Shown in pieces: positions 1 to 64,000 of a stretch of 64,000 bases of DNA. Both the position numbers and the translations under genes were made by a program. Origin of the DNA: Chlorokybus atmophyticus (taxonomy: Eukaryota > Plantae > Mesostigma and Chlorokybus algae); contig RHPI01000026.1 in NCBI GenBank assembly GCA_009103225.1, positions 815,103 through 879,102 on the forward strand, in the 5' to 3' direction. Each line of letters opens with the position of its first letter. Positions within the stretch are counted from its first letter, which is position 1. The notes beneath the pieces were generated by a model. That model was not told where the DNA came from. It was given only the letters and a program-made list of their open reading frames with translations, and ran no database searches.

Positions 1-1029
1 TGCATAAAGACGGTGATTGAGGGCTTGCGCTTGCGTACGTGAATAGGCGTCCTTTGCATAAGAGAAGGGCATCAAGATTTGGTGCAGCGGATCTTGCCGG
101 CGTTTCTGTTGGTAAAAAGTGCACTTGTGTTGCATGTACGGAGGACCAGCCGGTGAGCCGTGTCTTCCCACATGATGTACACTTCGTCGGTGCCTGCTGG
201 TGATAACCTCAAAGGCGAAGTCACTCACAGCGTCTGCACGAAAGGAGAGAACAACCTCAGCTTCAGAACTACACCGGAATTCCTGGTTGTGTGCATGTGC
301 ACGAGGCAGCACAGTGTGGACTTGCCGTATGGAGGCAAAGGAGTGGCCTTCACGGGCAGGATGGCCGAGCTAGCGTTGCAACCTGCATAGTGGATGCTTG
401 ACGACTGCTCCATCGACACATGCTAAGCGGTCATGACAGGGCCGCCATCAGAAAGCGTGTTATGCATGCTCAACCTTGATCTACTTTCAACACATTGGAT
501 CCAAACAACATACAGTGACCAATGCGAGCAAGCTTGCAAGCAAGGAATCCACTTCTTACCCAAAAGGGACGTCCAAGGCTGGGCGGCGTCCGCCAATGCA
601 GGAGCGGGAGCCGAGTTTAAGGATATGCCAATGCAGCATACCAGCACCACAAGCGAGCCACAGGCGGCCCTCTGGATATTTTTCGTGGAGTTGGACAGAG
701 TTTGTGGGTGGTAGTGGGTGCGCAAAATGCATACAGACTGGTGGACCTGGCAGGGGCCATGGCTCAGCAGGCGCGTGTGCACATGCGCACCCACCCGCTC
801 ACCCATTCACAGCGCATGCCTTACTTAGGACATAATGCCGCTAAGTTGCGCATGCGGTCAACCAAACACCACCACTGATCCTTCGGCTTGCTGTTGTGCA
901 CGCACCTTCATGCTCGCCATGCCGGTCGGGGAGTTGATGGACACAGGCGCTACCAGCTTGCACGCCGCCGCCGGCAACTCCAAGCTCAACAACCTACTCA
1001 AGAAGCTTCCATGCTCATGCTCATGCTCA

Positions 1030-1082
<53 letters not shown>

Positions 1083-1100
1083 ATGCTCACACCCTTGCTT
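1..1100 (-). pseudogene. Degenerate inverted paralog of the secreted Cys-rich protein at 5991-10118 (5' part only; runs off the window start)
   Basis: Minus-strand exons align with the intact gene (CNASSAILPVKATPLPPY vs CNASTAILPVKASPLPLY; PAGTDEVYIMWEDTAHRLVLRTCNTSALFTNRNAGKIRCTK vs PAGTDEVYILSGDNMNRLYLRACNTSAVFTNNNNAGRIRCTK). The start ATG is changed to GTG. There is a 2-nt deletion (ATCACCAGCAGG vs ATCACACCAGCAGG), a 1-nt deletion after CTK, and a frameshift/stop in the signal-peptide exon. Confidence 0.8.
1010..1088. repeat. Hexamer tandem repeat (CATGCT/CGTGCT)n, about 13 units
   Basis: Directly visible; the paralogous position near 5468 has only about 3 units. Confidence 0.95.
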
Positions 1101-1670
1101 TGTGCGCATGCCTGTACCTTGAAGTAATACGCCTGCCTCCTGAGAATGGTGAGAGAGAAAGTTTCGCACGTTTCTCGTTTGCTTGCCCCTGTCGCAGTAC
1201 GGCTTGGCGCCTGATGTAGTGAGGGTCATGATGGCAGTAGACTGTAATCTGGTACAAACGCTGCGCGTGGCCAAAGGCTAGGAGCACAAACCTAGGTAGG
1301 CAGCTAGGCTTGTGCTACATGCTAGCACTGCTGCTGCTGGTCATTTGGCCACCGTACCAGGCTGCTACCTCTGCACCGTGCAACGCAGGCTATGCTGCAA
1401 GTTGCATTGTATCTTCGTTAGAAAGAGCACTAGTGCGTTATACCCGTGGCACAACCACGGGTTCCACGGTGGTTGTACATTTTTTGTGCTGTTACCATGG
1501 GGTTCGGGGGGGGGCTCACCCTAACCAACTAGAGATTGTGCGGCATGGTTGTTGCCTCACAAGTCTTGTGCATTTGGTACGCAGCTGAAGTTGATTGTCG
1601 TAGATGCACCACATTAAAATTAGGGGGGCAAGCAAAGTGCATCCATCGTGCGTGTTCAAATGCAGGACCC

Positions 1671-1831
1671 CTAGCCAATCTCTGTAACGGCATTGCTAAG
1701 ACAACGACACGGCACCCTTTGGCCACCCCACTGATAATAGGCAGTCACTGTAGACATGCCAATCTAGCCAATCTCTGTAACGGCATTGCTAAGACAACGA
1801 CACTGCAACTTTTGGCCACCCCAGTGATAAT
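1671..1831. repeat. Two degenerate direct copies of a ~68-bp unit (1671-1739, 1764-1831)
   Basis: CTAGCCAATCTCTGTAACGGCATTGCTAAGACAACGACAC...GGCCACCCCA occurs twice. Confidence 0.9.
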
Positions 1832-2336
1832 NGTAATGACCATTACCACTATCATGTATACACACATCATGTGTACATGCGCAGCTTTTATGACACATAC
1901 CTTCTATATCACACCACTTCAAGTATACGATACAGAATACGTGCATGCATCATCGTATTATCATTAAATGATACATTATGCATCGCACATATAATACATT
2001 ATGCGATGCATAATGTATTATATGTGGGCATAATGGGGGCCACCTGCGCAGGATCGTTTAAAGAACAGTTATAAAAGCGTGTATTGGGCATTATAAACTC
2101 GTAGTGATGTATTTGTTTCTTGAGGCAATCGTGCAACCTGCAATCCCATGCTATGGTGTGTTGGTGTTTTTAGTAATACGGGGTGCTATCACACATGTTA
2201 ATGCATGGCATGTTTGCATGCGCATTCTGTGGCGGCATCGCACACCAGCATGCTTCATGCATAGCCACATTCAACGCTTGTAGCCCAAGGTCAGGCTTTA
2301 TGCTTTCTCGTCTCACTTCTATGCCATCGAATGAGA

Positions 2337-2635
2337 TGCGGGTAGATGAAGTAGGTGAGTCGTCGTGTGTACAGATGTTGCGGCGTCTGTGCTACCGTTA
2401 TTGCTGCAGAGGGGATGTACATGCTGCGGGTAGATGAAGTAGGTGAGTCGTCGTGTGTACAGATGTGTCGTCGTGTGTACAGATGTTTCGGCGTCTGTGC
2501 TACCGTTATTGCAGAGGGGATGTACATGCTGCGGGTAGATGAAGTAGGTGAGTCACCTATTTCATCTACCCGCAGCATGTACATCCCCTCTGCAGCAATA
2601 ACGGTAGCACAGACGCCGCAACATCTGTACACACG
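2337..2635. repeat. Tandem ~85-bp units ending in a fold-back palindrome (arms 2472-2551 and 2553-2635, 1-nt centre at 2552)
   Basis: GCGGGTAGATGAAGTAGGTGAGTC occurs three times, then the reverse complement TCACCTATTTCATCTACCCGC...TGTACACACG follows. Confidence 0.95.
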
Positions 2636-2749
2636 GTGCGTGCGTATGTGCGTGCATTGCAGTGTAGACCATGACACACATGACGGCATGCGTTGCGAGT
2701 CACAAACTCTGAGGCACGACATGCATTATAGGTGCATCACGCATCACAT

Positions 2750-3160
2750 ATTATGCATAATAATAATAATGATTATCGTCATACTTAAAGCAGACATGTT
2801 CAGCAATATACACATGCACAAATACACGTACTACCTGACGTAGATGGCTATTATACCTCTTACATTTGCTATTGCTGTTCCAATTGTACGGCTCCTATAA
2901 CACAACCACCACTGTAGCGCTCACAATGGGTGCCACCCATCGTGCACACATAGCAATGTGCATTATAATAATAACAATTATTGTCATGCTTAAAGCAAAT
3001 ATCTATACATACACATGCACAAATATACGTAATACCGATGCAATATGACTATCATATCTTTTACATTTACTACTGCTGTATCAACTCAACATCTGCCGCA
3101 TCGCGACCACTGCTGTAGTGGTCACAATGGGTGCCACCCATTGTGCGCGTATATCATTGT
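2750..3160. repeat. Diverged ~200-bp tandem duplication (approximate boundaries)
   Basis: Shared blocks TACACATGCACAAATA, TTACATTT and CACAATGGGTGCCACCCAT appear in both halves. Confidence 0.75.
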
Positions 3161-5990
3161 GAATATGGTTACACATTCTTACGCAATATGCGTTGTGGCT
3201 TGACACAATGCATTTATATAAAATTGAATGCTACGTAAATATAATTGATTGTCACACACATGCTGGTATGCGCATGTTGCTTAGTCTAGCTAGCATGTGC
3301 GTGTTGCTTGACCTGCATGCACGCAATGCATGTTGAATCTTTGTACACACACTCGCACAATCCCTCATGCAGCTTTTGTCCTCCACCGCCGCCGCAACTG
3401 CGACCTGCCGCCAAGCGTAAACTGCGACGGATGACGCGCGGCGCAGGCACCTGCTTACTGGCACACCAGGGCGCTGGTTTGCCGTCGGTAGGCTTCACCA
3501 CTGCAAGTGGTGTCGCCCAATGCACTCCATCCGAATGATAAATCTGTCTGGCTTCCAGGCCGTATCCGGCAGCGCGGTAAGGCAATGCGGACGGCTTTTA
3601 TAAATTTCAGCCGCCACGTGGCGCGCGTACGAAAATGCAGACATGCAACGCTTTCAATAATGTTAGTGATTAGTGATCCCTTTTTATCCTGCGCCAACTG
3701 TGCTTTCAACGGGGATGCTCTAAGTGTGAAAAATTTGATATGCTCTTGACTTCAACCGGAGGAGAATGCGAGCCCATTGCGCCAAACGGGGCAGCCCTAC
3801 TCATCATAGTTGTGGCACGCCTTATTTTAACATATTTCCAGCGCTTATAGCTTGTACTCTTGCCTTTATATGTTATGTTCAATATGGCTGTTGACCTAGT
3901 AATGGTGAGCGAAGAGTGCGACAGTGTAACAATGCTCGTGCTCATATGCACAGCACACCAGTCATACAACAAGTGTGGGCAAGTACTACTATGCTTAGTA
4001 AGCACAGTCTTGACACGAGAACCTTGCCTTCCTCCGCGCATGCACGCACGCATCAAGCACACACACGAACACTACTACTTCTCACGCCAAGTCAGAACGC
4101 AGCAGTGTGCCTTGGATCACAACTCTCTCAAGCATACACCAGCATACCACAGCAGAGAGCAGAAAGCAAAGTTGGTTGTAGTACACAGGGTTTTCCTATT
4201 TATATCAGCACCAAAACTAAGCAGGTAGTAACCAGGCGTTTTGTTCATGATTTACCAAATCTAAAGGACTGTATAAGTGCAGGCTGCTGCCCCTCGTCGG
4301 GTACCTTTCACGCGGCAGCTGACTGTGCACTCCGCGTCGTAAGGTACTGCACATGCACAGTGGTAGCTGACGAAGTCCGCGTCACCTGACATTGCCTAGT
4401 CAGGTGCACTGTCACATGCCGCGGCAGTCATGTCGCTACTGGCTAGGCGGCAAGCAGGTCGCAGGCAGCTGCTGCAGAAGGCAAAATCGCGCGCTGCAGT
4501 AGAGCCGGCGCCAGAAGGGCCTAATAAAGCCTTGAAAAACCCTTTGTTAAGCCAGAAAAGGGGGCAAAACACATACTATACATGCAGTAAAATAATCAAA
4601 AGGGTCTAGGCTGTTACAGACAGTATCACAGTAACGTTTAGCATCCGCGCTTGTGTTCAATGGCGTTACTGTGAGCATGGGCGTCACCGAACTGAACCTG
4701 ATCAAACCATTGACTTCGTATGCCAAGCATGTGAAAAAAATTGTGAAACATCAAGTTTATAACAACGAGGGTTATGATGGTTCGTATGATACATGTGCGT
4801 GCAACTATTTTCGACGTATTACAAAGCATGCGTTCAAGAAAGGTGTGGGGGGTATTGATGCATTGCATTGATTCATTTGTGCGCACATAATGTCAACGTA
4901 CAACTGGCACGTATAATCGTAGTAGTAACTATTTATATATGGAATGTGATGACATATAATAAGTAATTTAAAAAATGATGTGGCAAAGCTATTAAGAATA
5001 ATAGCTAATGACGTGTTAGATTGCATCTTTTGATGTTTGAGCGTTTATATACGTACGCCTCCATGCGATAAAATCTCAGCAACGCGATAGACACTATTGA
5101 AGCTGATCATGTATGTATCTGTGTAAGATGTTTGAGCTTGTGTTGAGCTTAAGCTTAATTGCATACATTACCCATCGAGCAAAAGAGGGTTCATTTTCTT
5201 TTGGTTGAAGAGAAACATGCGAAATGAAGGGTGGTCCGTGTCTCGGACCGCAAGCTACGTACTCTAAATGTACTTTCTTGCCATGCGCATCACCCGTACA
5301 ATGTAATGAAGGGTGGTCGGTGCCTCAGACCGCAAGCTACGGACTCTAGCAGTACGGTCTGTGTGTACTTTCTTGCCATGTTGCCCCAGACGCAAAGCCC
5401 GTAGCACGACACAGGGCCAAGGCTGAACCTTTTGCCGTCAGAATGCGCCGTGGAAGCCGGCCGCTAGGCATGAGCATGAGCATGAGCAGCATAGCGCAAG
5501 CTGGCCAGTGAGCTTGAACCTCTTGGAGCTGCTGGAGGTGGCGGCGGCGGCTTGGGGAGCAAGCTGGCGAGCGCCCGCGGTTCAGCAAGTTGAGCTGACT
5601 GGCATGACCAGCATGAAGGTGCGTGCGCAGTGGTGTTTGAATGGATGGCGTGCGCAGCACAAGTTAAGGGTGAAACCTTTCCACCGCTAAGTTATGCAGC
5701 GCATGGCTTGAGCTGTTTCTGGGTGAACGTGGGTGGAACAGTGCGTGCGTGCTTGCGTGCGTGCGTGCGTGTGCAAAGCCATGGCTCCTGCCAGTTTCAC
5801 CACCAGTCTGCATGCCTCTGCGCACCATGCTCACGCACAAACTCTGAGTTGGCCTAGAACTATGTGCAGAGGGCCTCCTGCAGCGCGCTGGCTGTGCTGG
5901 TGTGCTGCCTTTGCATCTGTTTGGGCTCCGCTCCCATACCTGCGTTGGGGGACGCCGCCCAGCCTTGGATATCTCTTCTGGGTTAAAACG

Positions 5991-8900
5991 ATGAGAAGCT
6001 TGCTTGCAGGCTTACTTGCGTTGGTCACTGTGTGTGTTTGTTCCATCCATTTTGATGCGTACTTCAAAGGTCGGCATGCATGCCACAATGTTGAGATGGC
6101 GGTCTTGTTATGATCCCTTACCAGCATGCGTTGACGGATTTGCTATGCAGGATGCAACGCCAGCACGGCCATTCTGCCCGTGAAGGCCAGTCCTTTGCCT
6201 CTATACGGCGAGCCCACATAGTGCTGCTTTATACACATGCACAGCAGCATAACTTCACTGGTGTAGCAGATCCTGAGACTGGCAATACGTTTCTCTTGCA
6301 GGCGTTTCCTCCGATGTGCAGTCTCGCGCCTTTGAGGCTATCACACCAGCAGGCACCGACGAAGTGTACATCCTGTCGGGTGACAATATGAACCGGCTTT
6401 ACCTCCGTGCGTGCAACACAAGTGCCGTATTTACCAACAACAACAACGCTGGCAGGATCCGCTGCACCAAACCCTTGCTGCCCTTCACCACCGCAAAGGA
6501 CCCATATTATGGTATGCAAACCCAAGTCCTCTCTCACCCTCGTTTTGTGTGTGTGGCACAGCGGAGAAGGTGCATGCAATGCGTGCAGATACGCACATGT
6601 GTTTATATGCATCGTGTGTGGGTGTGGGTGTGGGTGTGGGGGGTGGGGGGGGGTCTCTGTGCATATGCGTGTCACACAGTCTGTGCATGCGCCTCACATA
6701 CGCACCAAAGATTGTGTGTGCACTGTACGGCGTACAGTAGGTGCGAGGGATCATGCAGCGACGGCGGTATCGGCCAAACACCTGTTCTCTTCACAATAGA
6801 GTTGACAAACAACACCGTCGCTTTTAGCAACTACGAGCGCGTGCAGAAGGTTGCTCTGCTGCAGTGCCCCCGCGCCAACGTGACGGACGCCGTCGCGGAC
6901 GCCTGCAACTCGCGCCCGCAGTGGCACCAACCAGGCAATCAGCCATGCGGCGCGTGCGCCATCTTCGTGCCGCCCAACAACCTCCTGCCTGCTGGTGAGA
7001 AAGCTGGAGCTTGCTGTTGCTAACGTCGTCATGGTTGTCGTCATCGTTGTGATGTCGGATTGACATAGTAAGCCGAGCCGCAATACCAACTGAGATATGT
7101 GCGGGTTTTTGTGCGCGCGCGCGCATGCGCGTTCGCTGCTCAGTTACGCTCATCTGTACGGTGTGCATGCAGTGCCAGCCGGGCAGAAGTGCTTGTCTAC
7201 GGTGCAGGCGATAGCGTTGCTGGGCGACCGGCTGTACATTTTGTTATCAGTGACATGTGGTCAGTACGACAACATCAATGAGGGCCCGTGTGAGAAACCG
7301 CTTCTGCTTTCATGCAATAGCAACGCCTTCGGACTCAGCGATTGCCAGCGCGTCAGTCTCCCGTCGACCACGCCTGAAGTCCGCGACCAAGCGTCCCTCA
7401 TTGCAATCAACAATGGCACCAATGGACCAACATTATTCATATCAGCACCCTACGTCTGCTTGGGCCACAATGCATCGCTCATAAAGTGCCGGGGTTCACC
7501 TATGACATGTGTCATAGCACCCATTCCGAGCAGCGATGCTCTGTGGTGTAAGTAGTCATCATTCCTTTCTTTCATGCGACTTACCTCTAGCAACACCATC
7601 ATAAGTTGGTTTGTTGTTTGTCTTTGCAGCGCTGTACAGCTACCCGCATCCCGCGTTGACATACTATAAGTCGCAAGTGCTGCTCCTTGCGCAGTACGCC
7701 AGGTATGTAGATCAATGCGACATGCAACCACATTGCAAATGGACACGTAGGTGCTGAAGATAATCTGTTCGTTGTGTGTAGCAAGGGAGTGGGATGGGAT
7801 GTCGTCATCTGCGACGGGTCCACTCTTCAATGTGTTTCGCGCGATTTTCAGGCTCAAGCACTCGGACTCGCAGCTTTCAGCTACAGTACGCATACATGCA
7901 AGCTTGACATGCATGCATGGGCATGCTGAGTGGTAGGACATTCAGCTGTGCATGTAAGCATGCGTGTAAGCATCCTCATACGTCTGTGTGCATCAGTTCT
8001 TGTATTCAACAAGCACAAGTTCCTCATATGCTGCGTATACGACATGTTGATGGTACGCGTCATGCATGCGCGTGCGGTGTGCAGTCGTACACTTACACTG
8101 CACGGAGTATGCGCACGTCGTCGGAGTCTGCATCGCACATGCACAAACACAGACGCATGGACATGCCTGACACAAATCCGATGCGCAGTTCAGTTTGCCA
8201 TCCAAATCTTTGCGACAACATCGGGGGTGGCCATCTTAACAAATGAGGGTGGTTCAGACTTTCTGACCGAGTGTGCCCTGCCGGCTTCAACGCGCAGCCT
8301 TTGGTTCGCGCGTGGCACGTGCATTCAATACGACATTGCCACCCTTGCAAATGGTACAAGTATAAGCAATCAAATCCAGCCATGAGTGGGAGTACTGATG
8401 TCTCTTTCGCGTGCAGTTGCAGCTGATGTGTACAACACCGCGTATCCAAAGCTTGGAAACTTTGGCTTCAACAGTGCCCGCAAGGTGCTAACGACCACTC
8501 TGCTTACTACACATTACAAATCCGCCACCAACGTTTCCGCAGACCTCGTTACCATGCGTGAGTGGAACAACCTCCAAGTGCTCTGATACTTATGAAGAGT
8601 CTATGTATGCCGCGCTATGTGTGAGATTTACCTACTGACTGTTATACCAGCCGTATATCAGTCGAATGTGGCCCGTAGCTGTGCTCTCAAGGTGTATAAC
8701 AGTGTGGTACACCTTGAGAGCACAGGCCCTGTGTGCTCTCAATGATGTGACAGTATGTTGCGAGTAAGTTGGCATGCTACAGTATATTAGCATGGTTTTG
8801 GTAGGGTGCCAATCATCACTGCATGGCGTTGTTACAGCATGTAGCAAACCCAAAAGCAAAGTGACAGCAGCCAACAGACCCAACTAATACTGTGCATTGC

Positions 8901-10118
8901 CCTCATCCGCAGGACTGCCATGTCGCGCGGTCCCACCAGGTGAGTGTGCGCATCTGTACTCGTGAACAATGATTATTGCAAACCCACAGCAAATCACCCA
9001 TCCACGCATGCACGTACACACTTGTATGCGCGCGCTCACGCACGCAGGGTGTGCGGCATCGTCATGCGCGGCGCTGGGTTTCGAGTGCGGGACAGGTCTG
9101 GACTCGTGCGGGCGCGCCGTCAACTGCGGCGACACCTGCCCGCAACCCAACCAGTACTCAATTAATACCTGTTTTGGAGGTATGGCAGATACACATAAGT
9201 GGGACACAACAGCAGTGTGGCTACTACTCTGGCTCAGTGCAGTGCTGCACATCAAACAACTCAAAGGAGTACAGTATGCTACCACCATTTGCAATGTCAT
9301 TGCGAGTACCTGTAGCGAACAACAGCAGTAGCGCCAGTCGCCAGTCGCATGAATGACTGCTGTATGCTGCTGATTATGTACATCACACATGCAGCGAACT
9401 TGTTGTCAGGCTGATTTGTTGGGTTGCTGGTATGATGCATACATACAGTTGGCAGTGTAGTGGTCTACCTTTCAATGCGCTGCTCCACTACCCACTGACG
9501 CTTCTCCGTTTAGGTATCGTTCCAAACAAGTGCGGCTGCACTCCTACCATCCCTTGTGAGGAGCTCTGCGCTAAGAACAACCCTTGCAGTACTGTACACG
9601 ATTACTGTGGCAACACCTGCACCTGTACCTGCCCGCCCCCTCGAAGATGCTATGGGGGATACTGCGTCAAGCCGTGCAACACAACAGACCCCGACCCCGA
9701 TGCCGCGTACGTGCGAGTATGGTGTATGCACCTGTGTTGGCATGCATGTGAGCATGTGTGCGAGTGCGTGCGTGCGTGCGCGCACGGGTGTGAGTGTGCA
9801 ATGCATATGCGCAAGCGTACATGCAGTGCGAGCATGCTTGTGGTTGTGAGGGGTCTTACTGTGTCGTAACCTTCCAGGTGCGGCTACGACACCTTCCCGA
9901 GCATTGACTTCTATACGTACTGTGCGACCGGTTCCGATGCAAACGGAACCTTCGGCTATTGCAAGCGCGGCTGCAAGACTGACTCCGACTGTGGCGACGG
10001 AAGTCAAAACCCTTGTTGCACCGAATATGACGGTGAAGGCATCGGTTCGTGCTCGTTGTGCCCTTGCAGCTATACATATAGCGGTTACTATCCCGATTGT
10101 TACCCTGGATATCATTGA
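5991..10118 (+). CDS. Multi-exon secreted cysteine-rich protein: putative repeat/beta-propeller N-half, Cys-rich repeat C-half
   Basis: Signal-peptide-like start MRSLLAGLLALVTVCVCS. In-phase exons at 5991-6069, 6151-6207, 6302-6511, 6800-6994, ~7173-7548, 7630-7702 and onward. C-terminal CAASSCAALGFECGTGLDSCGRAVNCGDTCP and CTPTIPCEELC...CGNTCTC; stop after YPDCYPGYH at 10116-10118. The exon structure at 8500-9500 is uncertain. Confidence 0.7.
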
Positions 10119-10799
10119 TAGTCCGGTGTGGGAAAGCGAAGAGCAGCGTGCAAGCCTATGATGGTTCCTGACATAAAGTCGAGTGCGACATGTGAGCCAT
10201 GAAGTCAGGGCAACAACAACTCACATCATCAAGAACCTGCACAATGGTCCAGCGTCGTGTCCATGCCTAACGCAACAGCACAGCAACCCTACAGCGCGCT
10301 AGCGCTCTTAACTGCAACAACGCTACACCGCTCACACGGCCCCAGCGAGGACCAATGAAGTCACTCAGAGCAAGGAGCGCAAGCTGGTGACTCACATTAT
10401 TAATAGCTATGTAGTGGTATGCATGCGATGGCGCACCATCAATTTTGTACAGCAGGACGTTATTGCTTCCTGATAAAGCGAGGGAGCAGAATAAGAACTT
10501 TGGAACTGTGTCGGTAATATGCAGTGAAAGCCTGTCTTCTGCAAAGACTTCGCAACTACATAGATGCGGATGTCAAGCTTGTGCGCATCCGTCATGAGTA
10601 ACTACAGTGAGCGCTGCCATGCATGGACTGCTAACCAAAATGCAAAAAGGCCAATAGCATGACCGGAACCGGACACCAACAGGGACACTGGTTGAAGTGA
10701 GACGATCCTGGTGACTATCGCCTGTCGTGTGTTGTAATTTGCGTGCACTTGTCTTTGAAATCAACTGGATGCTCGCCATTACGTATACAAGTATCTCGC

Positions 10800-13700
10800 T
10801 CATGTCCGTTTGCGATACATGCCATCCATGTGCTCCAGCTTGTCCTCTTTGACCATCTGGGCCAAGAACCCCGCCAGCTGCTGGGAAGTCTTCTCGTAGG
10901 GCGGGTCCACAACGAACATCTTGAGCATGTTGTGTATGCGATCCAGCGGTAGCGCGTCAAAGTTGGCAAGCATTCCGAGCACATACGACTCGTATACGGC
11001 CATCTCATGCTGCAAGCGCGCCTCGGCCGCACCGGACAAGGCACTGCCATCTTCCTCTGTTACACATGAAACCATACCATTTCATGTGTGCAACATGTTG
11101 ATTGTGGTACGAAAGATCGGTAGCAACTACCGAGAGGAAAGAAGAGGTACCACACTTGCCTGCACCAGAAGTCGGTGCTGCATCAGCGTTAGGTAGTTTG
11201 TCCACGGCTTCGTAGACAACATCGCCAGCAGCCCCGTTGCGTTTCTCAGTCAACACTCCCTTTCAAACAACATGTACAGCGGTATCCACAATTAACATGA
11301 AGTAAAATTACAGAGTTGTCAGTCACCTGATTCACCCATAACATCGCCTTGCGCCGAAGCACGCTTGGCTGGAGGTTCATCACTGCAGCCAAGTCTACAC
11401 TTGACCACCTATCACAGGAACAAATCACCCCGCGTGTAAATGCGCACGTGCGTTGTGTATGCGCACCGCACAGCTCATCTGCATGCATGCCACAGTCGAA
11501 CAAACGCCTTACTGTGTGCGTTCCTGGAAGTGCAGGATGATAGCTGCATGCACGGACGACACCTGGAACTGTGCAGCACCGTCTGCAAACTGCAGCTCCA
11601 ACTGGCAGATATTGATGTCAGTCATGCGAGCACATACACGTGTGGCGTATCACAAGCACACTTACGCATGCACATTGCACTGTACCTTGACAGACCCCAG
11701 CTGCGACTTCCATTGCAATTTGCGCGGCGTCTTTATTGTGTGGTACTTGGCTGCGTAGGTGTCGAGCATGCTTTGCACTTGTGGCGGCATGGCCACTTCT
11801 TCAACCTGAGGCACAACAATTCCAGCTACTGGACCCACAGCAGCAGCCACAGGCACAGCTGCACGCACAGCCGCACGCCCCCNNNNNNNNNNNNNNNNNN
11901 NNNNNNNNNNNNNNNNNNNNNNNNNNNNNNNNNNNNNNNNNNNNNNNNNNNNNNNNNNNNNNNNNNNNNNNNNNNNNNNNNNNNNNNNNNNNNNNNNNNN
12001 NNNNNNNNNNNNNNNNNNNNNNNNNNNNNNNNNNNNNNNNNNNNNNNNNNNNNNNNNNNNNNNNNNNNNNNNNNNNNNNNNNNNNNNNNNNNNCCCCGGG
12101 TGCATACCGGAAGAGGTGGCCAGAAAAGGTCCGAAACTATGGTTGAACTCATGGCAGAGATGTTTGCGGTTTGAATTTGCGGTGCTGTTGCAGGGGCTTT
12201 GATCAAGGCGTTCATGCGCTTGGAATCCGCCATGTCTTTCAGCATGACCTGAACATATTGACATCATACTCACTTTCTCCCAACAATATACCACAATGCA
12301 TCACTGAACACGACATGCGCACTTCACACGAGTGCATGTTGGCGTCGTCAAAGCGCAATTTGAGCAGCTCCAAGTTGGCAATCTCACGATCGGTGTCATA
12401 ATCGTCTTTCGCCAACAGCTTATCTGCAAGCATTGTCCTGCAAACGACACGTCATACATGCGCTGTGTATGAACATGCCAACCACAGAAACATGTGTATG
12501 TGTTGTCAACGGGCTCTACGCACCTGTACTCATTGACAAACAGCTCCTTGGAACCGTATATCCCAACAAGCATACCGATGATGTCGGCGAGCCGCTTGCT
12601 CGGGCTTGTTCGTGAGGGGTCGGCCTCGATCGGTTCCGGCTCCCAGTTGAGGGCCGCTTGCAACGCCTCTTTGCTGTCTATGTCGTACACAAAGTCATCC
12701 TCTTCTGCATCCTGCACACAGCAGCGTGGTACAGATTGGTTGGAACGTATGTCACATGTATGTAACATCAAGTTGGGCACGATATTGGTTGTGAGGTGTA
12801 CGGTGTGGGGGACGGGGCGGCCGAGCTCCTCCAGCAGAGAGTCTCCTGCGCCGGCGCCGCTGCCATCCACGGTGCCTTCCGTGAACATTGTGACGATGCA
12901 TCGAATGGTATCTGTTCGACTACGCAAGTAGTCCTGCGTTTTGTTTGTTCAGAGCACGATAGCGACGCTAGCATCCAAGCAGAAATGCAACAGTCAAAAA
13001 TATGGGCATGCTTACCACGTTGCAGCTGCAATACTCACGCTCACACACACAGAGACATGCACGTTTTGCTCGTGTATGAATGGTTGCAACTCAGCTCAAT
13101 TATAAGGCGTACACGCACGCACGCACGCACGCGTGTTCGTGACACGCTCTCTACCTTGATTGGCTGGCCAACTGCTTCGAGCAACACGCCAGTGGGATCC
13201 AGTGTTCGTAGCGCTCGTATGGTTGAGATGTATTGCTGCAGGATGTCCACTGTGGCAGCTCCAGGATGGAGCAGCCTGCGCTGAAGCGCTGCTTTGAACG
13301 CAAGGGCAAGCCGATCAAACTGCTTTGAGTTTGAGAGACACTCTTTCAAGTCGTCCATTGCCGGAGCACTGCAGCAAACAAGAGAAGCAACTTTAACCAT
13401 CCCAGCAGTGCTTGCAACAAATTAACGCAGGGAAGATCATTGCGACAGTTAAAGTCACAAGTGCGCGAGCCAGCGTGCATACACGTGTCCGTGCGCATGC
13501 GAGCGTGAGAGCGTGCGTCAATGTGTGTGTGCATGCATAAGAGTGTTCATGTCAACTTTCTACCTGTCAGGGTAGTCTACAATGATGTCAAATAGCTCAG
13601 TGATTCGAAGCAGGCCAAGCTGCTCGTACACCACCTGCGTGAGTCGTGCTCTACGCTGTTCCAGCCAAATAGCAGTCTGGGTTTCTTGCATACCAACATC

Positions 13701-15385
13701 ATCGTCATGGTCATGAACATCATCGGCAGCAGCAGGGGCTAGCAGCTGCAAGAAAGAAAGCACGGCGACCTGAACATAACCAGGAGAGTGTGTGGGAAGA
13801 AAGGCAAAACACATACGCTACCGGCTCACGAACCAAGTAGCAGCTGTACCTGCAACCAATTGTGTATCCGGCTGAGAATGGGCCGATCGTAACACCCTTT
13901 GGCGAGCATTTGCAGCTTGGCCTGCACGCATGGCCAACATGTATGATTTTGGTTATTACAATGGCGACGGAAACATTGCGTTGATGACGTTCATGCACCA
14001 TACAATGCAGGCTCGCACATTCGACCATTCCCACAATAGCCACCAGGCCAACATAAACCTGATGCTGCCATGTTGTGTTACAATACATCATGCACGAATG
14101 CATATAGTTTCCAGCATATGACTAACAGTCAAAGCTCAAAGGACCAACCTTTAGCCGATCTATTATCACGCCATAGTACGCTTCCTCGCACACTGCACCA
14201 TACCGCAACGCTCGCAGAAGGCGTGTAGTTGTACTCACGGAAGCGCTCACCTCTACCAGAAAGTAACACATAAACATCATCATGCCCTGCACGTAGACCG
14301 ATCACAAAAGTAGCAGCGAACGTTGTACCACAACCTCACCTTCATTGCCATTAACAATACCCTCCATTGGTTCATCTGAAAAGTCTTCATTAGCGCTGTC
14401 GAATGCACTGGCCTCAAATTGCGCCAGCTGGCGCTCATAATATTGCCACAGCAGTTCTGCACTTGCGAGCAAGTTCGTTGCCCACCCAAGTTCACACGTC
14501 ACACGCACATGTTGCGCAATATTATGCTCACCTATAAACCATACCGGAGCCGAAGCAAGCAGCCACGCGCAACTCTCTGAGTGAAATTCGCTTGCAACAG
14601 AATCGCACTCGCGCACGGCAGCTGCCAGCATGCACACAACATCGCGCGAATGCGCTATGCAATCGCCCAAGCGCGAGAGCGCGTGTGGCAAACATTCTCC
14701 TAGGCTTGTTAACTGTGAATGCAAATCAGGGTTGGAGTGTGTTTGCAAATAGTGTTTCATCTGGGGCAATGTAATGATGTGTGTCTTTGGGGCTCATACC
14801 TGTTGTGAAGTGCCATTGCTGCGCAGCTCTTGAGCAAACGGCAATAGCTGACGCCAAAATTCGGGGAAAGCAACTGTGCGCAATGCTGCCTATGTGCATA
14901 AGCATGTTACAGTGCTGGATGACAGCAATAAAGTGCTCTGCAGAACCTACTTTAACTTGCTGGACCGCCTACTTCCTTGCTTGCGTGTGTTTGTCTGACT
15001 GTAGTGACGCCAGCTGAGACATGCTGCTCATGCAACACCTCACAGCAGCATGTCTCAATGAACTTGCGAGACATGCTGTACAGCTGGTGATGAGTGACTC
15101 ACGCCAGCGTTTTGACTTGTTTGAGGCAACGTCAACGAAATGAACATGCACCCGTCTTACATTCAACGCACGCATTCGACTTCACACCGCAGCACAGCCC
15201 GACAGCAGCACAACCTGCTGCTGGTCAATGAGGTGGCTGATTGCGAAGCTGCCCAGCCCGCAGGCCGCCAGCCCCTCCGCCACTGCCTCCGCCCCATGCG
15301 GCCTGGGCGGCGCGGAGGAGGTCGCCCCCGCCCAGGCCGTGTAAGTGCTCCATGCCGCCACGGCCGCCTCCTCCGCCTGGTCCAT
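10800..15385 (-). CDS. APC2: Anaphase-promoting complex subunit 2 (cullin-like)
   Basis: LRTVAFPEFWRQL; RRLLHPGAATVDILQQYISTIRALRTLDPTGVLLEAVGQPIK; LVGIYGSKELFVNEYR; NLELLKLRFDDANMHSCE; KTPRKLQWKSQLGSVK; C-terminal winged helix YVLGMLANFDALPLDRIHNMLKMFV. N-gap at 11883-12093 lies inside the gene. Confidence 0.95.
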
Positions 15386-16339
15386 AGTGAGCAGGGCAGG
15401 AGCTACACTGCAGCTTGAGCCGCCATTTCCATTGGACTTGATGGCAGAGTGTGTAGGCAGAGTAGAGATATTGCACGGGCATGCACAATCCGTATGCGTG
15501 TATGTAGGCACAGAAGTTGAGATTGCAGTGGCCTGCAGAATGTGTATGCCAGCACATGCGTCACTCCTACACGCAGTGCCACCACTGAGCATACAAGCAA
15601 GCCATGTACATGTACATGACATCGTGGTGACACTACCAACCACGCCAACAGCTCAGCACAGATAATTAGCATTGTGAACAGCAAGCACATGTAAAAAAGC
15701 AACAATTACGTGTGCACGAAAGAGACGATGTGAAATGCAATATCAAGCACATCGCATTAGAACGCTTCCACACGTACCCGCAGTGTAAATGTTGAAGTGG
15801 ATTTGGCACTGACATGCAGAATGCGCAGATGCACAGGCTTTCCAATAGTTCCAATGCAGGTGACACCCACACACGCGTGCGCACAGAGTGAAAAAACAGC
15901 AAGAGGAATGAGGCGCTAGGGATTACAACCACTCACACAGCCTTACGGCGCAAGCCCAAAACAGGCGCGCTCAGGTAGCATGTGACTCATCCAGGGCTGT
16001 CACACTTCCCACAAGCACACACAATAGCGTACACAACAATAGGGACAGCCACACAATTCAAACAAGCGGCAGGGGCGACTATGCTTAATATATGCATGCA
16101 CATGTATCACTTCCGCACTGAGCATACGACCAACCTATGTATAAACCAAACAACCAAAGTACGAATCAACCCATTTGGCAACCATCCTAGTAACAACGCA
16201 TTAAAACTACAAACGCTAGCCAAACCCACAAGACAACTTGTGACATCCACATTTGCATGCAAACACATGTTTGTGCACGCAGTGAGCATCAACAGCAAGC
16301 GCACTCCATGCTTCTACGCAAATAAATTCTCATGAAAGA

Positions 16340-17950
16340 AAAAGATAAATAGATGTATAAGATTGAGCTTCTACAAGTTGTAGCTTACCCCCTCCCCCCT
16401 TTTAATATAGTTCTTGACTTATACAAACATCAATCATCAACGATACATACCATCTTCACATTTTCGGTGTCACACCGAAAATGTGAAAATGTTATGTCAC
16501 AACGGTTTTGTTAAGTTGATGAACGTTAAGCGTCGACTTAATAATGTGCACGACAATCATTAACAAGTGGTACAATTTTATAAAGTTTGAATATGCGACA
16601 TACTTCGGTGCACCATCATAAACTGTGTTAAGAATTAAATATATATGATTCTTGACATCGTAATCACTGTTTAGCGTGGCAGTCTTGTATTCGACCATGG
16701 TGGGTTGATATGCCATTATAAGGTGACATGAGCAATAAATTTGCAAGGTAAGTTGTACAACATCTCAAACCCTCGTTACATTGCAACTCTCTCTCTATAT
16801 ATATACATGACTTTTGTTGCTTTTGTATAAGCGGGAAAATCATACCATGTAACATAATAACAATTAACGATTAACGATTCTCCAGCCATAACTTATCATA
16901 CATATTGCGTCAAAGTCACTGGAATATTCCATTGTAAAGCAAGTCAGCTGAGACACGCAGTTTGTTTTCAATTGTTGAGGCAACGAAGGGGAGCTCTTTT
17001 TTATTCTTGTGCAATGCTTATGAAAAAATACTAACACAAATAAGTTGCGATTAAGGAGAACAACTTGTCAACTGGTTGCGAGAGACTTTGTTGAAGGGTA
17101 TTTTTGTCGTAGATATGTCCACATTTGCACGTAAGCTACTACTGCTACGCCTCAAGCATTTGCACGCTATATCCATATTGTTGAACTTTTGGCTATTTGA
17201 TCAAATAGTTATGTTTGCAAGAGCTGTCATAGCCCACTCGATTATAAAAGACTTGGTGCTTTTATAGTCGATTTGTGATTACTTAGTGTACCTTCCAGTT
17301 ACAATAGTGGTACAACTGAACATGTAGAATACTATTACACGACCCGATAGGTTTTACAAACATTATTAATGCGCTCACCATCATCGCAGTATTGTGAACT
17401 TGGCATGGCACTTGATAACTTTAGCGGCAATCCCCCCGTTGACGACGAGATGTAAGGAAGCTTGCAAAGCACACAAATACATGGTATTAGCTACATACGT
17501 GCAATAAAAAAAAATGGGACTCAAGACCCGTTTGTCGACTTGAAAAATTTTATAAGTAAAACATTACATTGTTTTCATGTTTTGCTCATAACCATATCAT
17601 CAACAATTGTTAACATGCTGAGATATTTTGTGTCGACATTCCGAGTTTGGTGGTTCAAAAAACCAACAAGAAGTTGATGTAACCTACTTTCTCATTGTTG
17701 CTAATGTGAAACACAAGGGCAAGTAGTAACATGTGACATAGGTTTGTCCATTAAATCATGCTGTTTACATTATACAAAGCCATAGCTTGTCTGCATAATC
17801 AGTATTTGCATTTTATTATATTTACATGGGTTTCATTCTTTTTTAACTACATCACAATGTCACATCGTAGAAATGTGCAAAGTGCTTTGTGAATTGAAGA
17901 GAGGTTTCAAACAGAAAGCCCCGTTTCAAACTTGATTTGGCATTATGTGA
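16340..17950. other. AT-rich ORF-poor intergenic block between APC2 and the CRAL-TRIO gene, possibly a decayed transposon
   Basis: Visibly more AT-rich than its flanks, no long ORF, and a 16-bp perfect hairpin at 16455-16487. No convincing transposase motif was recognised. Confidence 0.3.
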
Positions 17951-18916
17951 ACATTGAGAGTGTGAAATGGACTGCACTCAGGGACCGTGAGTAAGGGTTC
18001 AGAGTTGCTTCAAGCCAGTCAGCTCAAGAACATGGGGAAGTTCCACCGCCTGAACGTTTCTCCATAAGGAAATGTTTGCACGCACTTGGCATGCTGACCC
18101 TTGGTTGTCTTGCCTTTTTGAGGCCTCGCCCCAATAGGCAACTTCCGTAGGCACACATGGCCAAAAAGGCGCGACACGTGACGTGGCCATGCCAGCCAGG
18201 CCCAGAAGTGGCAAACAGGTCCGTCACAACCGTGTCAACTCCACCGACCCACAAAACAAGGCGCCGTTTCGGTTGGTAGACTTTGCCGCGCATATGCTGA
18301 TGATGTGCTGACGCTAACCGCCGTCGGTTGCCATTTCGGACATTTGCTGACGGCAAGCCAGTCACGGTGTGAGTCACACCTGTCACCTGCTGCAAAACTG
18401 TCAAACAAGGCTCCGGTCAAGCGCCGATTGGGAAGCCAGGCGCTTAACGGTGTTCTTCTCCCCCTTGGCGGTGTTTGGCATGGTTACGGTATCTTCCGGA
18501 AGCCATTGCGATACCGTTGTTGCGAGATGCTTGCCCAAAACGCATGCATATGCTGATGCATATGCTCATGCCTTGCGCGTATGCTGAGGTGGCGGCGGTG
18601 GCGTTAGCGAGGTGGCTGGCGACGGTGGTGGGGTGGGCGGCAGCATGGCCTTCTGGTTGAGGTGAGTGTCCGCACACCTGCTTGTTTGCTGAGACATTCG
18701 TAGCATTGGGTCTGAGTGAGTGGTCCTGTCTGCGTGTGTGTGCTGCAGACAGCCGGTGGTTGCTGGTGCCAGCAGGCGGCGGCGGCAGCAGGGTTGAGCT
18801 GGGCAGCAGCATGGCATGGCTGCAGCTGGATGCTGGTTGATACCAGAAGTTGTGAAGAAAGTACACCAGCTTGCAGCGAGTGTGTTTGAAGCTGGTTGAG
18901 AACTCCAGCTGTAACG

Positions 18917-21076
18917 ATGGAGAGGAGGACAGTGCCCCCCCTCGCTGCTTATGTGCGGCAAGCTGCTGTGCCAGCTGGTGGAGGCGCTGCTGCCTCAATT
19001 GCTGCGTCCGCACTGCTCATGGCGCAGGCCGTCACAGTGATCAATGCTTCCAAGTCTAAGGGGGAGGGCGCGATGCTGCCGGTTCTGCGCACTTTATGCG
19101 TGCTTGGCCTGCCCCGCATGAAGTTCTTGCTGGCTGGTCCGCTTCGCCCACTCAGCGCACCCCTGCAGGTAACCACACATGAGTGTAAATCGTGCAATTC
19201 GCGAATGGCGTGCTTGTAAACAACCATTGATGTGTACTGTTGTAACATTGTCGTACAAAGCCAGCTAGCCTTGCTTAGATCTCCCGTTGACCAACCGTTC
19301 TGGTGCTAGTTGTGTCAATATCAGTGCCACAGTCAAGTTCTCTTTCAAGGTTACCTTTGTAGCTGATAGCAGTAGGCCGGCAACATTAACACCATCACCA
19401 GCACACGCTTGAATCAGAAACTGGATGAGAGATTGTGTAGAAAGTTGTCTCCAACGTTTGCTGTGTGATTGTTGAGCTGCATATGTGTGCCCATCTGCCT
19501 ACTTGCAAAGTTTACACACACGTGTTTGTTATGTCAGCCCATCGACTGCCTCACATCGCTACATGTTGAATTAGGCATGGGTGAGTCACTTGACAGTGTT
19601 TACAATGCAGGTTGCTGCGGGTCCACTAATGGTGCTCTCAGTCGCTGGGCCTCTGGTTGCATGCGTGCGAGGATGGGTGGTTCGTAAGAGAAAAGCGGTC
19701 TTGGCCGACGTTCAGGATGAAACTGCCTGTGTGGAAACACCACTGCAAACTGAGCCTTTTGGAAGGTGAGCCTTTAACATATCCAGCTGGGTCTGTTTGT
19801 CGAGCACAGAATACTGTGCGTAGCAGTGACTGCCAACATGTGATCCGCGGCTTCTGTCATGTTGGTTGTTGGTGCTGCATTGGTCTCTGCTTTGATTGAC
19901 ACAGTCCTAGGGCAGACAGAGTATGTGTGCTTGAGCTGATGATTCTGTGGCTTCACCACAGTTCCATTGCAAATCCAAGTGAGGGAGATCTGCGCAAGCT
20001 TGCAGACGTCAAAGCAGCACTTTCAGCTGCAGACGTACCAGTCCCGCAACCGTAAGCACTGTTGCAACCCTACAAACGATGCCTGTGTGCCGAATACCAA
20101 TGCTGCTTCCACCTGCATGCGCGTCCAAGTGGTAACAGCAATTAGTGCATTGATCCCTTGCACGACTGCACAGGCTGAATGACGGGCACATACTACGCTA
20201 TGTTCGAGTTCTTGGCACTGCAGAGGCAGCCACCACTGCATTTCGCAACCATCTGAATTGGAGAGCCAACTACACTTTTGCTTCCAAAGAGTTAATGCAC
20301 AAGTTTGATGACTTGGTCTTCTGGCACAAGCAAGACAAGTATGGGCGTCCGTGCTTGGTTGTGCGGATGGGCGCAGCTTTGCCTGTCATCCGGAAGGACC
20401 GTGCAGTGATTCCAATGCTAGTGGATGTGATAGGTAACAGTCAACTCCTGCTGTGCATTGTAGTCTGTTTGCTTCACGCTGTGCACTGCGTGCGTGTGTG
20501 CACGCTTATTAATTGACCTGTTGACCAGTATACCAACATCAGCATTGTGCTGCAGTGGCGCAAATGGAGTTTGCGACGCGCCACCTGCTTCAGGACGGTA
20601 GGGCGGAGCAGATTGCGGTAGTGCTGGACGTGGAGGGTATAGGCTTGACGAGTGTACCAATACACATGATCAAGCACATGGTGGGAGTGTTGGGCCGCAA
20701 CTACCCGTTGCGCCTTGGGGTGTTCTACATTGTCAGAGCGCCCATGTCTGTCAATTTTGTTTTAGCGGCATTGAAGAGCATCCTTCACCCCGTCACAAGG
20801 GAGAAGATCAGTGTGGCTGGCAGGAACTGCGCACCCGAGCTGATGCGGCATTTTGACGAGGCTGATCTGTCTCGGTTTTTTGGCGGCAGCTGCAAATGCA
20901 GCGTATGTGTCCCTGAAGAGGCCCTTCCCGCACACCAACAACTCACTATTCGTAAGGGCGCGGCGCCCTCTGTCATGCGATGGCCGATTGGCAGTCAAAG
21001 CTGGCCTGGGCGCTACCTGATGACGCTGGTATTCTTTGTAATTATCATGGTTTCTGCGGGTTTTGCGCAGCTGTAG
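18917..21076 (+). CDS. SEC14/CRAL-TRIO lipid-binding protein with a C-terminal hydrophobic anchor (start codon uncertain)
   Basis: LNDGHILRYVRV...HLNWRANY; FWHKQDKYGRPCLVVR; VVLDVEGIGL...LGRNYPLRLGVFYIVRAP...KSILHPVTREKI; ends RYLMTLVFFVIIMVSAGFAQL*. Confidence 0.85.
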
Positions 21077-21804
21077 GCTGGGCAGCAGTATTGTACAGAC
21101 ATGCATTCCTACTTTTTGATTCATTACTGGGTAATTGAAGATTAGGTCTCATTGGTTAGTGTTAGTTTGTGTCCCTGATTGTGCATCATAGCACTGGTGT
21201 CAAGTGGTAATACCAATACACCGTTACTTGTCAGTCTAGCGCAGTGTCGGGTGCGTCATGATTGGTTTTTATGCACACAGTGTTTACCACCAGTTGCCCG
21301 TTGTATTGCCCTTGGGTAAGTGCAGTGGAAATGCTTGTGCTGAATCTTGTAGCAATCAGGCAGCAACATCGGCAACACGTACATGCTGTCAACTGAACCG
21401 AATGAGGCAGGAGCAGCTTGCGCCAGTAAAGCATTGGCACAAGAACACATTTCTCTGTACATAAACTGGGGAGTGGAATGGCCCATGCATGTGCTTGCAG
21501 CCTTCAGCATTTCAGTACTTGAAGTTAGTAGTATTATAAAAACAAAGTATATGCTCAGCTTTGACACGGCAACCATGCATGGTGGTTTCCATTTGTGCAC
21601 TGAACGCACGTAACACTCTTCAGTTTCATGTTATGCATGGCAAGTACAGGTGGATGACACATGCACAGCATTGCGTATTTTCTACACAGCACACTTGCAC
21701 TGCCACATGATATCCAATACAGTTGCGATGTGCACCAAACAGCGCTACATGTTGTAGCACAAGCATTTGCGTGCACGGACGGTTACCCTCAGTGATGACG
21801 CCTG

Positions 21805-24800
21805 TCACCTCTGTAAGTGATTCACGTGCAGCGCTGCCACTGTCGCATCACTTTCATCGCTGTTATGACTGGCTGACATAAAAGTACTATTCGGTTGCTT
21901 GCAACTGCATGTCATGCAGACAATTAGATTTTGTAACATGCCTATGCATTGATAGTAGCGCAGCTTGTAAACACAAGTGCCTGACCAGCAGGCTGCTTCA
22001 ACTAGAGCAGCAGGCATGGACAGCAGCAATGGTACCTTCAGCGATGGTATTTTCTTGTGTGCAAAGACGTGGTGAGCGTACTGTACAGCGCTATGCGCTG
22101 TTACCAGTGCGGGATCTGAACAGGAAAGTGCCTTGTTTTGCAAACTGACATGCGAGTTTTTGCCACACAAACATGTCGCACCTGCACATATAGCACTCGC
22201 ACCTGTGGTGGCCTGTGGCCGAAAAACTGCGGCGGATGTTTTTTGCTCTTTTTGTGTCTTTCTTTCCTTTTCCCGACTCCATTCACCGGAGGCGCATACT
22301 CAGGCAAAAGGTGTTCTGCTCTCCTTTTGCCAAGGATGCTGGTGACCACCTGCATGGCCTCATGACCTCCTGTACCAATAATTGCAAAGTCAAGTGAACC
22401 ATGGTACAGCCAAGCGTGCAACAACCACGTTCTGCACGCAAGAGAGGTAGCATGCTAACCTGCTTGTAGTTTGACTCGTTGTGTCGCGCACTCTGCTACC
22501 TGTGCATCTAAGTGCGCCAGTCGGCTCTCATAGTCTTGTATCAGCGCAGCCTGGGCAACGAGACACGTTGCATAAGAGTTGCTAACTGCAACTGACTACA
22601 ATACAAACACAACCATACTCAAGTATACATATAGATTTCGACGACAATGTCTCGTACAGCCTTGCAGTTACACGATCACACCAAGCTGTAGCAATCGCAG
22701 CACTTGGCAAACACACCTGAGCACACACAACCATGCCTAACCCAACACGCCAAACGATGTGCTTTTTGCTTGCCTTGCGCTCTCCAAGCTCGGCTAGTTG
22801 GCGCTCAATGGTTTGCAGGGCAACAGACGCATCACTTCCAGATCCTGAAGGCTCTGCCAAGTAAATGTGGTGGACAGTGAGCTCAGTTGCAACCCACGGG
22901 CACAAGCACGACATGTGTTGCACACGTGGTGCATACCTGAAGCGTACAAGTGACCGGATAGGAGGTGGCCTTCATTCCTCGCTCGCACGGCATCGATGGC
23001 GACCGCAACATCTTCGGTTGAGGCGGGCTGCAAATCGCCGTGCGGCACGCAGCCGCCTTCCAAGAAAGCGATGGCTTGCAGCGACGCATTCTGCTCTGCT
23101 TCCTGAGTTGGATGAAGCAAGGCTTCGCCAACAGAGCTGCATGTGCATGCAACTACACACCGCTGGTGGGAGTACAGTACCTTTGCGTTGGTGTAGTAAC
23201 CCTGCGGGGTGATGGCGAAGTAATCGCGGTGCGGAAGGATGCAGTTGGCGGTGAACACGCCAGGGCATGGGGAGGTCTTTATGAACACGGGTTGCGGGAC
23301 CTGCGACCACCACCAGTATGAGCACGTGTTAGAAAAACAGCTTGCTGACGCGTTGGCTGGCTGCTGCCATGTGTATGATGCTTGTCTAATGTGTTCACCT
23401 TGTTCTGTTGGCACCATTCGTGTAGGTGGGACTTTGGTGTTTTGCCCTTCCAGGTGCCAGGGGTATACCTACACAGCACACTGTTGGTGCACTTCCAATG
23501 CAGCAAGCACAACTTGCGAAACGTTACACAACAGGGCACAACCAAGCAACTCACACAAATGGCGATTGCGGCGGTGGGTGCAAAGCAAGCAGCTCGGCCG
23601 CATTCGGTCCGCTCGGCTTAACAACTGCAGCTGCTGTTGCCATAGCGTTTGCAGCACCAGCCTCCAGCGGTGCGGCATTTGGGTCAATAACTGCAGCGAG
23701 CTTCTCGGGCGTGTCCAGTCCCAACTGCTCTGCATTGCTGCAAGTGCAACAACAACACCAAAGTGAGTGTTTTCTTCACCTGCTCCTGTGCCAACAGCAT
23801 CAACACAAGGTTCAAGTCATCTTCGCACACACACCTGCTTATCCATGAGACAAGGCTTTGTGCAAAAGGACGCACACACGCGAAGTCCACATACTGCCGG
23901 CCAAGGAGGTCCTCTGGCTTAGTGTGTGCATGTTCAGGCGGTGAGCACGCGGCCAGGATGGTGTGTAATGATACCCACCGGCCTGGTGAGTCTCCGTCAT
24001 CTGGAGGATTGCCCTTGGCCATGAAGACATACACTCTCGCAGCGGGTACGCCTTCAAGTACACCAACGACAGTGTTGGAAACCGTGAAGGCTGTCGACGT
24101 GTCCGCTGCCAGCAGGTCTTCGGCATTGGCAGTCACCTGCGCTAACGTCCATGCCAGTGTCTGCAGCTGCTGATCATCACCTGCAAGTACCCAACAAATC
24201 CTCACTTAGCTTACTCTCAAATGTCAACACGCTGTTCCGACGGCCCAACAACATGGCTTCACCCAGAGACGCACACACGCATGTGCACACGCGCACGCGC
24301 ATGCACATGCTCCCACACGAACGCATGCACACAAGCGCACGCACGCCACATCAACACGCCATAGCACAATGCCATGCAAATAACAAGTTGCAACGGTAAC
24401 TTTACCTGTTTTGCCACTTGAGTCCAAGGGCAGAGACCATCCGCAAGGCGCCGAGCCTCCCCAAACCAGCAAGCATTGTGAGAAGTCTTGGGACAGGATG
24501 ATGCCGCTCGCTGATGTGTGCTCGAGTTGGGTAACTACTGGAGAAGCCAAGCGCTGCGCCACGTCGGTGGCGAGTGGCACGAGCTTTGGTCGCAGCCGAC
24601 ATGCGGCAGCCCATAGCTGCTCTGCCGTCACCGGGTCAAGCAGAGGGAACGACTCGCACACAAACGTCTTGAAAAACCACTCTGCAATGCGGATCTGCAA
24701 GTGCATTTTCGCTCTGTGAGCAACAATTGCTGTCATAGTGGTGCAACTTTGACAAGCGCACAATGCGACCAACAAGGCATCATCATCATCATCATCATCA

Positions 24801-25709
24801 AGGGCATGCTTCTGTGTGAGGAGCAGTACATTGTACTGCTTTGAAATCAGAAGCATGCCCTTGAGTCATCAACTGCAGTAGCTTTGCATTGTGGTTGCAG
24901 ACAATGCAGGCTCTATGCACTAAAGCTTTACCTGCATAAACCCATGAACAAGCAGAATGCTGTACTGAGCAGCACATCCGACGGTACTGCTTCACACGCT
25001 GAAGCATGCCCCTGATGACTAAACAACGCCTTCGTACATCTATCAACAAGCAGTTGTGCAAGTAGTTATTCATGATGAGGACACCATGCTTGAGAGCATG
25101 TAAAGTCCTGAAGCGTTGCATTCATTCTAGCTCTAGCTCTAGCTCTTCCTTGCCAAAACATATTACTATATGTACCGTTTGTCAGTGAGCTGTGCATGCA
25201 TGGTGGTCGCATGCACAGCGGACTGACTCCTATGTGCATGGCATCCTACCACTCATATACTCCTTGCACCTGCAACTTGCCCATTACAAAGCAGCAAGCG
25301 CAGAAGCCTTAGAACTCGTTGCATTGCTTGCATACCCTAGGCACCTCTGCAAGCATTGCAACCAGTGTGCATATAGCAGGAGCAACAATAGAGCACAACA
25401 TGCGGAAGCCTGTTTTCCATGTAAGATGCGCACCTGCTTGACAAGCAGCTGCTTCAGCTGCTGCTGCTTGTCAGAATTCTCCCCCTCCTCCTCCTGCTGG
25501 TCATCCACCAGGGGGTCCAGGAAGCGAGCGACCAGCTGCTCCGCCAGCCGCGGCACCTGCAGATGCTCCGCCACTACGGTGCCACCGACGACAACCTCCT
25601 CAGCCCTTGCACCCTTCACCTCCCCCTCCTCCTTAGCCTGCTCCTGCTCCAGCTCCTGCGCTTCCCCCTCCTCCTTCTCCACCACCGCCGCCGCCCTCTG
25701 CTCCGCCAT
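21805..25709 (-). CDS. Dcp2-like protein (Box A plus degenerate Nudix fold) fused to a double-stranded RNA-binding domain and a coiled coil; 3' end uncertain
   Basis: IRIAEWFFKTFVCESFPLLDPVT (Box A-like); SGIILSQDFSQCLLVWGG..GWSLP and VRPFAQSLVSWI match remembered Dcp2 segments GAIILDETYERCLLVKGW..SWSFP and VAPFLSSLKSWI. Spliced KTPKSHLHEWCQQNK-VPQPVF...FTANCILP...NAK-EAEQNASLQAIAFL is a dsRBD pattern. Confidence 0.7.
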
Positions 25710-26591
25710 TGCTGCACTTTGATCTGATTCTGCTTTGTTTTGCAGATTGTTTTTCTTGGCAAATTTTTGCGTTTCACAGTGCTAACTTCCGTGGCGCGAG
25801 CTTGGCAGCTTCCCGCAGGAGGAATGCTCTAACTTTCGACAAAGTTGTTAACGTCGGCAACGTTGTCGATGTTGCTGGCGGCGGCGGCCTGTGGCAGGTG
25901 GTGGTAGGAAACAACAATGTGTCATGCGAAGCGTGGTGAGCATACGTGTTAAGTTTAGTTCGACGGGAGGTCAGGTGCTGAAAGGTGTTGTGCTTCGAGG
26001 CAATCCGCCATGAGCACTCTGCTTGCACTGCATTGCTAAATGTTTTCGTCCGCGTCGTTGTCGTCGTCGTTGTCCTCAACATGGTCGTCATCTTTGTTTC
26101 CCCTTGATCGTGCTACGTTGAACACCAAGCAGTAGTTATTCAACCTTGAACACATAAGAAGTTGGATCTAGGTGCAGCCAGGGCACTCCATAACCGCACG
26201 TGGTTGTCTGTCAGTCTGGATTATGCGATCATGAGGTTGATGTTGGAGACACGCACATATTGGCCGTAACGCAAGCTTGCTACCTCCTTCACCTGGACCA
26301 CTACTTGAAACACCAGGTTGGTCGGGCACGAGCACACCACCACAGCCACCATCATATCGTCAATATCAGCATCATCATCTTCGCCGTTGAACTCGTCATT
26401 GTGTATGCAATTTCTTACATGCACAACTTACGTCCAGTAGGTGTGTTCCATGGGCCGTGTTGTGCCACATGGCTTCGAGGAAGCTGCCGCCTGCCAACCT
26501 GAGCCATTCAGAGAGCAGGTGTGTGCACATATGACAATGCTGACCTGCAGCGTTGTCAGCCTCGATGAAGCAAGCATATCTTTACCACAGG

Positions 26592-29500
26592 ATGCACGAG
26601 TACGAGGTTGGCAAGGCGGTCGGCAAGGGCGGTTACAGCATTGTGCATGCAGGAGTCCGCAAGTCAGACTCCACACCCGTCGCCATCAAGTGCATAGGTG
26701 CGTGTGCGTGTGAGTGTGCATGTGTGGGTTGTGGTGTATGCGCGCTTGTTGTTTGCAAGCCCCACTGAGTACACGTAACCAGATCTTGCAAGCTTGACGG
26801 AGAAGAAACGCGAGCGCTGTCTCCAAGAGGTGGAGCTTCTGCGTGGGCTGCGCCACCCCAACATCATCGATATGCTCGACGCGTTCCCACACGACGATCA
26901 GGTCAGACACCACACGACAGTCGCATATCACCACAACCTGAGAGGCTTCTAAGCTTGAGACTGTGTGTGGCTCAGCTCATTATTGTGTTCGAGTGGGCGG
27001 AGCGCGGCGACCTCAAACGCCTCATCAAACGCGCCGCTGCTTCAGGAGGAGGAAAAGGAGGAGGAGGAAAAGGCTTTGATGAACGCACTGTCTGGCACTT
27101 CATTGCGCAGGTCAGATTCAGCTTGCGTCGCGATGGTTGCATCACTTGTGTGCGTAGAGTTTGCTTAGAAAGTAGCAAGTTGCAAATCGTCAACAGAACG
27201 CGCACGTATATGCACGCGCGCCCATCCACTCATACGCAGCCATGTGCTAGCATGCTCCACACATACCCATGGTCACATGCACACACAGTTACACACCATG
27301 CACGCAAGCACCCAGGCATTAAGGCAGGCAGGCGCTCGCGTGTACACGTGCAACGCACACATGCGCATGAGCGCGCTAAGTTGGTGCATGTCACTGCATG
27401 TCAGTTACGTCGTCTGCAAAGTACTATTTGTCTGAGTGAGGCATACGCTAGTCAGCTCCTGTGTGGTGTAGCTCATAGCAAAGATGTCGTCTTTGCTTAC
27501 AGATAACGTCCGCCCTCGCCTTCATGCACGCCCGCCGCACGGCGCACCGCGACGTGAAGCCCGCCAACGTGCTGGTCACGTGCGACGGGACCCTCAAGCT
27601 GGCGGACTTGGGGCTCTCGCGGGAGTTCTCAGACGGGACGCTCGAGGCTTTCAGCAAGGTAAGAGTGCACGTGGACGTGTGCATGCTTGCCCGTGTGCAT
27701 GCCTGTACCCCACGTGTGAAGTACAACACAACGTTGAACACCAGCCAATGCGGTGCAGGTTGGCACGCCGTATTACGTGGCGCCAGAGGTCGTGAAGGGT
27801 GTTGGATATGACTGGAAGAGCGACTGTTGGTCGCTCGGATGCGTGGCGTACGAACTCCTCACCCTCAAGTATGCTAAAATTCCGCCTGCAACCGCACGCA
27901 CGCACGCACGCACGCACCCACGCACAGACACGCGCACGTTGCCATGCTCAAGCTGATGGTTGTTGTCAAGCATTCCCTGAGTTAAATTGAAGCACATATT
28001 CGTTAGTCCGAACAGGCAGTAGTAACGAGTGCATCTTTCAATGTTGCTGTTTCAACCACTTGGGTTTTGTTCACAAACACTTCCCCTGCTTTGTCATGCA
28101 TCACCCGCTCACAATCAAACCACACCCAGGTCCCCGTTTGAGGCCGAGGGGGGCGCCAACCTCTACGACGTCTTTGTCAAGATCACCAAGGGCGACTACT
28201 CCCCTCTCCTCCCCTCCCAAGCCTCGACTCCCATGCGAGAGGCGGTGCGGGCGCTGCTGCAGCTCGACCCTGGCGCGAGACCGGACGCCGAGAGCGTGCG
28301 GAGACTAGCCGTGAGGATGATGAAGGGGGTGAGTGGGTGGGNNNNNNNNNNNNNNNNNNNNNNNNNNNNNNNNNNNNNNNNNNNNNNNNNNNNNNNNNNN
28401 NNNNNNNNNNNNNNNNNNNNNNNNNNNNNNNNNNNNNNNNNNNNNNNNNNNNNNNNNNNNNNNNNNNNNNNNNNNNNNNNNNNNNNNNNNNNNNNNNNNN
28501 NNNNNNNNNNNNNNNNNNNNNNNNNNNNNNNNNNNNNNNNNNNNNNNNNNNNNNNNNNNNNNNNNNNNNNNNNNNNNNNNNNNNNNNNNNNNNNNNNNNN
28601 NNNNNNNNNNNNNNNNNNNNNNNNNNNNNGGGGGGGGGGGGGGGGGGAGGGTTTGTGTGTTGATATTCTGATCTGCAGAGTGGTGGAGTGGATGCGGTGA
28701 GTGTGATGGGAGGTGTGTGGGAGAAGATGGTGGTGATGGCGAGTGCGGGCAAAATGCAGGTGCGCATGCATTCGTATATGCTTTGGGATCAGGCATCCTC
28801 TTTGTGCTTTGAGGTGTGCGCGCGCGCGCGCGCGCGCGTGCGTGCATATGTGTGTGCGCTCCAATGCACGCACGCGTGTGTGCGCGAGCATGTTCGTGTG
28901 CATGTGGTTTGTGCATGCGTGTCTTACACGTGTGTGCACAGATCCATGGCGCTATCGACCGCTTTACCTTTGCAGAGCCCAGTCGCCAGGTATGCAATGG
29001 CTTCTGTTGGCTGTCATTACAGAACACAAGCAAGTAAACACAAGCAATAAAGAGCAGTCCACGAGAGAGAAGTCTTATGGCTGCTTGATTGCACTAACAA
29101 ATGACGGGTCTTTGATTCAGGGCCCGGCACGCCAGTTTGCCCTCTTCCATACGCTCGCATCGCAGCTTTTAGACTTGTGCACGGCCGCGCACGCCAACAA
29201 CACCAAGGCATCAGCCCCCGCACTCACCTCAGGTGAAACCCCACGCAACACGCGCATCACATGCAAGCTGTGCATCTCACCTGCTTACAATGGCAGGTTA
29301 TGAGGAGACAGTCATGCTGTTTGACACGCCTGCTGCACGGACCCAAGCCGCAGCGTGCCTCGTAGCAGCTGCAAGATGTGTCGTAGACAAAAGCACGGAC
29401 ATGTTTGAAGACAACATTGCGGATGGATATGGCGCAGTAAGCACACGGGTTGTGTGGACATGTTGTGCGTGTGTGTGTGTGCATGTAACACTATTAACTG

Positions 29501-30575
29501 CTTTTTAACAGGCAGCTTGTGGCTTTCTTGACATGCTTCTGAACGCGGCGATAGTGAGTGTCAAGCCCAACGTTTTTCCGCCTGCGCTTCCGCTCGAAGA
29601 GGGTAATGGCTTTACCGAGGATGACGTGGAGATCATCGATGGCGACAGTAGTGGTGATGAAGACATAGAGTGCAACATTGACGACCAGCATATTGGAGAT
29701 GAGAGTAATGTTGAGTGGGAGGCTAGTGACAAAGAGGACACGCTTGCGCCTGCGGGCGTATACAACATGTTGGGTTGCGGCGCAGCGGTCGTGGTTGTTG
29801 TTCCAGGCAACAAGTTGGCGTGGCAGGAGGGCGTGCGCACGTTGGAACATGTAAGCACGTCTGTGGCGGCGGGCGCAATGGCCGCAATTGGACGCGCGCA
29901 GGACCACTCCACTCTCCTTGCGCGTGAACTCGCGGCCCTGTCTGCCGCGTCCTCACGCGCCTCCACGCACGTGAGCTCCTCAATCACTGCGCAACACTCC
30001 GCCGCCTCAGCGCGCATGCATCAGGTACGTGTCTTGTGCACGCGTATGCATGTGTATGTGAGGCGTTGACAGTGTGCTGATGGACGCGCGCGCGTGCGTC
30101 CGTGCGGACGTGTACATGTGTGTGTGTGGCGTTGACATGCCGCGCTGGTAGATGCGTGCCAGCGTTGAGGTGAAGGAAGCATCTGTGGCTGCCAAGCAGA
30201 GCGAGTTGGGCGCTGTGCAAGAGAGGCTCGCATGCACGCAGCAGGTGCGTGTGGGTTCGCACATACTTGCATGTATTTGCATATCACTGGTACACCTACC
30301 TCAAGCATGCATGTTGTACGGGTTGCAACAAGTTGGGTCTCCCTACACAGATGTTGGAGAGCAAGTTGGCAAGCGTGGCAGGAGGCGACGGGTCACAGCC
30401 CGCTCTGAGGGCAGCTTTACGAGGCATCAAGGAGGAGATGAAGGTCATGGATGCGCAGGTGAGAGCACCTGGTTGTTTACAACAACCTCTGTTATGTGTG
30501 CATGTAGCTGATTGTTTTGTGTGCTTCTGTCTGCGCAAGATTGCTTGGCATCAGCATCGCCTCCTGCGGTCATGA
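26592..30575 (+). CDS. NEK6/7-like NIMA-related kinase with a C-terminal IFT57/HIPPI-like domain
   Basis: Kinase motifs [57 protein letters not shown]. Downstream in-phase exons [52 protein letters not shown] and [27 protein letters not shown] resemble IFT57. N-gap 28342-28629 sits at the junction. Confidence 0.75.
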
Positions 30576-31644
30576 CAGCAGCTTTGGACAGTGCAATGCC
30601 CTCGATCAGACTAATGCTGCATACAATGATTGCGCCAGACATGATGAGCAACCGCGCAGACGCCAACGCAGAGGTCCGCGAGTTCGCATGCATCTGCGCC
30701 CTGCATTTTACTGGTGGTGCTGATGATGGTACGTTGTGTTTCCAGGTGCAATTGTATACAGGATTTCCCAGGCGTGTCCACGCAGCAGAAGGTTGCCAAA
30801 AAGCAAGGGACCGGACACATACATATATTACATGCCTGTCTGATGTGAACTGTTCCCACATGCGATTTTCTTCTCACTGCTCTCTGGTGCAGGTGACAGT
30901 TCTGTTGGAGTGTTAGTGTCTGCCTCCTCCAGCAGGAGTTCTGCTGCAACACACAAGCTTGGCCAGCAAGTCATCTTGTGTCTTAAACTGCACAACTCGT
31001 GCATAGAGTAGAGGAAGTGGGTGCATAACCCGTGTACCCGTGCTGTGAGGCAACAATCACAATCACTTTCTTAAACAAGCAGCACAACAGTTGTTCCAAC
31101 TTTTGCAGGTGTTTGCGCTAACAAACTCGCAATGACATGCGAGGAAGGCCCAACTGCGGTCAAAACTCTCTCAGCGAGCGAGCTCTTATGCCCATCCTGA
31201 TTAACGTTACATGACCTGCGTGCGCATAAAGTAAGAAAACACACACATGGCATAACTGGTACATAAGGGCACAAGGCAAAGGTGTTTCAGATGATTGAAA
31301 CCGTTGCCACTACTACTTAGCAGTAGTGGCAAGCAAGGACTTGTGCCATACGAAGTGAAAGGTATCAAGTGCTTGACACCCGTACAATCACAAGCAGACA
31401 GAACACGCACATGTGCGCACGCATTGGCACATGTCTACGCATATGCATGTGCAAGAGTGCGCATACTTATGCACACTTGCGTATGCACGTACTCCTATGA
31501 ATCTCTTCTAAGGAACTCAATATGCACACGCACGCGTGCTCGCTCGCACGCGTGCTCGCTCGCACGCATGCACGCACATACGCACATGTGCATGCATGCC
31601 TGCACACACACGCACATGCGCACGCGCACCCGTACGCACATTAC

Positions 31645-31832
31645 CTATCGTTCATCCTTGAACAGCGCGCGTAGTTCTTCAGCTTCGGCGGCCATCTCTT
31701 CTTCGGTGCGGGGCTTGCGCTCCGCGTCCAAGTCCAACGGCTCGCCCTCGTGACGCCTCAGATCGGTCGCCTCAATCTAATAATAAGTCAAGCACAATGA
31801 ACCCAGCCGGTTGTAGAACACAATACTACGAC

Positions 31833-31867
<35 letters not shown>

Positions 31868-33895
31868 CACACGCAACATAAGCGCATCTGTACATGTGCA
31901 TGCATACGCATGCACACATGCGTATTTGAGGCTCTCAACTAGCAAAGGAGTGCATTGTTACCGCATCATAAACTTGGTCGTTGCGAGGGAAGTCGCCGAC
32001 CCTCCGTGGCAACACGTGGATGTGTACGTGCGGCACAGTCTGCCCCGCAGCCGGCCCGTCCTGCAGGAATGCAGTGGTGCATACAATTGCACGGTTGTCG
32101 TCACATAACCTTAATTTTAACAATTGCATGCTTGACATCACATCAGTGCACGACTGAGCGCATGAGTACGGGAAGCGGTAAGCGCGCCAATATGAAGCTA
32201 AAGCTCGGATAGGACATAGTTATCACTTGCACACATGCACGCATGCGCTGTACACACACGCGCGGTGCATACACAGCACACACATCCACCGCACATGTGT
32301 GGTGAGGTGAGGAGTACGCAGGACACATGCAAGTGTACGAACACGTTCAGCACGCACATCCATGCGCATGCTATTTGTATCTGTGCAACACACTGCATAC
32401 CTGTATGTATGAGCACATCTTGTGCATATGCTGCACCTACGCACACACAGGCGCACGCACACACCCCCCCACCCCCACACCCCACTCACCCACCTGTATA
32501 GCGAACGTGAGCGACTGCGCGCCAAAGTGCCTCTCGACAGCGTGTCCGACGCGTTGTGCGGTGCGCCAGAGGTCGGAAACCTCCTCGGGCCGCAAGTCGG
32601 TGAAGCGGGGCACGCGGCGGCGAGAGAGGATGAGGACGTGTGTGAGGATGAGAGGTGTTAAGGTGGGCAAGGAGCATAGGGGGAGAGGGGGAGGGGGATG
32701 AGAGGGCGTGTGGGGAGGATATGACCTGCGAGAGAAGGGAATGAGCAATTAGCGGATGAGATTACGTGCACACGCACACGTGCTTGCACAAGCGTGCGCA
32801 TGCACACACAAGTCCCAAACAGTAACACACACCGATGCATGTGCCCACCCGTTCTCGCGTGCACGCGCACACGAGCACGCATCTGTATACTCTACCACTT
32901 ACCCACTCACTCACTCACTCCCTGCTGCATCCACTCAGTGTGTTCTGCAGGAAGAGAGTGGTCGTACCTGGGACGACCGGTTTGAGGTTGACCATCGCGA
33001 GGGCGTGCTCGGACCAGAAGAACGCCTCGAACGCAGGCACTTTGTACGGACCAAAGTCGAATGTTGTGGTTGGTGTGTCAACTGCTGTCGGGACTGACTC
33101 TGTGTCTTCAGCCCGAGGGTGGGAAGCCTGACAGGTAGTTGTTGTTGTTGGTGGTGTGCAGAGGTTGGTACAACTTGGTGTGCGCGCTTGAGCGTGAAGC
33201 AACACATCAAGGGCAGGAGATGGTGCAACAGCGTGTGTGTGCGTTGCAGCTGCACAAGTTTTTTAACGTGTGTGCACCAGTGTAAACGTGTTGTATGTGT
33301 GTGTCTCTTGGCGCATGCATGCGCGTGTGCGCATGACATTGCAATAGGCCTAAGCATACACGCGCATGCACACGCACACGCACGCATACGCATACGCACA
33401 CCTACACGTGCACACACAAAACTACCAACACACAGCAATGGCAACACCTTGTCTGATGACGCCATCGTCCTGAAGCTGATGCGCGTCCGTGAGGCGAGAC
33501 GGGTCCGAGCAACAGTCGCGCGCAGCAAACAAGCAGGAGGGAGCTGCAATCAACAACACACACTACCAACATTAGCAACAAACCAACATGGCATTGCCTC
33601 TTCACAAGCAGCACACCGCGCGTTATGGTGCTTGCTAGAGTGATACGACTATGGGTACATACATTCGCTTGAATGTATGTACCCATAGTTATGAGTAACA
33701 TGTACTACTAGTGGTACACACGTAAGGTTACATATACGCAACGCAATGCATATCAGCCTCTCTGATGTAGGGAATTGTTGCTGATGCCGTCACATACTCA
33801 GCAACAGTGCATGCATGCAGTGAAACCTGGCGGTTGAGAATGAGGTGGCGTGCCGCCAACGTCGCCGCTGTCGTCAGCACCGTTCCCGTCGACAT
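31645..33895 (-). CDS. FHIT: Fragile histidine triad protein (bis(5'-adenosyl)-triphosphatase)
   Basis: FDFGPYKV...[27 protein letters not shown]; [20 protein letters not shown] (HIT motif); [17 protein letters not shown]. Exons include 33895-33827, 33543-33448, 33127-32968, 32725-32723 and 32639 onward. Confidence 0.95.
32640..32722 (-). other. U12-type (minor spliceosome) AT-AC intron, 83 nt, in FHIT
   Basis: 5' end ATATCCTCC; branch site CCTTAAC 17 nt from the 3' end; terminal AC. Removing it restores the conserved PGHVL reading frame. Confidence 0.85.
33648..33689. repeat. Perfect 19-bp hairpin with a 4-nt loop in FHIT intron 1
   Basis: ACTATGGGTACATACATTC-GCTT-GAATGTATGTACCCATAGT. Confidence 0.9.
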
Positions 33896-34234
33896 GCGGG
33901 CAGTGCCTGCGCTCCTCCGCCGCCGCCGCTGCCTCCTGCTCCTTCTCCTTTACCTTCGCCGCCGCCGCTACCTGGTTAACCCACCTTCAATGACCTTTGC
34001 CTCAACCACGAAACAATAACCGAGTTCAACAACAGCCCGATCAGCCGACCTTGTTCGGCGGCCCGTTTCTTGAATTCGGTTTCAGGAAAACCCGCGCAAA
34101 ACGGCGAAACATTCAAATTGACTTCTTTTGCCCGCTTCAACGCAACGACGCTTTACAACATCGCCTCGCAGCAACGCCGCCCGCAACGCTGACGCGTCTT
34201 CTCGAGCCTGCAAACCGCAGCTAGCCACGTTCTG

Positions 34235-34314
34235 ATTGGCTCAAATAGCCCAAAGAGCTAACGTTAGTACTGAGGTTAAGGTAAGGTGAGATTAGGGCTT
34301 GGTGGCGTATATAA
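34235..34314 (+). promoter_or_regulatory. H2A.X core promoter: inverted CCAAT box (34235-34239) and TATA box (34308-34314)
   Basis: CTGATTGGCT and TATATAA lie about 190 and 120 nt upstream of the ATG. Confidence 0.6.
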
Positions 34315-34429
34315 TCCAAGTGAGGCGGCATAGTGAGGCATCTCATTGGTGGCTTGCTTGCTGTTGTCGGCGTCGTTGGCGGAGGACGTTTCTTTGTCGT
34401 TAAGTGTGTAGACACGCAGCCTTCTCATC

Positions 34430-35000
34430 ATGTCTGGACGCGGCAAGACCAAGGGCAAGAAGGCCGTCTCCCGCAGCGCCAAGGCGGGGCTGCAGTTTCC
34501 TGTGGGCAGGATTGCCCGCTACCTCAAGGCCGGCAAGTACGCCACCAGGGTCGGCGCAGGCGCACCCGTCTACCTCGCCGCAGTCCTCGAGTATCTCGCC
34601 GCTGAGGTATGCAGCAATCCCTCTCACGACACAACCCGCAAACACCTCCTTCCGTCACAACCAATCTCCAAGGGTTTTGCAGACTCAGATTAGGGTTTCA
34701 GCCTAGGGTTTTGCACGTACTGCTGCATGCTGGCTTGTTGATTGTAGCTCGGTGGTTGATTGTGCCTAACATTGCTTCTCTGTTCAGGTGTTGGAGCTGG
34801 CTGGCAATGCTTCCAGGGACAACAAGAAGACGAGGATTGTGCCCAGGCACATCCAGCTGGCGGTGCGCAACGACGAAGAGCTGAGCAAGCTGCTGGGCCA
34901 GGTCACAATTGCCAACGGTGGCGTCCTGCCCAACATCCATTCTATCCTACTCCCCAAGAAGACTGCCAAGAAGGGCGCATCGCAGTCACAGGAGTTCTAA
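34430..35000 (+). CDS. H2AX: Histone H2A.X (one intron, 34607-34787)
   Basis: [20 protein letters not shown]...[10 protein letters not shown]|VLELAGNA...LLPKK. C-terminal SQEF* is the plant-type H2A.X phosphorylation motif. Confidence 0.97.
34691..34711 (-). promoter_or_regulatory. Two telo-boxes (AAACCCTA) in the H2A.X intron
   Basis: TAGGGTTT at 34691-34698 and 34704-34711; other copies at 52308-52315 and 63897-63904. Confidence 0.55.
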
Positions 35001-35075
35001 GCTTTCACTCTGCTGATTCCCGTTCCCACCCAGGCATCAGTAACCCTTTGATGCTTTGAAGCCCGCCTCGCAAAT

Positions 35076-35098
35076 GGTGTTTATTTAAACACCACCCA
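35076..35098 (+). promoter_or_regulatory. Histone mRNA 3' stem-loop-like element
   Basis: CAAAT-GGTGTTT-ATTT-AAACACC-ACCCA, 75 nt after the H2A.X stop. Confidence 0.75.
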
Positions 35099-35700
35099 TG
35101 TGTGAGGAATTGCTGTCGCTCATGCGTCCTCAAACAGTTCATCACTCCTAAACTGAGAAGAGCTTCATGTGCATGCATACAGGCACACAATGCACATGGA
35201 ATTGGGGTAGAATAGTTACTGAGTGTTTAGTGGGAGCGCTAGCGCAGTTGTTTTGTAGATTTGTGTATATTAAGAGCAAAGCTGTGCATGGTGGCATGCG
35301 AGTTATAGGATGTGTTGTTAAATTGACGCGCTTGCAGGGAGGCTGCCTGTGCGTGTTGAAACTGTCAGTGGTGCTGTGGTCAGTCGTACGAACTGGTGAG
35401 TAAGGCAAGGGCTCCTTGCCAAGGAAGTTCTTTTCCATTCCTCATCTGCTGCCACTACTTGAGGGCTTTGTGACTTTCCCCAACAGGTAACAAGCGCCCA
35501 CAAGGTGCGATGCGTGCTCCGTCAGGTATCCCAACTAGGCTATAAATCAAGCTGAGCTCAGGTTGCACCAAACATCTTCGAGCTGATCTATTCTGCGTAC
35601 GCATGCATGAATACGCTCACCTCCGCCTTGCTTTCCTTGCATGCACTGAGCTACAGATTATACGTTGAGCGCTGTTTCTGCCTTGTTGCCGTTGATTGGG

Positions 35701-35701
<1 letters not shown>

Positions 35702-35742
<41 letters not shown>
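35702..35742. repeat. (TG)n microsatellite
   Basis: Directly visible. Confidence 0.95.
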
Positions 35743-35744
<2 letters not shown>

Positions 35745-36969
35745 ATGTTACGTTGCACCATTCAGCATTGCTTAGGTGAGTGGTTATGTGAGTGCAAGTT
35801 AGGTTGACTTGATGCAAACTTGCTGTTACTGATGCATGAACCATGAGGTATATGTTTGCTGACGGTTCGAGCCGCTGGCTGAGCCCTGTTGGTTTTGTTG
35901 CACAGTCGACTTAGCATGCGTGTTCGTGCACTATCTCCGCGCGCATGTGTGTGTGCATTTGCGGTTCACACGCACACGCACACCCATGTGAATGTGAATG
36001 TTTTGATATTTAGAACAAACGTTATCAGCCTATTCAAGTACACTCCAAAGATTAAATGATGCTAGCAAGCACACAATACCATAAGTGCCCAAGGCCATTC
36101 AACAACCAAAGCGGCCGCGGCGCTCGTATAGCGTTGTGACGTGTGTATGTACAGAAAATGCAAGTGATCATGATACATGCAACATGCATGACACATGCCT
36201 TGTTCACCAAGCTCATCAACATGCAATGATTATTATTTACCACCGGGGTCTACCTATACTTGCCACACGTAACTATTGTAACTACTGCCTTCAACCCCCA
36301 TCAGACATACATGCATGCATTTGTTCATTATTTGTACACAAGGCGTAAAAACACGTTAGCTAGCGGCACAGCTTCAGGCAACCTGTCCAGAGGGAGTTCT
36401 GTATGTTGTAACCATGGCTGAGGGCTCCTCAGCCCCGCCCCTCTGTGCGTTTAGGGTTGTGTAGCGATGTGTGATGTGTGCGGGTAGGCATTGTGCAGCA
36501 CTGACCGCCAACACTTGCATGTCAATATTAATAGAGGTGTGACTTGATGAGTGCATGATGGAATGGTGTTGTCATACGCGGCTGCATCTTATTATTACAT
36601 AACGTGTTGTACATACAATCACAATCGATACCCTATACCATGTGGTGTGCGCCATCGCACACCACATTGTGTGTACAACACTTTATGCACTATCACATCG
36701 AATGATCAATAACACACCATGCATCATGATGTATAACACCCCGTGCATGCAGCATACGAGCTTTGTACACCACATTGTATATGCAACACTATATTACATT
36801 TACATGCGTTGAGCCATCAGCGCTGCCACCATGCCTACACATGCAGTCACACTCCACACCAACCAGCAAAGGGTAATGTACCATGATGCCTAAACCACTG
36901 TGCTATGACAGCAAAAGTTGCTGCTATAGGGGGAGCCACATGTCTCATATATGCCCCATCCCATATATG

Positions 36970-37430
36970 TTACAAGTGCTCTACGTGTCTGCTTTGGTAG
37001 TTGGGGGTCCTTATGCTACTGGTGTCCACCCTAGCATGGCTGCCACAATCGCGGCTCCAGGCTCCATCATTGCCCTGTGCACGCTGCAAGGCGCAAGCGA
37101 CTTGCTGATGGGCGAGACGCACGTACCCCTTCATGCGTCGCTGTTTCGCCCACTGCACCATCATATGTGACGCGTGCATAGACGTAAGATATAATGGCAA
37201 GTCCTCCCCCAACGTGTTGTGCGATTCCATCGCCAACAGATAGGCTGTGTGCTCAAGCGGGTGGTCGCCGTACTTGCAACGCTTGGCTGCCTCCGCCACA
37301 CGCACCGCCATGCCTGCTCGCTCTCTGCATGCCATAATGAGATCGTCCGCAGCAACATCTTCGAGTTGTGGCCAGACTCCGATGCCACGAGGTCCAGATG
37401 CATGCGCAATGTGACACCCTGGCTAGCTCA
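36970..37430 (-). other. Possible isolated coding exon or gene remnant, weakly SAM-domain-like
   Basis: Open frame ...WPQLEDVAADDLIMACRERAGMAVRVAEAAKR...PLEHTAYLLAMESHNTLGEDLPLYLTSMH...; no confident gene model around it. Confidence 0.25.
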
Positions 37431-37545
37431 CTGTTTCATACAACAACACCATCGCAATACGCAGTACAAGCAAGGCACAGACCTTCGGGGCATGTGCCTT
37501 GAGTCCAAGGCTTGCCTCGGTATTGCTTAATTGTATACTTACTCA

Positions 37546-37675
<130 letters not shown>

Positions 37676-37899
37676 NACTGCTACTAGCAGAGCCTTTGCA
37701 CCGGGTGGTTGGGAGAGAGGAGTCGTTGAGGTTCATGTTAATGTTGCCATGCTTGCCAACAATGGCTAACAGCAGCCCCCGAAGGCAGGTGGTTACATAT
37801 GCATATGCATGCTTGCATGGTTAACCGTGTGCTAGCTAGCCGCTAGCACGTTACACTACCGGGTACTACCCTGTGCTAGCTACACGGTGTAGCTACTAG

Positions 37900-37970
37900 C
37901 ATAGGGCCAATCAACTACCTGACCGTATGTGCTAGTAGCACATACGGTCAGGTAGTTGATTGGCCCTATG
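37900..37970. repeat. Perfect 35-bp inverted repeat with a 1-nt spacer
   Basis: CATAGGGCCAATCAACTACCTGACCGTATGTGCTA-G-TAGCACATACGGTCAGGTAGTTGATTGGCCCTATG. Confidence 0.97.
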
Positions 37971-39106
37971 GTTAAGCATGTAATGGTGTCGATGGTGTGA
38001 CATATGATAATGTGCATGCTACTTGCTATGAATGTCATCATGGGCAAGTCTGTTTTGCACTAATTGTACAAACAATGCTTCATGATGTGACCAGTATGTG
38101 GATTGTTCCTTAGCTTGAACAACATCGTTGTAAAATTGTCACTAACTTGTCAACCACTAAGCTAGTCATCCTTCACAGCTAACATATTGTCATCAACATG
38201 GCAACGCCCACGCCCATTTGAAGTTAATCGGACCAGCTTGTTTTTTCTAAATATCCTCACATCAGCGCACATACATTATCACTCAATGGTTGATGTGAAT
38301 GATTACATGATGTTTGCCATTGATATGAAAGATTGACCACTATGATGTGACGCGCTAAACACACCCATGTACATTTGCACATATATGTAGTTTATTCTAC
38401 ATCCAACTATCGCGTGGTGCACTCGGTGTATTAGTGAAGCAGTAGGTAGTTTTAATTATGCAGTAAAACGCATGCATGTGCTTTGATAAGTTTAGATAGG
38501 GCCTTTGCAGTTTGATTTGTTTATACGTCATTCATACCGCATGCGTTGTGGCAATGTCGCAGTCGTTTAATGATATAACAATCCTCGATGAAACCTGGTT
38601 GTCGTGCAACTTACTCTTGGTATTTAATTGGTGTGCACACGATACCAGAGTTGGGAAGAAGAGGTCACAAAATTGTAGCTTTGCGCGCATGTAATTGCGA
38701 GCTTACCATCGCATTGCACGGGCATGAGCAACAACAATAAGCTCCATTTCGTTCGTTTGTTTGCATATAGCACACTTATTAGCACGAAATAAATACAACG
38801 CAGCCGGAAATCATTCTATGACGTCTACACCAACCATGCTCAAAACATACGAAGCTATTCAACTACTGCTTATCATACTCTATGTCCGCACACAGCACGC
38901 AATCACTACTTTGCACACTACTAACAACACCTCATCTGCAGTCAACACTACACTACGCTACTACTCAGCTACTAAACGGATATATACTACACACTACTAC
39001 TCTGTACACTACACACATATAACACAACAGTGGCCACATACGTGACTATCCACCTGAGGCTGACAGCATCAGCTCCCCAATGTGCGAGCATTTGGATGCT
39101 GTTACC

Positions 39107-42100
39107 TCACACGCACGCTGTCAAGAAGCGGGAGTACTCTGCGCGCACGTCATCTCCACTGATCCACTGACTCAAATCCCCGCAAAACTTGCGATAGTCA
39201 AAGCGGGTGTCATCGCCGGGAGTCCCGTCCCCGCTGATGCTTGTCAAGCGCTCGCTCTGGTCCACCGGCTGCCCTCGCTCATGGTTCACGAAGGACAGGT
39301 CTGCCGCAGCAGCCGCGTGGTTCGTATACCACTGGAATGTTTCGTTGCTTGTATCCAAGCCCACATTGTCACGGAACCACGCGTCCTCCTGGGACTGGTG
39401 CGCGTACCTGGGAGTAAAAAACACTTGTCAGCATGCACTGAGAACTTGTGCCATTGATGTGAGACACACGAGAAGAAACTTGTTGACTTGTCTACCCATG
39501 CATGTGTGCCTTCATATGCGCATTGCATGCTTGGCTATGTGTCGTGTCAAGAGCTTCCCAGCCCAGTGTTGTTTTCAGGAGTGTCTGTGCAACAACATGC
39601 ATGCAAGTTATGTACCGGTCGTACTCGTCTTCTGGGATGTGGATATGCAAGGAGGCCTCTGCTGGCTCCAATGGAGCAAACAGCTGACCGCTGCGGACGC
39701 TGAGGTCTACCATGGGAGTCCCCGGGGGCTCATCGGTGCTCACGCGTGGGGTCTTATCGTAGAAATCCTCCTGCGTTCAAGCCAGCTGTTCAGAGTCCTT
39801 GCAGACACACCCTGAGTTTTCAACCAAGCGTGCATGTACAGGAATAGATGGACCCACCTTGTGCTCGTGCAGGGTCCAGTAGGACGATCGTCTCACGAAA
39901 CTGTGAGCCGCGTGGCTGGTTTTCCTGCTGCACGGCACGCACAACATTTGTTCAAGCGCTGGGTGCCAGGCGGCTAGTGGGGCAGGTCAGCAAGCTTAAG
40001 CTATGGGCGTAGGCGCTCATGCGCAAGAAAATGTGAAGGAGCGCCTGAATGCTGCTTGTCACACAACACAAGTATTGGAGATGTGGGCAAAAAGCAAGTT
40101 TGCTACACGCAAGTTACACACCAACACAAGCAACGCGTGTCCAAGAGCGCACAGGATTCTTACATCAGATTTGCTGCTGCCACATTGGTTGGACCTGGAT
40201 CAAGGGACACAGGGTACATGCGCATGGCTACGGGATTGGTCTGGAGGGCGGCAAGCTTGTCGAAAGAGGTCAGCTTGCCCGGTTTGTACACGTCCCCAAA
40301 CACGACCGCCTTCGCCTGGGCATGGGCGACCTCTGCTGGAGAGCCCAGCTCTTCTGCAATGATTGCGGCCTCCTCGCTGCAACCAAATTACGGTTGGGAG
40401 AGAAGTTCAGCATGAGGCAGTGTAAGATAGGAAATACTTTTGATACATGGCAGGCGGGGGGCTCACCCTGATTGGCTGTCAAAGCTGGCTGCTGGGCTCA
40501 AGAGTGGCGGGCTTCCAGACCAGTTGGGAAAGCTCCGCACGTGCAGGTAGTAGTCGGAGTCCAGCTCCCAAAGAAAGGGCTTGCCGTGCTCGGGAATGAA
40601 GTTGCCAAGAAAGCTGCCAGAAGGATAAGAGCAAACAGATGTCAGGGGGTCTACTCTTGCACATGAGTGCATACATGTGTGTGCACGGGGGGGNNNNNNN
40701 NNNNNNNNNNNNNNNNNNNNNNNNNNNNNNNNNNNNNNNNNNNNNNNNNNNNNNNNNNNNNNNNNNNNNNNNNNNNNNNNNNNNNNNNNNNNNNNNNNNN
40801 NNNNNNNNNNNNNNNNNNNNNNNNNNNNNNNNNNNNNNNNNNNNNNNNNNNNNNNNNNNNNNNNNNNNNNNNNNNNNNNNNNNNNNNNNNNNNNNNNNNN
40901 NNNNNNNNNNNNNNNNNNNNNNNNNNNNNNNNNNNNNNNNNNNNNNNNNNNNNNNNNNNNNNNNNNNNNNNNNNNNNNNNNNNNNNNNNNNNNNNNNNNN
41001 NNNNNNNNNNNNNNNNNNNNNNNNNNNNNNNNNNNNNNNNNNNNNNNNNNNNNNNNNNNNNNNNNNNNNNNNNNNNNNNNNNNNNNNNNNNNNNNNNNNN
41101 NNNNNNGGGCGTGCATGTGCATACATTAAATACATGCCTGCTGGGATGAAAGCAACAGAAACCCATAGCACTCACAGGTTGATGGCGTCTTGCTTCTCAG
41201 CATCCGTGTACGTGTTGCTGTAGTACCGCCGTATGGACGTGACGAGGTCTTTGGACCTCATGGAGGCCGTCCAGTCACCTCGGTGTTCACCAAAGATGGT
41301 GTTGTGGGCGAGAGACCCGCCATACTGCTGGGACAGAACATCCCCCATCTCCTGATACATGTCCATCAGGGCAGCAACAATGATGGCCTCCGCCTCCAGT
41401 TCAGGCGTCTCAATCAGGCCGAGCGCACAGAGCTGGTAGCCCAGAGCGCACACACCAAAAGCAAACTGTGCCACATTGGTGCGGTCCAAGCAGTCGATGC
41501 AATTCGAGCGAAGCACCCCACTCTGGTACTGAGGCATCCCGCTGCGCAGGCTCTGGACCTTCTGCTCAAGCTGATTGGGCTCGGGTGAGATGGGTGTTGT
41601 CGTGCGCAGCGATGCCAGCGATGATATCCAGTTGCTCAGGCCAGGAGTGCTAGTGCTCGGCAGGCTCTTGGACAGAGTGCTGACTCTGTGCACAAAGCAT
41701 CAAGCGGTTAGTAATGATGGGACAGGCAAAGAGCAGGACGATGTGATTGTGTGTTGCTTGTGTGTACTCACCCAGAGCTTGCTGCTAGCGGCTTTTGCTT
41801 GTCCGGTCGCCCGCTGTAAAAGAAGTTAACGGAGTTGAAGGCCTCTTTCACAACAGCAGCGAGCGCGTTCAGCACGGCCGCGTTCTTGCCCTTGCTGTGC
41901 TTGTGAAAGTCGAAATGGATGTACTTAATTTGCTTCTCCTCCGGCAGCACTTGGTTGATGTAACTAACGGCATTGGCAAACTCGCGCCTCAAAACCATCT
42001 CCCTTGGGTGCTTCTCCACAGTCTGCGAGTCGAGATGTCAGATCATGTCAAAAAGCTTGAATGTATGCTCACAAGAACCTTATGAAGGCATTGCAGGTAC

Positions 42101-43608
42101 CTTAATCAAGTTAAGGATGACAATGGGGTTGCCATAGCGTCGCGACAAGTCTTGGAAATGCAGCTGAGAGGCTTCGTACATCGGGTCGTAGCGCTGCAGG
42201 ATAATGTCTGGCTTGGGGCTGAGCTTGCTGGTCTCCTGAGACCAGAACAGAGGGATGGAGCCTCTATTCTGAACAACTGAGGAGCAGTGGCAGTGCCCTC
42301 CCCTGTAAGAAGCAACCTCATCAATAATCTGCTCCGTCTCCACGTCGTTGGCAACACGCCCTTGATCGTTGATTCCCCGCTTAAGGTAGCGCGTGCCAGC
42401 GAAGTGGCGAGACCGGCGCGAGATGAGAGTCAGGTTGATCACGCGGCCGAAGACGGACAGCCTCGTTTGCTGAAAGTAGCCATGGACAAGTGGGACTGTC
42501 CACCGCGTGTTCTTGACCTCGCCCCGGAACTGCCGAGTCAGAAAGGCGTTCCACACGAACATGTTCTCATACAGATCACCCGGCACGCCCACGGAGTTGG
42601 ACTGAACTGTACGCATGATGGGGTACGTGTAGCTGTAGAAGAAGTTCTTTGTCAAGTCCACTCCCATCAACAGCTTCTTGTACCTGTTCACACAGCGTGA
42701 GTAACTTTGATTACAACTACACATGTTGTTGAATAGTCGCCTTGAAGTACGTACCGTTTTTCAGCTTTGGAGATCTCAAGCTGGTATGATGGGTGCGGGA
42801 CAACAAACAATCGGGTGGCGTCAATGCCATAGATGGAATGGCCGCAAACGGTGCCTAATACTCGACGCTTAGTAATAACTATCATGTAGTACGACTCCAG
42901 AAAGCGCACAAACCCTGCATTGTGGCACAACAGGTCATGTCCAGCGCACATTCTACAAGAAGTGACACGAACAGTTGCGATAGAAGAGCTGCTCATACCA
43001 ACAATGCCGTAGCACTTGGCGACAAACTTCAGGCCGCCTGTGGCGCGGTTGCCCTCTGCGAGACGGCTGAGGACAGAGTTGACCTCCACCTGCGTGTACA
43101 TGGTGGGGTCCTCGCTGATATCGAGCTCCGTGGGCGATGTCCTGTCTATCTTCAGGATGCGCCATTGCGTCGCACAGCGACTTACGCCCACAAGGTAGTA
43201 GCGCTGCACACGAGGAGGGCATTGTTGTGAGACGCGCACAGCATCATGCTTCTCATCATTCGTTTGCTTGAGCCGCATTGCCTTGCTCAGCATATACTTG
43301 TTGTGTACATAAACACAGCAACAGCAGAAAGACGTAGCTAACGCTTGTCGTGACAGCTGTCACAAAAGTTAAAGTAATCTTGCGGGTTGAGCCTGCTTTG
43401 CACTGCAACCTATGCGCAAGCCATAACAACGTGCAGGGGCAGCATGACCCCCACAAGCGACGCTGTGGTGCTGCTACAATGTGACATGGACATTGCCGAC
43501 CATGTGCCTGATTGAGTCACTGTCCCAATTGCGTACCGTTTTAGTTTCATAGAGCATAAACTTGTGTAGCGAAGCCGGCTGCTGCCCGATAGGCAGCACT
43601 CCAACCAT
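39107..43608 (-). CDS. FIG4: SAC-domain phosphoinositide phosphatase, FIG4/plant SAC1-5 type
   Basis: KFMLYETKT-RYYLVG...RILKIDR; YKKLLMGVDLTKNFFYSYTY; SRRSRHFAGTRYLKRGINDQGRVANDVETEQI; RGSIPLFWSQ; catalytic VLRSNCIDCLDRTNVAQF. Exact start and last exon are moderately uncertain; N-gap at 40694-41106. Confidence 0.93.
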
Positions 43609-45449
43609 GCGGGCTGCTTCTGCTGCTGAGGCGGCAGTCCCGCCCCCCGCAGCTTCACTTAGTACTGCCCAATTGCGCCCCACAACCACACTGATCCTGC
43701 CTCAACCACGACAAGAACAACAGCTTCCAGCCGCCTCCATGCTCGCCAGCCAGCTGTCCTCTCAGCAGTGGGAAAACCCCCAAAAGCCACGCTCACAGGC
43801 AAGCAGCATGGCAAGCCCTCAGGCGAGCTGCTAGACTCAACCAATCCGCTAGTGCCTGCTAATCTACCCCTGACCCAATCAGCAACTTGGCGTGTCACAG
43901 ATCCTCCCGCAGCTGAACCCCTAGGACGACGCGAACCACGCCGCCACCGACCACGCCTACGTCACCAGCGCGGCCGCCGCCACCAGCATGCAGCACAGCT
44001 CTCTCTCCTCTTACGCATAGCACAGCTGAAAGCCACTAAGCACTAAGCAAGCCGCTGGCTGGTGCCGCTTCGTAAATTAATTCCGAGTAACCGCTGAAAT
44101 GCAAACCGCGAATTTCGGTTGGTCGGTGCAAGCGAAAATGTTTTCAGATAATTCACGCCTTGCTCGACCGAGCGAGGAAGGCAGGATCCTCTACAACCCT
44201 GTTTTTCGCGTGCAGCCGTGCCATACGTCCGGTCTATGGAATGTTTTTGTAGTTTTTGTCCATTTCGGGTGGACGCGGCGAGAGTCCTATTTCCGACCCC
44301 CACTGCATGCACGAAGCTTGCGTGTCCTGTTCGCGCTCCACGCCAACCGACCGCGTCTGGCAACCGACCGGGAAAACCGCGTGAAACGCCTTCGGTCGCG
44401 CAGCCGCTATTCGCGCTGGTACCGGCCACAGGTCCGAACGCAGCAGGCCGCCACCATTGCATGCGAGCCCGGTTTGGGACTCGAGGCAAGCAGCGCGATT
44501 CATGAGATGCGCCTTTGTGGGCATTCTGAACCCGACAGGGGGCCAACAGGTAGTCTTCGTTACAAATAAGGCAAGAAATTCTCGATGAGACATTTGTACC
44601 CTATGTGCTGCTTCACTGGTCCCAAAGCCGCCTCGGAGAGTCCGCCGCTGAGACATCGGATGCCTGACAGGCTGAAATGGTCATTTGGTGGTCACGGCAA
44701 CAATGATTGGAATAACAAGTGACCGTACACTCCGCTCTAGCACGCGCAGGCTGGCAGTCACTCACAGTGATTGCACTGTCGCATCAATTTGCACTAGGCA
44801 CAATGTTGCTTTGGGTTTGGGGTTTCCGTCATGTAATTGATGCTGTGTTCATGTTGCTTGGGGCCTCCCTCTCCTCCATCATGCAGTGTCTTAACGCGAA
44901 GCCTGGTCATGCTGCATGACTCATCAACTCATGCACCCCTATTGAGCTGATTAGCAATGCCTTCCTCCGCAAACTTTAATTAAAATGGGCCTGTCGGTAT
45001 GCACCACCGTCGTGGTCCACCATTATTGGCAAAATTACGTTGCTAAACAATTGTGGCTGCTGTTATGCGCCGCGTTGAATCACCGCGTTCCATCATTACG
45101 CGCCGTACACTACACAGCGCCCGGCCTCGTACCCGGCGACCATTATTGCGGATGAGGCGAGAGCGTGCTGAGCGTACACAAGGTACCAGACAAGAGCTAG
45201 GTAGGGCCTACGCTACCCGTACGCTCGTGTCTTACTAGGCCGTGCACGCCGCACGGATGACGAGACATGAGCGTACGAAAGCGCGCGCGCGCAATGACGA
45301 AAGGGATTGCTGCACAGATCCTCGATGTCAGCATTGTGTGTTGTTCATAAAGTGTTTGCCCTATTATCGCTGCGTCACGTGACGGGCCAAGCCCCTCCTC
45401 CTCCCCCTCCTCCTCGCCCGAGGCTATTTTGGGGCTTAAGTGCTGTGTG

Positions 45450-45481
<32 letters not shown>

Positions 45482-45572
45482 AAGAGGAGGAGGAAGAGGA
45501 GGAGGAGAGTGCTGCTGTTTAGTTAATCGAAGGGCGGGTTGTATGTGTAAGGATTCAAGCAGGGTTGCTGGC

Positions 45573-48500
45573 ATGGGTCAGGAGGACTACTATTCGGTTC
45601 TGGGGTTGCAGAGGAAGGCCACTACCGAGCAAATACATGAAGCGTAAGTACGGAAGCAACAGAAGTATGGATGATGAACACTATGCAGTCTCTTTCTTTC
45701 TCTCTGTCTTCCTCTCCCTCGCCCGCGCGCGCCAACCCTCATTTGTGTGTCTGCAAGAGTGCGCGCGCATATCTGTGCATGTATATGCGCTTGTATATGT
45801 GTCTCTCTATGTATGAGTAACTCCAACGGACTTTTGCAGACGTAAGAATGCACACGATTACACGCACACGCGCACGCGCGTACGAGTGTGCCCAAGGGTA
45901 CATCCGCTCGCACACGTCCATCGCTCACCCGTGTACACACACACACACACACACACACATACACACACACACACACACTTACCCCTTCCAGTTACCGCTG
46001 GCTTGCCCTGAAGCACCATCCTGACCGCCAGCCCCCCGCGCGTCCCAACGACAACGATGACAGCAGCACCGGGCAGGACCGCTTCGAGGCGATCTCCACT
46101 GCGTACCAAGTGCTGTGCCAGGGTGAGGGATGGGGATTGGAGCTGGGTGGGGTTGCTTGCTTGTGTTTTGGTTGTGAGGTCGAGGGTGATTGGGTGCTGA
46201 TCGTCTCTGATCTCTCTCAGCGGAGGCAAAGGCTGCGTATGATAGCGGGGGTGAGAGGGAATTGCGCGAGTGGGCAGGTACGCACATGACGACCATGATG
46301 CACTGATGAATGAGTTACCGATATTGTGTACGTGTGCACATGTGCGCACGATTACGCGATTGCACATGCGAGTGCATGTACAATTTGCATACTTGCACAA
46401 CTCGCATGTGAATGTACGCACAGCACACACACGCATGCATGCACACACGCGCGTGCTCACGGTCACCAACACGCACACGCACATCTGGCAAGTGGTTGCC
46501 ATTGATTGATGAGTACTTCTGTGAACAGAAGGCGGGGAAGGGGCCGAGCAGAGGCTGTCGTTAACTCCGCAGCAGGTTTTTGACAAGTTTTTCGGCACCA
46601 GCAACCCATTCCAGGCGTTGGCAGGTGACACAACACACGTACATGCACACGCACACGCACATGCACATGCACGATGATACAACTGTAGTGTGCAAGTTTT
46701 TCATGACACGACAACAATCATGTGGTATGCAGACTACAGTGGCAAGTTCCAGGATATGGCAGCCCCGCCCGCTCTGGCGCCGGGCAAAGAAAAGACGGTG
46801 AGGATTTGTTGCTGACGTGGACACATGGTGAATCACTGGTCTGGTCTGCATGTTGGTTTGAAGACATGCTGTATGTCTAATGATGCATTGCAGTTTGATC
46901 TGCCCTGCACCCTGAAGGAGCTGTACTTTGGCTGCACGAAGCGGGTTCTCAACAAGCGCACAGTAAGAGACATGATATCAACAACATGTTGTTGACACAA
47001 CGACAATCACATTAACAACAATGTGATTATGCTTACGTGCAAGGCATTCATCACCAGAATATCAATTTTCTCCTCAACGCAACTGCATGTGTCTGAGTTA
47101 GCATTGGATGATGTGTGTGAAAGGTGGAGAGCGCGGATGGGCAGATAGAAGAACGAGCAAGCATCCTTCTCATACAGGCATGTTCACGACTCCTCAGCAC
47201 TTGTGCATGTGCATATGCGTGTATGCGTGTGCGTGTATGTCATATCGTTGTGTCTGCCAGGTGCCGCGAGGGGCCCGCGCGGGGACGCGTTTCGTATTCC
47301 GCAACGAGGGTGACCAGCCACGCAACTGTTTGCCAGGCACGCTTACCGACGCGGGCACACATCAAGCAACGTGATCGCATGGTTACCACCTAATCAGCTT
47401 CGTGCCGAGTGTGCTGTGTGTGAGACACAATGCATATAACCTAAACCTCACACAACTGCACAATGGTATACAAGCACACGCACAGATATACATACATGCA
47501 CGCACCCACGCATGGAAGCCTTCCCCCCCGCATGCACATACACAATCACCTGAAACTTCAATGTCCAACACCAGGTGCTGCTGTGTACGTCGTGTCTGAG
47601 TTGGATCACCCGCGCTTCCGTCGTCGCGGGGACGACCTCGAGTACACCGCCCGCGTGGGACTCGTGCATGCACTCTGCGCCACCGCCGTCGTGGACGTGG
47701 TACGCCTATTTACCAGCGTGCGCGTGTACGTGTGAATGTGTGATCTTGTGTGTGCTTGAGTGAGGGTGGNNNNNNNNNNNNNNNNNNNNNNNNNNNNNNN
47801 NNNNNNNNNNNNNNNNNNNNNNNNNNNNNNNNNNNNNNNNNNNNNNNNNNNNNNNNNNNNNNNNNNNNNNNNNNNNNNNNNNNNNNNNNNNNNNNNNNNN
47901 NNNNNNNNNNNNNNNNNNNNNNNNNNNNNNNNNNNNNNNNNNNNNNNNNNNNNNNNNNNNNNNNNNNNNNNNNNNNNNNNNNNNNNNNNNNNNNNNNNNN
48001 NNNNNNNNNNNNNNNNNNNNNNNNNNNNNNNNNNNNNNNNNNNNNNNNNNNNNNNNNNNNNNNNNNNNNNNNNNNNNNNNNNNNNNNNNNNNNNNNNNNN
48101 NNNNNNNNNNNNNNNNNNNNNNNNNNNNNNNNNNNNNNNNNNNNNNNNNNNNNNNNNNNNNNNNNNNNNNNNNNNNNNNNNNNNNNNNNNNNNNNNNNNN
48201 NNNNNNNNNNNNNNNNNNNNNNNNNNNNNNNNNNNNNNNNNNNNNNNNNNNNNNNNNNNNNNNNNNNNNNNNNNNNNNNNNNNNNNNNNNNNNNNNNNNN
48301 NNNNNNNNNNNNNNNNNNNNNNNNNNNNNNNNNNNNNNNNNNNNNNNNNNNNNNNNNNNNNNNNNNNNNNNNNNNNNNNNNNNNNNNNNNNNNNNNNNNN
48401 NNNNNNNNNNNNNNNNNNNNNNNNNNNNNNNNNNNNNNNNNNNNNNNNNNNNNNNNNNNNNNNNNNNNNNNNNNNNNNNNNNNNNNNNNNNNNNNNNNNN

Positions 48501-48982
48501 NNNNNNNNNNNNNNNNNNNNNNNNNNNNNNNNNNNNNNNNNNNNNNNNNNNNNNNNNNNNNNNNNNNNNNNNNNNNNNNNNNNNNNNNNNNNNNNNNNNN
48601 NNNNNNNNNNNNNNNNNNNNNNNNNNNNNNNNNNNNNNNNNNNNNNNNNNNNNNNNNNNNNNNNNNNNNNCCCCCCCCCCCCCCTCCCCACCCACCATCA
48701 TCACACCACCCCTCATCCCCGCGCAGCCCCGGCTTCACCAAGCTCATCCCCAACGAAGGCATGCCCATCCCACTCACCGATAGCAACACCACACCTCAAT
48801 CTGGCTCTCTCCTCATCGTGTTCCACATAATCTTCCCCCCCCGTCCCCCTCCCTCCTCCCTCCACCATCGCGCCCTCGCGGCCGCATTGGCCCTCCCGCC
48901 CCGCCCCGCGCCGGCGCAAGAGAAGGCGGCGGGGGAGTGGGTGAGGGCGTACGAGGCGGAGAACGGGGGGTGGAAGGGGTGA
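45573..48982 (+). CDS. Type II Hsp40/DnaJ protein, DNAJB13/radial-spoke RSP16-like
   Basis: DYYSVLGL..YRWLALKHHPD (HPD motif); QVFDKFFGTSNPFQAL; TLKELYFGCTK; GTRFVFRNEG; HPRFRRRGDDL; EGMP. No Cys zinc finger. The FFGTxNP.AL segment matches my recollection of RSP16. N-gap at 47770-48670. Confidence 0.8.
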
Positions 48983-50025
48983 GGAGCTGTTGTGTTTGTG
49001 CGCATGTACACATCTCAATTTACAACAAGAGGCACGGGCACAGATGCTGGGATAACTTGCGCGCGCGGGTGTGTACAGGGTGCTGTATCGAACATGCTCA
49101 GGGCATGTGTATAACATACGTGATGCACGAAGTTATGACATGCATGGGTCGTGACACATGCAACGCAAGCATCTCACCACACCACCAAGCACTTACACTC
49201 ACCACCGGGATGTCATACCTACTCGCTACCTACCTTCACTACTAGCAATACCCGTTGGACATACAGGCATGCATGCACGCACGTGTAACATACCTGCAGG
49301 CAACGGCGTGGCTAACGTCTCAAACTCAGCAGTTAGCGGGTGCAATCAAAGGCAGGAGGGGCAGCAGCCACAGTGTGTTCGTCTGTGCGTGTGCGTGTGC
49401 ACATGCATTGATGTGCGTGGGCAGAGCGTATGAAGGGGGCAAATTTGAAAGGGGGTATGCTACTATGCCGGCATGCACTGTGTGCTGAGCAAACCAAGTG
49501 ACATTCACCACACCCACGCTCATGACTCATCACATACAACTCACCACCGGGCCAGTACTTAGCACTGTCTCTACTACACTACTTATGCCTGCCCCTGTGG
49601 TGGGCTGTATGTAGATGTAATCTGATTCGGACAGATATAATCAGCAATGCCGCAACGACTGACACACTTGCACGGAGAGACCGACACGTGCAAATGTTAT
49701 AGGTGATGTGCCTCATGCTGCATAGCAAATGTTCCTGCCAGACTGTGCGCACACACCAATGATAACATGTCATTGATGATTCTTGATAAGCTCAGAGTCT
49801 GAGCAACAATGGAGACTCAAATGGGCACGTTGATTATGTCAATGGTTGACTGCCTCCTCTCACTTCCATGAACATAGCTTGCTGGAGGCAAGAACAAGTA
49901 CTTATCCCAAGTGCCACCAACATCATACGCGCAAACCACACCAGCCAAGCCGCACACATCGCCAACATCAAACAGACGTGACCGTTGCATGTATATCACA
50001 ACCCAAACCGCTATCCCAAAATCGA

Positions 50026-52675
50026 CTATGTGTTTATACCCTCCTGGCCCCCCCTCGCAGCAACCTGCTGTTGGTGCGCATCCACATCACTGCCGTTGAG
50101 CTTGATAGGTGGAGTGACAGTGTTGGTAGCGTTGGTTGAAGCCGACTCGCCGCCTGCACTCCCGTCAAACAGCTGCTTGCGCAGCACGTTGTGGAGCTCG
50201 GTGAAGAGCTGCTTCTTCACCGCATCGAAGGCGAGCTCCAGACGATCGAGCTGCGTGATGAGATAAAGTCAGATGTGATGGTGGTGCATGGAGTGATGCA
50301 TTCAGACCAGCTGAGTGCATGCGTGATCCATGTTGAGACCAGACTCTCTTCTAGCATGGAATACTGTTGTTAATGTGTTGTTGACGATGATGCTGCATGT
50401 GGTCATTGTTGGTTGTTGTAATTGTTTAGATTGTCATCTAATGCACATAGCAGGTAACAATGGACGGATGGGACGTTGTGCACTTATCATTAACTGACTG
50501 ACCTCGTCAGTGGCGTTCTGGTTGTACATGAATAGCCCGTAGTACAGATCAAAGCTATCCGCTACCGTGTTGTTGACCTGCACCCAACATACGAGTCGAA
50601 GTCATAATCACCACTCGTCTCACCTATGCTGTTAAGACAAAGACTACCGCAATCACAGTACACACGCAACACACAGCCATACCAGATTTAGCAACATCTC
50701 GTAGCCTTTGGTGTTGATTGGCGTGCTTTGCAGCTCCAACTTCCCGAGGACTCTGCGCGCATGTGACACATATTATACCAAAGAACAGTCTTTCTGTTCA
50801 GTTAACGTTGACACGGCAACTGCGAGTGCACGCGTTGACACACAACGTACCTGCCAACCGTGTGGGTGATGAACTGACTGCTCGCGGCATACTTGTCATG
50901 CTCTTCACACGTCATCTCCTCCATCCTGCATCCCTGCACAAGTGGACAGTATGCACGTACACATTAACACGCGTACATATGCGCACTCTGCATCAGCATG
51001 TCACACGAGGAGCAGACTAGAGTGTCATCATTTGTTCAGGTGCATCAGCATGTCACACCTCTGCAGAAAACGCTTTGAGGAAGCGGTCGCACCGATCCGT
51101 GCGGTATCCGCTGCCGACGCGCACCTTTTCGTACACGAGCGGTAGGCCCTCCCAGCTGCCCTTCCCGCTCTGGGGACCAAACATCGGGTGCGTGCAAAGG
51201 ATGTCAAACTGCGCTGGCAGATGCTGCGCACGCACACGTGTTAAGGGCGCACGTGTCAGGCATGCACAGCTGCACGCGCACTCATGTACACGCCTGATAT
51301 CATGTGTTCTACACGACTTTGAGACCATTGGCGTAGAAGCGCTTCTTACTACGCAACAGTTGGACACAACATGAAGATGCGTGGCTTCTATGTGACGCGT
51401 CTGCAATGAAGGCTGTTGAACTGTGTGTGCTTTTCAATCTCACCTGCAGGAACAAGCGTTTGGGAAACTCTTTGACGGACAGCACGTCGACAAAGAGGGT
51501 GTTGCGTCGCAGCCGTTGCAGCGGCAGAGACTTGAGTGTGGCCTCTGTCGACAGAATGCTTGTGCTGAGAAGCACAACCTCCGGATGCTCCTCGCAGAAA
51601 TCGTCCGGATCACTACACAAAGAATGATCAGCACAGATAGACAACAGCACAACATGCCGACCGCACTCCAATGCACACGCACGCACGCGTGGGTATGCGT
51701 GTGTACGCACACACATGCACACATACACGAGCGCGCACACACACGTGAGCGCGCGCACAAGTGCCTTTGTGATCAGCACGTACGTGAAGAACCGGACTCC
51801 GATTTTGCTCGCTTGCTCGCTGTAGTCTCGTCGGGACGTGGCGAAGACGACATGCCCTTGTTGGACGAAGCGCTGTGCCAAGAACTGCCCAAAGTTCCCG
51901 AACCCGACGATGCCGATCTTCAACCGGTGAGCCTTCTGCAGCTCTCGCTTCTTCTTGGACTCGTAGTCGAAAGGCTGCAATGAGATGCAGAAAGGGATCA
52001 ACAGACTTGCTGGCTTTTTGATAGTAGAAAGAACAATAACGCTATGTGTGTGCAATTTTGCTGCCAAGAAGATACAACATGCACATGCATACCATGAAGA
52101 CTTGACGCTGCGTACAGTCCCAACAGTCGTTGTGGCAAGCAACATGCGGTGCTTGGCGCATGCATGTGTGGCTGCATGCATTGTGCTGTCTAGGAAGGCG
52201 TGCACAACACGGAAGCCTGCAATCATCAAGGCGAGCAAGCCAGTTTGAGCGTGAATGCCTGCGCACATACAATCACGCTCACAATGTGTTTTGACTAGAA
52301 GTAGGCTTAGGGTTTGCCAGCGCACACCTGAGCGGCGTCTAGAGCATGCACGGGGAGATGTGAGACGCCAGCGGCTGGGAGGCTTGCATCGAAGGCATCC
52401 ACGTCGGCAGCAGGTACACCGTCGCCGCATTGCTGTCGTCGCCGACGTCTGTGTCGGCGGCGGCGATGCCCCTCCTGCGGCGACGGCAGCCTGGTCCCGA
52501 ATGTGGAGGAGGAGGAGGAGCTGGGGGAGGAGCAGCTGCAGCCGACGTCCCTCCGTCGCCCTGCCTCACCAATACCCTCGCCCTTGAGGCTTCCTCCCTT
52601 ACTCCTCCTCCACCCAGCAACGTAACCCCCGACCGCCGCCGCCGCCGCCATTGCCAACCCCACCGCCGCCCTCAT
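50026..52675 (-). CDS. TyrA: Plastid arogenate dehydrogenase (plant TyrAa type, single domain) with a transit-peptide-like N-terminus
   Basis: ALDAAQ-PFDYE; KIGIVGFGNFGQFLA (Rossmann fold); DPDDFCEEHPEVVLL; FVDVLSVKEFPK; THPMFGPQSGK; EEHDKYAASSQFITHTVG; SFDLYYGLFMYN. The start could be 52675 or 52651. Confidence 0.95.
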
Positions 52676-52871
52676 CACAGTCAAGGTTAGAGAACCCAAG
52701 CCTTTACCCAAACTAACCACAATCGCTGAACCAAGGTTCACTAACCCGATTTCAACTACAGAACCGGCTCCTTCAAACTGGAATGGATCTGGGTTGAGAG
52801 AAAACCCCCGCGCTTTTTGCAACAAATTCAAACAAAGAAACGAACACAGCAGGAAAAATAGGGGGACCAAT

Positions 52872-52879
52872 TTTCCCGC
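52872..52879 (+). promoter_or_regulatory. Canonical E2F site upstream of the SLBP start
   Basis: TTTCCCGC, about 120 nt upstream of the ATG, within the TyrA/SLBP divergent interval. Confidence 0.5.
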
Positions 52880-52909
52880 CGACGTGAGCGCAGTGTTGTT
52901 ATTGGTGTT

Positions 52910-52940
<31 letters not shown>

Positions 52941-52997
52941 GTGGGGGCTGGGGAGGAGGAGGTTGTAGCTACCCCTGTCGCTCTCGTCTTCGTCGTC

Positions 52998-53957
52998 ATG
53001 GTTTGCGCTATGGGCGTGGAGGTCGGCACTGTCCATTCCAGGACGGACCACAGCGACGAGTTCCTGCTTCTGTCGCCCAGCACAACGACCACATCAAAGT
53101 CTAGGGTGGAGAAGGACAAGGAGAAGGAGACGGACGCACACAGGTTGGCGCAGCGGCAGAAGCAGGTGGATTATGGGAAGAACACACTCGGCTATGAACG
53201 CTACGTACGAGAAGTACCCAAGTAAGCTGCTGGTTGTTGCTGTTGTTGATGATATTGCTGTTTTTGTCAATGGTGGTATTGCTGTTATGTCGATATTGGT
53301 GTGGACAATTGGTGTTGATGATTGTTGATGATTGTCATCATCCTTAGGTACAAGCGGAGAAAGTGTCATCCTTCCACACCAGACACGCGCCAAATGTGCA
53401 GCAAACGCAGCTGGGACGGCCAGGTATGACACATTACCCCCCCCCCNNNNNNNNNNNNNNNNNNNNNNNNNNNNNNNNNNNNNNNNNNNNNNNNNNNNNN
53501 NNNNNNNNNNNNNNNNNNNNNNNNNNNNNNNNNNNNNNNNNNNNNNNNNNNNNNNNNNNNNNNNNNNNNNNNNNNNNNNNNNNNNNNNNNNNNNNNNCAC
53601 CCACCCACACAGACAGAGGTGCATTATTGCTTGTTGTGTTCACTAACACATATCCACACTCCTCATTCCATATCCATGCATCCATCCATCCAGATCCGCA
53701 AGTGGCGGCGGCTGCTCCACGAGTTTGACCCCCCTATCGAGGCCGGCGACGAGGTGGTGGACGTGGCCGCCGAACGAACGCGCAAGAAGCGGGTGAGGGC
53801 ACCGGCACCATCCTCACTCACACATCTCATGGAGAAGCAGGACAAGGAGGCTAACATCATCAACAGCAGCAACAAAAAGGACGACGGGGATGTTTGTATG
53901 AAGGACAGCTTCAAGGGTCTCAGCATTTATGACGAGTTTGAGGGGCCGCTGTTGTGA
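52998..53957 (+). CDS. SLBP: Histone RNA stem-loop (hairpin)-binding protein
   Basis: Three exons give RLAQRQKQVDYGKNTLGYERYVREVPK-YKRRKCHPSTPDTRQMCSKRSWDGQ-IRKWRRLLHEFDPP, the SLBP RNA-binding domain (YGKNT, TP, SxRxWDxQ, WxxxLH). The start could be 52998 or 53010. Confidence 0.92.
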
Positions 53958-54415
53958 GGTAGAAAAAGGAGTTGTGAGGTAGAGTGTTTGTATATATGAG
54001 AGGGGTATAAGTAGTATATGTATATGCTAATAGCGAGGCTGAGGCTGCCTGCTTTCACCTAACAATCGTACCCTCCATTTAACAATTCCTTCTATTGCTG
54101 TAAACTTCAGTTACAACGCTTCATGGCGAGAGAAGGGTCATCAGGAATCATGTCTGCTGGACACCTGCGAGCAATGGTTGTGTATTACTGTTACTGTCAT
54201 GAGGCACGTAAGAACATACGCTCACGCACACGCGCACACATACACACTATTGCTGAAGCCATATCAGCTCACCTGCTGCAGCGGCTTGTCAATGCGTGTG
54301 GATGTAGCCGCTGCTCGGACTTGGTATCAGCTGCCTGCCATCAATTTTACCCAGGATGGTGATACAATCCAACGTCTTGTTGAAACGAAATCTTTGTGTG
54401 TGTATGAAACGGGTT

Positions 54416-59300
<4,885 letters not shown>

Positions 59301-61600
59301 CTTGTGTGTACGCTTGTATGTGTATAAGAGTGTGCGTTTACCGTAACAAGAAACACTATGTGGCTATGTCATTACTACGCTCAGACTTTGACTCTCATTG
59401 CTACACATCAAAACCTAGCTTCACCCTAGATTGGCCTGGTCTGGTCTGGCCTGGTCTGGCCTAGCCTGGGCTTCAGCGCTGTCTGTGTGAGCCCAACAAC
59501 AAGAGCTATACCAACACGACTATAGCCACCAGCAGGTACGGCCACATACACACCTCTCTGCTTACACAAGCTACTAGTATCACCTACACATACACACAGC
59601 AGCCAAGGCACAGGATTGAGATTGCGACAAAAGTCAACACACGCGCACACGGGAAACTCCGGTTAGCCGCCCTTCAGCCTAAACCGGACTCGGCAGCTGC
59701 TAGCCCGCCGCTTAACCAGGAATACCATCAACCGGGGCATGTGTTTGTAACGCTGCAGGAAAAAACACCAAAAGAAAATGTATTTATGGACAGCCAGGAC
59801 ATGCGGTACCAGAAATGGTGTGATGATTTTGTTCTCCTGTGCTGTGGTGTTGACACTTGGTGTGTTTGATCCCACGCGCGAAAGACAGTAACGCTCGTCA
59901 CGTGACTTTTCGATGGGGGCTGGATCTCGCGATCTGGATCAGAGTCGCGATGGATCGGTCCCGACTCAGCTGGGGACTTTTGTTCGCAGCTGAGAGGTTA
60001 ACTAGTAGTGTGGGCTCTGATCTTGTTCATTTGGTTGTGTGACATTGTTGTGGATTTAGGAGCATGCTCAACGCACTGGTTTGAGCCCCAGCTCACCCAA
60101 CCGGCGTGCACCCGCATTGGGTTGTGTACAACCACATACGTACAAGTCAGTGTTACAAAAAAGCATTTGGGCAATTTGGCGTGCGAGGTGACATGTACTA
60201 CAGTAAGGCGACGGTTGGAAAGCAGCTTTTCAACAAAGTGGCCGAGGATTTCGGTAAGCTCACACACACATGCAAAGTTCAACATTGATACTTGCTCACT
60301 AATCAATCAATAGCATATTACACAAACTACCGATGTAAGTACAGCACGGGAACAAAAGCATAATTACCATTATGTGTAACCATTGCATACTGCATTTAAG
60401 CGCAAATAACACCAAATTTACTTAAGCAGCCTTTTTGTTGCATATAATGAGAATTAAGTAGAACCACATTAAAATAAATACGCATGCATGCACATACCTG
60501 CGCATCGTGCGCATCTGACATGTGTGTATTTGTGTGCGTATCCGCTTTTTACAAACAACGATATATATATAGCTGATCATTGATGCAATGCATTTCGAAT
60601 GCATGTGACATCGCATTGAACATCATACAGAGGAGTTGCACATGCCAATATACGCAGAATGAATGATCTACTTTTGAGGATTGATAATGCATGTTTATTA
60701 ACTTAACATCACAACGTACTGAAATCATCAAACAATAAAGACGACAGACATCGAGCGCGAACAGGCTTGAGAATATATCATGACTTTCCGTTCAATACAT
60801 CGTTGATTATGGCTGTTCATTCATCCGAACAATAGTTTTTAGGCTTTTTGTAAGGCCACCATACGCATGTGTCTCGGCCACCCGCTGCAAAGTTGTGTGG
60901 TTTCATTGTGACGAGTATGAGGGTTGGGGTTGCTGTGATGCTGTTGTCCAGCATCTTTCCATATCCAATGCATATGTGGCGTGCCGCACGTCAATCATAC
61001 AATGATTGCGATAAGCACTTCGTGCATATTGCGATATGCACACGGCGTTCGTAGCTGCAAGGAAGCACACCTCCATTTAAACACATGACTAGGCCCGATG
61101 TGTGTTTAAAATGCATGACTTTTGATTGCCACAACGTTGCAACATATGCGGCACACTTCATTCCCCCCCAATGATGCAGTATCGAATGCACTATCGAATG
61201 CCAAACTTAAGCATGCAGTGGATTAAATGACCAATAGTAGTGTTGTCATACCAATAAACTTGCGCTCAAAGATGTTCGAATTCAATCTTGTGTATGTTGC
61301 GAAATTTTCGTTAATGATATTAGTAGAATTATATACATGCAATTAATGTAACACTTACAGCGAGGAAAGTCGATATAAACATAAGTCACCACGTGCGAAT
61401 GCGCGTGATAGAGGCTGTATGGAGGTGCTTTGCAGAGTGAACATCGCAAAATGTTTCCCCTGCCGGCCGACTAACTATTGGCAACGGCCGTGCACCCGAG
61501 GATACTCATTTTGGACAGTCGTGGTTCAGTACACCTGTAATCTTGATACAGAGACCTGAGTATAACGGCCGTTACCATCAGTCGGCGGCCGTCTGCATAA

Positions 61601-62930
61601 AGGGACTGACCCTAACTGATACGTACCTGTAAGGTACCCATAAGTTAAGCAAAGGGGACTTGATGTAACTAACCGATACCCAACAGTTAGATACAAGCGA
61701 CTTTACGTCGAAGGTACCTAACTATCAGGTACTTGTAAAGTACCCTATGGTACATGACGTTACTTCCGAAGGTACCAACAAGTACCGTTTATGTACTGTG
61801 AGAGACGGCATGTGATAAGCAAATTTGCAATTTTAAAAATAAACATACATTTATAATACATTACGTGCTGTTGCTATAGTATACTGCTACTACTACTAGC
61901 TCTACTACTCCACTACCCTTATACTACGTCATAATTTAAGTCGTTGCTCCTCCGCTCCTCCGCTCTTCCGCTCCTGCGCCGCCGCTCCTCCTCCGCCGCC
62001 GCCGCCGCCTTGTCGCCGCTCCAGCACCTCCGCCTGCTAAGCAAGCAGAGCGGTTAGGCTGTTACGCAACACAACGGCATTATACATACACAAACAAACT
62101 CACCTACTATGCCATTGCCGCCGCCGCCGCCGCCGCCTGGCCTGCGCTGGTCGGCCTGGTCTGCTCGGCAAGCAGGGCGATGAGGCTGCGCCATTGCGCT
62201 CAACACAAAGGCATCTACACGTATATACATATGCAAACAGTCTCACCTACTTTGCCATGGTCGCCGCCGCCGCCGCCGTCGCCGCCACCGCCACCGCCAT
62301 TGCCACCGCCGCCGCCGCCCACCTACCCAGCGTGCTTGAAGCCGTTGTGCGTTAAAAGCGTTGCTACTTGGGCAGCAGCAGCGTTTCAATCGCTCAACGG
62401 CTTCAATGGCTATCGTACTATCAACTGGTACGATTGTGCGATGGTACAATAGTACCATCGCAATGGTATCATAAGTCCATTAAGTGTTTCAACTGATCAG
62501 ACTTTTATGACACTGTCCCAACTCGCCGCCATCGCTTGTCCCTAAGTTGGGATTAAGCGGAGACTTGCTTACCAATTTAGACATGTCACCGCGGGCTTTG
62601 TACGGTCGGTGGCCACCGGTAAAAGGAAACTGATGGGTATCATTCGTCGCCATTAGGGGCCAATGACTCATTGGCCCCTAATGGATTAGGTGACCTCGGA
62701 GGTCACCTAATCGCTATTATAAGTAAGTAGCCGCCGCGTATCCTGAACGATCGACGGTCGGCCGTCATCTCAAGTTGCTTGAAGGTTATGACCGGCAACA
62801 AAGAGTCCAGTATCGCGTACGACAAGCGGCCGGCCATTACTAATTGTCCTTGATATGCATCGGCAATGCACTCAATCCTTTAATGGCCCAAGTTGTTTGG
62901 GTCCGTTAGAGTCAGGCGGGGTCAGTCCCT
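61601..62930. mobile_element. Possible non-autonomous element bounded by short inverted repeats, with internal hairpins and Gly-rich exon-like pieces
   Basis: AGGGACTGACCCtaaCTGA (61601-61619) vs the reverse complement of 62912-62930 (16/19 match, 12 contiguous). No target-site duplication found. Confidence 0.3.
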
Positions 62931-64000
62931 CAGTCTCTGGTCAGTCATGCCGAAAGATTTGCGACGAAGGTGGCAAGCGCATACACTTCGGAGATCCATA
63001 GGTCGATCACACGGAGTCCTTGTTGCTACACTGCACTGCACGCACATAAAGCAGTAGTGTAGCAGCAGCATAAGGCCCTGAGGGTTGTAACTTGTGCTGA
63101 ACTCCTCATTGCCTACTTGCTGCTGGCACATTATATGTAAGGGCATGTGATTTGCGAATTAACTTTTACCCTGAGAAAGTAAAAGTTAATGTTGTGTTTG
63201 TGTATAGGCTATACACAGACACAAGCACATGTTATCCCCTTCACCCTTGGCCTCTTCCACGCATACATGCAATCAATTACTCCGTATACACATCTGCAGC
63301 ATACTATCTTTGTACACACGCTTCTCCTTGTCCGCTAGACCCCTCCTCAGGTTCCCACCAGAGCAAACTTTTTGCACTATCTCTCTGAACTTATGACCCT
63401 GCTCAATCCTCATCACCTTCTTCCCTTAACTTGTGTAGCAGTATGTGTGCAGCATTCGTTAGACGATCAGCACGACAACGGGGGAGTTGTGGCCAGCAAG
63501 GGTGGCGTGATGAATTGAAATGAATGTGATGGTCAGAGAGATTGATGTTATCATACTCGTATGGTTGATGCTTGTGTCACGTCTAGGGTGCCGGCAGTAG
63601 AAGGGAGCAGCAGCAGCAGTAGCAAAATAATTAGCTGTTGCGGTGATGGTGGAAGTATTTGCAGCAACTGGTAGCGGTTTTTACCAATACCAACAGCGTT
63701 GATAGTAGGGTAAAGTGCCATAACTTCGTGGGTAGTTGGGTTTTTAGGTTGTGGCGGGAGCTGTGATGACTTTCCGGCGGTAGTGTACATATGTTTCTTG
63801 TAGCTAAAAATATCATCTATACAATGGTAATTTTTTCGCTAATGTTGGATTAATGACGCGTTGTTGAGAGCGCGTCAAAGGTGGGTGTTTTCGGCCAAAC
63901 CCTAAAACGCAATTCGCCCTAACTTTGTGAATAGGCAGATTTAAAGCTATTTGCCGGCTATTGTAGGGTTGGAAATTGTGTGTTCTTTGGCAATTGGGCC

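Follow-up and report, generated by a model that had tools for sequence, protein, structure and literature searches.

A spliced Chlorokybus atmophyticus gene joins a dsRBD to a candidate non-enzymatic Dcp2-like module

An initial annotation of a locus in the alga Chlorokybus atmophyticus described a relative of the mRNA decapping enzyme Dcp2 that lacks the catalytic glutamates of the Nudix box and is fused to a dsRBD. This raises the question of whether the two parts belong to one expressed protein, whether the first part indeed descends from Dcp2, and what such a protein could do. We analysed a 64,000-nt stretch of contig RHPI01000026.1 (the window), in which the gene lies on the minus strand; all features described below refer to this strand.

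Gene structure and transcript

A frame encoding 600 amino acids extends on the minus strand from 25709 to 22101. Its 11 coding exons, which were first predicted from the sequence, are joined in one 2092-nt spliced RNA contig from sequencing run X1, and each junction was borne out by this contig. All introns are of the GT-AG type except for intron 8, which is GC-AG. The RNA contig ends 12 nt before reaching the ATG start codon (25709-25707), at position 25697; an in-frame stop codon is located upstream at 25784-25782, and the database model P0001 (C. atmophyticus, 583 aa) uses the identical ATG. P0001 corresponds to the RNA-based model minus 17 aa, which were dropped by the choice of a GT donor inside exon 8. 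Our model therefore corrects the public one, which misses the GC-AG intron. Whole-protein searches were performed with P0001, whose numbering is used for the motif positions given below, and the 17 absent residues, encoded by the 3′ portion of exon 8, were covered by a single-exon search.

Exon 11 (22101-22115) consists of the final four codons (IPHW) and a TAA stop (22103-22101). The 3′ UTR (21669-22100) comprises at least 301 nt and contains an intron (22035-21905) whose junction in the RNA contig lies 65 nt downstream of the stop codon; the contig extends 31 nt past position 21700. The gene had initially been placed at 21805-25709, and it is indeed found there, but the coding sequence ends at 22101 and positions 21805-22100 consist of 3′ UTR and the UTR intron.

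The gene model and its single transcript are established by these data. One spliced contig spans both domains across the region 24800-23000, and the proposed fusion of a Dcp2-like part with a dsRBD is thus a single gene with a single in-frame transcript. Two separate genes are ruled out, as both halves are in frame within one RNA contig. Judged from its sequence, the protein would consist of an acidic N-terminus, a Dcp2-like module of about 255 aa, an Ala/Pro-rich linker, the dsRBD, a coiled coil of about six heptads, and an NLS-like patch.

The N-terminal module and its relation to Dcp2

Exon 1 (25434-25709; junction from 25434 to 24694 present in the RNA) encodes an N-terminus rich in Glu (aa 1-48), followed by the first helices (aa 49-92) of a region resembling the N-terminal regulatory domain (NRD) of Dcp2. 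Exon 2 (24406-24694, aa 93-188) contributes the Box A-like helix IRIAEWFFKTF (AEWFF, aa 96-100), the strands GIIL (aa 156-159), CLLV (aa 166-169), and WSLP (aa 178-181), and the first residues of the former Nudix box (GKT; GKTG at aa 186-189). Exon 3 (23835-24180, aa 189-304) encodes the remainder of the Nudix-like domain together with a Box B-like helix, PFAQSLVSWI (aa 293-302). All motifs originally listed as Dcp2-like (Box A, GIIL..CLLV..W.LP, and PF..SL.SWI) are thus present in the sequence in the described order. This order is identical to that of Dcp2 (S. pombe 2A6T, 2QKM, 5J3T, 5KQ1, and 5N2V): a helical N-terminal domain with the Box A helix and the Trp, a hinge, the strands GxIxL, CxLV, and W.xP, a helix at the position of the Nudix box, and the Box B helix PF..L..WI. 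The designation of the protein as a paralog presumes that a canonical DCP2 is present in the same genome.

In contrast to Dcp2, the Chlorokybus protein carries other residues in place of the Arg and every glutamate of the Nudix box. In the register of the phmmer alignment to S. pombe Dcp2, the degenerate box extends from G186 to N207 (24125-24415) and is split by intron 2 (24405-24181). Compared with the consensus GX5EX7REUXEEXG, it contains Q192 for E, T200-L201 for RE, V204-T205 for EE, and N207 for G, so that the position reads GKTGDDQ..TL..VT and retains none of the catalytic glutamates. The aligned residues thus agree with the loss that had been claimed, and the absence of the catalytic residues is established. 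No exon is missing at this position, because the exon 2/3 junction, which lies inside the former Nudix box, was read directly in RNA. Furthermore, the motifs RE[U]xEE and GX5EX7RE are absent from all six reading frames of the window. A hidden exon restoring the Nudix motif is ruled out by these two results.

Several searches point to Dcp2 as the source of the module. Pfam DCP2 box A (PF05026) aligned with aa 86-139 over profile positions 22-75 of 83 (E 0.095, 13.4 bits versus a cut-off of 28); this match was seen with the slice 50-150 only and was absent when the whole protein was scanned. A phmmer search of the PDB aligned aa 83-188 colinearly with residues 28-133 of S. pombe Dcp2 (106 residues, one gap, E 0.28), and a search with exon 2 alone placed the Nudix strands of the same protein on aa 155-182 (E 1.5 among 177,635 sequences). 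Strands 100-133 of S. pombe Dcp2 were aligned at E values of 1.1-1.7, the E values for this protein overall being 0.28-1.7, and aa 280-305 were aligned with residues 215-236, a piece of Box B, in a weak stretch. Besides dsRBD proteins, Dcp2 was the sole biologically plausible family in the PDB lists, in which S. pombe Dcp2 was the only one of the solved Dcp2 proteins to appear. In comparisons of ESM Atlas features, Dcp2 box A/NUDIX clusters occupied ranks 1 and 2 for exon 2, and Dcp2/Nudix clusters made up 14 of the best 30 for aa 40-325 (score 0.94). Single-sequence AlphaFold models were too poor to judge the fold (pLDDT 40.6 for aa 40-325 and 37.7 for aa 149-310). As the signals from separate stretches concur in family, order, and spacing, the N-terminal module of about 255 aa is likely to descend from the Dcp2 catalytic core. 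Dcp2 descent, as claimed, is thus suggested by matches that all remain below threshold: profile searches placed the dsRBD above the Pfam cut-off and the Dcp2 part at 13.4 of the 28 bits needed.

These scores leave room for a different origin, in which the first 300 residues constitute an orphan domain or belong to the DUF7913/DUF7915 group, the likeness to Dcp2 is due to chance or convergence, and the protein is a lineage-specific combination of a dsRBD and a coiled coil. No Dcp2 or Nudix match in the Pfam and PDB searches was significant, Pfam NUDIX (PF00293) gave no match even at E 10, and a PDB search with the NRD slice alone gave none either. The best Pfam match of the N-terminal part was DUF7913 (PF25500; aa 57-135, E 0.023, 15.2 bits versus a cut-off of 27), which outscores DCP2 box A, and a DUF7913/DUF7915 cluster took ESM Atlas rank 1 for aa 40-325 with a score of 0.94, to be read as a lead only; DUF7915 (PF25502) itself was not matched in Pfam. 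The exhaustive search described below, which returned no relative, also fits this reading. Against it, three distinct stretches correspond, in the correct order and at almost equal spacing, to consecutive parts of Dcp2, and, given a Dcp2 hypothesis based on Box A, the match of the Nudix strands has a per-sequence probability of about 1e-5 (E 1.5/177,635 sequences). The share of Dcp2/Nudix clusters among the ESM Atlas neighbors likewise speaks against it. Moreover, DUF7913 and DCP2 box A match identical residues, so that DUF7913 may be a Box A-like domain as well, in which case the orphan-domain reading and Dcp2 descent would coincide. The uncharacterised DUF7913/DUF7915 proteins occur in streptophytes and thus share their broad lineage with Chlorokybus, but the cluster representative has 255 aa and no dsRBD listed; the comparison with this group was made by Pfam profile and ESM Atlas features. 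Taken together, we consider a non-Dcp2 origin rather unlikely.

No relative of the protein was found among 1.84 billion representative proteins, where an exhaustive HMMER search with exon 3 returned only the query itself. Word searches with aa 50-320 and 330-583 retrieved no protein besides the query, and metagenome contigs and loci yielded no relative. The gene is an expressed, lineage-restricted gene of C. atmophyticus. These searches yielded no relatives from which to build a profile or to gauge conservation and selection.

The dsRBD and the C-terminal region

The Dcp2-like module is followed by an Ala/Pro-rich linker encoded by exon 4 (23555-23737, aa 304-365), which matches no Pfam family and is probably disordered according to its composition. 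In Dcp2, the C-terminal tail is disordered and carries HLM motifs; the Chlorokybus protein differs in having a dsRBD, a coiled coil, and an NLS-like patch in place of this tail.

The dsRBD (23064-23437, aa 376-441; LHEW at aa 380-383 and EAEQNASL at aa 429-436) is distributed over exons 5 (23399-23468), 6 (23181-23300), and 7 (22937-23102), whose junctions were found in the RNA. Pfam dsrm (PF00035) matched it over profile positions 1-65 of 66, with an E value of 2.3e-8 (34.9 bits) for the whole protein and 1.3e-9 (39 bits) for the slice, versus a cut-off of 23. The presence of a dsRBD is thus established, as had been claimed. When single exons were used, a 13-residue dsrm match was the only Pfam result, as the domains are split by introns.

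The domain had been likened to those of DEAH helicases. The weaker matches of its slice in the PDB do include DHX29, but the closest ones are the second dsRBD of HEN1 (3htx, E 0.0093), which ranked first, and DUS2; HYL1 was also matched. PF17842 (dsRBD2), which represents the HEN1 family (PMC11260077), reached 26.9 bits with the slice 365-470 (cut-off 25) and 23.5 bits, below the cut-off, with the whole protein, the match covering just the two ends of the 147-position profile. The N-terminal extension SPFVYTPGTWKG is common to the Chlorokybus domain and HEN1 dsRBD2, which spans residues 387-500 in HEN1 and binds small-RNA duplexes there (PMC8473176). Both domains show the pattern.PF.[FY]T..W.G in this extension and A.QNASL.A in the last helix. 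In contrast to the Arabidopsis small-RNA 2′-O-methyltransferase HEN1 (3HTX), the Chlorokybus protein has no methyltransferase, La-motif, or PPIase-like domain, and its dsRBD lacks the long insert that HEN1 dsRBD2 carries between strands. The possibility that the N-terminal module represents the La-motif domain of HEN1 was ruled out, since the HEN1 matches are confined to the dsRBD and the ESM Atlas neighbors of the module are of the Dcp2/Nudix type.

In alignments with HYL1 and DUS2, the position of the GPxH loop reads CPGV and lacks the His, and that of KKxAK at helix 2 reads NAKEAEQ, with one of the three lysines. Because of these replacements, binding of dsRNA by this domain is not assured, and it may be a protein-binding or otherwise atypical dsRBD.

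The coiled coil and the Lys/Arg-rich patch that were annotated C-terminal to the dsRBD are both present. The coiled coil (22460-22853) is encoded by exons 8 (22774-22853) and 9 (22460-22550), which are separated by the GC-AG intron (22773-22551) and joined in the RNA, and comprises about six heptads, assigned by eye, with VALQTIERQLAELGERK from exon 8 and AALIQDYESRLAHLDAQVAECATQRVKLQ from exon 9. The heptad register continues through the exon 8/9 junction. Exon 10 (22203-22369; junctions found in the RNA, no Pfam family) encodes the basic patch KRKERHKKSKK (22239-22271, aa 557-567), which looks like a nuclear localisation signal.

Possible function of the protein

The residues by which Dcp2 contacts the cap (W43, D47, and Y220 in S. 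pombe) and the basic Box B residues that line its RNA channel (PMC8984151) were compared with those of the Chlorokybus protein. The gatekeeper Trp is kept, as W98 is aligned with W43. In the printed alignments, D47 is replaced by T102 and Y220, which lies in a weak stretch, by A289. K230, K231, K234, K235, and R236 of Box B, likewise in a weakly aligned stretch, correspond to V, S, S, S, and N, respectively. With the losses at D47, Y220, and the basic Box B positions, handling of cap or RNA by the Dcp2-like module is unlikely. As read from the alignments, the module has retained core-packing positions and the gatekeeper Trp, and has lost every glutamate of the Nudix box, the Asp and Tyr that contact the cap, and the basic residues of the RNA channel.

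Nudix folds have outlived their catalytic box in other proteins as well. CFIm25/NUDT21, NUDT16L1/TIRR, and the NUDT9-H domain of TRPM2 are Nudix-fold pseudoenzymes that have been reused for the binding of RNA, protein, or ligands. To our knowledge, none of them contains a Dcp2-type Box A domain or a dsRBD, and none gave a sequence match to the Chlorokybus protein. By analogy with CFIm25 and NUDT16L1/TIRR, the Nudix-like module could be a non-hydrolysing reader of a ligand or RNA, which recognises the 5′ end of an RNA or a nucleotide, with the duplex next to it being held by the dsRBD. Retention of the gatekeeper Trp, whose role in Dcp2 has been described (PMC8984151), would fit such a reader, as would the CFIm25 (NUDIX_2) and Nudt16-like clusters among the ESM Atlas neighbors and the resemblance of the dsRBD to the duplex-binding dsRBD2 of HEN1. 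The replacement of D47, Y220, and all five basic Box B residues argues against it, and relatives that might reveal a conserved pocket, or a usable structure model, were not available. We regard a reader function as quite unlikely.

The best explanation, to which we assign an even chance, is a non-enzymatic scaffold of 600 aa that binds duplex RNA and whose N-terminal module most likely derives from Dcp2. In such a scaffold, the inactive module would serve as a protein-binding surface that neither binds nor hydrolyses the cap, the dsRBD would grip structured or duplex RNA or a dsRBD-protein partner, the coiled coil would mediate dimerisation, and the basic patch would direct the protein to the nucleus. 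Its partners and its biological role are what we infer from these features. The Dcp2-like module might conceivably recruit Dcp1 or act in a dominant-negative manner, which at this stage is speculation.

A more far-reaching version of the scaffold reading, for which we see only a slim chance, is that streptophytes possess an unrecognised family of pseudoenzymes derived from Dcp2, which includes the DUF7913/DUF7915 proteins of land plants and, as an algal member with a dsRBD, the protein described here. The core would then still bind Dcp1 or another decay or silencing factor, which the HEN1-type dsRBD would tie to small RNAs or other duplex RNA in the nucleus. If this were true, the fold of the decapping machinery would be linked to dsRNA pathways at the root of the plant lineage, a connection not known before.

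We found no paper on a catalysis-deficient Dcp2-type core that includes Box A, nor on one fused to a dsRBD. If Dcp2 ancestry is true, the Chlorokybus protein would be the first Dcp2 pseudoenzyme and would show, as a natural experiment, what remains of the fold when decapping is given up, the core and the gatekeeper Trp having been kept and the contacts to cap, metal, and RNA lost. The weight of this finding is limited by the lack of a detectable relative beyond one algal genome, by the sub-threshold homology, and by a function that is only deduced.

Finally, the gene might be a young, fast-drifting duplicate or a product of exon shuffling that has little or no selected function and is transcribed on its way to loss. 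The failure to find homologues outside the C. atmophyticus genome and the loss of functional residues from the Nudix-like module as well as the dsRBD would be compatible with this scenario, as would the junction of the 3′ UTR intron 65 nt past the stop codon, which could expose the mRNA to nonsense-mediated decay. In addition, runs X3 and X4, from the same study as X1, contain only short pieces with 95-99% identity. Such a gene is, however, hard to reconcile with an intact frame of 600 codons that runs through 11 exactly spliced exons without a frameshift, with the heptad register kept across the exon 8/9 junction, and with a dsRBD above the Pfam threshold; a contig depth of 119 in a 44-Mb run, a poor measure, points in the same direction. 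We therefore consider a drifting gene very unlikely.

One transcript for the Dcp2-like and dsRBD halves

Eleven coding exons on the minus strand were derived from the sequence and the list of open reading frames: E1 (25709-25434), E2 (24694-24406), E3 (24180-23835), E4 (23737-23555), E5 (23468-23399), E6 (23300-23181), E7 (23102-22937), E8 (22853-22774), E9 (22550-22460), E10 (22369-22203), and E11 (22115-22101). The start ATG lies at 25709-25707, downstream of an in-frame stop at 25784-25782, and the terminator TAA at 22103-22101. A single 2092-nt contig of the public sequencing run X1 joins these exons; it omits exactly the 10 introns predicted between them and an eleventh one located in the 3′ UTR. 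The intron ends are GT-AG throughout, except for intron 8 (22773-22551), which is GC-AG. Although run X1 is labelled RNA only by guess, no source other than RNA explains a contig from which eleven canonically bounded introns are missing. The reading frame is open across every junction (1803 nt, 600 codons). As it is continuous over all junctions of this one contig, an assembly product rather than a long-read cDNA, the Dcp2-like and dsRBD halves belong to one gene and one message, as the initial annotation had proposed; the refuting case named there, transcripts that split the domains between two genes, is contradicted by this contig.

When exon 3 was searched exhaustively with HMMER, one protein matched, P0001 (583 aa), named jgi/Chlat1/7199 in EukProt and thus from Chlorokybus atmophyticus. 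It is identical to the 11-exon model apart from the use of a GT donor inside exon 8, whereas the RNA contig splices from the GC donor at 22773-22772; the public protein is therefore 17 coiled-coil residues short. Whole-protein searches were performed with P0001, whose numbering is used here, whereas the 17 residues that it lacks were covered solely by the search with exon 8, which matched no Pfam family.

Intron 1 contains a (GAT)n microsatellite (24768-24809), which was skipped as a repeat in read mapping, and intron 2 consists mostly of TG/GTGCG-rich low-complexity sequence (24240-24370). The 3′ UTR intron (21905-22035) places an exon junction 65 nt past the stop codon. Under the usual rule for nonsense-mediated decay (NMD), the critical junction lies more than 50-55 nt downstream of the stop; as 65 nt exceeds this distance, the mRNA is a possible NMD target.

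Ancestry and residues of the Dcp2-like half

All Dcp2-core motifs listed in the initial annotation were found in P0001: AEWFF (residues 96-100), GIIL (156-159), CLLV (166-169), WSLP (178-181), GKTG (186-189), and PFAQSLVSWI (293-302). Formal searches gave weak signals. Pfam NUDIX showed no match up to an E value of 10. With the slice 50-150, the Pfam DCP2 box A profile scored 13.4 bits (E 0.095, cut-off 28), aligning residues 86-139 with profile positions 22-75, and DUF7913 gave a nonsignificant E value of 0.023. In phmmer searches of the PDB, exon 2 alone matched the Nudix strands of Schizosaccharomyces pombe Dcp2 (E 1.5), and the whole protein matched the same Dcp2 (E 0.28), residues 83-188 aligning with Dcp2 28-133 with one gap. 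The slice 145-325 again found S. pombe Dcp2 together with a weak colinear stretch at the Box B helix (280-305 to 215-236); the slice of the N-terminal regulatory domain alone had no PDB match. The Dcp2 signals are mutually consistent: they come from separate stretches and point to one family, with its order and spacing kept. In the ESM Atlas, the first two clusters for exon 2 were Dcp2 box A and Dcp2/NUDIX, and 14 of the 30 best clusters for residues 40-325 were Dcp2/NUDIX, at 0.94.

If the Box A hit is used to set the hypothesis, the Nudix-strand match, which is independent of it, would occur with a probability of about 1e-5 per sequence, and on this basis we consider descent of the N-terminal module from the Dcp2 core likely. 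The Dcp2 descent claimed in the initial annotation is in line with the order and spacing of the matches and with the ESM Atlas neighbours, but neither Pfam nor PDB phmmer scores reached significance and a Pfam NUDIX match is absent. Rank 1 in the ESM Atlas for residues 40-325 was a streptophyte DUF7913/DUF7915 cluster, a family on which the full-text literature search returned nothing; an N-terminal half unrelated to Dcp2, either an orphan or a DUF7913-type domain, appears rather unlikely. No homologues were available for an alignment, and AlphaFold was run on the single sequence only. The two models (pLDDT 40.6 and 37.7) show helices, two strands, a helix at the place of the Nudix box, further strands, and finally a long helix at the C-terminus, the order that a Dcp2 core would show, but their confidence is too low to count as fold evidence.

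In the register of the printed alignments, the first G of the Nudix-box consensus GX5EX7REUXEEXG is kept as G186; the first E is replaced by Q192, RE by T200-L201, EE by V204-T205, and the final G by N207. The exon 2/3 junction falls within the former Nudix box and is sequenced in the RNA contig, and neither RE[U]xEE nor GX5EX7RE occurs anywhere in the window in any of its six frames. These results bear out the earlier description of a Nudix box without catalytic glutamates. A hidden exon restoring the box is refuted by the same junction and motif search.

Among the functional residues of Dcp2 (gatekeeper Trp, D47, Y220, and basic Box B; PMC8984151), the gatekeeper is kept (W98, S. pombe W43), D47 and Y220 correspond to T102 and A289, and the five basic Box B residues are V, S, S, S, and N in a weak alignment. 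Judged by these alignments, the fold-defining buried positions are conserved and the contacts to metal, cap, and RNA have been lost.

This pattern is typical of pseudoenzymes that have been retained as scaffolds. It seems quite unlikely that the module, like CFIm25 or TIRR, reads ligands or RNA ends without hydrolysing them. Even less probable is that the gene is a duplicate drifting under weak selection, a reading that the possible NMD trigger would fit.

The dsRBD and flanking regions

Pfam dsrm matched residues 376-441 of P0001 over the whole profile with 34.9 bits (39 on the slice, cut-off 23), confirming a genuine dsRBD. Exon-wise Pfam scans were nearly blank because the domain is divided among exons 5-7. 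PF17842 ('dsRBD2') is the family of the second dsRBD in HEN1, which methylates small RNAs in plants (PMC11260077); in AtHEN1 this domain spans residues 387-500 (PMC8473176). Its profile scored 26.9 bits on the slice (cut-off 25) and 23.5 bits on full-length P0001. Against solved structures, the top match was HEN1 (3HTX, E 0.0093), whose N-terminal extension and last helix both match the slice, followed by DUS2, HYL1 dsRBD1, and DHX29. The earlier assignment to the DEAH-helicase kind was therefore imprecise. Read against the solved-structure alignments, the loop is CPGV instead of GPxH and helix 2 begins NAKEAEQ instead of KKxAK. The RNA-contacting motifs are weak, and the domain may plausibly, but need not, bind dsRNA in the canonical way.

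The coiled coil and Lys/Arg-rich patch reported to follow the dsRBD were recovered as about six heptads in exons 8-9 (22853-22460), their register unbroken over the GC-AG junction, and as the NLS-like KRKERHKKSKK in exon 10. The N-terminus (residues 1-48) is Glu-rich and exon 4 (23737-23555) encodes an Ala/Pro-rich linker. None of these four regions matched a Pfam family.

Relatives, putative role, and neighbourhood

Only the protein itself was found with exon 3 among 1.84 billion cluster representatives (HMMER) and in word searches with residues 50-320 and 330-583 (candidates of 320-1020 aa), and JGI metagenome contigs contained no relatives. Runs X3 and X4, from the same study as X1, yielded only short pieces of 95-99% identity, including a 57-nt contig over the exon 8/9 junction (22522-22801) differing in six letters, which hints at diverged orthologues in sister Chlorokybus strains or species.

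One transcript with a 600-aa frame encodes a genuine dsRBD and lacks the catalytic Nudix residues. The architecture is apparently a Nudix-fold pseudoenzyme of Dcp2 type joined to a HEN1-like dsRBD. Such a protein would be unable to decap, and its old Dcp2 surfaces would probably no longer bind cap or RNA. The coiled coil may dimerise it and the basic patch may mediate nuclear entry, while the dsRBD could bind either duplex RNA or a partner that itself carries a dsRBD and the dead Dcp2 module could offer a protein-binding surface. Binding of Dcp1 by this surface, with a role as 'Dcp1 adaptor', is hypothetical, as is the status of a paralog of canonical DCP2. Nudix-fold pseudoenzymes are a known kind; the Dcp2-type combination with a HEN1-like dsRBD is unusual, and no Dcp2-dsRBD fusion or Dcp2 pseudoenzyme is described in the full-text literature searched. 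The homology is sub-threshold, the gene is restricted to one lineage, and any function is putative.

The last large exon (20555-21076, plus strand) of a CRAL/TRIO (Sec14-like) lipid-transfer gene (PF00650, E 7.9e-21) lies convergent with the gene studied, the 3′ ends being at most ~600 bp apart. The window, with a mean GC content near 0.51, has AT-rich troughs at 16001-18000 (GC 0.376) and 48001-50000 (GC 0.365).

Follow-up and report, generated by a model that had tools for sequence, protein, structure and literature searches.

A Chlorokybus atmophyticus gene joining a NEK6/7-type kinase to a diverged IFT57-like tail

Exon layout of the locus

The window is a stretch of 64,000 nucleotides from Chlorokybus atmophyticus, and the locus examined in it is, with high confidence, a single expressed gene on the + strand that encodes an N-terminal NEK6/7-type kinase followed by a diverged paralogous copy of the whole of IFT57. 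This confidence concerns what the gene is; our best explanation overall, which includes docking of the kinase on IFT-B, we hold as somewhat probable. The gene has 15 coding exons and ~668 codons, and in a phase check all exon phases were consistent, with the first stop at TGA 30573-30575. The first coding exon (26469..26518; 16 codons and 2 nt, likely start ATG 26469) was placed from the 5' loose end of a spliced contig, X1, which is joined to 26591, and the public gene model P0001 (Chlorokybus atmophyticus, JGI Chlat1 7200), which describes the same locus and is likewise fused, opens with the same peptide.

Six kinase exons, K1 to K6, follow, each flanked by AG and GT. K1 (26591..26697) contains the Gly-rich loop and the VAIK lysine and was assigned from Pfam Pkinase profile positions 1-32 and the phase check, K2 (26783..26901) contains the helix C glutamate (Pkinase 38-71; contig piece 26781-26897, joint 26897 to 26972), and K3 (26976..27110), placed by contig joints and ortholog tblastn, carries a Gly-rich insertion of ~7 residues relative to the orthologs. 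The HRD catalytic loop, the DLG motif and the activation loop lie in K4 (27503..27658; Pkinase E 1.2e-12), and GTPYYVAPE and DxWSLG in K5 (27759..27868; Pkinase E 2.7e-11; joint 27868 to 28130). K6 (28130..28328) provides the end of the C-lobe and, as the earlier note had read from the letters, closes in phase 0 without a stop (...MMKG, then GTGAGT), in agreement with the translation and the phase check.

The two halves are separated by an intron (28329..28678) bearing an assembly gap (N 28342-28629) and, at the right edge, 18 or more consecutive G, which X1 skips by a GT..AG joint from 28327 to 28678. The junction exon, E7 (28679..28759; 27 codons, 81 nt), lies between this joint and that from 28756 to 28939; it encodes a short linker and the first IFT57-like helix, and aligns to the family helix ..EKLKLL... 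Exon Ib (28942..28989; contig joints) carries the family motif as ..FTFAEP.., against LHPLYFAEP in the orthologs (alignment columns 260-280). Exons Ic (29121..29232; contig piece 29118-29229), with the helix QF..F..L...LL, at which the Pfam IFT57 match on P0001 begins, and Id (29297..29436; contig piece 29294-29436; ortholog HMM 145-194), with ..DGYGA.., belong to a CH-like domain. Exon Ie (29512..30024; contig piece 29512-30022) completes this domain and adds an acidic linker that is disordered, two Trp motifs and the first part of a coiled coil, as read from ortholog HMM positions 176-249 and 313-384 and from a model. The coiled coil runs on through If (30152..30244; contig joints), which continues straight on from Ie at HMM 385-414, and Ig (30351..30458; contig joints; HMM 426-450), which contains ..IKEEMKVMD.. 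and has a weak tblastn match to Mesostigma P0014 (E 0.27, 29.8% identity). The last coding exon (30540..30575; joint 30456 to 30538, contig piece 30538-30675) ends in the TGA and matches the ortholog ending IGV..QQLL, and a 3' UTR intron (30674..30745) lies beyond it, the X1 loose end at 30675 resuming with sequence at 30748. The downstream exons listed in the earlier note, from 28942-28989 to 30540-30575, are real and in phase in X1, although that list had missed both 28679-28759, with the first IFT57-like helix, and the upstream exon 26469-26518.

The kinase, the IFT57-like tail and their relatives

Pfam Pkinase matches K1, K2, K4 and K5 each on its own. The beta-3 Lys (VAIK), the helix C Glu, HRD, DLG and APE are all readable in the exon translations; judged from these residues, the kinase looks catalytically competent. 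In a PDB search NEK7 was the best solved-structure match of both K4 (E 1.7e-12) and K5 (E 8.8e-10), corroborating the NEK6/7-like assignment first made from the sequence, and the distant protein matches carry NEK6-subfamily names. By tblastn, K6 is ~48-61% identical to its Mesostigma, Volvox and P0013 orthologs and 30-48% identical to more distant family members. The gene resembles human NEK7 and NEK6 in that these are the best solved relatives of its catalytic exons, in having DLG in place of DFG, and in the activation-loop Ser before GTPYY; unlike it, the human proteins are kinase-only with a short N-terminal extension. In a quick midpoint-rooted kinase tree with long branches the algal fusion kinases form a clade of their own beside the animal NEK6/7 representatives, with P0001 in the algal clade (SH-aLRT 99) and the two animal NEK6/7 rows outside it; because the careful search was incomplete and P0024 and P0031 were badly cut, sitting on very long branches, we used this tree for coarse grouping only.

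On P0001, Pfam detects both domains, as the profile check suggested in the earlier note required: Pkinase at E 2.1e-48, and IFT57 (PF10498) at 44.5 bits against a gathering cut-off of 40 (47.4 bits for P0001:270-617 alone), the PF10498 figures being those of the public model. P0001 is wrong at four exon boundaries, and this public gene model needs correction at all four places; it is without exon Ib (28942..28989), and its last exon, at 30893, differs from 30540..30575 and is unsupported. Searches with smaller parts returned little. Pfam on single IFT57-like exons gave no match at E ≤ 1, among solved structures phmmer found no IFT57 for exons Ie and Id or for the P0001 tail, and only chance matches above E 0.2, and exon Ie had no usable match by ESM Atlas feature search; a word-index protein search found nothing for exon Ie and only itself for the P0001 tail region, and an exhaustive representative search with exon Ie found P0001 alone. 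An HMM of the ortholog tails matches E7, Ic, Id, Ie, If and Ig in colinear order, with matches abutting at exon joints (384/385). The VEWEAS...TLAP stretch is the first Trp motif of the family, and WQEGVRTLE, previously aligned to the IFT57 motif W.LEVERV, is better matched to the family's second Trp motif.

The P0001 tail was modelled with AF2, and helices 10-132 of the model match CH domains, including those of CrIFT54 and IFT81, at Z 7.6-9.1, moderate values of a size that chance alone can give with helical models. The acidic linker (pLDDT <50) is followed by a long helix of ~95 residues, the helices 216-309 and 315-341 having pLDDT ~90. This order, a CH-type fold and then a long coiled coil, together with the PF10498 score on P0001, bears out the earlier description of the tail as IFT57-like. 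Against the PDB, the tail model gave no Foldseek match below E 0.4. Like canonical IFT57/HIPPI (an IFT-B2 subunit, PF10498), the tail scores above the gathering cut-off and has a CH-like domain at its N-terminus, followed by an acidic linker and, towards the C-terminus, a coiled coil; unlike it, the Chlorokybus copy is joined to a kinase and has diverged so far that phmmer does not connect it with solved IFT57 chains.

A survey of the architecture, another check that had been proposed, found ~35 proteins with PF00069 and PF10498, from Volvox to Mesostigma. They include the 'NimA-related protein kinase 6' of Volvox and of Scenedesmus and proteins of Chlamydomonas, Gonium, Dunaliella, several prasinophytes and Mesostigma, and the IFT57 matches of the orthologs reach E 1e-33 to 1e-60, best over profile positions 1-360. 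When ranked by kinase sequence, all of the top 16 matches after the query (16/16) carry both domains. P0003 (Volvox carteri), P0038 (Scenedesmus) and P0014 (Mesostigma viride Mv11907) have, like the Chlorokybus protein, a NEK kinase first and then a full IFT57-like region. Kinases of the green-algal family are 46-59% identical to that of Chlorokybus, and the tails share ..FAEP.., G.G..C, two Trp motifs and the ending MD..IG..LL; the volvocine proteins have long low-complexity inserts, none of which occurs in Chlorokybus, whose kinase has the Gly-rich insertion instead. NEK-IFT57 kinases have also been described in Stentor and other ciliates, the Stentor proteins SteCoe_18659 and SteCoe_22983 having a C-terminal IFT57 domain for which a link to IFT was speculated (bioRxiv 10.1101/168187); they share the NEK and IFT57 architecture, belong to another supergroup and are known here from their published description. 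The Chlorokybus gene is a member of a conserved NEK-IFT57 family of flagellate green algae that is reported in ciliates too, and the fusion is real and ancient. The architecture itself is not new, because it is widespread in green algae and published for ciliates, and the novelty implied by the earlier note does not hold.

The fusion could be real and the tail nevertheless no longer dock on IFT-B but be a generic CH and coiled-coil module, serving dimerisation and trans-activation, microtubule or basal-body binding, or other coiled-coil partners, a possible but in our view rather unlikely explanation. The Chlorokybus tail is unusually diverged, with 44.5 bits against 116-203 in the orthologs and 14-24% identity to their tails, and the alignment has the conserved Trp of its WLL motif replaced. 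P0027, in the same kinase clade, reaches a sub-threshold 22.6 bits for IFT57 and P0046 has no IFT57 signal, which suggests weak constraint on IFT57-specific surfaces, and the closest folds to the tail model are the microtubule-binding CH domains of augmin and Ndc80. However, the CH domain, the acidic linker, the two Trp motifs, the coiled coil and MD..IG..LL are colinear from prasinophytes to Mesostigma and Chlorokybus, and this kept layout is more readily accounted for by selection on an IFT57-like interaction than by selection on a generic coiled coil.

Continuity of the transcript across the assembly gap

X1 (Logan contig, record 1, from a public run) is 3317 nt long, has 0 mismatches and is spliced at every intron. 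It joins the last kinase exon to 28679-28759 and then runs through all IFT57-like exons to the TGA in one frame. X1 was put together by assembly, and that its source run is RNA is only a guess; single molecules bearing both halves are not proven by such a contig. Because X1 has the GT..AG joint from 28327 to 28678, the gap at 28342-28629 is intronic and the frame is carried across it. In the alignment, the linker from the kinase to the first IFT57 helix is as long in Chlorokybus as in Mesostigma, and therefore no exon is hidden in the gap. The gap does not create the fusion as an artefact, and the earlier caveat that it might hide a stop or a new start falls away, since X1 splices past it with the frame open. 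That the kinase and the IFT57-like part form one gene is now supported by the spliced contig, the fused P0001 and the orthologs of the same architecture.

An internal promoter or start at ATG 28706 might also give rise to an IFT57-like isoform lacking the kinase, a competitor of the full-length protein or of canonical IFT57. An in-frame ATG does stand at the start of the IFT57-like part, and contig data are blind to transcript starts, but no separate contig begins in E7 and the Met at 28706 is explained by conservation, being in the alignment an internal residue of the family's first helix that is kept in several orthologs; we consider such an isoform improbable. Less credible still is that two adjacent genes, the IFT57-like one starting at ATG 28706 or in the gap, were falsely merged by contig assembly and gene prediction: this ATG lies just after the gap, the sequence inside the gap is missing from the assembly and a contig spanning two genes does not prove one transcript, but the K6 donor is spliced to 28679 in an open frame with no stop, so that kinase mRNAs must run on into the IFT57-like exons, the same fusion is seen in over 30 orthologs drawn from independent genomes and transcriptomes, and Met 28706 is, as stated, a conserved internal residue.

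Possible docking of the kinase on IFT-B

Canonical IFT57 is seated in IFT-B2 beside IFT38, IFT20 and IFT54 by its coiled coil and CH domain. The length and the disassembly of cilia are under the control of NEK kinases. In Chlorokybus, flagella occur on zoospores and are made only briefly. Returning to the reading of the locus as one NEK-IFT57 gene, we tentatively propose, by analogy with canonical IFT57, that the tail docks the kinase on IFT-B. Because canonical IFT57 sits in IFT-B2, the tail would most likely bring the kinase to IFT-B, or to the basal-body sites at which IFT-B is assembled, and there the tail could take, or compete for, the IFT57-type position, and the kinase would phosphorylate IFT or axonemal substrates during flagellum assembly, length control or resorption in the zoospore. 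The Chlorokybus tail may, on sequence grounds, no longer bind IFT-B partners, because of its low IFT57 score beside those of the orthologs and its replaced WLL Trp. A bolder version, which we regard as unlikely, is that in some IFT-B2 complexes NEK-IFT57 proteins occupy the place of IFT57 or an additional one and so give kinase-carrying IFT trains in zoospore flagella, with the fast-evolving Chlorokybus tail representing a lineage-specific change of partner.

Our literature search found no binding, localisation or phenotype data on any member of the NEK-IFT57 family. Chlamydomonas CNK6, which is present in the Chlamydomonas flagellar proteome, is probably a member, the equation being drawn only from the names given to the proteins of Volvox and Scenedesmus. 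Neither an IFT57 domain nor CNK6 is mentioned in the Chlamydomonas CNK4 and CNK11 papers or in a Nek phylogeny paper, and for this reason we infer the membership and do not assert it.

The NEK-IFT57 family reaches the earliest-branching streptophyte algae. Conserved NEKs with a copy of an IFT-B subunit built in suggest a ready answer, open to testing, to how NEKs reach ciliary substrates, and the question can be tested in Chlamydomonas, where mutants and tagging are in routine use, as is TIRF imaging of IFT. If kinase-carrying IFT trains do exist, and if the fusions of green algae and of ciliates go back to a single origin, the family would represent an ancient and overlooked regulatory component of IFT.

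Gene structure across the assembly gap

Reading and translation of the window showed a eukaryotic, intron-rich locus, in which a first coding exon with the start codon (26469-26518) lies upstream of six kinase exons, K1 (26591-26697), K2 (26783-26901), K3 (26976-27110), K4 (27503-27658), K5 (27759-27868), and K6 (28130-28328). The start exon and each of the kinase exons are bordered by AG/GT, with mutually consistent phases. As the earlier note had read it, K6 ends in phase 0 without a stop (...MMKG, then GTGAGT). An N gap (28342-28629) begins 14 nt inside the following intron, and the concern that it might hide a stop and a new start is dispelled by a Logan contig of the public sequencing run X1 (3317 nt, zero mismatches to the window), whose joint 28327->28678 skips the entire gap as an intron and connects K6 to a stop-free 81-nt exon, E7 (28679-28759, phase 0 at both ends). 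In this contig the kinase mRNA is spliced into 28679 without a stop, and no other continuation was seen. The contig is spliced at every predicted intron, always with GT..AG ends. The RNA status of X1 is a guess in its record, and the contig is an assembly and not a single molecule; because it lacks all the introns of the model (12 tabled joints), spliced RNA is its only possible source. Runs X2 and X3 yielded unspliced genomic pieces only, none of which spans the gap. In an alignment with green-algal orthologs (A1), the kinase and the first tail helix are separated by a linker whose length equals that in Mesostigma, and therefore a coding exon within the gap is not expected. The right gap edge adjoins a homopolymer of 18 or more G (28630-28648), in which two X1 contigs stop in G runs and which may be the cause of the gap.

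The IFT57-like exons listed in the earlier note, which had left out E7, are present in the spliced contig: Ib (28942-28989), Ic (29121-29232), Id (29297-29436), Ie (29512-30024, the longest tail exon), If (30152-30244), Ig (30351-30458), and the last coding exon with its TGA stop (30540-30575). From the 26469 start exon to the TGA, the CDS comprises 669 codons, stop included. Upstream ATGs occur in the 5' leader (26405-26520): one at 26405 opens a short uORF, and another, at 26450, is out of frame and precedes the likely start at 26469 by 19 nt. A 72-nt GT..AG intron (30674-30745) lies in the 3' UTR ~100 nt past the stop codon, and the contig extends ~1.1 kb beyond it. A convergent minus-strand ORF (31935-32141) has an FHIT-like histidine-triad motif, and the 3' ends of the two genes may overlap.

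An exhaustive search with Ie returned exactly one protein, P0001 (617 aa), which by its source name is the JGI model Chlat1 7200 of Chlorokybus atmophyticus, a streptophyte alga of an early-branching lineage, and in which both halves are already fused. Compared with the X1 contig, this public model contains four errors: K5 is cut short with a loss of 13 kinase residues (27831-27868), the 48-nt Ib (28942-28989) is skipped, Ie is ended early (29970-30024), and the last exon is placed at 30893-30916 instead of 30540-30575.

The kinase half

In an exon-by-exon scan, Pfam Pkinase matched K1, K2, K4, and K5, and the best solved relative of both catalytic-core exons (K4 and K5) was human NEK7 (E 1.7e-12 and 8.8e-10), in agreement with the earlier assignment, so 'NEK6/7-like' seems a fair label. 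The exons encode the β3 lysine (VAIK), the helix C glutamate, HRD, DLG, and APE, and together with the Pkinase and NEK7 matches these motifs make the kinase look catalytically active; an activation-loop serine precedes GTPYY. Between subdomains V and VI, the Chlorokybus kinase has a Gly-rich insertion of ~7 residues (27030-27070), which is missing in all orthologs compared. Another X1 contig, from a paralogous kinase, matches the HRD region only (27544-27576, 90-95%), implying that at least one further related NEK is expressed.

Identity and divergence of the IFT57-like tail

Searches and fold predictions were performed with single window exons or with P0001. Single tail exons had no match in Pfam, PDB, or Atlas. 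P0001 matched Pfam IFT57 (PF10498) at profile positions 35-172 with a score of 44.5 bits (E 1.4e-11), which exceeds the curated threshold of 40 bits, and with the Pkinase matches this bears out the domain pair proposed earlier. A profile built from ortholog tails only matched the window exons colinearly, with exon ends adjoining (384/385 between Ie and If). In A1, E7 encodes the family's first tail helix, and the Met at ATG 28706 is internal and conserved in several orthologs; Ib, skipped by P0001, carries a family motif (FTFAEP vs LHPLYFAEP in an ortholog), and the last exon at 30540-30575 shares the family's C-terminal IG...QLL. For the P0001 tail, AlphaFold with A1 as its alignment gave a model (mean pLDDT 74) in which a helical domain is followed by an acidic, disordered linker, a ~95-residue helix, and a second helix; the domain layout of this model is that of IFT57. 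The best fold matches of the helical domain were calponin-homology domains of augmin, Ndc80, α-actinin, CrIFT54, and IFT81 (moderate, Z 7.6-9.1); Foldseek gave no match with the tail model.

The whole-protein search found ~35 proteins with both Pkinase and PF10498. They include those of Volvox carteri and Scenedesmus (annotated 'NimA-related protein kinase 6'), Gonium, Astrephomene, Chlamydomonas incerta, C. eustigma, Haematococcus, Dunaliella, Tetradesmus, Sanguina, one pedinophyte, the prasinophytes Cymbomonas, Pycnococcus, and Pseudoscourfieldia, and Mesostigma viride. While the IFT57 matches of the orthologs are strong and nearly full length (E 1e-33 to 1e-60), P0001 scores far lower, in part because the public model is faulty. 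The Chlorokybus tail shares only 14-24% identity with ortholog tails, and in its WLL motif the conserved Trp has been lost. In some related kinases of the same clade the IFT57 signal is sub-threshold or absent, implying a fast-evolving tail in several lineages. Kinases of 770-930 aa found in environmental assemblies (P0040-P0055) form a clade that groups with the fusion family and has no detectable IFT57 domain; the tail of this clade may have diverged past detection or been replaced.

The NEK-IFT57 family and its possible role

The splice across the gap, the fused P0001, and the fused relatives confirm the earlier observation: the Chlorokybus locus is one gene, encoding an active-looking NEK and a tail that derives from IFT57 and keeps its domain layout, and this fusion, which is real, is conserved across flagellate green algae. 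The architecture as such is not a new discovery: a Stentor kinome preprint described two NEK kinases that end in an IFT57 domain, reported the same architecture in other ciliates, and speculated on an IFT link (10.1101/168187). The novelty implied in the earlier note thus does not hold for the architecture. We found no functional study of any family member in the literature searched. CNK6 is present in the flagellar proteome of Chlamydomonas (PMC2171396), and we infer solely from the names of the Volvox and Scenedesmus proteins that it belongs to this family.

As described in PMC4818760, IFT57 is part of a stable IFT-B2 complex with IFT38, IFT20, IFT54, IFT80, and IFT172. From what is known of IFT57, the tail would bring the kinase to IFT-B or to an IFT-B assembly site, where the kinase could act on targets in IFT or the axoneme. 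The chief alternative is that the tail has turned into a generic module for dimerization or for microtubule or basal-body targeting. The Chlorokybus gene adds a new, diverged member to an already known but functionally unexplored NEK-IFT57 family.

Follow-up and report, generated by a model that had tools for sequence, protein, structure and literature searches.

The window analysed here, a 64 kb stretch of Chlorokybus atmophyticus DNA, carries on its minus strand a complete FHIT gene that comprises seven exons when a predicted exon of only 3 nt is counted. Following the public gene model, exon 1 (33827-33895) opens with an ATG at 33895 and encodes MSTGTVL...NRQ, and exon 2 (33448-33543) encodes LPPACLL...MASSDK. 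Exon 3 (32968-33127, 160 nt) ends with the codons for ...NLKPVVP plus a single G, that is, in phase 1, and is followed by a major-type GT-AG intron (32726-32967, 242 nt, 5' end GTACGA), the micro-exon GTC (32723-32725) and a minor-type (U12-like) AT-AC intron (32640-32722, 83 nt). Downstream of these lie a 146-nt exon that opens with the conserved H-V-L and ends in ...LTFAIQ (32494-32639), the exon with the histidine triad (31962-32060) and the last coding exon (31645-31776, IEATDL...LFKDER), which closes with the stop codon TAG at 31647-31645. All features are on the minus strand. The exons other than the micro-exon are intact, and those downstream of it are in frame, with canonical GT-AG borders.

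Two of these exons match the Pfam HIT family (PF01230), the H-V-L exon with an E value of 2.6e-8 and the histidine-triad exon with an E value of 1.1e-6, and the triad HVHIHVL is intact, as expected of a HIT-domain protein. In a protein word search, the nearest named relatives were Bis(5'-adenosyl)-triphosphatase/FHIT proteins of green algae and plants. The assignment of the gene to FHIT in the original prediction is thus supported by domain, motif and relatives alike, and the streptophyte origin that it proposed is borne out by an exact match between the exon 3 stretch and a Chlorokybus protein model (P0001).

The N-terminus of the public model (exons 1 and 2, window 33448-33895) adds 55 residues that are rich in Arg, Ser, Thr and Ala and resemble a transit peptide; the Arg/Ser/Thr-rich exon 2 also contains a second possible start, MASSDK, immediately ahead of the conserved core, as an alternative to the exon 1 ATG. 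Within the introns (window 31800-33400) there are many microsatellite-like runs of GT, GC and CA (gtgtgcgtgcgtg..., cacacacgc...), which leave long spurious reading frames without stops and could lead gene calls based on open reading frames astray.

Splice signals and splice solutions at the FHIT junction

The last bases of exon 3 are ...GTC GTC CCA G (up to 32968); the GT-AG intron opens with GTACGA and interrupts a Gly codon in phase 1. The next AG after this exon lies at 32727-32726 and forms a strong acceptor, with a CTAAT at 32752-32748 (23 nt upstream) and a pyrimidine tract, ttcccttctctcgcag plus AG, at 32741-32726. The GTC directly after it completes the Gly codon with its first two bases and opens a His codon with its third. 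From 32726 to the H-V-L codons there is no further AG, as the original prediction had noted, and the AT-AC intron itself contains none.

We considered an intron as U12-type AT-AC when it has a 5' site like /ATATCCTT, a branch site like TCCTTRAY near the 3' end and a terminal AC, and the 83-nt intron carries all three. Its 5' site, ATATCCTCC at 32722-32714, is perfect from +1 to +7, with CC instead of TT at +8 and +9. The branch site CCTTAAC lies at 32663-32657, with the branch A at 32658, 18 nt from the 3' end; the 17 nt that follow CCTTAAC end in AC (32641-32640), and the next exon opens with ACGTCCTC at 32639. U12-type introns usually have 10-15 nt between the branch site and the 3' end, a range that is exceeded both here and in Selaginella (36 nt). 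The 3' end has three tandem AC dinucleotides (CACACAC), each a possible 3' site, of which the middle one alone is in frame. The intron interrupts the His codon in phase 1, in line with the known tendency of minor introns to avoid phase 0 (PMC10639083).

The composite of these signals (ATATCCT, 40-70 nt, CCTTAAC, 8-22 nt, AC) occurs at this locus alone on both strands of the 64 kb, where it is counted three times due to the CACACAC run, compared to 0.00 occurrences expected from 100 shuffles. Taken individually, the 5' motif and the branch motif each occur at the rate expected from shuffling. The window contains three further U12-like 5' motifs (at 619, 38251 and 61498), all of which lack a branch-site partner. 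A scan of the window against Rfam at gathering thresholds found no snRNA and no other RNA family.

The reading frame constrains how these signals can be combined. An exon-wise alignment places exon 3 and the H-V-L exon directly against each other at PIVPG|HVL of an uninterrupted homologue (P0003), with no residue missing or extra, but no single canonical intron connects the exon ending in ...CCAG|GTACGA (32968) with the exon opening with ACGTCCTC (32639). GT-AG splicing alone leaves the 83 nt in place and shifts the frame, which runs G-H-I-L-P-T-R... and ends at a TAA; that plain GT-AG splicing breaks the frame, as originally proposed, is therefore correct. When we enumerated every deletion that yields ...PVVPGHVL..., joining junction windows of 14-19 codons for the frame tests, no single intron with canonical ends gave PGHVL in Chlorokybus or in the FHIT genes of Selaginella, Musa, Miscanthus and Macadamia. 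The combination of a GT-AG intron, the exon GTC and an AT-AC intron gave it in all five.

In Chlorokybus, two single deletions restore the peptide, with TA-AC and AC-CA ends, respectively. These would allow for a single non-canonical intron or for an assembly error in the C-rich stretch; such termini, however, fit no known splice class, and an error would need to have created by chance a perfect acceptor, GTC, ATATCCT, CCTTAAC and AC, a set of signals that is also found in five other species. We consider the probability of either to be close to negligible.

There are also two two-intron solutions in Chlorokybus, the GTC register and a register shifted by 2 nt. The latter has a 5-nt micro-exon, GTCAT, and a second intron at 32720-32638 (ATCCTC...AC), uses CAT instead of CAC for the His codon and predicts the junction CCAGGTCATGTC / GTCATGTC. 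Besides the GTC register, this shifted one alone yields P-G-H-V-L with canonical dinucleotides in this species. Its 5' site, however, no longer falls on the ATATCCT consensus, its 3' site lies as far as 20 nt from the branch A, and it is impossible in the five other plant loci described below, where GTC alone works. This makes it a very improbable alternative. The GTC register is the sole Chlorokybus solution that combines canonical ends with consensus signals, its 5' site lying on ATATCCT. With both introns removed, the predicted junction is CCAG + GTC + ACGTCCTC, that is, CCAGGTCACGTC, which reads P-G-H-V-L and puts the HIT core back in frame, and the micro-exon would thus have a functional acceptor and donor while returning the conserved residues. 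The coordinates given in the original prediction for this arrangement (32640-32967) are all correct.

The public Chlorokybus gene model

We searched the protein collection with the exon 3 stretch, with the H-V-L exon stretch and with an alignment of P0003 and the four exon pieces. The exon 3 stretch has a single exact match in the database, P0001, the EukProt/JGI model Chlat1 7201 (Chrsp57S06848), which corresponds exactly to the reading in which the AT-AC intron is retained: it is 130 aa long, continues through G-H-I-L and stops at the TAA within the branch site CCTTAAC (window 32657-32663, minus strand). It has no Pfam domain, and the whole HIT core is lost. Among the matches in the protein collection (57-315 aa), P0001 is the only Chlorokybus entry, and there is neither a full-length nor a transcript-derived protein from this species.

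One could take this model at face value, with the 83-nt element unspliced in Chlorokybus, a truncated 130-aa product and the downstream HIT exons as a decaying remnant. That the public annotation ends in this way, and that the collection holds no full-length Chlorokybus protein, would fit. The downstream exons, however, are intact and in frame, with GT-AG borders and the catalytic HVHIHVL, no Pfam domain is recognised in the truncated protein, and Chlorokybus retains the minor-type signals that are also seen in orthologues with full-length proteins, which together make a genuine truncation highly unlikely. The public Chlorokybus FHIT model is very probably wrong and loses the whole catalytic domain.

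The source of the error can be read from the sequence. Read in this frame, C|ATATCCTY, the U12 5' consensus, gives His-Ile-Leu and mimics the conserved His-Val/Ile-Leu, and it is for this reason that predictors are fooled. The expectation that gene predictors would miss the micro-exon was accurate, as the public model is truncated precisely here. The resemblance also occurs in the opposite direction: an uninterrupted FHIT homologue on a metagenome contig (L053, positions 460-500) encodes P-G-H-I-L as CCAGGCCATATCCTC, with H-I-L provided by CATATCCTC, so that its coding sequence itself resembles a U12 5' splice site.

The junction in other lineages

For comparison, we collected FHIT loci with PGHVL in the annotated protein and examined the DNA between the two exons; Physcomitrium, for which no FHIT record was found, and Catenaria, whose FHIT is intronless and uninformative, were left out. 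The layout ...CC[N] G | GT...AG | GTC | ATATCCTT...branch site...AC | ATGT[N]CTT is present in all five of the species examined for it, Selaginella, Musa, Miscanthus, Macadamia and Melia, and can be generalised together with Chlorokybus to G | GT-AG intron | GTC | ATATCCT...AC | AYGT. It is the sole consensus-bearing solution in each of the five (four enumerated, Melia read directly). The micro-exon model put forward in the original prediction thus stands alone in combining canonical ends with consensus signals, and its layout is common to five other streptophyte FHIT genes.

The two introns vary widely in length, whereas the signals around the micro-exon are kept. The GT-AG intron, 242 nt in Chlorokybus, has 58 nt in Selaginella, 2466 nt in Musa, 521 nt in Miscanthus, 1076 nt in Macadamia and about 490 nt in Melia, and the AT-AC intron, 83 nt in Chlorokybus, has 86, 207, 236, 5725 and about 780 nt, respectively. 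The 5' site core ATATCCT is common to all six loci and is followed by CC in Chlorokybus and by T in the other five. In the four angiosperms, a branch-site-like CCTTGAC, ACTTGAC or CTTTAAC places the branch A 10 nt from the end of the terminal AC, compared to 18 nt in Chlorokybus. The only good branch match in Selaginella (L001, about 1330-1412) is CCTTGAT, 36 nt from the 3' AC and separated from it by a long T-rich run. In the annotated Musa acuminata protein (P0071, locus L004), a segment of 33 residues containing the histidine triad is repeated, either through tandem duplication of an exon or as an artefact of the annotation.

In a metagenome scan, ...gcag GTC atatccttt turned up together with the corresponding 3' end in four plant-like contigs, and a fifth contig covers the 3' end only. 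The comparison of intron positions among orthologues that the original prediction proposed thus places a U12-type intron at the same site in five species and four contigs. The micro-exon is GTC in every locus with the layout, and the Gly codon is always GGT, which is the rarest choice among 55 uninterrupted homologues (GGC 25, GGA 17, GGG 8, GGT 5). Since the plant loci are mutually related, this bias is no more than suggestive of a constraint on the tiny exon. The NCBI models of the orthologues appear to use the 3-nt exon, judging from their protein sequences.

Other lineages have one intron of the pair. A GT-AG intron interrupts the Gly codon in phase 1, at exactly the Chlorokybus site, in Brassica napus, Coccomyxa and Cymbomonas and in all other plants examined, but these three do not have the AT-AC intron. 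In Brassica (L003), the exon opens with GTCATGTT, the expected remnant of a precise deletion of the AT-AC intron, and we infer that such a deletion took place. As Melia, also a rosid, still has the intron, the loss in Brassica is lineage-specific.

Four further contigs (L054, L064, L070 and L086), which appear to be fungus-like, present the reverse: a GT-AG intron of 41-51 nt lies exactly at the position of the plant AT-AC intron (...GGTC | GT...AG | ATGT, phase 1 of the His codon), and the Gly codon has no intron. Deletion and minor-to-major conversion are known routes of minor-intron loss, and the pattern here fits both (PMC10639083). In the fungus-like contigs, the GT-AG intron may represent a minor-to-major conversion, with parallel gain of an intron at the same position as the alternative.

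Order of splicing, origin and relation to known systems

Given these data, we propose that the Chlorokybus FHIT pre-mRNA has a GT-AG intron, the exon GTC and an AT-AC intron, which would be joined to read P-G-H-V-L, a reading to which we assign a probability of about 0.87 from the genomic sequence. Because it is common to a lycophyte and four flowering plants, the layout is likely real and old, and since Chlorokybus stands at the base of the streptophytes, its copy would make the arrangement at least as old as the streptophyte ancestor.

The AT-AC intron would be removed by the U11/U12-dependent (minor) spliceosome. Factors on the major-type acceptor and U11 on the donor 3 nt away could presumably not bind together and, as sites so close could not be occupied by both spliceosomes at once, the two introns would have to be removed sequentially. 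If the minor intron went first, GTC would be fused to the 146-nt exon and the acceptor would then serve an exon of normal size; if the major intron went first, GTC would be fused to the 160-nt exon 3 and the donor would then stand at the end of a normal exon. In both cases, the second step would find a normal substrate. As retention of the minor intron stops translation at the TAA of the branch site, FHIT output would depend on the activity of the minor spliceosome.

A broader scenario combines these elements. The position of the AT-AC intron may be older than plants, as would fit a GT-AG intron at that position in fungus-like contigs that arose by minor-to-major conversion; the GT-AG intron may have been inserted later, at a CAG|GT proto-splice site in the green lineage; and the 3-nt exon, unaltered from the streptophyte ancestor onwards, may be an obligatory hand-over between spliceosomes that imposes an order of splicing and gates FHIT expression, the latter because retention ends translation inside the branch site. 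Taken jointly, we regard this scenario as tentative and rather doubtful.

The FHIT intron resembles other U12-type AT-AC introns: it has ATATCCT, a CCTTAAC near the 3' end and a terminal AC, lacks a pyrimidine tract with AG, interrupts its codon in phase 1 and is kept at the same position among orthologues. It differs from the typical case in that its upstream exon is just 3 nt long, which puts its 5' site 3 nt from a major-type acceptor. The micro-exon, in turn, is comparable to the coding microexons of plants (Yu et al. 2022, PMC8831610; MEPDB, PMC12409088), which are likewise at most 15 nt long, conserved, in frame with a motif and missed by annotation. The former study classes all junctions except GY-AG as non-canonical (PMC8831610), whereas one flank in FHIT is AT-AC, and neither work mentions U12 introns, AT-AC introns or FHIT.

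Closely spaced sites of both spliceosomes are known from U2/U12 twintrons and adjacent competing sites, where major and minor sites likewise lie a few nucleotides apart in one pre-mRNA (PMC8329584). Those, however, give rise to alternative isoforms, whereas FHIT would need both introns to be removed serially for one productive mRNA. In the USSE of SNRNP48 and RNPC3, a U12 5' site also lies just downstream of a major-type 3' site, and by analogy the FHIT donor could help to define its acceptor, but the USSE is itself unspliced and drives unproductive isoforms (PMC8329584), while the U12 5' site in FHIT would be a real intron start. FHIT also has a likeness to a further system in its stepwise splicing across a tiny exon, and differs from it in involving two types of spliceosome and in keeping 3 nt in the mRNA. 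That system is recursive splicing with zero-length exons, in which adjacent intron segments are removed stepwise by one type of spliceosome and no exon is left.

Microexons and U12 introns are each well known, and the database proteins of the orthologues already read through this junction. In the literature, we found no paper on FHIT and minor introns, nor any that describes a 3-nt exon flanked by one major-type and one minor-type intron. A 3-nt exon with a major-type acceptor and a minor-type donor would provide a natural and conserved test of the proximity and order of the two spliceosomes, whose crosstalk has so far been studied mainly on competing sites and the USSE. As a class flanked by GT-AG and AT-AC introns, such exons would be missed by microexon finders restricted to GY-AG flanks. 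From both introns in streptophytes, through the GT-AG intron only in Brassica and two chlorophytes, to a GT-AG intron at the AT-AC site in fungus-like contigs, a single gene would exemplify the retention of a minor intron, its precise deletion and its probable conversion to the major type. The FHIT locus is therefore of interest for spliceosome crosstalk and for the evolution of minor introns, and would correct the annotation of the gene in Chlorokybus.

What the first reader, a model, noticed from the sequence alone, without database searches (positions are those of the whole stretch)
34430..35110. Intron-containing H2A.X with a histone 3' stem-loop of variant geometry
75 nt after the SQEF stop lies CAAAT-GGTGTTT-ATTT-AAACACC-ACCCA, then TGTGTGAGGAA, a possible purine-rich downstream element (seen). 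ACCCA after the stem is the canonical cleavage context. The GGTGTT/AACACC stem resembles what I recall for green-algal histone genes, but here it reads as a 7-bp stem/4-nt loop (or 6-bp/6-nt) rather than 6/4. Stem-loop histone genes are normally intronless, and land-plant histone mRNAs are polyadenylated (established). An intron-bearing, stem-loop H2A.X in a probable streptophyte alga would be a transitional state, or a dual-processed mRNA like vertebrate H2AX (inference).
Basis: partly seen in the sequence, partly recalled or inferred. Interest (0 to 1): 0.7.

Follow-up and report, generated by a model that had tools for sequence, protein, structure and literature searches.

The report
Algal H2A.X gene with histone stem-loop
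A streptophyte-alga gene for the DNA-damage histone H2A.X, split by one intron, carries a genuine green-lineage histone 3' stem-loop, yet some of its RNA reads through it; this fits recently published work, so it is a solid but fairly ordinary case.

Summary
A two-exon H2A.X gene (34430-34606 and 34788-35000, ending SQEF) is followed 75 nt after the stop by GGTGTT-TATTTA-AACACC-ACCCA, then GAGGAA.

- **The hairpin is a real histone stem-loop.** A covariance model built only from 46 stem-loops behind H2A, H2A.X and H2B genes of other green organisms hits this site alone in the 64 kb (29.4 bits, E 1.6e-7). Rfam's animal-weighted model gives only 13 bits.
- **The geometry is not unusual.** Loops of 4 to 9 nt are common in this lineage.
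- **A possible downstream element fits.** GAGGAA sits where relatives show a purine peak, 13-16 nt after the stem.
- **The binding protein is encoded nearby.** A complete SLBP RNA-binding domain lies 18 kb downstream.
- **Intron plus stem-loop is not rare.** Several algal H2A and H2A.X genes have both. So does a Physcomitrium H2A gene with the same intron position.
- **RNA reads through.** Transcriptome contigs show the coding intron spliced, RNA passing the hairpin, and a second intron (35396-35486) spliced in the 3' UTR. An RNA ending at the stem-loop could not be tested.

Papers from 2026 already report SLBP and stem-loops in green algae, mosses, ferns and cycads. Earlier unchecked notes of this scan report stem-loops behind H3 and H4 genes elsewhere in this genome. 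Verdict: a new member of a known kind.

The parts
34308..34314 (+). TATATAA, a TATA-like box upstream of the gene
   Evidence: Read directly from the sequence. The X2 contig starts at 34353 and the X1 contig at 34309. Function was not tested.
34430..34606 (+). H2A.X exon 1 coding part (59 codons, ends ..YLAAE)
   Evidence: Pfam Histone match. Spliced in contigs.
34607..34787 (+). Intron 1: 181 nt, GT..AG, phase 0, at LAAE|VLELAG
   Evidence: Skipped in contigs of runs X1 and X2. Moss and land-plant H2A and H2A.X genes have an intron at the same position (L080, 58).
34788..35000 (+). H2A.X exon 2 coding part, ending ..[10 protein letters not shown] and stop TAA
   Evidence: Pfam Histone_H2A_C, E 2.9e-20. 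The spliced protein is 129 aa, 93.8% identical to P0003 and 91.5% to Mesostigma P0096.
35076..35093 (+). Histone 3' stem-loop: GGTGTT / TATTTA / AACACC. The stem can extend to 8 bp (35075-35082 with 35087-35094) around an AUUU loop.
   Evidence: Model R1: 29.4 bits, E 1.6e-7 for 35066-35107. Fold energy -8.5 kcal/mol, z -3.05. Rfam Histone3 13.1 bits.
35094..35098 (+). ACCCA, the expected cleavage context after the stem
   Evidence: In relatives the positions after the stem are A (100%), C (93%), C (89%), A (64%). Cleavage itself was not shown.
35104..35109 (+). GAGGAA, a candidate histone downstream element
   Evidence: It covers positions +11 to +16 after the stem. In 45 relatives, purines make up 82, 80, 71 and 69% at +13 to +16, against about 45% elsewhere. 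Pairing with U7 was not testable.
35099..35395 (+). 3' UTR part present only in read-through RNA
   Evidence: The X1 and X2 contigs run unbroken from the coding sequence through the hairpin to 35397 and 35394.
35396..35486 (+). 3' UTR intron: 91 nt, GTGAGT..CAG
   Evidence: The joint is in the X2 contig that also holds the coding sequence. Splice sites were read.
35487..35651 (+). Downstream 3' UTR exon of the long RNA; its end is unknown
   Evidence: X1 contig 35486-35651 has mean depth 94, against 1916 for the main contig. Contigs cannot place RNA ends.
53130..53732 (+). SLBP gene: RNA-binding domain in three exon pieces (about 53130-53222, 53340-53426, 53688-53732), with a run of N in the intron between the last two
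   Evidence: Pfam SLBP_RNA_bind profile positions 1-31 (E 2.6e-11), 29-58 (E 2.4e-8) and 56-70 (E 0.005). Motifs found.

Best explanation
The hairpin at 35076-35093 is a working histone 3' processing signal of the green-lineage type. It has an A-rich 5' flank, a GGTGTT/AACACC stem, ACCCA after the stem, and a purine-rich element about 10 nt further on.

Inferred mechanism: SLBP, encoded 18 kb away, binds the stem-loop. A U7-type machinery cuts after ACCCA, near 35098, giving a short H2A.X mRNA without poly(A), probably during DNA replication.

Shown: part of the transcription reads through the signal. That RNA keeps the stem-loop, loses a 91-nt intron in its 3' UTR, and runs on to at least 35651. 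It is presumably polyadenylated further downstream.

The gene would then have two 3' ends, as vertebrate H2A.X does. The coding intron is the old streptophyte H2A intron and has no bearing on 3' end formation.
For: - Model R1, built only from other organisms, finds this site alone (29.4 bits, E 1.6e-7).
- Among metagenome H2A loci, 44 of 68 have a perfect GG..CC hairpin followed by AC within 200 nt after the stop in sense. None has one in antisense or in the coding sequence, and shuffles give 0.3 loci.
- Stems vary with both sides changed at 4 of 6 pairs.
- The closest H2A.X relative found, L002 (93.8% identical protein), has GGTGTT-ATCTT-AACACC-ACCA 42 nt after its stop.
- GAGGAA coincides with the family's purine peak at +13 to +16.
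- The SLBP RNA-binding domain is complete.
- Read-through and the spliced 3' UTR intron are seen in contigs of two runs from two studies.
- The downstream exon has about 20 times lower mean depth than the main contig in X1. This fits most RNA ending earlier, but it is only a hint.
- Papers report poly(A)-less histone mRNAs and SLBP in green algae and moss (PMC13130582), stem-loops in Klebsormidium (bioRxiv 10.64898/2026.10.14.759114), and dual processing of human H2A.X (PMC7807067).
Against: - No RNA end at 35098 was seen. Only contigs were available, and they cannot show ends or local depth.
- Both runs hold RNA that passes through the signal, so cleavage is at best partial.
- Rfam Histone3 is far below its gathering score.
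- No U7 snRNA, Lsm10 or Lsm11 was examined.
- No poly(A) tail or clear poly(A) signal was found for the long form.
- Other histone genes of this same genome could not be fetched.
- The hairpins used to build R1 were chosen for perfect pairing, so the pairing counts are partly circular.
Confidence: 0.6

Rival explanations
1. The stem-loop is real and conserved, but in this gene it is not a cleavage site. All mature H2A.X mRNA is the long, spliced, polyadenylated form. The hairpin serves only as an internal SLBP-binding or stability and translation element.
For: - Contigs of both runs read straight through the hairpin and join it to a spliced downstream exon.
- An outer helix, 35066-35072 with 35101-35107, could hide the purine-rich element (z -4.0).
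- H2A.X is a variant needed outside S phase.
- The true H2A.X gene of the liverwort Riccia has no stem-loop.
Against: - The full processing context is kept, not just a hairpin: ACCCA and purines at +13 to +16.
- The libraries were probably poly(A)-selected, which would hide a poly(A)-less form.
- The downstream exon is about 20 times shallower than the main contig in X1.
- The outer helix is absent from relatives.
Confidence: 0.22
2. The short stem-loop-ended mRNA is the only functional product. The read-through RNA is processing failure. Its exon junction lies about 395 nt after the stop codon, which would mark it for nonsense-mediated decay, so it is waste rather than a second functional form.
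For: - There is a spliced intron far downstream of the stop.
- The downstream exon has much lower depth.
- That such junctions trigger decay in plants and animals is established knowledge, not tested here.
Against: - The long form was assembled in two independent studies.
- Human H2A.X uses its long form functionally (PMC7807067).
- Decay was not tested.
Confidence: 0.12
3. The hairpin is a chance palindrome or a decaying relic with no present function.
For: - Rfam Histone3 gives only 13.1 bits.
- The bare pattern occurs by chance in 16 of 100 shuffles of the window.
- The motif occurs once in the window.
Against: - R1 gives E 1.6e-7, with the flanks matching too.
- It lies at the right place and on the right strand behind a histone gene.
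- The nearest orthologue, L002, has the same element.
- SLBP is intact.
Confidence: 0.06

Closest known systems
Green-lineage histone mRNA 3' stem-loops (Chlamydomonas, Volvox, prasinophytes, Klebsormidium, Physcomitrium), as reported in PMC13130582 and bioRxiv 10.64898/2026.10.14.759114
   Same: - GG..CC 6-bp stem (GGTGTT/AACACC), A-rich 5' flank and ACC(C)A 3' flank.
- Purine run about 13 nt after the stem.
- Position 17-143 nt after the stop.
- SLBP present in the genome.
- Physcomitrium H2A (L083) has GGTGTT-TAAT-AACACC and the same coding intron.
   Different: - Here the loop is 6 nt, or the stem is 7-8 bp with AUUU. This is within the range seen, but not the commonest 4-5 nt.
- The gene is H2A.X, which PMC13130582 excluded from its survey.
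- The organism, said by earlier notes to be Chlorokybus, is not named in either paper's main text.
Vertebrate H2A.X (H2AFX) with dual 3' end processing (Mannironi 1989, as cited in PMC7807067; Griesbach 2021, PMC7807067)
   Same: An H2A.X gene with a stem-loop plus a purine-rich element close to the stop, and a longer read-through RNA that extends well beyond it.
   Different: - The vertebrate gene has no introns. Here there is one in the coding region and one in the long 3' UTR.
- The stem-loop-ended form and the poly(A) tail are proven in human cells, and neither was seen here.
- Common descent of the dual arrangement is not shown.
Animal histone 3' stem-loop, Rfam RF00032 (GGCUCUUUUCAGAGCC)
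   Same: A 6-bp stem starting GG and ending CC, A's before it, and ACCCA after it.
   Different: Stem positions 3-6 differ, the loop is longer, and the score of 13.1 bits is far below the gathering score of 34.
Replication-dependent histone genes that give spliced polyadenylated read-through RNAs (PMC3661734; Physcomitrium L083/L084 here)
   Same: Read-through past the stem-loop, followed by splicing in the 3' UTR.
   Different: In Physcomitrium the stem-loop lies inside the 3' UTR intron and is removed from the long RNA. Here the intron lies 300 nt after the stem-loop, which stays in the long RNA.

Membership tests
Histone mRNA 3' stem-loop (processing signal) | 6-bp stem starting GG and ending CC | tested here: met
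   GGTGTT 35076-35081 pairs with AACACC 35088-35093.
Histone mRNA 3' stem-loop (processing signal) | 4-nt U-rich loop, as in the animal consensus | tested here: inconclusive
   The loop is UAUUUA with a 6-bp stem, or AUUU if a seventh U-A pair forms. Relatives have loops of 4-9 nt.
Histone mRNA 3' stem-loop (processing signal) | Reaches the Rfam RF00032 gathering score | tested here: not met
   13.1 bits against 34, E 2.3 in 501 nt. No match at gathering threshold in the window.
Histone mRNA 3' stem-loop (processing signal) | Matches a model of stem-loops behind histone genes of related organisms, flanks included | tested here: met
   R1, built from 46 sequences with none from this window: 29.4 bits, E 1.6e-7. 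The next hit elsewhere in the window scores 14.7 bits and is low-complexity.
Histone mRNA 3' stem-loop (processing signal) | Lies shortly after the stop of a histone gene, on the sense strand | tested here: met
   75 nt after the TAA. Relatives lie 17-143 nt after the stop.
Histone mRNA 3' stem-loop (processing signal) | Purine-rich downstream element that pairs with U7 snRNA | tested here: inconclusive
   GAGGAA at +11 to +16 coincides with the family's purine peak. No U7 sequence was available and Rfam found none in the window.
Histone mRNA 3' stem-loop (processing signal) | SLBP encoded by the genome | tested here: met
   The SLBP_RNA_bind profile is fully covered by three exon pieces at 53130-53732.
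Histone mRNA 3' stem-loop (processing signal) | Mature mRNA ends a few nt after the stem, without poly(A) | not testable with these tools
Only contigs could be laid, and they cannot show RNA ends.
Histone H2A.X | H2A fold plus a C-terminal SQ[E/D] and hydrophobic residue | tested here: met
   Pfam Histone and Histone_H2A_C. The protein ends SQEF.
Dual-processed H2A.X (vertebrate type) | Both a stem-loop-ended and a polyadenylated read-through mRNA from one gene | tested here: inconclusive
   Read-through spliced RNA is shown. Its poly(A) tail and the short form were not seen.

The most novel reading that the evidence does not exclude
H2A.X of an early-branching streptophyte alga is made from one gene as two RNAs: a stem-loop-ended form tied to replication, and a polyadenylated spliced form for the rest of the cell cycle. 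This would be the same solution vertebrates use. It would imply that dual 3' end processing of H2A.X is either very old or has arisen twice, and was lost on the way to liverworts and seed plants.
Probability: 0.4. Interest if true: 0.5.

Novelty: new member of a known kind. Interest (0 to 1): 0.3.

Why it matters
It adds an H2A.X gene of a deep streptophyte branch to the growing list of plant-lineage histone genes that keep the SLBP and stem-loop system. It shows that an intron and a stem-loop coexist there without difficulty. It also offers a simple test case for whether the two-ended H2A.X mRNA known from vertebrates exists in the green lineage.

A practical lesson follows. Rfam's histone model misses this lineage's stem-loops, while a lineage-specific model finds them cleanly.

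Tried and rejected
- **Rfam:** the gathering threshold gave nothing on the whole window. The permissive scan gave only a weak Histone3 match among chance hits.
- **Bare pattern:** its count in the window is not significant on its own.
- **Other histone genes:** the window holds none.
- **Same-genome comparison:** the genome is not in the gene-position collection, and the exact 87-aa exon-1 ORF is not on record. Core histone genes of this same genome therefore could not be fetched or compared.
- **Earlier notes:** a word search for the motif found nothing. Notes on stem-loops behind H3 and H4 genes gave titles only.
- **Papers not held:** Müller and Schmitt 1988, and a PMC id I recalled for the Dávila López and Samuelsson 2008 paper. 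My memory that Volvox H3 genes combine an intron with a 3' palindrome stays unverified.
- **Outer helix:** the helix around the stem-loop is absent from four relatives, so I do not count it as part of the element.
- **Poly(A) signal:** TGTAA and AATAAA are absent near the gene. Only TATAAA at 35541 and ATTAAA at 36051 were found, so the poly(A) site remains unknown.
- **Organism:** not verified. It is 'organism A' in coded runs, and Chlorokybus rests on earlier notes only.

Full report
**1. What is in the sequence**

Reading 33600-35600 and the ORF list confirm the gene.
- Exon 1 runs from the ATG at 34430 to 34606 (..YLAAE).
- The intron is 34607-34787, GT..AG, 181 nt, phase 0.
- Exon 2 is 34788-35000, ending ..[13 protein letters not shown].

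The spliced product is 129 aa. Pfam finds Histone and Histone_H2A_C (E 2.9e-20). The SQEF end makes it an H2A.X.

The 3' region holds, in order:
- CAAAT as the 5' flank;
- GGTGTTT at 35076-35082, 75 nt after the stop;
- ATTT;
- AAACACC at 35087-35093;
- ACCCA at 35094-35098;
- TGTGT;
- GAGGAA at 35104-35109.

Alone, 35071-35098 folds into an 8-bp stem with an AUUU loop (-8.5 kcal/mol, z -3.05).

**2. Is the hairpin more than chance?**

Taken alone the evidence is weak.
- The pattern GGTGTT-N6-AACACC turns up in 16 of 100 shuffles of the window.
- Rfam finds nothing at gathering score in the window.
- Rfam's Histone3 model gives 13.1 bits against a cut-off of 34.

I therefore collected relatives. 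A word search with exon 1 and a scan of metagenome contigs with an alignment of H2A.X proteins (A1) gave 82 loci with H2A or H2A.X genes.
- Of 68 loci with enough 3' flank, 44 have a perfect 6-bp GG..CC hairpin followed by AC within 200 nt after the stop on the sense strand.
- None has one on the antisense strand of the same stretch.
- None has one in the last 200 nt of the coding sequence.
- Shuffles give 0.3 loci.

Aligned (A2), these elements read A-rich flank, (A/C)(T/C), GGTG(T/A)(T/A), loop, (A/T)(A/T)CACC, ACC(A). Loops of 4, 5, 6, 8 and 9 nt all occur. Four of the six pairs show changes on both sides. Because I picked only perfectly paired hairpins, that count is partly circular.

The neighbouring H2B gene in L001 carries GGTGAT-AAATTA-ATCACC-ACCAC. 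This is a 6-nt loop like the one here, with a compensated stem change.

**3. The independent test**

Covariance model R1 was built from those 46 sequences, none from this window. It finds 35066-35107 on the + strand at 29.4 bits, E 1.6e-7. The next hit elsewhere in the 64 kb scores 14.7 bits and lies in an ACC repeat. The flanks match as well as the stem.

Positions after the stem in 45 relatives show a purine peak at +13 to +16 (82, 80, 71 and 69%, against about 45% elsewhere). The window has G, G, A, A at exactly those places. Whether it pairs with a U7 RNA cannot be tested here.

**4. The machinery**

A motif scan and Pfam show an SLBP gene on the + strand at about 53130-53732. Three exon pieces cover the SLBP_RNA_bind profile from position 1 to 70. 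A run of N lies in the intron between the last two pieces.

**5. RNA evidence**

Two runs from two studies hold most of the stretch.
- Their contigs skip the coding intron exactly, so they are RNA.
- The same contigs run unbroken through the hairpin, to 35397 in X1 and 35394 in X2.
- The X2 contig then skips 91 nt with GT..AG ends. From I place this intron at 35396-35486 (GTGAGT..CAG).
- X1 has a further contig at 35486-35651.

So an RNA that reads through the stem-loop and is spliced in its 3' UTR exists.

The evidence has limits.
- The mean depth of the downstream contig in X1 is 94, against 1916 for the main contig. This fits most molecules ending earlier.
- However, contigs give one depth per contig and cannot show ends, so this is only a hint.
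- No poly(A) tail or convincing poly(A) signal was found.
- An RNA ending near 35098 could be neither shown nor excluded. Poly(A)-selected libraries would lose it in any case.

**6. Are the intron and the H2A.X identity unusual next to a stem-loop?**

They are not.

Intron plus stem-loop elsewhere:
- L056, L060 and L061: SQEY end, intron after GRIAR.
- L062: SQEV end, intron after YLKKGK.
- L046: canonical H2A, intron after APVYL.

Intronless H2A.X genes with the stem-loop:
- L002, L003, L017, L018 and L053.
- L002 encodes the closest relative of the window's protein (93.8% identity, same ASQSQEF end).
- It has AAAAAACT-GGTGTT-ATCTT-AACACC-ACCA 42 nt after its stop.
- Mesostigma H2A.X is 91.5% identical.

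Intron position:
- The position here (LAAE|VLELAG) is shared by many moss-type H2A genes and by a land-plant-like H2A.X, L080.
- In Physcomitrium patens, an H2A gene with that same intron has GGTGTT-TAAT-AACACC-ACC 32 nt after its stop (37.3 bits). NCBI names this gene H2AX, although the protein ends GSPE.
- There the stem-loop lies inside a 3' UTR intron that is removed in a long transcript contig (L084 compared with L083).
- The true H2A.X gene of the liverwort Riccia has no such element.

The picture is of an old green-lineage arrangement, kept in this alga's H2A.X and lost from H2A.X somewhere among land plants.

**7. Literature**

- PMC13130582 (2026) reports poly(A)-less histone mRNAs, RF00032-type stem-loops and SLBP in green algae, moss, fern and one cycad, and moss genes that give both RNA kinds. 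It left H2A.X out of its survey.
- The preprint 10.64898/2026.10.14.759114 (2026) reports stem-loops and SLBP widely in eukaryotes, including divergent ones in Klebsormidium.
- Neither names Chlorokybus in its main text.
- PMC7807067 describes the dual stem-loop and poly(A) output of human H2A.X.

**8. Most likely mechanism**

I put 0.6 on this reading. SLBP binds the stem-loop, and cleavage after ACCCA gives a short poly(A)-less H2A.X mRNA. A fraction of transcription escapes, is spliced at 35396-35486, and is polyadenylated further on.

Shown:
- the signal's membership of the family;
- the SLBP gene;
- the read-through spliced RNA.

Inferred:
- cleavage at the signal;
- the tie to replication;
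- the poly(A) tail of the long form.

Rivals:
- The hairpin acts only inside a polyadenylated mRNA (0.22).
- The long form is waste removed by nonsense-mediated decay, since its junction lies about 395 nt after the stop (0.12).
- The hairpin is chance or a relic (0.06).

**9. Verdict**

This is a new member of a known kind. Interest is modest, because the general phenomenon was published in 2026 and the geometry is within the family's range.

The most interesting open point is whether a vertebrate-like two-ended H2A.X mRNA exists in a deep streptophyte branch.

Earlier notes of this scan (s1-079832, s1-079799, s1-183942) say that H3 and H4 genes elsewhere in this genome also carry stem-loops. 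I could not check them. The organism name Chlorokybus also rests on earlier notes only.

Noticed in passing
window 53130-53732 (+): An SLBP gene whose RNA-binding domain is split over three exons. A run of N (an assembly gap, about 53430-53610) lies in the intron between the second and third piece. The upstream part of the protein was not modelled.
   Followed up: partly
window 35066-35072 with 35101-35107: CCUCGCA can pair with UGUGAGG and enclose the stem-loop, overlapping the purine-rich element. The 50-nt fold has -18.2 kcal/mol and z -4.0. The helix is absent from four relatives, so it may be chance or a local regulator of cleavage.
   Followed up: partly
L083 3125-3258 and L084 463-540: In Physcomitrium patens the H2A stem-loop (3139-3154) lies inside a 3' UTR intron that is spliced out in a long transcript contig. 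Cleavage at the stem-loop and splicing therefore look mutually exclusive. A second 3' UTR intron starts at 3317.
   Followed up: partly
L001 6330-6370: The called H2A product of this 1.38-Mb ENA contig runs out of frame near its end. One missing base in a polished long-read assembly would explain it. In the other frame it ends ..LLPKKSKKD, with the stem-loop 57 nt later.
   Followed up: no
window 33447-33921 (-): The upstream neighbour is transcribed the other way. Contigs skip 33544-33826, which is CT..AC on the + strand and so GT..AG on the - strand. The two genes share a space of about 400 nt that holds ATTGG boxes at 34235 and 34346 and an ACGCGT at about 34192.
   Followed up: no
window 35703-35745: A (TG)n microsatellite lies just after the last transcript contig. 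It probably breaks the assemblies and so hides the real 3' end of the long H2A.X RNA.
   Followed up: no
L004, L005, L006, L009, L011: Several H2A paralogues of one environmental alga share the stem GGTGAA/TTCACC and a conserved CAGAGTATC 9 nt after ACCA. This looks like a lineage-specific downstream element.
   Followed up: no
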